Source: Limisphaerales bacterium (GTDB taxonomy: Bacteria > Verrucomicrobiota > Verrucomicrobiia > Limisphaerales > SIBE01). Taken from it: a stretch of DNA of 42,474 nt. Shown here one piece after another: positions 1 through 42,474 of the stretch. The first letter of the stretch is position 1. Each line of letters opens with the position of its first letter. The DNA lies in NCBI GenBank assembly GCA_044225505.1, contig JBGAIN010000065.1, positions 1 to 42,474 on the forward strand. Reading direction: 5' to 3'. The notes under the pieces were generated by a model. The model saw only the letters and a list, made by a program, of their open reading frames with translations. It was not told where the DNA came from and did not search any database. A program made the translations under genes and the position numbers.

Positions 1-152
1 CTGGATACCCACCTTCCGGTGGAGGGGTTGTAATAACGGTGGCCTGTTATTGCATCTGGAAAATCCCGGTACAAGGGTTTTTTGCTCGCACGGCGGCGGC
101 GGCGCGGTCCTCCCATCGGCGGACGACGCTGCTTTGACGACAGCAACCTCAC
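1..152 (-). CDS. Orphan Rhs tip cassette, 5' part only (runs off the left edge)
   Basis: Manual translation from GTG at 152: [50 protein letters not shown]. Contains the Rhs-associated core motif. Confidence 0.8.
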   Translation of the reverse strand, partial: MRLLSSKQRRPPMGGPRRRRRASKKPLYRDFPDAITGHRYYNPSTGRWVS

Positions 153-200
153 GGCCAGAAGCTTACACCCACCAGCGGCAGCTAAAAGGACAATCAACCT
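45..200 (-). repeat. Conserved Rhs-orphan leader, copy 1
   Basis: Clearly similar to 3712-3870, 5852-5958 and 7037-7180. Joined directly to the GGCCACCGTTATTAC Rhs block. Confidence 0.9.
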
Positions 201-234
201 TCTGGCCCTGTGTAGATGCCTGGCCTTCGCAAAG

Positions 235-534
235 TTAAGGCGGCGGCTGGCGGTGCAGCCAGTAGCGCGGTCGGCGATGCAGGTGCATCACGGCTTTGAT
301 ATACAGCGCGTCGGCACGCACGCTGTAAACAATGGCGTAGGGAAAACGATCGAAATTGAGCTTGCGATTCTCGCCGCGGATCTTTCGCCAGCGTTCCGGC
401 TCAGCCACGATCCGGCGCAACGTGCGTTCGAACTGATCCAGGAAGTCGTCACCAAGACCGGATTGCCGTTGCTCATACCAGAGTGCCGCGGCTTCCAACT
501 CCTCGTCTGCCTCAGGATGGCTGACGACGCGCAT
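235..534 (-). CDS. Type II toxin, RelE/ParE family
   Basis: 99 aa from ATG 534: HPEADEELEAAALWYE..GLGDDF..FPYAIVY..AVMHLHRRPRYW. Overlaps the upstream antitoxin. Confidence 0.9.
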   Translation of the reverse strand: MRVVSHPEADEELEAAALWYEQRQSGLGDDFLDQFERTLRRIVAEPERWRKIRGENRKLNFDRFPYAIVYSVRADALYIKAVMHLHRRPRYWLHRQPPP

Positions 535-757
535 GGAGCTTATTCCGGATGTCTTGGACAACTTGCTCCACGGGACGGCAGATGACTTGGCCCTCCTCGA
601 CTTCCCCGGAACGCCGGTCAATAACCTCTTGCCACTGCGTTTCGGCGTCAGAGTCCGCGGTGTCGTCCAGGCTGGCGATGAGTTTGCGGGCCAGGAACGC
701 TCGGTCCTGCTCGGGCAGGGCCAGCACCTCGGCCACTTTCTCGGCAGCAATGCTCAT
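512..757 (-). CDS. Putative addiction-module antitoxin (TIGR02574-like)
   Basis: 81 aa from ATG 757: LALPEQDRAFLARKLIASLD..W..VIDRR pattern. Directly upstream of the RelE/ParE gene. Confidence 0.85.
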   Translation of the reverse strand: MSIAAEKVAEVLALPEQDRAFLARKLIASLDDTADSDAETQWQEVIDRRSGEVEEGQVICRPVEQVVQDIRNKLHARRQPS

Positions 758-912
758 GCAGCAAAATATCGGCGTCTGTGAGTGGTCTGGCAAGTCTTCA
801 TTCCCACTCGAGTCGGACCTCCTGCTGGAGCGGGCGTGTGAGGGCGAGGGACTAGAACGAAGGCAGAAGCGAAAAGGACCTGAAGACGGCGGCAGAACGA
901 CAAGCGAGGATA

Positions 913-1143
913 GGGATCAGTCCCGCAGATACGCATGTCCGGTGTTCGGCAGAAGTTTCTCACGATTATTTGTGCCACTCTCGGACACATCCGGCGGCGT
1001 AGCCAGCCGCGCCCATCATCAAGGACGCGCCGTGGTAAATGGCTCCAGGATATTGCAGTCTCAGCTTTCTCGCCATGCCAAGAACTTGCCCCTGCCTTAC
1101 CTCAAGCGTCAAGACCTATATTGCATTATGCGGGACTGACCCC
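913..1143 (-). mobile_element. Miniature non-autonomous element derived from a RAYT/Y1-type transposase, copy A
   Basis: 15-bp terminal inverted repeats (GGGATCAGTCCCGCA / TGCGGGACTGACCCC). Internal 36-aa ORF at 1076-966, MARKLRLQYPGAIYH-GASLMMGAAGYAAGCVREWHK, whose start resembles RAYT N-termini. Confidence 0.75.
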
Positions 1144-1147
1144 TTCG

Positions 1148-2220
1148 TCACTTCGCGTCATAGCTAAAGCTGCGGCTCTGCCCATTGGGATAGCTCGTTG
1201 CGCTCAACCGTTCCGTCGCATTGACGTAACTGTTGGTGAAGCTGCCCAGGACATTGGTCACCGTCGTGACACGGCCCAAGGCATCATAGCTGACATTCAC
1301 GGCCACGCCGTTGATGGCGCGACTCTGCACCCGGCCCAAGACGTCGTAGCTGTAGCTGATCACGTCATTGGCCAACGGCCCGTCGACCGCCGCCAGACGC
1401 CCCGCTCCCAACCCGCCTGCTGGATGATAAGTGTAGCTGGTAACGCCGATCCCATCGGCCATGCTCGCCAGCCGATTGTAGCCGCTCTCGTAAGTGAATG
1501 CCACGGCCGGGGTCGTGATCAAAGCGTTGGTGTAGGTCACCTGGCGCAGGTTATCGTCCAGCCAATACTGATACTGGGTCGTCTGCCCTTTGGCGTCGGT
1601 CACCGCTTTCAGCCGGCTCGTCGTCGCTTCATAGACATACTTCACTTCCGTTTGATCCGGATAAACCTTGGCCGTTAAGCGCCCCTGCAAATCCCGGTTC
1701 CAGCTTGTCGTCCGGCCTAAAGGATCGGTCAGCGCGTTCAACGCTCCGCAACTGCACCAGTCAAAGGCCGTCACCCGTCCGGCTGCATCTTCCAGGGCGA
1801 TCATCTGTCTTAGCGGATTGTAAATGCGGGTTGACCACCGACCGCGCCGATCCCGGCTCAAGACCGGGTCGAGCTTGTTGTAAACGGTCTGCGTGTAGGT
1901 CCCGTCCGGGTATGCTGACACCGGCCAACCGATCCAGGGCATCATATTCAAAGGCCAGCGTATACCCTTCCGAGTCGGTCATCGTTTGCACGCGGCCATA
2001 GGTGTCATAGGTCAGGCTCGTGGTCGCGTTGGTCACCGCACCCACGATATTGGTCAAGTAACCATTGGGGTCATAGACAAAGGTCATCGTTTGCTCAGCG
2101 CGTTGGTCACGGCCGTGAGTTGCCCGGGTAACCATTGTATCCAAAATAGTTGGTCTGCCCAGAGCCCCGTCCACCCGGCTCAAGGGCAGATGCTGCCCAT
2201 TGTAAGTGAACCGGGCGGAG
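1148..2220 (-). pseudogene. Internal Rhs/YD-repeat fragment, frameshifted
   Basis: YD repeats (YDALGRVT, YDVLGRV, YDTYGRV) spread over at least two frames. No N-terminus and no RYYxP core or tip. Confidence 0.85.
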
Positions 2221-2222
2221 TA

Positions 2223-2452
2223 GGGGTCAGTCCCGCAGATACGCATGTCCGGTGTTCTGCAAAAGTTTCTCACGATTATTGGAGCCACTCTCGGATAGAT
2301 CCGGCGGCGGTAGCCAGCCGCGCCCATCATCAAGGACGCCGCGGTAAATCGCCCCTGGATATTGCAGCCCTCAGCTTTCTCGCCATGCCAAGAACTTGCC
2401 CTGCCTTACCTCAAGCGTCAAGACCTATATTGCATTATGCGGGCCTGACCCC
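2223..2452 (-). mobile_element. Miniature RAYT-derived element, copy B
   Basis: Direct repeat of 913-1143 with the same TIRs and flanks (TA left, TTCG right). Internal mini-ORF is frameshifted after MARKLR. Confidence 0.75.
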
Positions 2453-3041
2453 TTCGCCATCACGAGGTCTTCGTAGAAACACGTAGTCGATCGCGATAAA
2501 GATACTGATCACGATCGACAAGAGATCCGCAACAAGCCACAGCACATTTCGAGTGTATAACTCTTTCAAATAAACCTCGCCAGAATGAATCGAAAGAGCT
2601 GAAGCAGTGTTTCCAAAAGGAGATGGTTCTCGGGGACTGAGCTTAACCTCCACACGCCCCGAGCCTCCCATTAACTCAAGGTCCCCCAATCAGGAAATAG
2701 AGATCATTTCCTGATTTAATAGCTGGCTTTAACGTCAGACTATTTTGTGAGAAGCATAGGTTTCGGTTTGTCAAAATGCTCAAACTAGCAGCCCAGTTCG
2801 CTTTAGGACCAATCTGCCAATTCATGAAGTTTTCCCTAATCTCTTGCGATACCGTTCCAGCATCGCACCGAAGATAGAGGAAATAATGGCCCGGACCAGC
2901 GGGATTCCAAACCAGGGCGTTCTCGCCAGTCGGGTTCACGATTGCCTCGACGCTCAGACACGGGTCCTGCCTAAAAATCTGGTGAGCCACCAAGCAACTC
3001 AGCAGAAACACGACCCCCATTACTCGGATGATGTAGGCCAT
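2435..3041 (-). pseudogene. Putative membrane-anchored immunity protein, split by a frameshift near 2685
   Basis: ORFs 2676-3041 and 2435-2689 overlap at a C5 run. Hydrophobic segments at both ends. Starts just after the toxin stop at 3049. Confidence 0.6.
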
Positions 3042-3048
3042 GATTGCG

Positions 3049-3822
3049 CTAGAACGACAATCCGGAACCAGGTACCGAGGTCACGCATTTGTACCGATTG
3101 CACCCATTGTCGTTTAATGCTTTCAACGCGTCCGCCACATTCCCAGGCATCGTTGCCGTCATGCCAGTCGTGTTCAACAGGTCGGTCAGTATGGACACAG
3201 ACAAAAGAGTGCACTTACAAGGCGTTTTCTTCTGCTTATCGGGATCAAGTCCGGCGGCAATCGCCTGCTCAGTGTAGTTCCCGCAATTCGCGTTCAGGCC
3301 GTTGTAATTCGGCGGAGTTGCTAAAAGCGGCTTAAACCAAGCTGCAACTTTGCCTTCATCAATGCAATCGGAGCAAATCGTGCTGCTGGGCGTACCAAGA
3401 TTCGCGATGTCAACTTCCGGAGAAGCGTGCCAATCGACCTGACTAGTCCCCATATCATTTCCTGACGGGTAAGCACTGACGTAGGTATTGTTATCGCACT
3501 TCAACGCGCTGTGTCCGTAGAGCGTTATATAAGGACGCACGGGAATTCTGCTCCCTGGCAACCAAGTCAAGAGGCAGCACTTTTCACCAAGCTTGTCGAA
3601 CTTATTAGCTGGGTCATTGTTGACAAAACCGTAAAGGTTCCTACCCCCAGTTTCCCCAATCGGGTCTCTGGAAAGCCATCGTCCGGTGGAGGGGTTGTAA
3701 TAACGGTGGCCAGATACTACACCGCAAAAACCCGGGTACAAGGGTTTTTTGCTCGCACAGCGACGGCGGCGGCGCGGGCCTCCGATGGGCGGACAACGCT
3801 GCTTTGACAACAGCAGACTCAC
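3049..3822 (-). CDS. Orphan Rhs tip with a putative permuted papain-like (His..Cys) toxin domain
   Basis: Leader from GTG 3822, then [22 protein letters not shown]. Tip contains GHSAL and NYNGLNANC. Confidence 0.75.
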
Positions 3823-3870
3823 GGGCAAGAGCCTACGTCCCCCAGCGGCAGCTAAAAGAAGAATCAGCCC
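3712..3870 (-). repeat. Conserved Rhs-orphan leader, copy 2
   Basis: Aligns with copy 1 over about 155 bp, with one 3-nt insertion. Confidence 0.9.
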
Positions 3871-3996
3871 TCTTGACGCTCCCGGGCATGGCACTGCCCG
3901 TGGCTGCGCGGCGTCGCGGATCTCGAGGGCGGTCATAGGCCGGTGAGTTTATTCCGCAAGCCCACGAGCGAATCGACGACCCGGTCACTCACAACC

Positions 3997-4311
3997 TCAG
4001 TAGAGTGGGAACACCGTTACCTTTCGATCGTCGGTCACCCAAACCCGAAACGCGTTGCCCGGTGTTGCCTGTTCGAACGTGAACCGAAACGCCCATTCGT
4101 TCTCTTCTCTGTCGGCCACGACTTCGTATTTAGCCTCTCCCGGTAAGCCACGTTCCCTCAAGGCGTCCAGTGCAATCTTCTCAGCCGCTTCCTTGTCTAA
4201 GCCAGCGTGCCGACGAACCGCCCCTCCCGTTGCGCAGCCGAGCCCCATGATGCAGACGGAAAGAGCCATACAGAGAAGAACACGCATAAATGCTTTATGG
4301 CTATCGGGCAC
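3997..4311 (-). CDS. Putative lipoprotein immunity protein
   Basis: Hydrophobic signal ending GLGC and a PepSY-like DKEAAEKIALDAL segment. Overlaps the toxin stop. Confidence 0.7.
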   Translation of the reverse strand: MPDSHKAFMRVLLCMALSVCIMGLGCATGGAVRRHAGLDKEAAEKIALDALRERGLPGEAKYEVVADREENEWAFRFTFEQATPGNAFRVWVTDDRKVTVFPLY

Positions 4312-4846
4312 CTTTCTGTCGACACCCCTCTTGCTTCATGACCTTTTGTTCGTAGACAAGAAACTCCTCCATCTTCTTATGACAGGTAGGGCTGCTCGCA
4401 CCGCCGTTTGCAAGGAGTTGTTTAACGGCGTCGTAATCCTGCTGGTACTTAGCGCATTCGCTCGCCTTCCGGTCGACATCTGGTCGGAAATCCGGTGGGT
4501 AGACGACGGTTCTACAAGCGTCACATGGCACGACTTCCGCAATATGCTCACTCTCTTGCTTGCGGATAATCTCGTCGAACTCCGGGCATAGCGTCTCGGG
4601 AAGCCATGCTCCAAATCCGAGCACGCAAGGGCAGATTTGACCCTTGTAGCAATAGACACCTCCTCCCCTCTCCCGCGACAGTGGATCGGACTCATTTACC
4701 TTCCAACAGATGCTGGTGCAGGACTCCGCGAGACCCAGCGGATCGTGAGCATTTACAGGAGAATTACGGACGAAGGCGTACAAATTGAGTCCCGCCTCCT
4801 CTCCTGCTGGGTCCCTGGAAAGCCACCCTGCTGCGCTAGAGATCAT
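4301..4846 (-). CDS. Orphan Rhs tip without the leader; Cys-rich, degenerate zincin-like motif
   Basis: WLSRDPAGEEAGLNLYAFVRNSPVNAHDPLGL, then QESEH and a downstream ECAKY. ATGA overlap with the upstream gene. Confidence 0.75.
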   Translation of the reverse strand: MISSAAGWLSRDPAGEEAGLNLYAFVRNSPVNAHDPLGLAESCTSICWKVNESDPLSRERGGGVYCYKGQICPCVLGFGAWLPETLCPEFDEIIRKQESEHIAEVVPCDACRTVVYPPDFRPDVDRKASECAKYQQDYDAVKQLLANGGASSPTCHKKMEEFLVYEQKVMKQEGCRQKGAR

Positions 4847-5202
4847 TTTGCTTGGCCAAGCTCATTTGTCCGCAGGAAAACTTTCTTTTCGATAATCAGG
4901 CGATTCGTTTTGAGGATATTCAAAGCCCGATTGGCCTGGTTTTTGTCGACCCAAATGTCGTAAACCTTGGAACCGTCAAACGATGCTTCAATGCCGTGCT
5001 TTGCCAGAACTTCATGGATTTCCGTCTGCTCTGGAAGCAAATCCCAGCGGACCCAGCCGATTGCAACCAGCTGCTGTTCGGCTGGTTTTATCGCTGCCGA
5101 AGGGGCCGGTTGCGAACTGCAGCCAGACCAAAGCACTACCAGAAGTGCCGTGACCGCACACCATAACACGCGATCCAGTAAGCCTTTGGGCAAAGTTTTC
5201 AT
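4843..5202 (-). CDS. Putative lipoprotein immunity protein
   Basis: 119 aa from ATG 5202. Signal ends LWSGC. Starts just after the toxin stop at 5210. Confidence 0.7.
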   Translation of the reverse strand: MKTLPKGLLDRVLWCAVTALLVVLWSGCSSQPAPSAAIKPAEQQLVAIGWVRWDLLPEQTEIHEVLAKHGIEASFDGSKVYDIWVDKNQANRALNILKTNRLIIEKKVFLRTNELGQAK

Positions 5203-5209
5203 GAGGCCC

Positions 5210-5923
5210 TCACAAATTTGGAGTCGGGTCTGGAGTTTGAAGGCTCCCAACGGGGGTAGCCGCTGGATCAATGACTTGGAGCACCGTGGCGCTGACTGAG
5301 TCCTTTTCGCAGTTGCAGTCTTTCGGGTTCACTACAGTAATGCGAATATGAAGAACCCGCTTGCCGAGCTGTGGATTGGCCGCTGGCCAATCGTAGTCCT
5401 GAACGATTCTTCCGACCGCAGGACTACACGTCCTGGCACGATTCTTCCAGTTGTCGTGAACTAACGACGGATCGAGTGCGTAAACGTCATACCACTGATC
5501 CGGCTTGGCACCCAGATCTTGGTAACGCTTAGGGGGCCTATTCGTTTTCTCTTCCCATTTAAGCGTCGCAAATCGGTCCTGATCGCTGGGATGATATTCC
5601 AAGTAAATATCGACGCCGAAGAAATGCCCAGGAAAACGGCTTATGGGGTGGGGCTTTGCCTCAATGTCCGTAATGTTGATTCCGACAGCACACTCGCAGC
5701 ACTTACAGTCTTTGTTCTCCTGCTCTCCTAGAGGATCAAATCTATTGACTGGGTCATTACTGACGTAGCCGTAGAGATTACGCCCTCCAATTTCCCCGAT
5801 GGGGTCTCTGGAAAGCCACCGACCAGTAGAGGGGTTGTAATAACGGTGGCCTGATACTACACCGCAAAAACCCGGGTACAAGGGTTTTTTGCTCGCACGG
5901 CGGCGGCGGCGCGGTCCTCCCAT
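5210..5923 (-). CDS. Orphan Rhs tip, toxin domain of unknown type
   Basis: [46 protein letters not shown] followed by a Cys-containing tip. Start codon uncertain. Confidence 0.8.
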
Positions 5924-5958
5924 CGGCGGACGACGCTGCTTTGACGACAGGAGACTCT
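5852..5958 (-). repeat. Conserved Rhs-orphan leader, copy 3 (5'-truncated)
   Basis: Nearly identical to copies 1 and 2 but lacks the TARGCT/GTG part. Lies next to the immunity stop at 5965. Confidence 0.9.
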
Positions 5959-5964
5959 TGCGGC

Positions 5965-6252
5965 TCAAGGCCGAGAATTGCTCGTTACGACAGTAAGGAT
6001 CGCCAGTAGTGTCCAGCCGACGACGTAAATCCACATTAAGGCCTTTAAAGAGGATTTCCGTTGCACTGCAAATTGCAGGCCTGCAATTGCTAGAACTGGA
6101 ACTAGAGGAAGCGCGGCGAACATGAACCAGTAAAACAGGTACCGATAGCTCCAAGGATAAGCGACGCCAGCGTAAAATTGCCGACTGACGGCTACAGTGC
6201 CCAACGCAAGGAGGCCGTTCAGAACAATCATAATGATCGAGAAGCTGCGCAT
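5965..6252 (-). CDS. Putative integral-membrane immunity protein (about 3 TM)
   Basis: 95 aa with three hydrophobic stretches. Starts just after the toxin stop at 6258. Confidence 0.7.
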
Positions 6253-6257
6253 AGGAA

Positions 6258-7142
6258 TTAGCGAGTAATCGACGCATTAGGCCAGGTTGACATGAGATCT
6301 CCAGAGAACTTCTCAATGGAGGGCGAACACGTCTTGTTGAGGTCTTGCTTAGTGCTGACAAATCCCGGGCCTGAGTCGCCCCCAATGTATCCATATTGAG
6401 CAAACGTGACCGCAGCTTGCCAATCATCGAGCCACTTCGTCGGATTGGACAATTTCCACCAATCCACGATCCCCTTAATGTCGGTATAGCCCAGACCACA
6501 AAGGCTGCAAATTACACCAAAGGAGTAGTAGTTCGCGTCCCATGCATTGTAGCACCTCCCTCCAATGGTAACGGTGTTTGGGCATGCGCCGGAGTTTTTG
6601 CCCTTCATATTGTCGTTCCATCCCCATGTCATTGCCCACAAATCCCAACCCTTAGAACCCCGTTCGAGGGCGCTCGGATTTGTTATCAGATCGCCTATGC
6701 CTTGTGCCGCCAGGATGTATGGCTCACACGCGCTTATCTGGTCTTTTCGGCTGAGATTGTGGAACCGATCGGTCATGTTTTGACGAGCCCTTACCAACGC
6801 GTCGCCGACATCGACTCCGCATCCGCAAGCGAGTCCAAGGAAATCAAAGGAGTTGAGTGCATCATTCCCGAGCATCGCGTACAGATTTGCTTGCTCATTC
6901 GCTCCAAATGAACCACTTCGAAGAACACCCCCGGCCACCTTCCTAAGGCGTTTTCCTGCGGATAACTCGAAGCCCGGCTCACCCATTGGGTCTCTGGAAA
7001 GCCATCGTCCGGTGGAGGGGGTGTAATAACGGTGGCCTGTTATTGCATCTGGAAAAACCCGGTACAGTGATTTTCGTTTCGCGCGACGGCGGCGAGAACG
7101 TTCGATCGGCGGACAACGCGGCGATGCCATCGAGAGCTTCAC
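6258..7142 (-). CDS. Orphan Rhs tip, possibly a divergent Ntox44-like domain
   Basis: Leader from GTG 7142, [22 protein letters not shown]. Tip has WD..Y..NY..FG..GY spacing reminiscent of the 8016 tip. Confidence 0.7.
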
Positions 7143-7180
7143 GGCTCTGTAGCCTACGCCAAAGACCCGCAGCTCGAAGG
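7037..7180 (-). repeat. Conserved Rhs-orphan leader, copy 4 (divergent)
   Basis: Keeps TAGGCT..GTG, the CPP/RRRR codons and the FPDAITG junction shared with copy 1. Confidence 0.8.
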
Positions 7181-7301
7181 AAAATCGCCGATCATTGCGT
7201 TGACCGTCTCTGCGATACGGCGCCTTTTGAGCCCTCAAAATCAAGCGCAAGGCCGAATCTTAACGTTAACGACATCACAAGCAACTGACCGGCAGTGACC
7301 T

Positions 7302-7358
7302 GTCGTGGCGACAGTAGAGCTTAAGCGTCGACAGACTTGGATCCACTGACGCCACGAC
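7302..7358. repeat. Imperfect 17-bp inverted repeat (hairpin)
   Basis: GTCGTGGCGACAGTAGA versus the reverse complement of TCCACTGACGCCACGAC, 15/17 matches. Confidence 0.6.
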
Positions 7359-7426
7359 CGTGGCCATTTTGACCAAATCTCGGCCTCTTCACGTCAGGGT
7401 ATGAAATATTCAGGCTAGAGAGCCAC

Positions 7427-8026
7427 TCAGCGACGCTCGGATTTCCCATACACCCGTGGACTGATTTTGATTACGATATCTCCTCGAGGGTCCTGGCCCT
7501 TCTCGGCAAATCTCTCGAACATTTGCTGAGCTTGGGTCCCTGCCGTATTACGAAGGACGACCAGCACGACATTTGGTTCTACATACAGGGAAACAATCTC
7601 TCTGTCTTCGTTACGCTCGAATCCGACCAAACCCAAATCTCGAAAAGTTTTGCGAAGTGATTGAACCTTGTTCGTGAGGGAATCCGCTTCCGCGGAAGTC
7701 AGGGTCTCTTCCCATTTGATCGGTTCTTCAAGACTCGCATGGTAAGCGTGATCACCTGTGCGGACTATCAACCGACCACCCTGGGCTCCGTCAATCAGCA
7801 ATAGTTTGGTGAGAACATTATCCCGCAGTTTATCCGCAAACTCGATCCACTGGGCGAGGTGAACTTCTTTACCTAGTTTTTCAACTTTTGACCGCACCTG
7901 CGAAACCTCTTTATGCCAAGCTGGCTTAGCGCCTTCCGAATCACAAGCCACTGGCAGCAATAGAGACACCAGTATAAAAACATTGGCGAGGCTCCGAACC
8001 GCGAAACTAACAGCACTAAAACGCAT
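7427..8026 (-). CDS. Putative exported (lipoprotein-like) immunity protein
   Basis: 199 aa from ATG 8026. Hydrophobic signal ending LPVAC. Overlaps the toxin stop. Confidence 0.7.
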   Translation of the reverse strand: MRFSAVSFAVRSLANVFILVSLLLPVACDSEGAKPAWHKEVSQVRSKVEKLGKEVHLAQWIEFADKLRDNVLTKLLLIDGAQGGRLIVRTGDHAYHASLEEPIKWEETLTSAEADSLTNKVQSLRKTFRDLGLVGFERNEDREIVSLYVEPNVVLVVLRNTAGTQAQQMFERFAEKGQDPRGDIVIKISPRVYGKSERR

Positions 8027-9635
8027 AGCCCTCCTCTCTCGCATGAGAGTCCCTCGGGTCATCTCCGAAATTCCAGATGTTCGAAAGAAATTTCGCCACA
8101 TCGAATTTGTCATTTGTTATATCTTCGTACGTTTGGAAGGCGCCGGCGCCCTTTTTTGAGAGCAATTCTGGCCATCCAAACGATTTCATTATCGCGCCCC
8201 ATGTAATATTCCCGATGGAATCTCGAAGGTAAGCTTTGTTTTTGTAAATATACCATTTGTTCACGTCCAGATCCTGCTTATAGTCCCACGGACGCCCCGT
8301 TGGGGAATTGGCCAAGACTTCCGGCAAGGACTTGACGTAATCTGGTGCAAGCAGCATCCAGCGCGTTAGAAGCGATGGACGCCAGCCAGGCGGCTTTTTG
8401 TGGCGGTCAACAAACTTCCGCATTTCCGGCTCGAAGTCTTCGACTATGCCAGAATATGCACCGGGTAGGTAATCTCTGTCGTATTTCCAAACCTCCCAGA
8501 AGCGCAGGCAATTCCAGTTTTTGGGTCCATGGGGCCCTTCGATGTACTTTGTCTCGAAAGGCCACCAGGTATTGTCACGACCGATCTCCTTTCCAGTGCG
8601 GTCGTAATAGATGCTGACAAGTCCAAGCGGATCACACTGATCTATCGGGCCATTTGCAACAAAACCGTAAACATTGGCACAAGCAATCTCACCCAGGGGA
8701 TCTCTGGATAGCCACCGTCCGGTGGAGGGGTTGTAATAACGGTGGCCGTAGTAAACCAAATCCGTCTCCAGGTCGGTGTATTTGGTGGACCAGCGGATGG
8801 GGATCGCTGGGCTGATCGAGCTGGTGGCGCGGATGACTTCACGGAAGGGGCCGTACTCGTGCTGCGCGGACGCTTGACCGCTCGCTCCACTGACGTAGGC
8901 CACTACGTTTCCATTCCCATCGTACGCTGGGAAATAAATCGTCCCGCCTGCCGACACAGCTACGAGTCCTCCGACCCCACCCGCCCCTTGCATCGAGCCG
9001 CTCAGGCCCGTTCCCCAGGAGTAAGCCCGCATGAGGGCATCTGCACCGTCAAACTCCGCCACTAAGTTCCAGCCATCCCAAACATACTTCGCTTGCCCCT
9101 GGAGCACGTGAGCGGATTTGTTGTAAGTGTAGATCTGCTTCGATCCTCGCCTGCCTTGGGTGTCGTATTCAAACTTTAGGCTCCGTACAGCAGAGGTCGG
9201 CACTGTGCTTTGGGATGGCACCGCCTCGAGCAGGTTCGCGGCGTCCCGCGTGTAAGTCCAGGGCCCGTCCGAGATCAGGTTGCCGTCCGTGTCGTAGCTG
9301 TAGCTCTCCGACGCTCCGGCCACGAGTAGGTTCCCCGGGACCGTATTGGTCGATCCTCCGCCCACTGCTGTGACGGTTACTCCCTGAGAGACCGGCTCAG
9401 ACCCGTTACTGACCGAGACAGCGCTCTGGAAATACTCACCACGGCGAGTGGCGCTTGGGAAACCCTCGGCTTTACCCCGTGAGATAACCGTGTCAGCGCG
9501 TTTTGAAATAACGCTGGCCCCAAACCGTCTTAAAATTCCTCTCTCGCCGGGCCGCATCGGCCCGGCAGGGGCACGGTTCATTAACGGATAGGCCGCTTCC
9601 GAATATTCCAGATCCAGTTGCCTGGGCATGACCAC
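8016..9635 (-). CDS. N-truncated Rhs protein with an Ntox44-like C-terminal toxin domain
   Basis: [56 protein letters not shown]. Tip has PWDYK..D.IGNITWG..GAG..GDDPRD...GY. The first ~60 codons are not Rhs-like. Confidence 0.85.
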   Translation of the reverse strand: MVMPRQLDLEYSEAAYPLMNRAPAGPMRPGERGILRRFGASVISKRADTVISRGKAEGFPSATRRGEYFQSAVSVSNGSEPVSQGVTVTAVGGGSTNTVPGNLLVAGASESYSYDTDGNLISDGPWTYTRDAANLLEAVPSQSTVPTSAVRSLKFEYDTQGRRGSKQIYTYNKSAHVLQGQAKYVWDGWNLVAEFDGADALMRAYSWGTGLSGSMQGAGGVGGLVAVSAGGTIYFPAYDGNGNVVAYVSGASGQASAQHEYGPFREVIRATSSISPAIPIRWSTKYTDLETDLVYYGHRYYNPSTGRWLSRDPLGEIACANVYGFVANGPIDQCDPLGLVSIYYDRTGKEIGRDNTWWPFETKYIEGPHGPKNWNCLRFWEVWKYDRDYLPGAYSGIVEDFEPEMRKFVDRHKKPPGWRPSLLTRWMLLAPDYVKSLPEVLANSPTGRPWDYKQDLDVNKWYIYKNKAYLRDSIGNITWGAIMKSFGWPELLSKKGAGAFQTYEDITNDKFDVAKFLSNIWNFGDDPRDSHAREEGYAF

Positions 9636-9683
9636 CTCCCTACTGCCGCCAATACTTTATGTCAATCATGAGGACTAACACCC
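9570..9683 (-). mobile_element. Degenerate 5' remnant of a RAYT/Y1-type transposase element
   Basis: MPRQLDLEYSEAAYPLMNR from ATG 9629 resembles MxRxLRxxYPGAxYHVMNR. Preceded by TTGACA (9665-9660) and a TIR-like GGGTGTTAGTCCTCA. Confidence 0.5.
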
Positions 9684-9986
9684 ACGGTTTCCTTCCGTAG
9701 CCGACAAGGTCTCGACCATCTCCGGCAGGGGGAAAAGCGAGCAGTGCTCCGCTTCTTAAGAAATCTTGGCGTCGTCGCGTCTGGGCGTGCGGAACGTATT
9801 CAGCCATCCACCCGAGAGGGAGCGACTGGCCAGAGATATGTCTCACATACCAGGAGCAAATTGCTCCTGGATTCCGTCGCGCTGCTAAGGCGCGCGTTTG
9901 GGGCGATGCCGCAGACCCTCGATCGACAGCTCTGGCTGGAGGTGACGCCCAGCGGTGGGCGGGACGAAGAGCGACGAAGGTGGGGG

Positions 9987-10019
9987 GATTATGATTACGA
10001 GGAGGATTACGATTACGAC
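9987..10019. repeat. Short GATTAC-type tandem repeat
   Basis: GATTATGATTACGAGGAGGATTACGATTACGAC. Confidence 0.6.
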
Positions 10020-10066
10020 GGAAGTTGTTGGGGAATAGAAATATGCGGGGTTACCGACGAGTCTGG

Positions 10067-10111
10067 GCGGAAAAGCGCCAGAGGTCTGGCGCACTCCAAG
10101 ACGCTGACGCG
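10067..10111 (+). repeat. REP-like hairpin, copy 1
   Basis: GCGGAAAA-GCGCCAG AGGT CTGGCGC-ACTCCAAGAC. Related copy at 14733. Confidence 0.65.
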
Positions 10112-10435
10112 CCATAACTAAGGTCTCTTAAAAATTCACTAGCAGCACCGTATGAGGTAGGGCCCGTGGTATCGCAGCCAGATTCCGGCCGTGCGCGCTT
10201 CGTCGTTCGCTGGTCACGGCTCCCTGACAGCTTGGTCACAGCGTCGCGAGGCTGTGAGCAAGCCGTTTACAGGCTGTCTTGAGGCTGCCAGCGGTGTAGG
10301 AAACACCGCTCCGGTAGGTGGGGCGAGCGGGTTTGTCCGCAAATTGCGGACAGAGTGTGAGACAAATCGCGGTTGCCTGGCCGTTTTGGGAACGGCCCGT
10401 TCCCAAATTCTTCAACCGCAAGGTGACAAAAAGTC

Positions 10436-12663
10436 TCGCGACACGTCGGTCAGTAAGAAATGAACTATGAACTACATAAATCGCTGCCGGACATGATTCT
10501 CTGTGATCCGGTCCTGCTTTTCGCAGCAGGTATTCTATGGGAGCGGGCGTTTGGCGGGCGACCAGTGTCACTGCCAAAGGTCCGAAGCCTCCTAGACAAT
10601 GTAGCCAGCCTGGAAGCCTCACTCCGGGTCCCGGCGCTAGAATCGGACGGTAGGGTCAAAGAAGTCTCACACTCGCAAGCATCGTCAGTCTCAACAAGCC
10701 ACACGAGGCTGTTCAAGGCTTGGACCAAAATGGTAAGCGGTCAGGTTCGGACTCTGACTTTTAGTCCGACGCGAATGCTGCACCGCCGGTGTATAGAGTG
10801 GGCCTAACCCGTCCTGTGATTCATGTGGAACGTGGAAAAGCCGCCATTCATTCCCGCCTTGGCTGGTCCAAGGCAGGCCCACCGTAAGGCAAGCCCAGGG
10901 GAAGCGGCAATGAGAGGATCGAACAAGCCAAGGCCGGTCTGTAATGGACCGGATATGCCCACGTCGATCTGGTCTCTCTTTGCAGGAGAATCCGTAGAAT
11001 CTTCATCACCGAGGAAAAGCAAATGACGATTGATCTTCACCGGTCAGTTGGTGCGTCCTCGACCCAGAGCCAGGATTGGCGATCCCTTCCCTGGGATCAG
11101 ATCCGAGCACGGGTCCGAAGACTGCAGATGCGTATTGCAAAGGCAATCAAGGAAAAACACTACGGCAAAGCCCGTGCTTTGCAGTGGATTCTCACGCACT
11201 CACGCTCGGCCAAACTCTTGGCCGTCCAGCGAGTGACCACCAATAAGGGAGCCCGCACACCAGGGGTCGACAAAAAGGTGTGGCGTAGCAATCAACAAAA
11301 GATGGCCGCCATCGGCCTCCTCAAGCGACGCGGTTACAAACCGCAGCCGCTTCGGCGTATCTACATCAAAAAGAAGAACGGCAAACTAAGGCCGCTCTCC
11401 ATTCCGACGATTCTGGACCGCGCTTTCCAAGCCCTCTACATGCTAGCCCTCCAACCCATCGCCGAGACTTGTGCCGACAAGAACTCCTACGGGTTTCGGG
11501 AAGGCCGTTCGTGCGCCGACGCCATTAAGCAATGCTTCATTGTTTTGGCCAGGCGCACCTCACCACAGTGGGTTCTCGAAGGCGACATCCGAGCCTGTTT
11601 TGATCAGATCTCGCAACCCTGGATGAGACAAAACATCCCTATGGACCAACGAGTTCTCCGTCAATGGCTTCAAGCCGGATATATGGAAAACAACCGGCTT
11701 TTCCCCACCACCGCTGGCACCCCTCAGGGCGGCATTGCCTCCCCAGTGCTGGCTAACTTAACCCTCGACGGGATGGAAGGCACGATCCGGGCCGCCATCG
11801 ATCCCAAGCGCGACAAGGTCAACTTCATCCGTTATGCGGATGACTTCATTGTGACCGCCGCCAGCAAGGAGATCCTGGAGCAGAAAGTCAAACCAGCCGT
11901 CATTCAATTCCTCGCCCAGCGCGGACTCCAGCTCTCCGAGGAAAAGACCGTGATCACTCCTCTCACCGAGGGATTTAACTTCCTCGGGCAAAATATCCGC
12001 AAATACGGACAGAAACTGCTGATCAAACCAACTCGACAAAGTGTCCGCAGCGTGTTGGAAAAGGCCAAGGAACGGATTAAGCACAATCATGGCCAATGCG
12101 CAGCCGCTCTGATCCACAAACTCAATCCGCTCCTCCGAGGGTGGGCCAACTATCATCGGCACGTCGTCTCTAAACGCGTCTTTGGACGAGTAGACTTCTA
12201 CGTGCACGCGATGCTCCGGCGCTGGGCGCGCCGAGAACATCCTAACAAATCCTCTACCTGGATTCGCAAGCGCTACTTCTCCGCCGATCCCACCGGTGCC
12301 TTTTCGGTTCGAACTAAGAACCCTCAAGGCCTGGCGGGCGTGCTGAAAGTCTACCGCGCAGCCCAGACCACGATCCAACACCATATCAAGGTCCGAGGAG
12401 CCGCCAACCCTTACGACCCTCTTTATACAGACTATTTCGAGAAACGGCGATGCTTCGCTTGGCGCACCTATCCCATCAGTTCCACTCGGACCTTTCGGTC
12501 GAGGCAGGATAGGTCAGTCTCTCGATCGTCTCCTCTCTCATCCTGATTGCCGGATCACCTCCGCTGAGGTCGGTCTTTGCAGAGGCTCGAGCCGTATGAG
12601 GGGAAACTCTCACGTACGGTTCTTAGGGGGGTCTGGGCGGGCGACCGCTCAGATCTACCCGGT
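10436..12663 (+). mobile_element. Group II intron (IIB, chloroplast-like class by IEP appearance)
   Basis: DV GAGCCGTATGAGGGGAAACTCTCACGTACGGTTC at 12589-12622 and DVI ending CTACCCGGT. EBS1 GACTTT (10756-10761) sits in a stem-loop and pairs with the exon end AAAGTC (10430-10435). Confidence 0.9.
11023..12546 (+). CDS. ltrA: Group II intron reverse transcriptase/maturase lacking the HNH endonuclease domain
   Basis: VRRLQMRIAKA N-terminal extension, TPGVD, RPLSIP, GTPQGG, RYADD, LNPLLRGWANY. Ends shortly after NPYDP with no HNH motif. Confidence 0.95.
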   Translation: MTIDLHRSVGASSTQSQDWRSLPWDQIRARVRRLQMRIAKAIKEKHYGKARALQWILTHSRSAKLLAVQRVTTNKGARTPGVDKKVWRSNQQKMAAIGLLKRRGYKPQPLRRIYIKKKNGKLRPLSIPTILDRAFQALYMLALQPIAETCADKNSYGFREGRSCADAIKQCFIVLARRTSPQWVLEGDIRACFDQISQPWMRQNIPMDQRVLRQWLQAGYMENNRLFPTTAGTPQGGIASPVLANLTLDGMEGTIRAAIDPKRDKVNFIRYADDFIVTAASKEILEQKVKPAVIQFLAQRGLQLSEEKTVITPLTEGFNFLGQNIRKYGQKLLIKPTRQSVRSVLEKAKERIKHNHGQCAAALIHKLNPLLRGWANYHRHVVSKRVFGRVDFYVHAMLRRWARREHPNKSSTWIRKRYFSADPTGAFSVRTKNPQGLAGVLKVYRAAQTTIQHHIKVRGAANPYDPLYTDYFEKRRCFAWRTYPISSTRTFRSRQDRSVSRSSPLSS

Positions 12664-12816
12664 ACCAACTACGGTCATGCACCGACGGCTGTGTTGCTTC
12701 TGACTTCAGCGCCTCCAATTCGTCTCGCCCGTCAACCCATCTTCAACTCCGGTCCACTCGCACCGTTTCCTCCCGCTGCCGCGCCGGTCAGATGCCGACG
12801 ACGGGCCGCTGTCGGT

Positions 12817-14529
12817 TTAGTCGACGATGGCCTTGCGCGTCGTAATCACAGGGTCGCCCCGGCCGTTAACGACATGCCGAATCCCACTCCCCGGCTTTCC
12901 GTTCAAGCGGATCGTGACCATGTGACGCATCTTGACGCCAGGGACCGCAGGGGTTTCGATCGCATTCTCTGCCACGACCGGTGCCGCATAGAAAACGCAG
13001 TAAACTCCTAACCCCCACGCTTCGTGCCGCGTCACGCTGTCAGCGACTTTATAGGAAGCGTAACCGTCCGTCTCCCCATGCCGCCAGGCGTCCTGGCTGG
13101 GCGGATCGTACGGCATCTCCGATTGGTAAAAGTAGACCCGTCCGCCATTCCCGTTCCAGACGGTCTGGTACTCTTGGCAATGCTCGACGAACAACCCGTA
13201 GATCGTCACATTGTCGCCGTTCACAATCAGGCCGGTGCGGTTCGGATTCTTTGACCAGCCAACGCCTCGGCCATGGTCCGCGCGCCAGAGCCAAAAGTTG
13301 TCTCCGATCACATCCTGAGAATGAATAACCATCATGCACGACGCGCTCCCCGCTTGCGCCCCGCCGACGCGACAGAAAATGTCCCAGAGGCAAATCGGAT
13401 CGGTCGCATGCGATTTGCGGCTGCCTGGCTCCCCAATTTGGATCAGCTGGCTTGAGTTCGTCGCCCCCGCTTCCACGAGGATTCCGGCAATCTTGACCCC
13501 GTCAACATCCGCCACCTCCAGTGCCGAGGTCCCGTGCACCGGCAACAACGTCGCGTAACCCAAGCCGAGCACGACCGTGTCGGGACGAGCGACACGGAGG
13601 GAGTTCTCCAGGCGATAGATACCCGGCGTGAAAAGCAGGTGTTTCCCTGAACTCAGCGCTGCGTTCAAGCTCTCCGCCGTATCAAACTCCGGCTTGGCCA
13701 GGTAGAACTGCTCGATCGGAATCACCTTGGCCGGCGTCGACCCAGTCGACCACGTGATCCCGCGTGTTCCGCGCCCAGTAAAGCTCGGCACCGCTACGTA
13801 GTAGTGGTCCTGGGCGTCCACGAACAAAAAGGGCTTCTCCCGAACGAGGGGCGTCTCCTCGATCACCGTGTACGGCGCCTCGGGCCAGGCTCCCGAGGGA
13901 GGATTCATCGTCCCGACAAAGACCATGTTCCAGGAACCTCCTTTCCAGGCCCCCCACTCGGCATTGCGCGAAAACCATTGTTGTTGCGAACCGGAGTTCA
14001 CTTGTCCGTCGATCTTGCAGTCAGCCAGGAAACCGCCGCTCGACCAACCGCCATCCCAAAGGTTCATCGATCCGCGCACGTGGACCCGCCGTAATGCCGT
14101 CGCTTGGGACACCGCCCAAATATTTGTGCCGCCGTCTTCGGAAGGGATCACCGCCAGGTTCTCCGCGCAGCGCCAAAAGTTACAGGTGGCATTGTGATTG
14201 GCCATCCAACGCGCTTTCGAGCGCACCGCGCCGGTGATGGTCACATCGTCCGGACTTTGTCCGAGACCGCTCACCTGCATATAGAATCCGACTTGGACAT
14301 CCAATTGGTAGTGGCCCGGCTTGAACAGGTAAGCGACCCGATTGGACCCAAACTGACTCGGCTCTTGCCGGCTGAAAACGGCATCGATCCGGCTTTGGAT
14401 ATTGGTCATTGAAGGATCGAAGACGAAAACGTTCGGGCCGAAGTCTGGAGTGGTGCTAGCGCCTCGCGCGGTGACAATGGCCAGCAGCAACAGCAGAATT
14501 GGAGAAGGGTTCAACTTCATAATCTTCAT
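12817..14529 (-). CDS. Secreted glycoside hydrolase family 55 (beta-1,3-glucanase-like)
   Basis: Signal peptide; PDFGPNV, NFWR, WAVSQA, SQQQW, WRADHG, YFYQSEMPYD. Start at 14529 or 14520. Confidence 0.85.
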   Translation of the reverse strand: MKIMKLNPSPILLLLLAIVTARGASTTPDFGPNVFVFDPSMTNIQSRIDAVFSRQEPSQFGSNRVAYLFKPGHYQLDVQVGFYMQVSGLGQSPDDVTITGAVRSKARWMANHNATCNFWRCAENLAVIPSEDGGTNIWAVSQATALRRVHVRGSMNLWDGGWSSGGFLADCKIDGQVNSGSQQQWFSRNAEWGAWKGGSWNMVFVGTMNPPSGAWPEAPYTVIEETPLVREKPFLFVDAQDHYYVAVPSFTGRGTRGITWSTGSTPAKVIPIEQFYLAKPEFDTAESLNAALSSGKHLLFTPGIYRLENSLRVARPDTVVLGLGYATLLPVHGTSALEVADVDGVKIAGILVEAGATNSSQLIQIGEPGSRKSHATDPICLWDIFCRVGGAQAGSASCMMVIHSQDVIGDNFWLWRADHGRGVGWSKNPNRTGLIVNGDNVTIYGLFVEHCQEYQTVWNGNGGRVYFYQSEMPYDPPSQDAWRHGETDGYASYKVADSVTRHEAWGLGVYCVFYAAPVVAENAIETPAVPGVKMRHMVTIRLNGKPGSGIRHVVNGRGDPVITTRKAIVD

Positions 14530-14732
14530 TAACCGGATGCGCGACCAAAGAGCGTCCGGCGGCGGCACACTCTGGTATCGCCGAACTCAGCGCTACCAGA
14601 ATGCCGCAAATCGCCGTTCGTGTCATTAGACGAATCCTGCCGGTGGGCCGCACAACGGACGGCGTTTTTTGTCTGAACCCGGCTTTGGCTCCGGCCAGAC
14701 GAAGGGAGTGGTGATTCCATCGGTGCGCTCGA

Positions 14733-14775
14733 GCGGAAAAACTGGAGAGGGCTCCAGCACTCCAAGACCTGGCGG
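14733..14775 (+). repeat. REP-like hairpin, copy 2
   Basis: GCGGAAAAA-CTGGAG AGGG CTCCAG-CACTCCAAGAC. Confidence 0.65.
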
Positions 14776-15161
14776 AAACGAGCACGCGCCTCGAATTTGG
14801 CGACGTGTCGTCGGCGCTCCGCCAAGGCCTTCGACGCGACACGAGTGCCTTCGATTGAGCTTCGTTAGCTTCGTTGCCTTCTGGTCGAGGAACCTCGTCT
14901 AACTCGTTGTTGGCTGCGGCTGGGCGGCAGGTTTGAGAGGTTTGGCCTGCGCTTCCAGCGCGTATTCTCATTCGGACGCGAACCGTGGGCGGCGCTTCGC
15001 TCTGCCCACGGCTACGGTGGAGTTGGGCCTTTGGCCCGGAAAGAGGTGCGGTAAAACTCCCTGGCGATCCACCTATTTCGTTTGTTCCGTTAGGCGGCGG
15101 AGGTTTTGGGGCAAAGCGGCAAGGGGCTCTCCTGCCGCGGCTGAGATGCTCATGATTCGCT

Positions 15162-15254
15162 GATAACACGGATTAAACATGGATTCAACAAGCCTTTAAC
15201 ACGGATTGTACCCGTGTTATTTCCCTGTTATATCCGTGTTATATCCCTGTTATC
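15162..15254. repeat. AT-rich palindromic array of AACACGGAT / ATCCGTGTT units
   Basis: Several AACA(C/T)GGAT units followed by several inverted (A/T)TCC(G/C)TGTTAT units. Confidence 0.7.
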
Positions 15255-15321
15255 TACGGACGAGAACCCTCATTGCCCTCTGCGCTTGCCGTTTCGCCTT
15301 AACCTCAGCCACACTCGAACC

Positions 15322-16238
15322 GTGAAAGCTCGACGGCTGCTTTGGCTTGGACTTCGAACGCTACTGGCGGTTGCACTCCTTCTGGCCGTGGGCATCGGAG
15401 CGATCTGGTGGTATTTCAATCCAACCCACACTCGAACGAGCGGGATCGTGTATACCCAGCGCCACGGCCACGACCTCACCTTTGATATCATCCGACCGGC
15501 ACGGCCTAATGGCTTGGGCGTCCTCCTCATGCTGAGCGGCGGCTGGCGCTCACCAAAGTCTGAGAGTTTTCGCGCGTTCATTGCTGCCCCCTTGCTACGG
15601 CATGGCTACACGGTGTTTCCTGTGTCGCACCTATCGCAACCGGAAGCGACCGTGACTGAGATTGCGGAGGATGTTGGCCGCGCGGTTCGGTTTGTTCGCC
15701 ATCACAGCGCGGATTACGGAATCGACAGCAAGCGGATGGGTGTGGTCGGCGGCAGTGCCGGGGGTCATCTTAGCCTGGTGCTGGCCACTCGCGGGGCTCC
15801 GGGCCGTCCGGACGCTCCAGATCCGATCGATCAGGAGAGCGGTGCGGTCCAATCGGCCGCCGTCTTTTACCCTGTGACCGACCTTCTCAACCTCGGCGCG
15901 TCAACGGAAAACCTGGGGGATGGAGGGCCGCCCAAGAGTTTCGCGAAAGCGTTCGGGCCGCAATCGACGAACCTGGCGGTATGGAAAGTCATCGGAGCCG
16001 ATTTGTCTCCGATCTATCATATCACGAGTAATACTCCGCCTATTTTGATCATTTGCGGCGGCGCTGATACACTCGTGCCCCCCGATCAAGCGACGCGCTT
16101 CAGCAAACGCGCGAACTGGGGCGGAACGTGGAGGTGATCGTGCGGCCGGGCAAGAAACATGGATGGCTAACGATGTATTGGGACATACGCCTTTTCGCCC
16201 AGTGGTTCGACGAGACGCTGCGTTCGAAACAGAGTTGA
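15322..16238 (+). pseudogene. Alpha/beta hydrolase (esterase-like), frameshifted near 16110
   Basis: SGGW, GGSAGG nucleophile elbow and DTLVP. The C-terminus with KHGW continues in another frame to TGA 16238. May be a sequencing error. Confidence 0.75.
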
Positions 16239-16544
16239 TTTGAGCCCGAACATTCCCGCGATCGCCTCGGACCCATATATTCGTCGAAATTTTGAAAGAT
16301 GCGCTGTGGTTGGCGCGTCGAGTTGGTAGGGACCTGCTTTGGATCGCGCCCAGGCCGATGGTGCGTCCGGCATCCAAAAGCGTCCGGTGGCCCGGTCGGG
16401 CCGGCCCTAGTCGCTTGGTTTGTTTGATTCAGGTCATCCTCTTCCGCGTTGAATCTGGCATCCTGCAGCGAGCGTGAGCCCCCTTGTTTCGATCAACAAT
16501 AAAGTTGCCATTAGCGTCACTGCTCGTGCGCAGGCCCCTACCGC

Positions 16545-18614
16545 ATGAGTCGCACCGGTCTGGCACGAATCCTGGCCTTTCACTCAACGAGCTTCGGTCT
16601 TTTCCTCCTGGCACTGGCGCTCTGGAGCGTTCGAGCGGACACGAACGAGCTCGCCCGACCGGTCCCAGCCCTCCAGGCCATAGCCGTAACGGAAGATCTC
16701 ACCGCGGACGGAGTGCTGGACGAGCCGTTCTGGCAGCGCTGCCCGGTTGGCACCGGCTTCATTGATCACCGTACTCAGACGCTCGCGCAAGAGCAGACAC
16801 TCGTCCGCGTCGCGTACACGCGAACGCATCTTTACATCGCGGTGGAGTGTCTCGATAGCGACATTGGCAAGCTCCGAGCCTCCGAACGACGCGAGGATCG
16901 GGCCTTCACGGGGGATGATTGGGTCGAAGTTCACATGGACCCGCACCATACCCATCGGATGAAATACGCTTTCTTCGCCAATCCGCTAGGCACCCGCGCG
17001 GATGCCAATGAAGGTCCCTCAGGGGTTTTCAATTACGGTTGGTCCGGGGAATGGCAACTCGGCGCCAAAATCCTCGCGGATCGTTGGGTGTTCGAGATGA
17101 AGATCCCTTTCTCCATCTTGAACTATGAGCGACGCAACGGACAGATCTGGGGGTTCAACATCACGCGCCAATTGCGCCGGACGGATGCCTTGACCTTCTG
17201 GAGTTTTAGCAGCACAGACATGTACAAGCCGCGGCACTTCGGTCATCTCACCGGTTTGGACCTCGCGGGAAGTCTCTTCGACCGGAATTGGGAAGTGACG
17301 CCTTACGTCAGCTCACGAACCGATTTTGGCCATGACATCGATACAACTTTCCGCACGGGCGCCGATGTGAGCTTCCGCCTGACGCCGTCGATCACCACGG
17401 CCTTGACCCTGCGGCCCGACTTCGGGCAGGTAGAAGCGGACGACGACACGATAGAGCTCCGGGATACAGAGCGCTTCCTGCCCGAGAAACGCCTCTTCTT
17501 TCGCGAGGGCGACGAGCTGATCCGGATGCCCAACTCACTCTATTACAGCCGCCGCTTCACGGACATTGACGCGGGATTGAACACCAGCGGACAAATCGGG
17601 GGTTATAGCTTCAGCTTTTTGAATGTCTACGGCGACGTGGTGCACGACGGCACGTACCGCGGCGATTCCTCGGTGTTGCGCGTGGTGCAACCGGTCGGAG
17701 ACCGATCGAACATCGGTTATTACGTGGCCGATTCGGAACTGCACGGGGCCCATTCCCGAGTCGTGGCTGCCGACGCTTACTTCTTCTTAACAGACGCTTG
17801 GCGGATCAGCTGGCAAGTCGCCGGGGCGGATGATCGGCTGGCTCCGGGCGCGACGCGAGACAATACCGACTTTTTGGGACAAGCATCGCTCCTTTACGAG
17901 CTTTACCCCTGGCATTTCAACGTGACTTACCGCGGGATCACAGAAGAGTTCAACCCGGTGTTAGGGTTCATTCCGCGGCGCAATATCTTTGGGCCTTCCT
18001 TTGCCGGTGGATACTTCGGCAAATCGGACAAGCGCTGGTACAAGGAGCTAGGGGTCGACTACGAGACTTACTATTTTCTGGATCGGGAGGGCGAGGTCTC
18101 GATCCGCGATCACGGGGTTTACAGTCAGGCCTTGCTGCACAATGACCTGGCGCTGCGCCTGAACCACCAGGAGAATTATCACGCGCCCTACCATAACCGG
18201 CGCACGGGCGCAGGCCTGACGCTCTTTGCGTCGGACTTATGGCGCTCCGCGAGCGTCGGCTGGGGGGGAGGGGTCTTCGAAGACATCAACTACCACGAAG
18301 TTTCACTCGGCAAACCCTTCAAACCGTGGGAACGGCTGCCGATTCGTTACGAGTTCGTGATTCGATTCGAGGACAAACCGGCCCACGTCCATGACGTCGT
18401 CTGGTTGAACCGGATCGTGTTCGATCTCTATTTGACGAAGACGATGTGGATCAAGAGCTCGCTGCAGCATCGCAATAGCGGGGTCCATAACATTAGTGTT
18501 ATCTACGGCTGGGAGTTTCTGCATCGGACATTTGCTTACCTAGTCTTCAACAACGTGGATGACAGCCAGGAAGAGAGCAGCAGCGTCTTCGCGAAACTAA
18601 CGCGGACGTTTTAA
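16545..18614 (+). CDS. CBM9-like/DUF5916-type outer-membrane protein
   Basis: Signal peptide, DGVLDEPFW, NPLG, PDFGQVEAD, PEKRLFFREG, terminal Phe. Confidence 0.8.
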   Translation: MSRTGLARILAFHSTSFGLFLLALALWSVRADTNELARPVPALQAIAVTEDLTADGVLDEPFWQRCPVGTGFIDHRTQTLAQEQTLVRVAYTRTHLYIAVECLDSDIGKLRASERREDRAFTGDDWVEVHMDPHHTHRMKYAFFANPLGTRADANEGPSGVFNYGWSGEWQLGAKILADRWVFEMKIPFSILNYERRNGQIWGFNITRQLRRTDALTFWSFSSTDMYKPRHFGHLTGLDLAGSLFDRNWEVTPYVSSRTDFGHDIDTTFRTGADVSFRLTPSITTALTLRPDFGQVEADDDTIELRDTERFLPEKRLFFREGDELIRMPNSLYYSRRFTDIDAGLNTSGQIGGYSFSFLNVYGDVVHDGTYRGDSSVLRVVQPVGDRSNIGYYVADSELHGAHSRVVAADAYFFLTDAWRISWQVAGADDRLAPGATRDNTDFLGQASLLYELYPWHFNVTYRGITEEFNPVLGFIPRRNIFGPSFAGGYFGKSDKRWYKELGVDYETYYFLDREGEVSIRDHGVYSQALLHNDLALRLNHQENYHAPYHNRRTGAGLTLFASDLWRSASVGWGGGVFEDINYHEVSLGKPFKPWERLPIRYEFVIRFEDKPAHVHDVVWLNRIVFDLYLTKTMWIKSSLQHRNSGVHNISVIYGWEFLHRTFAYLVFNNVDDSQEESSSVFAKLTRTF

Positions 18615-18763
18615 GAGGGAGATTTCGCACCGGAGAAGCCCCGGCGTGATTCTTGGATAGCGCTCACAAGCCATCTATTAACCTTAGCAGTCAGACTGGA
18701 ACATCGCCGCCACCGGGTCGCTTGACCCCACGGTCGAACGCCCCCCCATAGTTAATCGGAGGT

Positions 18764-19813
18764 TTATCTTGCTCGCTTGGTTTTGGAAGACGCGCGCCGA
18801 CGCGGATTGAGGTAAGGTTCTGGATCCACTTCGATCCGGCGGCATAACTCCATGAACGCTTCTCGTCTCGCTTCCGGCGACGGAGTGTTGAATCGCAAAA
18901 AGAATGGGCGCTGATCCCAATCAAAGCGGCTGGAGGCTTTGCCATGCAGATAGGTCAACATCGCCGCAAAATGCACAGCGATCCCTCCCTCGCGAGCCAG
19001 GGTGCCATGAAACAAAGCCGCCATCACTTTCGGTGGATGCAATGATTCCGCTTCGCTCAAGGCCTCCGAAAGTCCGCCGTAGAATTCGGCCGTCTCCAAA
19101 GCCCGAACCAGCGACTTGACGCGCTGTGGATTCGAAACCAAGTCCGGCGCAAAGCGCACCACGGCCATCCGAAGAGCCGAATCCGAACTCTGACTGGCAG
19201 CGCGTAAAGCCTTCCGCGCTCGTTCGCTATCCAACGCGGCTAATGCTTCGATATCGCGCCAGTCGCTCGGCGGGCGTCGCGTGAGCAGTTGCTCGATCTG
19301 CCTTCGTTCCGCGGGAGAGGCCTGACGTAAACAATCCAAGTCATACCCGATTCCTTCGTGCCATTTCTCGTAATCGATGTTCATGCTGCGTTCGAATCGA
19401 GCCACCGCGCATTCAGACTCGACCGCAGGTGGCAAACTCGACGGCAAGGGCGCCACGGGAGGCACCGGTCGAAATCCTGAGGATCGATTCACAGCGTCTC
19501 GGATTGCGTTCATGTCCAGCTCGGGCGGTGGCGGCAAGGGAGCTTCGATGACAAAATAGAATCCCTTCGCGTCCGTGAACTCACCCGAGTAACTCGAACT
19601 GTTGTAATCGCGGAACCTCAGCCCTCCCCCCTCGGCCCGCGGACGCGTTGAAACGGGCCGCGCCAACTTTGCGTAAGCGCCCGCAGGCGGAGCGGGAAAA
19701 CTGTGGCCAATCTCGAGAATATCGTTGCCGGCGGAAAGTTCCGCGTCCACCAACGCCCGCAAGAGAGGTGGGAACGCTTCGAGTTCGCGGCGATGCTCGT
19801 CTGGGACGTTCAT
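18764..19813 (-). CDS. Hypothetical protein with a helical (HEAT-like) C-terminal region
   Basis: 349-aa ORF with a Pro-rich linker and amphipathic helices. Confidence 0.7.
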   Translation of the reverse strand: MNVPDEHRRELEAFPPLLRALVDAELSAGNDILEIGHSFPAPPAGAYAKLARPVSTRPRAEGGGLRFRDYNSSSYSGEFTDAKGFYFVIEAPLPPPPELDMNAIRDAVNRSSGFRPVPPVAPLPSSLPPAVESECAVARFERSMNIDYEKWHEGIGYDLDCLRQASPAERRQIEQLLTRRPPSDWRDIEALAALDSERARKALRAASQSSDSALRMAVVRFAPDLVSNPQRVKSLVRALETAEFYGGLSEALSEAESLHPPKVMAALFHGTLAREGGIAVHFAAMLTYLHGKASSRFDWDQRPFFLRFNTPSPEARREAFMELCRRIEVDPEPYLNPRRRASSKTKRAR

Positions 19814-19878
19814 GAGGTTTCAGCTAAAGTGCTTGTTCGTGTCATTGACTCCGTCCGAGCCATTCCTGAGGTATGCGT

Positions 19879-20115
19879 TCAGCGGCGGAAGGACGACCAA
19901 ATCCCGCCCACGATGCCTAGCGCGACCGCGAGCACGATCCCAAACCCAAAAGCCAACGGGACCACGATGAACGGAAGGACCATCAAGAGTCGCTCCAGAA
20001 GCTCCACGTCGCGCCCGACACCGGAGTTATGACGCGCACAAAACCAGAAAACCAGGGCGCTGATTAGCAGCAACACCGATTCTGGGCCCAGGATAAACGA
20101 GACAAGGCGACTCAT
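19879..20115 (-). CDS. Small membrane protein
   Basis: 78 aa, mostly hydrophobic. 4-nt overlap with the upstream ORF. Confidence 0.55.
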   Translation of the reverse strand: MSRLVSFILGPESVLLLISALVFWFCARHNSGVGRDVELLERLLMVLPFIVVPLAFGFGIVLAVALGIVGGIWSSFRR

Positions 20116-20546
20116 GGCGCGAACGTCCCACGAGGAGGTTCTCCCGCATTCCCACCGCCTTTGGCCTGGCTGGCCGGTGGCGTTGCCTTCGGCTCATTCA
20201 ACGTCCGCGCGGTCGAAGGACTGCTCAGGCAAAGCCAATAGAACACCAGCCAGGCTCCGAAGTAAGCGAGCCCGCACCCTCCGGTGAACACGCTCTCTTT
20301 CATCAACCAAAGGCAGCTGGCAACTAATGGCAGAACGACTAACGCCGTGGCGTGCAAAAGCAACTTTTGCGTCGGACAGAAGAGGGTCGCCAGAATCAAC
20401 CCGCCTACCAGCAATGGGACGCCCACGACCAGCGCGCCGAGCTCGGAGGCGCCGAACGATCGGCGGAAACTGTTGCCCACCAGGGCGAGCAGGAAATATC
20501 CAACCACCAGGATCGCGGTGATAACAACTAAAACCCAGCGCAACAC
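20112..20546 (-). CDS. Membrane protein (about 4 TM)
   Basis: Four hydrophobic segments. Start uncertain. Confidence 0.65.
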   Translation of the reverse strand: MLRWVLVVITAILVVGYFLLALVGNSFRRSFGASELGALVVGVPLLVGGLILATLFCPTQKLLLHATALVVLPLVASCLWLMKESVFTGGCGLAYFGAWLVFYWLCLSSPSTARTLNEPKATPPASQAKGGGNAGEPPRGTFAP

Positions 20547-20848
20547 TGGTTGTTCAGCAGATTTGGTTCATTTTGTCCGTCGACCCGCCACGGGTGAAGG
20601 TCGTCCCGACCGGTTTTTCGTAGCACGACTCCCGGCCGGTCGCCAATCCTAATTTGTCACGATGGACGACTCTGGATTGAACCGGCCGTTCTCCTTTAGC
20701 CAAGCGGCGACTGGCACACCAACGCCCGCTCAGACCACTGAATTTCCCCCTCGCCAGAGTCGCGCGGAGTTGTTAAGCAATGGGCAACACCGTTAATCAC
20801 TAGTAACACCGCGCCACGGTCGTGCCGTGGACGATCCTGTTGTAAACT

Positions 20849-23800
20849 ATGAAACTCAAGTTCCGCACGGCGGTTTCGCTTGTCGCTTGTCTTGCCTCGA
20901 CTTACCTGGGTCCGCTTCCGTCTTGGGGTCGGGTGGTCGATAATTTCGATTCCAACACCAAGACGGATTGGGAGGATTTCAGTTTTGGGGCGGGTCAAAG
21001 TACGGTGGCCAACGGCCGATTCACCTTCCAGATACCAGCCGCGGGCCAGGCCATCTTCTTCGCCAGCACCAAGAAGTCCGAGACATTTACCTTACAGGAC
21101 GGACGGACGATTGAGTTTCGCGTGGACCTGGTGAGCGGGAATAGCAAAGACTCATTCGCCATCCTCTCGTGGATACCGACGTCGGCCTCTGTCTCCAGCC
21201 TGGCAGGTTACTCCGTCGCAAAATCGACGACGGATATCCTCGTCACCAAGGGCATCAACAAATACTTCTACAACGAGAACCCAACCCCAGAGATCAAGAA
21301 TGATAACGTGACCCTCGTCCTGTCGCTGACGGCTTCCGGAACGAGTGTAATCATCAACACCAAGGTTCTGGATAAAGACAACAACAACGCCGTGCTCTTT
21401 GACAAAACCTTCGTTGATACGCCTGCCGCGGACATCCTCAGCGACGGCACCGATAGCCCAGCGGCCGCGTATTTGGGGGCAGGTAACTTCGTATTGATGG
21501 AGTATGAGGATTTCGACGCCAGTGGACCCGATGTCTACGAAGTCGTGTTGGACAACGCGCAAGCCTTTGTGCTCGACCACGCGACTCTCGATGACTTTAA
21601 CGACAACACCAAATCTGATTGGCAAGATTTTTCGTTTGGCGTCGGTCAAAGCACCGAGGCCAACGGCCAGTTTAAGTTCGAAATTCCAGCCGCAGGCCAA
21701 GCCTTGTTCTTCGCGAGTACCAAGACATCGCAAACCTATGAAGTTTCCGACGGACAGAAGCTCGAACTCAGCGTCGATCTGATCAGCGGCAATGGCAAAG
21801 ATTCCTTCGCCATTCTATCGTGGATCCCGACAACAGCGTCGGTCTCCGCGCTGGCTGGCTATTCCATCGCCAAGTCAACGACCGATATTCTCGTCACCAA
21901 AGGGATCAACAAGTATTTCTACAACGAGAACCCGACCCCCGCGATCAAGAACGAGAATGTCACGTTGGTCTTAACTCTCACGGGCCAAGGCAGCAATGTG
22001 ATCGTCGAAACCAAGGTTCTCGACAAAGAAAACAATAATGCCGTTTTGTTCGACAAAACGTTCATTGACACTCCCGCTGCGGACATTCTGAGCGATGGCA
22101 AGGACGATCCAGCAGCGCCCTATCTCGGGCGGGGCAATTTTGTTTTGATGGAATACGAAGATTTTGATGCGGGTGGACCCGAAGTTTACGAAGTAATTTT
22201 AGACAACGCCCGGGTGGCCGCGCCGCCAACGACCGGCAATACGCCGCCGGTTTGGACGGAAATTCAGCCGGAAGATTTTGCCAACTTCCTGCCGGCCTCG
22301 ACGACGATTTCGTTTAAAGTCACGGACGACAAAGCGCTTGTCGATGGCGCGATTACGTTATCGCTCAACGGCACGACCTACACATCCACGAACGGGTTGG
22401 TCCTCGGAGGTTCCGCCACCGCGCGAACAGGCACTTGGACCGGCTTGCTCCCCGATACGAACTACGAAGCGACGTTTCGGGTCGTTGATGCCGACGGTGT
22501 CACGAACGCGACTACGCGCTACTTTGACACGTTCCAGTCGAGCCGTTATGTGATCGAAGCGGAAGACTACAACTTTGGCTCGGGCCAGTTTATCGACAAT
22601 CCAGCACCCGCTGGGTATCGCGGTCAAGTTGGGGTGGCGGAAGTGGATTTTCATGACAGCCGGGTTACCGGTGACAATTTCCCCTATCGCTCCGATGATC
22701 CGGTAGGCACCAAGGTGACGTTGGACTTTGCCCGCCAGAAGTTCTCCGCCGCAGGTGGAGCAGCGAGTGATATCTTTGATTATGACATCGGCGAGATGGC
22801 GGCCGGCGATTTTGTGAACTACACCCGGACGTTTCCCGCCGGTTCCTATGAGGTTTACCTGCGAGAGTCTCTTTTCAACGTTCTTCATGGTGAAGCTCTC
22901 CTTGAGTTGGTGACCAGTGACCCGGCCCAACCGAATCAAACCACCACTGTCCTCGGTTCGTTCCTCGGCTTCAACTCCGGGAGCAAGTTCCGCAACGTTC
23001 CCCTGACCGACGCGCTCGGGCAGTCCAAGGTCGTGGTTAAGCTTTCGGGAAAACAAACGCTACGCCTTCGGCAAGTCACACCAGAGCCTGATGACGGCGA
23101 TATCTTTCAAAACTACTTGATCTTCATCCCTTCCGAAGACGTCGGCAAACAAAGGGCGGCAGTCAGCAGCGTGACACCAGCAGCGGGATCAGTCCTGGAA
23201 AGCCTTTTTCCTGTCATTACCGCGACGCTCCAGAACCATGACACGTCGGTAAAGACCAACACCATCGTTCTCCAGGTCAACGGAACAGTCGTCGCACCGG
23301 CCCTTACCAACACAACCACAGAAACGACGGTCACCTATAAGTTATCTCCCTTGCCGGCATCCAACTCCACCAACGACGTCCAACTGGTCTTCAGCGATAA
23401 CGAAGATGTGCTGCAGACGAACCGCTGGAGCTTTGTCCTGACTTACAAATCTCTGCTGGCGTCCAATCGCCGCGCTGGACCTGGCACCGATCCGGGATTC
23501 AATGTGCACGTGGTGCAAGCGCCTCAGGGAACTGAAGGTCTGGAGAACAGTCTTGGGCGCGCGGAAGATCAACTCAGCGCCAACTCCAAGATCCCGGCAT
23601 TCTATTCAACCAACGACATTGTCTCAGTCATTAACTTCTCGGACAAAGGACCGGACAGTACCGATGGATATTTCCCGGGCGACGCCCTCATCCCAGGCCT
23701 GCAACCCGACGTGAACGGAACGGATGACATCGCCATGGAGGTCAAGACCTACCTCGAACTTACGGCTGGCATTCACCGGTTTGGCGTTCGCTGTGATGAC

Positions 23801-24280
23801 GGTTACAAACTAGTCGCTGGCACTTCTTTGACCGACAACACAACCCCTGCCCTTGCCTTTCATAACGGCGGGCCGGCGGATGAAACCGTCGACTTCATGG
23901 TTCCTCAAACTGGGCTCTATCCGTTCCGCCTGGTTTGGTATGAACGCGGCGGAGCAGCTCACGTGGAATGGTTCTCCGTCAACCTGGATACAGAAGAGAA
24001 GACGTTGATCAACGACCTGAGCGTTCCGACAGCTGTCAAAGCGTTCGTCTCCGTCCCAGCCAGCGCCGAAATCCAAGTCGAATCGATCTCCAAGATCACG
24101 GATCCGTTTGCCGCAAGTGGCAGCGCGACGATTGATACGGCTGCGCAAACGATCACCATCCCGATCGTGGGGACAAGCGGATTCTTCCGCTTGCGCCAGT
24201 CTGGCGCGCGCGCGGTCATCACCGGGTTCAAGATTGTCGGAACCAACCTCGTTCTGACCTATACGCTCGCGCCCCTGTAG
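20849..24280 (+). CDS. Large secreted multidomain protein (tandem ~215-aa repeat, CBM-like and PA14-like regions)
   Basis: Signal peptide and duplicated domain; IEAEDYN; GIHRFGVRCDDG..YPFRLVWYERGG (PA14-like); C-terminal GFFRLR. Confidence 0.85.
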   Translation: MKLKFRTAVSLVACLASTYLGPLPSWGRVVDNFDSNTKTDWEDFSFGAGQSTVANGRFTFQIPAAGQAIFFASTKKSETFTLQDGRTIEFRVDLVSGNSKDSFAILSWIPTSASVSSLAGYSVAKSTTDILVTKGINKYFYNENPTPEIKNDNVTLVLSLTASGTSVIINTKVLDKDNNNAVLFDKTFVDTPAADILSDGTDSPAAAYLGAGNFVLMEYEDFDASGPDVYEVVLDNAQAFVLDHATLDDFNDNTKSDWQDFSFGVGQSTEANGQFKFEIPAAGQALFFASTKTSQTYEVSDGQKLELSVDLISGNGKDSFAILSWIPTTASVSALAGYSIAKSTTDILVTKGINKYFYNENPTPAIKNENVTLVLTLTGQGSNVIVETKVLDKENNNAVLFDKTFIDTPAADILSDGKDDPAAPYLGRGNFVLMEYEDFDAGGPEVYEVILDNARVAAPPTTGNTPPVWTEIQPEDFANFLPASTTISFKVTDDKALVDGAITLSLNGTTYTSTNGLVLGGSATARTGTWTGLLPDTNYEATFRVVDADGVTNATTRYFDTFQSSRYVIEAEDYNFGSGQFIDNPAPAGYRGQVGVAEVDFHDSRVTGDNFPYRSDDPVGTKVTLDFARQKFSAAGGAASDIFDYDIGEMAAGDFVNYTRTFPAGSYEVYLRESLFNVLHGEALLELVTSDPAQPNQTTTVLGSFLGFNSGSKFRNVPLTDALGQSKVVVKLSGKQTLRLRQVTPEPDDGDIFQNYLIFIPSEDVGKQRAAVSSVTPAAGSVLESLFPVITATLQNHDTSVKTNTIVLQVNGTVVAPALTNTTTETTVTYKLSPLPASNSTNDVQLVFSDNEDVLQTNRWSFVLTYKSLLASNRRAGPGTDPGFNVHVVQAPQGTEGLENSLGRAEDQLSANSKIPAFYSTNDIVSVINFSDKGPDSTDGYFPGDALIPGLQPDVNGTDDIAMEVKTYLELTAGIHRFGVRCDDGYKLVAGTSLTDNTTPALAFHNGGPADETVDFMVPQTGLYPFRLVWYERGGAAHVEWFSVNLDTEEKTLINDLSVPTAVKAFVSVPASAEIQVESISKITDPFAASGSATIDTAAQTITIPIVGTSGFFRLRQSGARAVITGFKIVGTNLVLTYTLAPL

Positions 24281-24313
24281 GCCACCACCCAAAAGCGCGG
24301 CATTTCAAACTGC

Positions 24314-25027
24314 CTACTGGGCAGCGTCGGGACGCGTCAGGCCTGCTGGCTTGACGCGCCAAACTCCGTTCCGCTCGACGAGGAGGCGGTGGCGGCGGAA
24401 GGAGCTCCCGTCCGGGCGTTCGTATTCCAAAGTAAGCCGGACTTCGTTGGTGCTGAGCTGCGTTTGTTCGACAATGCGATACCCGACCTCGTTGCCCATG
24501 CCTTCACCCAAGTCGATGGAGTAACGCGCGTCCGGGGAATCAAAGTCGTCCGGCACATCCCAGATCGTTTTCATGCGCGTCTCGGTCAAGGGTTCGCGTT
24601 GCTGATTGCGCATCACGTAGTTGAACGTCGCTAGTCCGGCCGTCGGTGTCGCGTTTCCGGCGTTGGTGATCGCGCTGAAGTATTGAAATCCTGGTTGCGC
24701 CGAAGGTTTCAGTCCACTGTGCACTAGGTCCCAATCCTGGGCACTCTCGTCCGGGTCAAATCTTGGCCGCTGGGCATCCCTCAGCTCGCGACGCAACGCG
24801 CCGACTTCGCTCCGCAGGCGAATCAGTTCCGCTGGCACGCGCTCTTGTTCCCTCGTCTTCTCGCGGCGCGTTGAGTCAGACGGAGACGGTGCACTCATTC
24901 GATGGCCCGTTTCACGCGCCATGACTCGAACTTCCTCCAACGCTCGATGCTGATATACAAGAATGGAAATCCCGGCCAATAGTATCGCGGCCAAGCCAAT
25001 CCAGAAACCTCGGGATGGCGAGATCAT
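24314..25027 (-). CDS. Membrane-anchored protein paralogous to the C-terminal extension of the upstream ECF sigma factor
   Basis: N-terminal TM, coiled coil and AGNATP motif shared with the sigma factor. ATGA overlap. Confidence 0.75.
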   Translation of the reverse strand: MISPSRGFWIGLAAILLAGISILVYQHRALEEVRVMARETGHRMSAPSPSDSTRREKTREQERVPAELIRLRSEVGALRRELRDAQRPRFDPDESAQDWDLVHSGLKPSAQPGFQYFSAITNAGNATPTAGLATFNYVMRNQQREPLTETRMKTIWDVPDDFDSPDARYSIDLGEGMGNEVGYRIVEQTQLSTNEVRLTLEYERPDGSSFRRHRLLVERNGVWRVKPAGLTRPDAAQ

Positions 25028-26526
25028 TGAATCTCCTTCCAGCCGGTGCGAGTCAAACCAAACGTAAGATGTTCCGTGTTGGTTTGGTGTCCTCGGACGA
25101 TGTGCAGCACGAGCTGAATCCGACGCTCGTCCAGAGTTGCACGTTCGGTAATCTCCACGGTCGCCTGATTGGCGGGAGCTTCTGGGATCTTGAGCGATTC
25201 TTCCGGGGCCGACGCAACGCCCTGGGCATCAATTCTGACGACGGATTGCCGGACGACCCCAGACATTTGCGCCACCATCTCCTGAGAGAGCTCCTGGCGC
25301 TGCTCGGGAATCGATAAGATTTCGCTCCACTGTTGCGCTTTCTCTGGTGAGAGCAACATCAAGCTGGACGCCCCGTCTACATCCCCGTCGCGACGATAAG
25401 CAAGGATGGATTGAAGTGCGGCCTCGGGCGTGGCGTTTCCCGCATAGTGCAAGTCCGCAATCGCCGCCGAAACGCCTGGACGGAGAAGGACGGTGCCAGG
25501 CGCCGGCCCGCTGGCGTCTGAGGGTGCAGCCACGCGCGCGCGGCGCGCCGCCAATTGCTGCCGCAAAGCGTCACCCTCATGCTGCAAGCGAGTCAGCTCC
25601 TCCGCGGCGGATTCACGGGCTCTTCCCGAGCCCGGACGGGTCAGGACTTGGACGGTGTCTGGCTCAGCGACTGCGGGTGTCCCAGCGAGAGTAGCTCGGG
25701 CCGAGGCCAGGGCGGATTGCTGAACGGAAACCGGAACGGCAAGTCCGGCAGCCAAAGCTAAGAGCACGGCAACTTGTGTTTTAGTCATAGCGAGAGCAGA
25801 AAGAAACGTGATCGAACCAGGAGCAACGGCCGTCGACGTTGCGACGGATGCCGCTAAAAGCGAGGCCTTCACAATGCCAGCAGACAACGCCAACGGAGCG
25901 GCCTCAATGGTCTTGGCCGAGAGGATGGCCGCCAGCGCCGGAGCACTCACGCCGACTGGCAGAACTGTGCCGCGCGCCACGAATCGGTCCCGCAGTCGGT
26001 CCAACGCGCGCCGAACCCTTTTCTGGGCGGCTTCCTCACTGATGCCTAAACGCTGACCAATTTCGCGGGCCGATTTACGTTCGAAAAACCGCAGGAGAAG
26101 CGCGTCTCGGTCCGGGTTGGGCAACTCTCCCAGTGCGCCGTCCAAATGCGGAGCGATTTGTTCCCAGGCTGCCGCGGCATCGTCGTCCGAAACCTCATGC
26201 ATAGCAACCGCCTCCTTCTCCCGAGCACGGCGTCGAACTTCCGTCCGAACGGTTTTCGCCGCCAGATTGCGGGTCGTCAGATGGAGCCACGCGGAAAGCG
26301 CTGCCCCTTGGGCCACTTTAGTCGCCACAAGTCCCGCTTGTTGGGCCAATGCCACAAAGACCGCTTGGCTGACGTCCTGCGCCAGGTGTGGGTCCGCCAC
26401 GAGGCGCATCGCCGTAGAATAAACCAAATCGAGGTAGCGTCGGACCAATTCGCCAAAACTGGCTTCGCTTTGCCTTTGGGCAAAGTCGCACAGCAGATCC
26501 AGCTCAGAGATCTCGGTCACCAACAC
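25024..26526 (-). CDS. ECF sigma-70 factor with a long C-terminal TM/extracytoplasmic extension
   Basis: FGELVRRY, AQDVSQAVF, WL (region 2); LLLRFFE..EIGQRLGISEEAAQKRVRRAL (region 4); about 310-aa extension. Confidence 0.9.
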   Translation of the reverse strand: MLVTEISELDLLCDFAQRQSEASFGELVRRYLDLVYSTAMRLVADPHLAQDVSQAVFVALAQQAGLVATKVAQGAALSAWLHLTTRNLAAKTVRTEVRRRAREKEAVAMHEVSDDDAAAAWEQIAPHLDGALGELPNPDRDALLLRFFERKSAREIGQRLGISEEAAQKRVRRALDRLRDRFVARGTVLPVGVSAPALAAILSAKTIEAAPLALSAGIVKASLLAASVATSTAVAPGSITFLSALAMTKTQVAVLLALAAGLAVPVSVQQSALASARATLAGTPAVAEPDTVQVLTRPGSGRARESAAEELTRLQHEGDALRQQLAARRARVAAPSDASGPAPGTVLLRPGVSAAIADLHYAGNATPEAALQSILAYRRDGDVDGASSLMLLSPEKAQQWSEILSIPEQRQELSQEMVAQMSGVVRQSVVRIDAQGVASAPEESLKIPEAPANQATVEITERATLDERRIQLVLHIVRGHQTNTEHLTFGLTRTGWKEIQ

Positions 26527-26602
26527 ATGTTACCCGGCATCGCCGAATCCGGACAAGGCGACGCATCCGGATGGCTGGAAATCCCGGAGGGAGAGCGATG
26601 CT

Positions 26603-28855
26603 TTGATCAGAATGGTCAATTTAGACCACCAGGAATCGCGCGGTGCCATCGTCAAGCTTTCGGCTGATCCTCGAGAATCGTTGAGCTTGAAGCGAATGCA
26701 CAGAGCAAGCGCTGGATTCGGGCGTGGCAACCAACGTGCTCCCGGAGTCAGGTTGGTGCGTCGATTCGTCATCCCGAAGTTCCCGTTCGCTCGACTCTGG
26801 ATCAGCAGCGTCTTTGGAGTCGGAGTGCTCCTTTCCCTTTTTGCTTTCCTGGCGGTCGGACAGTGGGAACGGCGCGCGCTCCAAAACGAGGCCGCTAAAC
26901 TCGTCGGTGAGCAGTTAGACAAACTCGAGATCACCATCCTCCGGTCCACTGAAGTTCTGCATTCGATTGCAGCGCTACATCAGGCCCGTGGACGGTTGGA
27001 TCCAGACGAATTTCATCGCTTCGTCGGACACGCGCTGGCCAGACAACCGGAGCTCCAAGCGATTTCCTGGAATCCCCTCGTCGCAGAGGATGACCGTTCG
27101 GCCTTTGAGCAGCGCTTCCAGAAATCCGGCGCTGGTCCACGGCGTATTTTTGAACTTAGCAGTTCTGGCCAACTGGTCGCCGCCCGACACAAAAACGAGT
27201 ATGTGCCGGTCGACTTAATTGAACCTCTCGAGCGAAATCGAACCGCTCTGGGCTACGATCTTTTGTCCGACGCAAGCCGCCGCGAATCTTTAGAGCTCGC
27301 GCGGCGGACGCGCCAAATTGTGGCCACGGCGCCTGTGCGGTTGACGCAGAGCTCTGGACAAGACACCGGAGTGCTTGTCTTGTTACCCGTTTACAGCGCA
27401 GATGCGCCTGGAGCGCCTGGGGCTCCAGAGAACCTGGTCGGATTTGCCGTCGCGGTATTTCGCGTCGCGGATCTTGTCGGCGAAGCCCTGGCTGCTCTCA
27501 AGCGGAAAGGAATTGACGTCGCGTTGCATGATGAATCGGTCCGTAGCGCTAGAATCGCCGGCAATAGTGATGCAGCCCGTCTTGGGCAACTCACATGGCT
27601 CCAAGTCCCGAGCCGCCGCTGGGCTGTCGCCTACGAACCGAACCGTCATTTCCAGGCTGACCCACTTCGGAGCCAGTCGTGGTTTGTTCTAGCGGCAGGT
27701 CTGGCGTTTACCTTGCTCACCACGGCTTATTTAGAGTCGGCATCACGCCGCCACCACGAAGTCAAAGCCGTCAATCTCGCGCTGAAAGAGGAAGTCGTTG
27801 TTCGCCAAAAGGCGGAGGCGGTAGCGGCGGCGGCAAACCGGGCGAAGTCTGACTTCCTGGCCAATATGAGTCATGAGATTCGCACGCCACTCAATGCCAT
27901 CCTGGGGTATACGCAGCTCATGCAGCGGGACGCAAGTTTGGCCCTGGACGCCAAAGATGCCATCCAAGGCATTCACGCGAGTGGTCGGCACTTGCTGGGG
28001 CTCGTGAACGAGGTGCTCGATCTGGCGAAGATTGAGGCTGGTTGCATGGAACTGGCGCCGAGCGTTTTCGATCTGCGGGGACTCGGTCGTTACCTCGAAT
28101 CCACTTTCAAACCGCTTTGCGCCCAAAAGAAACTGCGTTTTTCGATCGGGGTGGAGAGTGCTGATGGCACCGTTGTCCGGACGGATGAAGGAAAACTCCG
28201 CCAAGTGCTCATTAACTTGATCGGAAATGCCGTCAAATTCACCCAAGCGGGAGCGGTTTTCGTTCGCATTCGCGGCGGTGCTGGCGACCAGGTCCACTTT
28301 GAAGTAGTCGACACGGGGTTGGGCATTCCGCCCGAAGAACAGCCGCACGTCTTCAAGCCGTTCCACCAAGGGCAAGGGGCACAGCATCTTGGAGGCACAG
28401 GACTGGGGCTGTCCATCGCTCAACGACAGGTCGAACTATTGGGCGGGCGGCTTGATCTCGATTCGAAGCGCGGGATTGGCTCCCGCTTCCATTTCACGCT
28501 ACCGCTCCCACGGATCTCTGACCGAACCCTCCTAGCGCCTGGGCCTGAAGCGAACCTCGATGACAGTTCATCCCTCGCGGAAGCGCCCGAAATGGAACCG
28601 ATCGTTCTCCCCGAGAGTCTGTCCAGCCGGTTGATCGTCGCCGCAGAGCTCCATAGCACAACAGCGCTCAAGTCGGCCCTGCGCGACTTGCAGCAACTCG
28701 GCCCGGAAGCGGAACGTCTTGCTGAGCACCTCAGGAGGTTGATGCGCAGCTACGATATGGATAGCATTCAGCGACTGCTCTGTCGCGTCGTCGTGCCCAC
28801 GATCAGTCTCTCCGGCTCTCCTGCTGCGCATGTCGTTACCGAACACTCAAAGTAA
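26603..28855 (+). CDS. CHASE-domain sensor histidine kinase
   Basis: Two TMs around a CHASE-like domain (IEPLERNRTALGYD, TAPVRL). H-box FLANMSHEIRTPLN, N-box NLIGNAVKFT, GGTGLGL. True start may be downstream. Confidence 0.9.
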   Translation: MIRMVNLDHQESRGAIVKLSADPRESLSLKRMHRASAGFGRGNQRAPGVRLVRRFVIPKFPFARLWISSVFGVGVLLSLFAFLAVGQWERRALQNEAAKLVGEQLDKLEITILRSTEVLHSIAALHQARGRLDPDEFHRFVGHALARQPELQAISWNPLVAEDDRSAFEQRFQKSGAGPRRIFELSSSGQLVAARHKNEYVPVDLIEPLERNRTALGYDLLSDASRRESLELARRTRQIVATAPVRLTQSSGQDTGVLVLLPVYSADAPGAPGAPENLVGFAVAVFRVADLVGEALAALKRKGIDVALHDESVRSARIAGNSDAARLGQLTWLQVPSRRWAVAYEPNRHFQADPLRSQSWFVLAAGLAFTLLTTAYLESASRRHHEVKAVNLALKEEVVVRQKAEAVAAAANRAKSDFLANMSHEIRTPLNAILGYTQLMQRDASLALDAKDAIQGIHASGRHLLGLVNEVLDLAKIEAGCMELAPSVFDLRGLGRYLESTFKPLCAQKKLRFSIGVESADGTVVRTDEGKLRQVLINLIGNAVKFTQAGAVFVRIRGGAGDQVHFEVVDTGLGIPPEEQPHVFKPFHQGQGAQHLGGTGLGLSIAQRQVELLGGRLDLDSKRGIGSRFHFTLPLPRISDRTLLAPGPEANLDDSSSLAEAPEMEPIVLPESLSSRLIVAAELHSTTALKSALRDLQQLGPEAERLAEHLRRLMRSYDMDSIQRLLCRVVVPTISLSGSPAAHVVTEHSK

Positions 28856-30377
28856 TTCGCCTGAGAAGATCCTGCTCGTAGATGATGTCGCCGACAATCT
28901 GTCGGTGTTAACCGGCGTTCTGGAAGTCGACGGCTATGAGATCCTGGCCGCATCCAGCGGCGTGGCGGCGCTGAAAGTGGCGGAGCGCGCCCAGCCCGCA
29001 CTGATTCTGTTAGATGTCATGATGCCGGAACTTGGCGGGTTTGCGACGTGTCAAAAATTGAAAGCGCACGCCGTGACGCGAGACATCCCCGTCATCTTTA
29101 TCACCGCTCGTGGAGATGTGAACGGGATCGTTGAGGGATTCCGCGCCGGCGCGGTCGATTACGTCGTCAAACCGTTTCAACCTGAAGAGATTCTCAGCCG
29201 CGTGGCCACCCACCTGCGCCTCGGCAAACTAACCCGTGAATTGATGGCGAAGAACCACGCCCTGGAAAAGCAAGCTAACGAACTACGGGCGGAGGTGCAG
29301 CGGCGTCATCATGTGGAAGCAGCGTTAAAAGACGCAGACGAGCGTATTGCTGGCCTCTCGGGGCTGGAAGCGGAACGAGGCAACCTCTCGGGACTGGTCG
29401 GCTCCAGCCGGCATTGGCAACGCATGGTCGCGGATATTCAGCGGCTCCACTTGTTCCCCAACACCAGCGTGCTCATTACTGGCGAAAGTGGCACGGGGAA
29501 AGAGCTTATTGCCCGCGCCATCCACTTCGGCAGCGCACGGGCGAGAGCTCCGTTTGTTCCCGTGAACTGCGTCGCTATCCCGGGTGAACTCGCTGAATCC
29601 CTCTTGTTCGGCCATACTAAAGGAGCTTTTACCGGTGCCGTGTCCGACCGCAAAGGTTACTTCGAATTGGCGCACGGTGGCACGTTGTTCTTGGACGAGA
29701 TCGGTGACATGCCGACCTCACTCCAGGTAAAGTTGCTGCGCGTTCTGGAGGATGGCCAGGTCACGCCTGTCGGCGCCGTCGAACCAAAGACCGTGGACGT
29801 GCGCATCTTGGCCGCCACGAATGCCGATCTCGATGCGCGTATTGGGAGTGGCTCGTTTCGAGAGGATCTCTATTTTCGCTTGGCCCGCTACCGCGTGGAG
29901 ACCCCCGCGCTGCGCGAGCGCGTGGAAGATATTCCCCTGCTCGCGGCGCACTTTCTAAAGCTTTTCGCGGCCGAGATGGGAATTAAAGCCCCTCCGTTCC
30001 GTCCGGAGAGTTTGGAGGTTCTGTCGGCCTATCCGTTCCCTGGCAATATCCGGGAGCTACGGAATATTATCGAACGCGCATTGATTGAGAGTAACGGCAC
30101 GCCGATTGCGCCAGCTTATCTGCACCTTCGGCAGACAAGCAGCAAACAGCCTATCTCAGCGACCGGAGCCCGCATCAAAACGGACGCCGTTTCGGATCTG
30201 CCGCTGAACCTCGCGCAAGCGGAAGACCTCTTGATTCAGCGCGCCTTGCAGGAGACCGGAGGAAATATTGCCGATGCGGCGCGTCTGCTTGGAGTGCATC
30301 GAACGCGCATTTACCGGAAACTCGCGACAGAGAGTTCCAGCGAACCCAATCCGACCTCAAGTGCCCCCGCGCCTTGA
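28830..30377 (+). CDS. Sigma54-dependent response regulator (NtrC family)
   Basis: Receiver (LLVDD, LLDVMMP, KPF), AAA+ GESGTGKE, GAFTGA, LFLDEIG, Fis-type HTH. Confidence 0.95.
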   Translation: MSLPNTQSNSPEKILLVDDVADNLSVLTGVLEVDGYEILAASSGVAALKVAERAQPALILLDVMMPELGGFATCQKLKAHAVTRDIPVIFITARGDVNGIVEGFRAGAVDYVVKPFQPEEILSRVATHLRLGKLTRELMAKNHALEKQANELRAEVQRRHHVEAALKDADERIAGLSGLEAERGNLSGLVGSSRHWQRMVADIQRLHLFPNTSVLITGESGTGKELIARAIHFGSARARAPFVPVNCVAIPGELAESLLFGHTKGAFTGAVSDRKGYFELAHGGTLFLDEIGDMPTSLQVKLLRVLEDGQVTPVGAVEPKTVDVRILAATNADLDARIGSGSFREDLYFRLARYRVETPALRERVEDIPLLAAHFLKLFAAEMGIKAPPFRPESLEVLSAYPFPGNIRELRNIIERALIESNGTPIAPAYLHLRQTSSKQPISATGARIKTDAVSDLPLNLAQAEDLLIQRALQETGGNIADAARLLGVHRTRIYRKLATESSSEPNPTSSAPAP

Positions 30378-30460
30378 GAGTCCCAATCAACAATTCAACA
30401 TTACCGCACCGCTCGCAGGTCTTCATTCTCGAGCGATTCGGGAACCGGCTGGAACCTCAA

Positions 30461-30496
30461 GTGTTTCAAGTGTTTCACCGGCGACAGTTGAAACAC
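30461..30496. promoter_or_regulatory. Candidate upstream activator sequence
   Basis: GTGTTTCA occurs twice, with an inverted TGAAACAC, 75-110 bp upstream of the sigma54 motif. Confidence 0.55.
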
Positions 30497-30570
30497 GCTC
30501 AATTCGGTAGGGAAATTAACAAGGCCACGAAAAGCCTTGATAATGGGGCATTCCGGGATTGGAGAACCCG

Positions 30571-30586
30571 TGGCACGGCAGCAGCT
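30571..30586 (+). promoter_or_regulatory. Sigma54 -24/-12 promoter
   Basis: TGGCACGGCAGCAGCT has GG-N10-GC spacing. It lies next to a sigma54 activator gene and upstream of the operon. Confidence 0.75.
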
Positions 30587-30653
30587 AAAGGCCATTCGAA
30601 TCGATTGGAAATCCGAACACCCGAACGGATAAACCCCCAACCAAAGGATCCCG

Positions 30654-31634
30654 ATGAATCGAAGTTGTCCCGTCACTCCCTGCCCTGCTCGTTCAAACCG
30701 CATTCTTCGCAGCAGCCCTATCGCCGTCGCGCTGGCGCTCTCTCTTTCCGCAACCGTGTTTGCCGAGGAAGCTGCCTCGCCCGCGCCGCCCCCACCGTCG
30801 CGGTTCCACGCCGTCTCGAATTTTGAATTTGCGGATAAATACCTCACTCCGCGCGGAATGATCGTTCATAACGACGGCCTGACATTCCAATGGTTGGCCT
30901 TGGGATTGCTCAACCTTTATCACGGCGATTCGTTCATCAACGACTTCACGCTCGTGGGTGGCGTTTGGAATGATTTCTCCAGCGATGGCGTTTCAGTGCA
31001 CGCTCCCTTCGGCAGCAGTCCCAAAACGAGCTACGTCGAAATCGATCCGATCGCGGGGATATCGATGTCCTTCGCCAAGGACTTCAAACTGGACGTGACC
31101 TACACCGCGTTCGCCATGCAGATACTCGATATCGGGACGTCGCAGCATCTGGAAGTGAAATTGGGCTATGACGACAGCCGCTTTCTCAAGAAATTCGCAC
31201 TTCATCCATACGTGAGCTTCTGGCAGGAGTTGGACGAAAAGGCGACTGCCGCGAGAGTTCCCTACATCGTGTTCCTCAATCAAAAGGGACCTGCTTCGAG
31301 CTATTACTTCGATGTCGGCATTGATCCGTCTTACACCTTCGAAGGTCTTGGGTTGAAACTGGAAGCGCCTTGTCGCGTGCTTCTCCCGAACAAGGACTTT
31401 TATGGGGAGTACTACGACAAGGCTTCGACGGTCGGTCTTTACGAACTCGGCGTTAAAGGCAGCATGCCCCTCAAATTTGTGCCGCAAGGTTTTGGGAGCT
31501 GGGGCGTTCACGCCGGGTTCAAATACATGAACTTCGTCGACGAAAACCTCCGGGGCATGCAGCAATTCAACGCGCCTGGGCACTCCGTCCGCGAGACCGT
31601 GCAGTTTTACGGTGGATTCAACGTCTTTTTCTAG
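30654..31634 (+). CDS. Putative outer-membrane beta-barrel channel
   Basis: Signal peptide, aromatic amphipathic beta strands, ends GFNVFF. First gene of the uptake operon. Confidence 0.7.
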   Translation: MNRSCPVTPCPARSNRILRSSPIAVALALSLSATVFAEEAASPAPPPPSRFHAVSNFEFADKYLTPRGMIVHNDGLTFQWLALGLLNLYHGDSFINDFTLVGGVWNDFSSDGVSVHAPFGSSPKTSYVEIDPIAGISMSFAKDFKLDVTYTAFAMQILDIGTSQHLEVKLGYDDSRFLKKFALHPYVSFWQELDEKATAARVPYIVFLNQKGPASSYYFDVGIDPSYTFEGLGLKLEAPCRVLLPNKDFYGEYYDKASTVGLYELGVKGSMPLKFVPQGFGSWGVHAGFKYMNFVDENLRGMQQFNAPGHSVRETVQFYGGFNVFF

Positions 31635-31676
31635 AATTAGTCCCTCTCTCACAATTTAAACATCCAAATTCATTGT

Positions 31677-32798
31677 ATGAAAAGGCAATCGATTACCTCC
31701 GTTCTCCTCGCCGTCCTAACTCTCGCCACACCTTGGCTCGGTCCAAACGCCTCCGGCGCGGACGCGGTCAAGATGGGATTCATCTATGTCGGTCCCAAGG
31801 ACGATTATGGATATAACCAGGCGCATTCCGAAGGCGCTGCTGGCGTGCAGAAGAGTCCGCGGGTCAAAGCAGTCGAAGAAGCGAGCGTCCCGGAAACAAC
31901 GGCGGTGCAGGAGACCATGCGCAACATGATCAACCTGGATGGCGCAGCGATCCTGTTTCCAACGTCCTTCGGTTACTTCGATCCGCACATCCTTAAAGTC
32001 GCCAAACAATACCCGAAAGTGCAGTTCCTGCACTGCGGCGGACTGTATACCGAAGGCAAACACCCGAAGAACGTCGGGAGCTACTTCGGTTACATTGATG
32101 AAGCCGTTTATATCTCCGGCATCACTGCCGGTTACACCTCCAAGTCTGGCAAATTGGGTTTCATCGCAGCCAAGCCGATCCCTCAGGTATTGCGGAACAT
32201 CAACGCCTTCACGCTCGGAGCTCGCAGCGCCAATCCCAAAGCGACCGTCCAAGTCATCTTTACGGGCGACTGGTCGATGCCGGTCAAAGAGGCTGAGGCC
32301 GCCACCAGCTTGATCAATCAGGGAGTCGATGTTCTGACGTGTCATGTCGACAGTCCGAAAGTCATTCTCGAGACGGCTGAGCGCCGCGGCATTTACGTTT
32401 GCGGATACCACGCCAATGGTTCAAAGCTCGCACCCAAAGGCTATCTCACCGGTGCGGAATGGAACTGGTCCAAGGTCTACACCCAATACGCGGAGATGGT
32501 GATGCAAGGCAAAACCCTGGCGGCCGGCACCATTCCCCACCTGGTGCGCGGCGGACTCAAGGAAGGGTTTGTTAAATGTTCGGACTTCGGTCCCGCGGTG
32601 AGTGAGACCGCCCGCAAAGCCGCGGCGGCGGCCCTGGCCAAATTCATGGACGGGAGCATGGTGATCTTCCAGGGCCCACTCACAGACAACACAGGCAAAA
32701 CCATCCTTCCTGCCGGAAAAGGATTCAAGCAACAGGACCTCGAATTGGAGTCGATGGGATGGCTCGTCGAAGGAGTGATCGGCAATACGAAGAGCTAG
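31677..32798 (+). CDS. BMP-family ABC transporter substrate-binding protein
   Basis: GFIYVGPKDDYGYNQAH, TSFGY, INAFTLGA. Confidence 0.9.
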   Translation: MKRQSITSVLLAVLTLATPWLGPNASGADAVKMGFIYVGPKDDYGYNQAHSEGAAGVQKSPRVKAVEEASVPETTAVQETMRNMINLDGAAILFPTSFGYFDPHILKVAKQYPKVQFLHCGGLYTEGKHPKNVGSYFGYIDEAVYISGITAGYTSKSGKLGFIAAKPIPQVLRNINAFTLGARSANPKATVQVIFTGDWSMPVKEAEAATSLINQGVDVLTCHVDSPKVILETAERRGIYVCGYHANGSKLAPKGYLTGAEWNWSKVYTQYAEMVMQGKTLAAGTIPHLVRGGLKEGFVKCSDFGPAVSETARKAAAAALAKFMDGSMVIFQGPLTDNTGKTILPAGKGFKQQDLELESMGWLVEGVIGNTKS

Positions 32799-32826
32799 CC
32801 GTCTCAATCCCTACCCAAACACGCGC

Positions 32827-33954
32827 ATGGCGAATCCCGTCCCCAGCACCGAGGCCGCGGCCTTGAGTTCTCTGACCGAGGCGGCTGCGGCCAGTTCGGA
32901 CCCACCCTCGCGGAACTGGCGACCCGTGTTGGAAGCGGTCTCCTTGCCTGTGGGAGCGGTTCTGGTCGCTTTGGCGTTGTTTGGCATCTTTTGCGCCGCG
33001 CAAGGCGCGAATCCGATCGCCGTTTTCCGGGCGATTCACACGGCGGCATTCGGCAGTTGGTACTCGTTTCAGAATACGTTGGTGCGCGCCGCGCCGTTGA
33101 TGTTGACCGCGCTTTGCACAGCCCTTCCCGCCCGACTTGGGTTAGTCGTCATCGGTAACGAAGGCGCCTTGGTGATGGGCGGATTGGGCGCCATCGCTGC
33201 CGGGCTGGCGCTAGCCACGGCTCCCTTCGCCCTCTCCCTCGCGGGCATGGTTTTGGCCGGGATCATCGCGGGCGGACTTTGGATCACACTCGTCGGCCTG
33301 TTGCATTACCAACGGGCGGTCAATGAGACCATCAGCAGCTTGCTCATGAACTACATTGCCATTGCCATTCTCAACCATCTCGTGAACGGGCCGTTGCGTG
33401 ATCCCAGCAGCCTTAACAAACCTTCCAGCTATCCCATCCCGGATGAACATCTCTTGCCCACGTTAGGAGAGTCGAACGTTCATGCCGGCCTGATCTTCGG
33501 TCTCCTGGTCTGCTTGATCGCGTGGGTTGTGATGGAGCATACCACGTTCGGCTTTAAGGTTCGCGTCATCGGCGGCAACGTCCGTGCCGCGCGGATGGCC
33601 GGCCTGCCCGTGGCTCGGCTTGGACTGGTGACCTGTTTCCTGGCGGGTGCCTGCGCGGGACTCGCTGGAATGGTCGAAGTGGCCGCCGTCCACGGCCGAG
33701 CCAACGAGTCTTTGGCCGCGGGTTATGGCTACGCCGGAATCCTGGTGGCTTTCGTGGCCAGACACCGTGGCCTGCCTATTATCGTCGCCGCCATCGTGCT
33801 GGGAGGAATACTGGCCAGCGGCGGCATCCTGCAGCGCCAGTTTCAATTGCCCGATTCGACCATCCTGGTGTTTCAAGGGCTCGTGTTTCTCTGCATCCTG
33901 TTCAGCGATTCACTCTACGGGCGATTCAAAATCTTCAAGGAGGGTGGCGTATGA
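32827..33954 (+). CDS. ABC transporter permease (nucleoside/CUT2-like)
   Basis: Multi-TM; IGNEG, NETISSLLMNY, GYGYAGI. Confidence 0.9.
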   Translation: MANPVPSTEAAALSSLTEAAAASSDPPSRNWRPVLEAVSLPVGAVLVALALFGIFCAAQGANPIAVFRAIHTAAFGSWYSFQNTLVRAAPLMLTALCTALPARLGLVVIGNEGALVMGGLGAIAAGLALATAPFALSLAGMVLAGIIAGGLWITLVGLLHYQRAVNETISSLLMNYIAIAILNHLVNGPLRDPSSLNKPSSYPIPDEHLLPTLGESNVHAGLIFGLLVCLIAWVVMEHTTFGFKVRVIGGNVRAARMAGLPVARLGLVTCFLAGACAGLAGMVEVAAVHGRANESLAAGYGYAGILVAFVARHRGLPIIVAAIVLGGILASGGILQRQFQLPDSTILVFQGLVFLCILFSDSLYGRFKIFKEGGV

Positions 33955-34877
33955 GTAGCGATTCCATCGGCTGGTGGGGAGTTGTCATTGGCATCCTGGC
34001 CGGAGCTGTCCGGGGCGGAACGCCGTTCCTTCTGGTCAGTTTGGGAGAGTGTCTGACCGAGAAGAGCGGAAAGATCAATCTCGGCCTGGAAGGGACGGTC
34101 CTGATGGGCGCGATGAGCGCTTATGCCGTGGCTTATAAGACGGGCAGCCCCTGGGTGGGCGTCCTCGCCGCGGGCATGGCCGGCGCGCTTTTGGGCCTGC
34201 TCCATGCCGCCCTGGTTTCGCGCCCGAAGGTGAACGATATCGCAGCTGGCATTGCCTTGCTCATCTTTGGGAGTGGTTGCGCTTTTCATTTTGGAAAACC
34301 GTTCATTCAGCCGAGCGCGCCCCAACTCCCTGGCCTTCCATTGGGTGGATGGAGTTCGTTGCCGCAACTGCAAGCGGCTTTGAAGCTCAGCCCGCTTTTC
34401 ATCGCCGGTGTCGGTCTGGCGTTCGCGATGGATTGGTTCTTTCGCGCCACGCGCTGGGGCATGGCCGTCCGAGCCGTCGGAGACTCACCCGCGGCGGCGC
34501 GGGCGATGGGCATTTCCGTCATCCGCGTGCGAGTTATCGCGATCACGATTGGCAGCGCCTTAGGTGCCATGGGCGGGGCGCATCTCTCGCTTTTCTATCC
34601 GGGAGCATGGTCGGAAGCGATCTCGAGCGGGCAAGGCTTAATGGCCGTGGCCCTGGTCATCTTTGCTCGCTGGAAACCGGTGCACTGCCTGTGGGCTTCC
34701 CTCTTGTTTGGGGGTGCGCAAGCGATTGGTCCATCTCTCCAAGCCATCGGGGTCAGCACCGGATACTACCTGTGGAACGCCTCGCCCTACATCCTGACGT
34801 TAGGAGTGATGATCTTGAGCTGCTCCCCGAAACGAACGCTCGCAGGTGTCCCCGGCGCCCTCGGCGCGAACGCCTGA
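33951..34877 (+). CDS. ABC transporter permease
   Basis: EKSGKINLGLEG, RAVGDSP, GQGLMAVALVIFARW. Confidence 0.9.
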   Translation: MSSDSIGWWGVVIGILAGAVRGGTPFLLVSLGECLTEKSGKINLGLEGTVLMGAMSAYAVAYKTGSPWVGVLAAGMAGALLGLLHAALVSRPKVNDIAAGIALLIFGSGCAFHFGKPFIQPSAPQLPGLPLGGWSSLPQLQAALKLSPLFIAGVGLAFAMDWFFRATRWGMAVRAVGDSPAAARAMGISVIRVRVIAITIGSALGAMGGAHLSLFYPGAWSEAISSGQGLMAVALVIFARWKPVHCLWASLLFGGAQAIGPSLQAIGVSTGYYLWNASPYILTLGVMILSCSPKRTLAGVPGALGANA

Positions 34878-35000
34878 GCCTGTCATGAACCACACCCTTA
34901 TCATTCAAAGCACCTTCCGGCCACTGCTGGAACTCGGCTCACTCCCTGTCCACGTCGAGGGCTCAAACCTCAACCCCATCCTTTCCTCTCAAGCCGCGGC

Positions 35001-35684
35001 ATGAAACGATACGTCGACGCAGATCCTTACCCCTGGCCGTTTAACGGCGAACTCCATCCCGCAAACACGGTCTTCCTTGTCATCGACATGCAGACCGACT
35101 TTTGCGGGCCGGGCGGTTACGTCGATAAGATGGGTTACGATCTCTCCTTGACCCGCGCGCCCATCGTGCCGATCCAGCGCGTCTTCCAGGCGGTGCGTCC
35201 GCGTGGGTTTCATGTGTTCCACACGCGCGAAGGGCATCGGCCGGATCTCTCCGACCTGCCGGAAAATAAGCGTTGGCGCAGCCAGCGGATTGGCGCGGGC
35301 ATCGGCGACGCCGGACCGTGCGGTCGGATCTTGACCCGAGGAGAAGCGGGTTGGGAAATCATCCCGGAACTGCAACCGACCGCAGGCGAGCCGATCATTG
35401 ACAAACCTGGCAAAGGCTCGTTCTACGCCACGGACCTGGACATGTTGCTACGACGACGGGGCATCCAGAATATTGTCCTCGCGGGAATCACCACGGATGT
35501 ATGCGTCCACACCACCATGCGAGAAGCGAATGATCGTGGCTACGAATGCCTGCTGTTGTCCGACTGCACCGGCGCAACCGATTTCGGAAACTATCAAGCT
35601 GCTCTCAAGATGATCAAAATGCAGGGCGGCGTTTTCGGGGCGGTGGCTGAGTCTAGCGCATTTCTCAAAGCGATTGTCGAGTGA
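35001..35684 (+). CDS. biuH: Biuret amidohydrolase (cysteine hydrolase family)
   Basis: IDMQ, DKPGKG and C-containing TTDVCV. BiuH-type signature [19 protein letters not shown]. Confidence 0.85.
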
Positions 35685-35687
35685 TCC

Positions 35688-37229
35688 ATGTTAATCCCAC
35701 CCTCACCGCCTCGACCAAACCGTCCTCTCTCCGTGGAGTTGGTGAATTTGACCAAGCGCTTCGGCTCTTTTGTGGCCAATGATCGAATTTCTCTCACGGT
35801 CGCACCGGGCACATTCCATGCCTTGCTCGGAGAGAATGGCGCCGGGAAAAGCACGCTAGTCAAGTGCCTGATGGGGTTCCATCCCGCGGATGAAGGGGAC
35901 ATCGTGATCGACGGACATTCGCGCGAAATTCAAAGCCCTTTCGACGCCTACCGCTATGGCATCGGCATGGTCTACCAACACTTTACTCTCGTTCCCGCCA
36001 TGACCGTCGCGGAGAACCTGGTGCTCAGTCGCCCGGACTTTCCCGCCGTTCTCAATTGGAAATCCGAACGCCAGCGTCTGAACGAGTTCATGCGCACCGC
36101 GCCTTTCCAGGTCGATCTCAATACGCCTGCCTCACAGTTGGCTGCCGGCCAGAAACAAAAGGTGGAAATCCTCAAACAGCTCTATTTGCAGAGCCGGTTC
36201 CTCATCCTGGACGAACCCACCTCCGTGCTGACCCCGGCCGAAGCCGACGAAGTCCTGGGCCTGATCCAGGGCAAAGTCAAAGCCGGAGCGTTGAGCGTGC
36301 TGCTCATCACCCACAAGTTCCGCGAGATCTTTGGATTTTGCGATGACATCACAGTTCTTCGAAAAGGGAAACTGGCCGGGTCCGGTCGCGTCAAGGACCT
36401 CACCACCGACCAACTGGCGGCCATGATGATGGGCGGCCAGCGCGAAGTGAAAGTGGTCTCCAAAGTGGACCGGCCGCCTGGGCCTCCCGTAGTCGAACTG
36501 ACCGGGCTTTGCGCGAATCGAGATAGCGGTGTCCCCGCCATTCGCAACATCAATCTCACCGTGCGGGAAGGTGAAGTCGTCGGATTGGCCGGCGTTTCCG
36601 GCAACGGCCAGCGCGAGTTGGTCGAGGTTCTGGCAGGGCAACGCCTGGCCACGAGTGGCGAAATGAAAATTCACGGCCAACCTTACCGCGCGACCCGGAG
36701 CGAAGCTTACCAGCATCGCGTCTTTCTCCTGCCTGAGGAGCCTCTCCGCAATGGGTGCGTTCCCGGGATGACCGTTGCGGAAAACCTCGTTCTGCGCAGC
36801 TTCGACCGCCCGCCGATGACCCGCGCTGGCTGCTTTCTCAGCCGCCGCGCCGTCCGCCGCCACGCCCAGGGCCTGATCGCACAATACTCCATTCGAACTC
36901 GTTCCCCGGAAACGCCGATTGGCGATCTGTCCGGCGGCAATGTGCAACGCGCGGTTCTGGCGCGGGAACTCGGGTCTCGGACCGCCAAGGTCCTGGTTGC
37001 AGCCAATCCTTGCTTCGGGCTGGACTTCGCTGCGGTCGAATCGATTCATGGCCAGATCACCGAAGCGCGCAATCGCGGTGTGGCCGTGTTGCTGGTGAGC
37101 GAAGATTTGGATGAGCTCATCGCGCTGGCCGACCGCATTCTCGTGATCTCCCACGGTGAACTGGTTTACGAAACGACTCCGCAAGGGGCGGATCCAAAAA
37201 CGATCGGCCATCATATGGCTGGACACTGA
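35688..37229 (+). CDS. ABC transporter ATP-binding protein (two fused NBDs)
   Basis: GENGAGKST, LILDEPT, LSGGNVQ, SEDLDEL. Confidence 0.95.
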   Translation: MLIPPSPPRPNRPLSVELVNLTKRFGSFVANDRISLTVAPGTFHALLGENGAGKSTLVKCLMGFHPADEGDIVIDGHSREIQSPFDAYRYGIGMVYQHFTLVPAMTVAENLVLSRPDFPAVLNWKSERQRLNEFMRTAPFQVDLNTPASQLAAGQKQKVEILKQLYLQSRFLILDEPTSVLTPAEADEVLGLIQGKVKAGALSVLLITHKFREIFGFCDDITVLRKGKLAGSGRVKDLTTDQLAAMMMGGQREVKVVSKVDRPPGPPVVELTGLCANRDSGVPAIRNINLTVREGEVVGLAGVSGNGQRELVEVLAGQRLATSGEMKIHGQPYRATRSEAYQHRVFLLPEEPLRNGCVPGMTVAENLVLRSFDRPPMTRAGCFLSRRAVRRHAQGLIAQYSIRTRSPETPIGDLSGGNVQRAVLARELGSRTAKVLVAANPCFGLDFAAVESIHGQITEARNRGVAVLLVSEDLDELIALADRILVISHGELVYETTPQGADPKTIGHHMAGH

Positions 37230-37351
37230 CCCATGGCACGCCCGCTTCTCCAAATGCCACCGCAGAACGATTGGCGCCTCTCGCGTCCGAAGATTCCGAA
37301 GAAGATCGCGTTTCCAGAAATCCCCGCCCGGCCTTTCCCTCGCTCGCACTG

Positions 37352-38035
37352 ATGACTATGAACGTCGCCTCGACCGTTTCTGTGGAAGCCGAACCTTACA
37401 CGTTCGAACTCCGCCCTTGGGCATCTGCCCTCCTCATCATTGACATGCAACGGGATTTTCTGGAGTCGGGTGGCTTTGGCGAGATGCTGGGAAACGATGT
37501 CTCGCAATTGCGCCGGACGATCCAGCCAAATCTCAAGCTACTCAAAGCCTGGCGATCCCTCGGTTTCACTGTCATTCATACGCGGGAAGGGCATCGGCCC
37601 GACCTCTCCGATCTTCCGGAGAGCAAAAAGCGCCGCGGCCGAAGCAAAACATCCATCGGTGATAAGGGGCCGATGGGACGCATCCTTGTTCGCGGCGAAG
37701 CTGGCCACGACATTATTCCGGAACTTTATCCAGCCGCCTCCGAACCGGTCATCGACAAACCCGGCAAAGGCGCTTTTTTCGCCACGGATCTCCACGCCAT
37801 TCTGCAGAGCAGGCGCATCGCGCAACTGATTGTCACCGGCGTCACGACCGAAGTCTGCGTGAACACGACCGTCCGCGAAGCGAATGATCGCGGTTACGAG
37901 TGCCTGGTCCTGAGTGACTGCGTCGGATCGTACTTCCCCGAATTCCATGAGATGGGCTTGCGCATGATCAAAGCGCAAGGCGGCATCTTTGGCTGGGTCA
38001 CCGAATCCGGGAAGCTTCTCTCTGCCTTGACCTGA
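37352..38035 (+). CDS. trtA: Triuret amidohydrolase (cysteine hydrolase family)
   Basis: TrtA-type signature GGFGEMLGN, TTEVCV, GSYF, QGGIFG, contrasting with the BiuH paralog. Start at 37352 or 37358. Confidence 0.8.
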   Translation: MTMNVASTVSVEAEPYTFELRPWASALLIIDMQRDFLESGGFGEMLGNDVSQLRRTIQPNLKLLKAWRSLGFTVIHTREGHRPDLSDLPESKKRRGRSKTSIGDKGPMGRILVRGEAGHDIIPELYPAASEPVIDKPGKGAFFATDLHAILQSRRIAQLIVTGVTTEVCVNTTVREANDRGYECLVLSDCVGSYFPEFHEMGLRMIKAQGGIFGWVTESGKLLSALT

Positions 38036-38069
38036 ATCTCAACCACCGCTGTCCCTGCGACACAAAATT

Positions 38070-39677
38070 ATGAGTACTAAACCTAGAATCTGGGTCCCCG
38101 GAGACTGGAATGCGCTGTTCGGCTTTGGGACGAACATCCTCGTCAATCTGCTGACCTTAACCGGCCTGCTCCGCTTCGTTTTGAAAATGCCGGATGAGCT
38201 TGTCTTCGGGCGGATCCTCCCCGCGACCGGACTCATGCTTTGCCTATCGACCCTTTACTATGCCTGGCTAGCCTATCAACTCGCTAAGAAGACCGGCCGC
38301 ACCGATGTTTGCGCTCTGCCCTCCGGCGTCAGCGTGCCGCATATGTTTGTGGTCACCTTCGTGGTCATGTTGCCTATCAGCCTGAAAACGGGCGACCCGA
38401 TCAAAGGGTGGGAAGCCGGTCTGACTTGGGTTTTTCTCCAAAGCTTTGTGCTCATGATCGGGGGGCTGATCGCCCCCGTGATTCGCCGAATCACCCCACG
38501 CGCCGCGCTTCTCGGAACGCTCGCGGGAGTCTCCGTGACCTTCATCTCCATGCGTCCGGCGTTGGAAATGTTCATGACCCCGCTGATTGGCCTGGTCTGC
38601 TTCACGGTCATCACGGTGAGTTGGCTGGGAGGCGTCAGCTATCGTGGTGTTCCGGCCGGCCTTGTGGCCATTGCCGTCGGGACGGCGATTGCTTGGGGTT
38701 CAACTGCCCTCGGTCTGAATTACGGTGGGATGAGCTTGCAAGGCCTGTCCGATTCGCTCGTGAACTTTGGCTTCCACGTGCCCTTGCCTGCCTTTGGTCA
38801 CGTCTTTTCCGGGTTCGAATTCCTCGGCGTTCTGCTGATCACGGCGGTCCCCTTCGGCATCTATGACCTCGTCGAAGCGATCGACAATGTGGAAAGCGCC
38901 GCCGTCGCCGGCGACCATTTCCCCACGGTGCGCGTCTTGACTGCGGATGGCGTGGTCAGCCTGATCGGGTGCATGGTTGGCAACCCTTTTATCAATGCGG
39001 TTTATATCGGCCATCCGGGCTGGAAAGCAATGGGCGGACGAATCGGCTATTCCGCAGCCACCGGAATCGCAGTCATTCTCCTCTGCTGGTTTGGAACGAT
39101 CTCCCTTCTGCTTGCCCTCGTGCCGAGCGTCGCAATCCTTCCAATCCTTCTTTACATCGCCATGCTAATTGGTTCGCAAGCGTTTCAAGAAAGTCCCAAG
39201 CGCCATGCCCCCGCCATTATCCTTTCGCTTGTGCCGCACCTGGCGCACTGGGCGATCACGCTGATCAATGGCGCATTGGCGGCCGCCGGAACGGTCGTGG
39301 CCACGCTGAGTACCGCGCAACTGGACGAGCTGACCAACCGGATGAAATCCGAGGGAGTTCTTTACCGGGGCCTCCAAGTGTTAGGGGGCGGTTCCATCCT
39401 CGGGGGGCTGATCCTCGGTGCGATCGCCGCCTGTGTGATCGACCGGGATTACAAAAAGGCCGCCGGGTTCGCTTTCGCCGGTTCGTTCCTGACATTCTTC
39501 GGATTCATGCATGGCGAACGGATTGGATTTGCCCAAACCCCGGTCGTGGCGGCGAGTTACTTGGCCGTCTCGGGCGTTTTGCTCTATTGCGCCCGTTGCG
39601 GCGTAGTGACCGAGCAGGTTTCCCAACCCGCCTCTCATGGCCCCGCCGAAGCCTTGCCATCGTTTGCCGCAGAGTAA
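38070..39677 (+). CDS. NCS2/AzgA-like nucleobase-type permease
   Basis: Many TMs; PRAALLGTLAG, YIGHPGWKAMGGR. Confidence 0.75.
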   Translation: MSTKPRIWVPGDWNALFGFGTNILVNLLTLTGLLRFVLKMPDELVFGRILPATGLMLCLSTLYYAWLAYQLAKKTGRTDVCALPSGVSVPHMFVVTFVVMLPISLKTGDPIKGWEAGLTWVFLQSFVLMIGGLIAPVIRRITPRAALLGTLAGVSVTFISMRPALEMFMTPLIGLVCFTVITVSWLGGVSYRGVPAGLVAIAVGTAIAWGSTALGLNYGGMSLQGLSDSLVNFGFHVPLPAFGHVFSGFEFLGVLLITAVPFGIYDLVEAIDNVESAAVAGDHFPTVRVLTADGVVSLIGCMVGNPFINAVYIGHPGWKAMGGRIGYSAATGIAVILLCWFGTISLLLALVPSVAILPILLYIAMLIGSQAFQESPKRHAPAIILSLVPHLAHWAITLINGALAAAGTVVATLSTAQLDELTNRMKSEGVLYRGLQVLGGGSILGGLILGAIAACVIDRDYKKAAGFAFAGSFLTFFGFMHGERIGFAQTPVVAASYLAVSGVLLYCARCGVVTEQVSQPASHGPAEALPSFAAE

Positions 39678-39730
39678 TCTCGGTTAAAAATTGACGCCAC
39701 CCATCTCGATCCGGTAGATACCTCGCAATT

Positions 39731-40135
39731 GTGGCACTTCCGCCTGAGCCCGACCCAACGCCCCGTTTCCAACGACTCGAACTGCACGACCTGTTCCGCA
39801 TCGCCCAATGGCAAGATCAGATTCCGTGGCAACCGTTTCATGAAGGAGTGGAGATCCACCGGCTTTATGGGGACGGATCGAGCGGCCCTTCCGCCGCCCT
39901 CATTCGCTTTCGCCCGGGCGGCCAGGTGCCCTGGCACGTGCACACTGGCTTTGAGCATATCATTGTGTTGCACGGAACCCAACGCGATCAGAACTCCACG
40001 GCCGCCGCCGGGACCCTCATGATCAACACGCCAAGCACCGCGCACAGCGTGACCAGCGACGACGGCTGCATCGTCCTGGCCATTTACGAAGCGTCGGCGA
40101 GGTTTAGTAATCCGTCAGCCGCAACCGTTCCTTGA
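39731..40135 (+). CDS. Cupin protein (ChrR-like)
   Basis: HVHTGFEHIIVLHG and P.STAH cupin motifs. Confidence 0.75.
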   Translation: MALPPEPDPTPRFQRLELHDLFRIAQWQDQIPWQPFHEGVEIHRLYGDGSSGPSAALIRFRPGGQVPWHVHTGFEHIIVLHGTQRDQNSTAAAGTLMINTPSTAHSVTSDDGCIVLAIYEASARFSNPSAATVP

Positions 40136-40147
40136 CCCGGTTTCTCG

Positions 40148-40540
40148 ATGCAAAACCCGTTGCTGGCCGTGAACGGCACTTTGATGCACGGTCTCGAGCT
40201 CAACCCAAACCTGTTGCAAGCCGGTGCGACATTTAAGCACGAGGCGAAGACCGCCGCCTGCTATCGGATGTGGTCCATTCACGACCGGCATCCAGGCATG
40301 ATTCGGGTTCGCAGTGGCGGCGCTCCCATCGAGGTAGAAGTCTGGTCCGTGCCCGCGGACGGCCTGGTCTCTGTGCTGCTCAACGAACCGGCCGGATTGG
40401 CCATCGGCAAAGTTCTGCTGGCCGATGGGAAGGAAGTCTTGGGAGTGCTGGCGGAGCCTTTCCTCTGCGAAGGGCAAAAGGAAATCACACCATTCGGCGG
40501 CTGGCGGGCCTACATTAAGTCCCTGACGAAACCATGCTGA
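40148..40540 (+). CDS. Stand-alone allophanate hydrolase C-terminal (GGCT-like) domain
   Basis: LAVNGTLM.GL.LN, YRMW, IEVEVW, GLAIGKV.L.DG, EITPFGGWRAY. Confidence 0.8.
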   Translation: MQNPLLAVNGTLMHGLELNPNLLQAGATFKHEAKTAACYRMWSIHDRHPGMIRVRSGGAPIEVEVWSVPADGLVSVLLNEPAGLAIGKVLLADGKEVLGVLAEPFLCEGQKEITPFGGWRAYIKSLTKPC

Positions 40541-40720
40541 GGCCGCAGCCCCAATCCGTCACCAGATACGCCCGATGGCCCACACCGGGGGTCGATCCCA
40601 TCTTCGCAGCGTCCGCTGGCGGAACCCCGCGGGCTCTCGTGCTGACTTTGGTGACGTCTCAACAACACCGCCGCAAGCCTGCGCCTGCGGCGGTCGAATC
40701 TACCCGGCACTTAACCAGAA

Positions 40721-41839
40721 TCAGTGACGGTCCCCGCCCCAGTGCGGGCGATAGACCTCCATCGTCTTGCGATCCCGGTCCACTCGCTCGTGCGCGTGGT
40801 TCGGAGCAGGAGTTCGCATGTCTTCCAGGTGCATCGTTTCGACACGGCGTCCTCTGACCGCTGCGACGCGGCCCGGATCGATCCCGTGATTGATCACGCG
40901 CAGTTCCGAATGATTGTCCACCACCGTGCGGTTCACCGTATAATGGTTGATCACCGTGGTCCGGCGAAACGCCATCCGCCGATCGTCATCCCGTCGGAAG
41001 CCAATCCGCCTTGGATCACCTAATTCCCGGACCCGGCAAAAGTTGAAGTGGTGCCAATCAAAGCCAAAGTCGAAGTCGATCCCCACGTGCCGACCGCGAA
41101 AGACGAGCGCGCCAGACAGATCAAAATACGCTCCGGGCGGCAATGGCGCCCAACCGGCATAGTCGTCACCACTTCGCCATGTGACCCAGGCGGGCGCCCA
41201 GACGCGGTCAGGATACCAGAGCCAACCATGCAACGGATGCAAGTTCCAGCGTCCGTAATGAAATGGCGCCCAGCCCCACGAATAGTCCGAGGCCCAGTAC
41301 CAGCCGCTGTCCGTATAGACCCAGTGTCCCTGATCCCAGTAGGGCCGCCAGGATGGATTGGTCGCAGCCACGGAGGGCTGCCAGAACCATTGATTATCCT
41401 CCGCCATAATCCAACGTCCGTAAGGACTGAGCTGCTGGTAAAAGTAAGCCGCGTCCGGGCTCATGTTCGGCGCGGGCGCGAGCACTGGACTCGCCGCCGG
41501 GGCTGGCGCTGCCGCAGGGCTGACTGTCACCAAGGGAGGATTAGGTGCCGGAGTGGGCGCAGGAGCGGGAATCCCCGCGGCCGAAGCGGAACCTTTGTTC
41601 AGCATGGCCGCGAGGACCGCCGAACTCAGCCCTTGGTTCTTCAAGAGAAGGATATCGTCCGCAGATAGGTCGTAATTCGCGTTTTTGCCGTTAATAAAGG
41701 CCACGATCGCTTCATCGCCCAAGCCAGCTTTCGTTAACTTGATCACGTCGTCGACCGCAGCGCTGTTCATGGCGCGGGCCGCACTCACGCAAATGCTTAA
41801 CGCGCAAGCAGTCACGGCCAGGTACTTCAATGTTTTCAT
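40721..41839 (-). CDS. Secreted Trp/Pro-rich DUF6600-like protein
   Basis: Signal peptide, DVIKLTKAGLGDE, FYQQLSPYGRW, WRPY, WGWAPFHYGRW, WAPAWV. Confidence 0.75.
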   Translation of the reverse strand: MKTLKYLAVTACALSICVSAARAMNSAAVDDVIKLTKAGLGDEAIVAFINGKNANYDLSADDILLLKNQGLSSAVLAAMLNKGSASAAGIPAPAPTPAPNPPLVTVSPAAAPAPAASPVLAPAPNMSPDAAYFYQQLSPYGRWIMAEDNQWFWQPSVAATNPSWRPYWDQGHWVYTDSGWYWASDYSWGWAPFHYGRWNLHPLHGWLWYPDRVWAPAWVTWRSGDDYAGWAPLPPGAYFDLSGALVFRGRHVGIDFDFGFDWHHFNFCRVRELGDPRRIGFRRDDDRRMAFRRTTVINHYTVNRTVVDNHSELRVINHGIDPGRVAAVRGRRVETMHLEDMRTPAPNHAHERVDRDRKTMEVYRPHWGGDRH

Positions 41840-42009
41840 AGCATCATTCCAATTCCGACGCCATTCTAGGCGTTACCACGTTGGACGTTCCAGAAAACAA
41901 GATCTTCGCAGCTATTTCTACGCGATTTCACACCATCGACGTAACCGTATCGCTCCGCGGATCGTCTATGCGCCAGGCCTGCACGCGCGCTCTGGCAGCG
42001 AGAGTCGAA

Positions 42010-42474
42010 TCAGCACGTCTTGACAACCCGATCGTGTGGAATCTCCGATGCTGGCCGATACAGCGCACGCGCATAGGCAAGGAGAATCGACGCATATTCG
42101 GCCAGCGTGATCTGGACATGGTCTTGAGCAGGGCCTAGCTCCGGGTTCAGACGGGTGTATTGATTAGGTTCTGTATGATGATACGTATGCGCCACGGAAT
42201 CGTCGTGGTTGAGGAAATTCACGAAACGCTGCAAGAGCGTTTCGTTCTTCAGATTGCGCGTGAGTAGGTTTCGCGCTTCGGCAGTTCCATCCGCAATAAT
42301 CCCTAGATGCTGCAACCATTGGTTATGTCGCGTCATGACCGACCCTGACCAAAACATCAACAGGAAATTAGCGAGAGCAAAGAGGCCTGCCTCCGGAGCG
42401 ACCCCCACAAAGAACGCGGCCAAGCCGACAGGTAGAACCAGACGGTTGGGTAGATGTGACAGAATTGTTGAAGT
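42010..42474 (-). CDS. Partial membrane protein, possibly fatty-acid-desaturase-like
   Basis: Frame is open to the window edge. Hydrophobic segment, WLQH and an HTYHH His box. Confidence 0.45.
   Translation of the reverse strand, partial: TSTILSHLPNRLVLPVGLAAFFVGVAPEAGLFALANFLLMFWSGSVMTRHNQWLQHLGIIADGTAEARNLLTRNLKNETLLQRFVNFLNHDDSVAHTYHHTEPNQYTRLNPELGPAQDHVQITLAEYASILLAYARALYRPASEIPHDRVVKTC

Follow-up and report, generated by a model that had tools for sequence, protein, structure and literature searches.

Non-Rhs leaders joined to orphan Rhs toxin tips at a fixed codon: possible ends of a tip-swapping integrative element

Analysis of a 42,474-nucleotide contig from a Limisphaerales bacterium (JBGAIN010000065.1; hereafter the window) points to a leader sequence, fused in frame to orphan Rhs toxin tips, as the right end of an integrative element that swaps such tips. 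The array in which the tips lie would derive from repeated integrations, with subsequent loss of the element bodies. We assign this reading a probability of roughly 0.7. So far, accounts of how Rhs and CdiA proteins gain tips have invoked homologous recombination with circles that are themselves hypothetical, without a known enzyme. If the element reading is true, it supplies an enzyme for how bacteria change their toxin tips; the candidate enzyme family, 26-bp site, and circular form that emerge here make it testable in plasmid assays.

Orphan tips and a fixed junction

Features at positions 1-9635 are listed below, with strand in parentheses.

29..54 (-): symmetric junction site 1, 9-8-9 (TGCAATAAC / AGGCCACC / GTTATTACA), putative recombinase core site
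55..195 (-): leader 1, with TTAGCTGC motif at 178-185, TAAGCT at 160-165, GTG at 150-152; its tip (-) is lost at the contig end
60-85 (-): A-tract/T-tract inverted repeat of leader 1
about 235-540 (-): ParE toxin, directly upstream of leader 1
512-793 (-): addiction-module antitoxin, directly upstream of leader 1
about 900-1150 and 2220-2460 (no strand): two ~250-bp repeats, which we take to be RAYT-like by resemblance, on either side of frameshifted YD-repeat fragments (1148-2333)
2676..3041 (-): immunity gene presumed for tip 2 from its position only; matches no Pfam family
3049..3822 (-): leader peptide, Rhs core end and tip 2, 257 aa counted from GTG
3696..3721 (-): symmetric junction site 2 (TGTAGTATC / TGGCCACC / GTTATTACA)
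3722..3865 (-): leader 2, with TTAGCTGC at 3848-3855, TAGGCT at 3830-3835, GTG at 3820-3822
3726-3752 (-): A-tract repeat of leader 2
3997-4311 (-): putative immunity gene of the leaderless tip
4301-4846 (-): leaderless fifth tip, core beginning at G-W-L-S-R-D-P
4843-5271 (-): putative immunity gene of tip 3
down to 5210 (-): core end and tip 3, behind leader 3
5836..5861 (-): symmetric junction site 3
5862 to about 5957 (-): leader 3, 5'-truncated
5965-6252 (-): putative immunity gene of tip 4
6258-7142 (-): leader peptide, core end and tip 4
7022..7047 (-): symmetric junction site 4
7048..7186 (-): leader 4, with CGAGCTGC at 7169-7176, TAGGCT at 7151-7156, GTG at 7140-7142
7190..7325 (-): palindrome-rich repeat beside leader 4, not Rhs-specific, found without Rhs on at least six other contigs
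7427-8113 (-): putative immunity gene of the head Rhs
8016-9635 (-): array head, truncated Rhs with Ntox44 tip; ordinary core, GGCCACC spacer, no mirror arm

TIGR03696 scored above cut-off in all five window ORFs tested, each carrying the C-terminal motif of the Rhs core followed by a variable tip. The five candidate immunity genes matched no Pfam family and are assigned by position only. A search for structured RNA in positions 1-14000 returned only group II intron families.

Four leaders adjoin the core motif G-H-R-Y-Y on the minus strand (R codons at 38, 3705, 5845, and 7031) through an identical junction with an open reading frame, and the junction pattern matched four times in the window and never in 100 shuffles. 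Across the whole genome we found 12 copies of the leader (four each on contigs C140 and C174, two on C81, and one each on C64 and C77). In all 12, the leader, rather than upstream Rhs core homology, precedes the same Gly codon of the Rhs core. The earlier note had described four orphan tips with one in-frame junction and non-Rhs sequence upstream, which is borne out in 4/4 window and 12/12 genome copies; leaders unlinked to Rhs cores and ragged junctions, which it had named as counting against its reading, were not encountered among these copies.

Other parts of that description required revision. Likeness to the larger Rhs extends beyond ~47 bp: over 125 nt, up to the DPxG end of the core, the sequences are 74-78% alike (family D3), and the larger Rhs (8016-9635) is not an intact comparison, being itself truncated to 539 aa. 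Three of the four proposed starts (152, 3822, and 7142) share a conserved GTG; the fourth, 5923, is an internal ATG in a 5'-truncated copy that has no GTG. The leader had been put at ~110-160 bp; measured from its GATT.TCCTT edge up to the Gly codon, the leader proper spans ~150-160 nt, and the ~120 nt by which the 7142 copy is longer belong to a separate repeat.

The junction as a symmetric site

The junction is an inverted repeat of 9-8-9 form, in which the last codons of the leader mirror the R-Y-Y codons of the core. Mirror scores are 6-8 of 9 in all 12 leader copies, versus 0-4 of 9 in 48 ordinary cores, and the mean score is 7.4 at a spacer of 8 versus at most 3.6 elsewhere among spacers of 3-15. 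None of 20,000 synonymous-codon randomizations matched the observed symmetry. Leaders of the same class in two other genomes, G723 and G692, score 8/9 and carry a matching AGA/ATC change. Covariation between the arms was not significant (155/500 shuffles), and the 9-8-9 form is absent from other leader families, where 22 of the 24 non-ordinary rows score at most 4.

The spacer GGCCACC occurs in 10/12 leaders and in all three head Rhs cores, and in none of six long Rhs cores checked in this genome; both G723 sites have GGCCTAA. On the target side the second arm is poor, with ordinary cores matching 2-3 of 9 positions at a spacer of 8 and about 5 of 9 at a spacer of 6. Judged by its letters, the 9-8-9 junction has the shape predicted for a tyrosine-recombinase site, namely inverted arms around a 6-8 bp spacer with identical spacers in the two partners.

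Several other assignments were considered and set aside. The dif consensus places ATAA and TTAT 6 bp apart; here they lie 10 bp apart, and we reject a host dif-type site. An 11-7-11 A-tract repeat upstream of the junction has poor symmetry in type-B leaders and was rejected as the crossover, although it is a possible accessory site. The sole outside match of the site pattern in 145 genomes of the order (G487) was attributed to chance.

Recombinase and primase modules in other genomes

Analogous leaders in relatives and in Proteobacteria form the end of a module consisting of an HTH protein, a CHC2 primase, and a recombinase annotated as "XerC" (PRK01287); this module has a full-length Rhs or CdiA-like gene on one side and a displaced tip on the other. 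Genomes with HTH, primase, and recombinase upstream of the leader include G560, G851, and G034, among others. The order on G560 contig C4 is full Rhs (tip A), module, leader plus tip A, module, leader plus tip B. A 7237-bp direct repeat there is bounded inside the core, confining the crossover to a 7-bp window, AATGGCT; alternatively, the apparent tandem could reflect how a circle was assembled. The layout of full toxin gene, module, and displaced tip recurs in G851 and G034 and in 3/3 proteobacterial large plasmid loci opened, where it stands beside CdiA-like or other long toxin genes. NZ_CP072857 is a circular record of 11,289 bp made up of such modules, tips, and immunity genes. RefSeq annotates the PRK01287 "XerC", CHC2/Toprim primase, HTH, and SymE genes together in Paraburkholderia, Enterobacter, Janthinobacterium, and Lonsdalea. 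In related elements, TA pairs occupy the same slot as the antitoxin/ParE pair before leader 1.

A short motif may be shared across these systems. Exact TTAGCYGC lies less than 260 nt from the recombinase C-terminus in 11/14 windows (a count that includes 6/6 in an order-level set retrieved once the motif had been fixed) versus 1.6% of 4000 control windows. The same motif appears to mark the 5' edge of leaders in the present genome, exactly in 2/7 and with 1-2 mismatches in 5/7, and the G692 leader combines an exact copy at its 5' edge with the symmetric site. A matrix built from the present leaders alone reached p<0.05 in 4/14 post-recombinase windows (2/12 at the first try), and blastn between these leaders and other leader families gave no extended DNA match.

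One protein, the close homologue P0003, ties this leader class directly to a recombinase: PF00589 at amino acids 2-42, the C-terminus of a recombinase, is followed directly and in frame by a leader, with a scored identity of 85% across the query region. A recombinase-end relic before the 3822 leader was not significant (HMM E 0.16), and one discerned by eye in G723 had no tblastn match. Two genomes with primase matches (G595 and G639) and G250 had no recombinase or Rhs core within the fetched stretches. Among 20 regions fetched in a TIGR03696 survey of 151 order genomes, we found ordinary or signal-peptide-led orphans and not this leader; G495 and G025 have ordinary orphans with a long Rhs core.

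The proposed element and its alternatives

We propose that the element comprises an HTH regulator, a CHC2/Toprim primase, one or two "XerC"-annotated tyrosine recombinases, and often a TA pair, and that its circular form would read leader, short Rhs core end, toxin tip, immunity gene, module. Since the last leader bases mirror conserved core codons, leader plus core would form a recombinase site whose symmetric halves enclose a spacer of 7-8 bp, and the recombinase may cut there. Recombination at the identical spacer of a resident Rhs gene would fuse the incoming tip in frame to that gene, whose old tip would then lie behind the leader. Repeated entries, then loss of element bodies, would yield the order in the window: head Rhs, immunity, leader-tip-immunity, leader-tip-immunity. 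The leader also brings an in-frame start codon, from which displaced tips might still be produced intracellularly. The earlier suggestion that the leader is a site-specific recombination site is supported by the symmetric junction, the apparently shared element motif, and the recombinase adjacency in homologues. In place of a stand-alone cassette head, we favor reading the leader as the terminus of a larger autonomous element.

Published models share parts of this scheme. In the portion available of Jackson et al. 2009 (PMC2935791), Rhs C-terminal displacement proceeds by a single crossover with a circle that moves the old tip downstream, and strings of displaced tips likewise lie behind a head gene; compared with what that portion describes, the core fragment here begins at a fixed point and has a symmetric site, and relatives also carry a primase/recombinase module. 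The rAID systems of Bacteroidales (PMC12247911, in part) resemble it in having a tyrosine recombinase, an array of short co-oriented defense genes, and conserved intergenic motifs. Those arrays, as described there, hold orphan immunity genes behind one recombinase, whereas here toxin tip and immunity gene are fused to Rhs core, no recombinase adjoins the array, and in other genomes a primase accompanies the recombinase in a module that is repeated. Zhang et al. 2012 (PMC3482391), in the part available, only remark on XerC/D genes beside polyimmunity loci, and our literature search found no paper treating the PRK01287/primase module as a tip-swapping element. The module annotated gene by gene in RefSeq is alike in content to the element proposed here.

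An integron-like array is an unlikely alternative that has the site in common with the element reading but assumes another origin of the array: solo units of core end, tip, immunity gene, and leader would be mobile cassettes, excised between neighboring symmetric sites by a recombinase acting in trans, and the array would be an active reservoir rather than a relic. Integrons have a cassette-like array with the newest unit at the head, inverted-repeat sites, an IntI/attI platform, and attC hairpins. The array, with its presumed newest unit at the head, and the inverted repeats are matched here, whereas no IntI/attI lies beside the array, the 26-bp inverted repeats are of duplex type and inside a reading frame, and the leaders fold weakly, overall no better than shuffles (z 0.3 to -2.1). 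Effector displacement has been compared with integrons (PMC5361080, in the part available). The spacer shared between leaders and head cores would make their sites compatible, which favors this alternative, as do TA and Fic genes adjoining leaders and the mosaic makeup of the leaders, with leader 1 changing type within TGTACC; however, breakpoints also fall elsewhere (e.g., C174:4451). Also against it, two leader copies have a stop directly after the core, and one seems interrupted by a transposase ORF on C64.

The required enzyme was likewise not found in this genome: the 95% complete assembly gave no element-type primase or recombinase, a weak primase match on contig C59 looks like host DnaG, and none of 11 PF00589 matches lies on an array contig. 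The array therefore looks like a relic, and active cassette shuffling, as the earlier note envisaged it, is not demonstrated in this genome. Other sequencing runs contain the cassettes on contigs too short to give their order; across four runs, these short contigs gave no clear circle junction or re-ordering.

We regard as very unlikely the view that the leader is mainly a dedicated N-terminal peptide (an export tag or a head for expression) through which tips become mini-toxins in their own right. A GTG or ATG stands at one position in 9/11 copies, preceded 7-8 nt upstream by a TAnnnT hexamer; indels of 1-2 nt occur before it and only 3n indels after it, which lends modest support to an expression module. 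There are no stops versus 3.6 expected, and a short non-Rhs head ending in x-x-S/T-G was present in 117/139 scored protein matches, selected by a profile containing that motif. Salmonella orphan Rhs-CT/immunity TA modules are internally expressed, possibly from the tip's own start codon, with promoter and start inside the Rhs core according to the part available of PMC7043789, whereas here a non-Rhs element end would provide both. However, a control frame is likewise stop-free (2.0 expected), most 3n indels fall within a CGC triplet run, and translation of the DNA mirror would itself give the conserved (A/V)(I/V)(S/T) residues. The codon-level check that had been suggested gave leader pN 0.27 and pS 0.35 (core pN 0.05), with differences even over the three codon positions (0.29, 0.29, 0.29). 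These values indicate that the leader is conserved as DNA, its peptide apparently without purifying selection. That peptide is basic and has no hydrophobic stretch, contrary to an export tag, and no sigma-70 consensus promoter was found at the leaders.

Least likely, and already weakened, is a reading in which unrelated DNA became joined to an Rhs tip by chance, once and long ago, RecA-type duplication then multiplied the fusion, and the short core homology allowed tips to be exchanged. In its favor, the exact leader is rare (not found in 60 relatives, 12 family genomes, and 145 order genomes, with one weak match in 400 class genomes) and homologous tip displacement is the published model (PMC2935791, in part). 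It leaves unexplained that the mirror symmetry persists where the peptides differ and that sites in G723 and G692 have this same form, as well as the TTAGCYGC motif and the recombinase adjacency.

Extending the element reading, we lean slightly toward a general role, in which widespread, undescribed small self-replicating integrative elements (HTH, primase, PRK01287-type recombinase) would catalyze polymorphic-toxin tip exchange. The end of each lineage would mirror a different ultraconserved Rhs/CdiA coding stretch, toxin genes would serve as attachment sites, and non-Rhs leaders across phyla would be scars. Short "RHS repeat-associated core" proteins with odd N-termini, a common annotation puzzle, would be accounted for, as would extra "xerC" genes beside toxin loci, and in-frame joining of domains at a protein motif could make such a recombinase useful as a tool.

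Further searches covered a wider range of sequences. A short A-tract pattern gave 13 matches in metagenome contigs, none a leader; leader searches of genome contigs and viral contigs found nothing. Longer fused forms of the 7142 leader and long proteins bearing tip 3 were not found, both weak negatives. A protein-cluster atlas returned only unnamed or Rhs clusters. In sequencing run X6, one contig departs from the window at 3867, close to the edge of leader 2.

Leaders and conservation of the Rhs toxin array

The window spans contig C140 from end to end, and its minus strand carries an array of Rhs C-terminal toxin parts (tips) and small genes. As the earlier note proposed, its four leader-bearing orphan tips share one fixed junction: each leader, the non-Rhs DNA ahead of the tip, meets the Rhs core at the same glycine of G-H-R-Y-Y. 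That note would count its reading refuted if the leader occurred genome-wide with no link to Rhs, or simply belonged to full-length Rhs genes. We found 12 copies on five contigs of the genome, every one adjoining an Rhs core, so the first of these refutations fails, and the cores of relatives carry normal upstream sequence without the leader. Ten copies have a common 5' edge (GATT.TCCTT) 43-45 nt ahead of a conserved start codon, two of the 12 are truncated, and the 120 nt found in addition on five copies form a repeat of their own. A ParE toxin-antitoxin (TA) pair precedes leader 1.

Features of the window
8016-9635, minus strand: truncated Rhs with an Ntox44 tip, the array head
10512-12663, plus strand: group II intron lying directly upstream of the array head; its reverse transcriptase ORF is at 11023-12546
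900-1150, 2220-2460 and about 9550-9720: repeats, also on contigs C174, C79 and C245, capping several other Rhs fragments
7190-7325: palindrome-rich repeat of ~120 bp (TGTC-N5-GACA, TTAACGTTAA), also at C149:38625-38749 and on C65, C245, C197, C150 and C254
31677-39677: gene cluster that, judged by eye, probably encodes an ABC transporter and a cysteine-hydrolase-like protein; unrelated to the array

We take the repeats capping Rhs fragments to resemble the 5'-terminal portion of a gene for a RAYT transposase; the head Rhs ORFs on this contig (C140), C174 and C79 (3/3) open in frame with a RAYT-like repeat remnant.

Across 11 copies, leader pS is 0.35 and pN 0.27 (adjoining core pN, 0.05), and differences fall equally on the three codon positions. 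Leader conservation is thus at the level of DNA, not peptide. The leader frame is nonetheless open, with no stops observed against 3.6 expected (a control frame, with 2.0 expected, is likewise stop-free), GTG or ATG at one position in 9/11 copies, and no indels other than 3n after the start; the majority of indels fall within a CGC run. The open frame, fixed start and 3n indels provide modest sequence evidence that the leader is translated.

A symmetric site at the leader/core junction

Tyrosine-recombinase sites typically consist of two inverted arms flanking 6-8 bp. At the junction, the terminal leader bases mirror the R-Y-Y codons, forming a 9-8-9 inverted repeat (TGCAATAAC / AGGCCACC / GTTATTACA; in V-V-S type leaders the left arm is TGTAGTATC in place of TGCAATAAC). 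Arm symmetry is 6-8 of 9 in 12/12 copies. With the site of genome G723 included, the mean is 7.4 when the spacer is 8 bp; no other spacer from 3 to 15 gives more than 3.6, and randomizing synonymous codons attained the observed total for the seven distinct arm pairs in 0/20,000 trials. Ordinary cores from loci of other genomes score 0-4 (n=48); an ordinary core has the same spacer and right arm as the leader site, without a good left arm. Among the remaining 24 rows from other genomes, two (G723 and G692) reach 8, and both combine an AGA codon with ATC; none of the other 22 exceeds 4. A formal test of covariation across the arms on 13 rows was not significant. The feature is real: the locus is an orphan Rhs array. 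Its leaders are most likely (about 0.72) the ends of an element and carry a recombinase site.

Recombinase-primase modules beside leaders in other genomes

A protein search with the leader alone identified five outside homologues, 85-92% identical to it, no two of which have the same tip. One homologous protein, P0003, starts with a PF00589 C-terminus that continues directly into the 5' edge of the leader. In G644 (L153, L154), a similar in-frame fusion of about 640 aa joins a recombinase ORF to leader, core and tip. A profile search returned 486 matches; the majority of the best 150 are short and consist of a non-Rhs head, core end and tip, although the profile contains the common motif, and selecting by it inflates motif sharing among these 150. 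Tracing such heads through same-phylum genomes led to loci where a leader-tip unit follows a recombinase gene. This gene belongs to a module of HTH, CHC2/Toprim primase and a PRK01287-type, "XerC"-annotated tyrosine recombinase, which scores above the NCBIfam PRK01287 cut-off and below those of true XerC and XerD. The recombinase subfamily is present in 9/301 phylum genomes, and the primase in 9/251 phylum and 9/251 order genomes. At L134 (G160:C1), a recombinase is followed by four leader-tip units, all from one family and in both orientations.

In G560:C4, a full-length Rhs that ends in tip A is followed by immunity A, the module, leader with core end and tip A, immunity A, the module again, and leader with core end and tip B. 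Both ends of its 7237-bp repeat lie inside the Rhs core. The leader-borne tip A matches the full-length gene from AATGGCT onward and tip B diverges at the base right after AATGGCT, confining the crossover to 7 bp, although the similar core spans ~60 bp. If the tandem were instead a circle that the assembly rendered in this way, the junction would still have to exist. The order is Rhs, primase, recombinase, leader, tip in G851 and G034, and recombinase then leader in G457, G823 and G484; the leader families of these genomes meet the core at other fixed points than that of the window. In Proteobacteria the same module separates long toxin-like genes from small genes downstream. A circular sequence of 11,289 bp from Lonsdalea populi (NZ_CP072857) consists of such modules, TA genes, leaders with minimal core and nuclease tips, and immunity genes, with 8-bp perfect inverted arms at one of its two junctions. 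Several elements place TA pairs between recombinase and leader, comparable to the ParE pair ahead of leader 1.

Downstream of the recombinase, behind a pyrimidine tract, TTAGCYGC occurs in 11/14 windows versus 1.6% of controls (17 loci entered; a filter left out G560, G580b and G644, the first two of which do show it). Since the motif was first spotted in phylum-level loci, a fair test uses the order-level set, and there it occurs in 6/6. In the G000 leaders (those of the genome under study) the 5' edge matches it exactly in 2/7 and in degenerate form in 5/7, and the G692 leader has it exactly, followed by TAnnnT, 7 nt and ATG in the same arrangement. A matrix trained on G000 leaders alone was less convincing (p<0.05 in 4/14 windows). 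Because the motif also occurs at the left end of the module and within the primase linker, it could be an iteron or a site for a regulator.

Origin of the array and relation to known systems

A circle entering the core of the head gene would add a tip, immunity gene, module and leader; each entry would shift the old tip behind a leader, and later loss of the module would leave the pattern of the window. Displacement by circles was proposed by Jackson et al. (PMC2935791), via homologous recombination, and that paper notes no integrase with Rhs; Kirchberger et al. (PMC5361080) report no evidence of an integrase in Vibrio effector displacement. Zhang et al. (PMC3482391) note that XerC/D genes adjoin polyimmunity loci. 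The nearest recombinase-linked array is rAID (PMC12247911). Membership of the G000 array in rAIDs was rejected, as was membership in integrons. A term search of PMC3150448, PMC3414803 and PMC8138268 found no mention of a primase, and our literature search, which most subscription papers lay beyond, found no description of the element; given how common the module is in annotations, an earlier description may exist.

The putative tip-swapping system of G000 looks decayed, since we found neither the recombinase subfamily nor the primase in this genome, the GGCCACC-type spacer of leader sites is absent from all six long Rhs cores checked, in two leader copies a stop follows the core, and one copy appears interrupted. 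Repeats break these G000 contigs, so whatever is missing may have escaped assembly. Sequencing runs of three studies contain parts of the array, with neither order nor circles visible. Three to four runs share the same small indels relative to the assembly at 1915-2161, in a YD-repeat fragment, so some YD-repeat breaks may be strain or assembly differences.

Mini-Rhs tips at L078, L079 and L080 have hydrophobic, signal-peptide-like N-termini, and leaders of some elements (in L149, L173, L177 and L185) themselves encode such peptides; displaced tips of these elements might be secreted alone. A region of another genome (G495:C1:2081500-2124700, L067-L069) holds ~20 ordinary orphan Rhs tips, mostly frameshifted within a poly-C stretch of the core.
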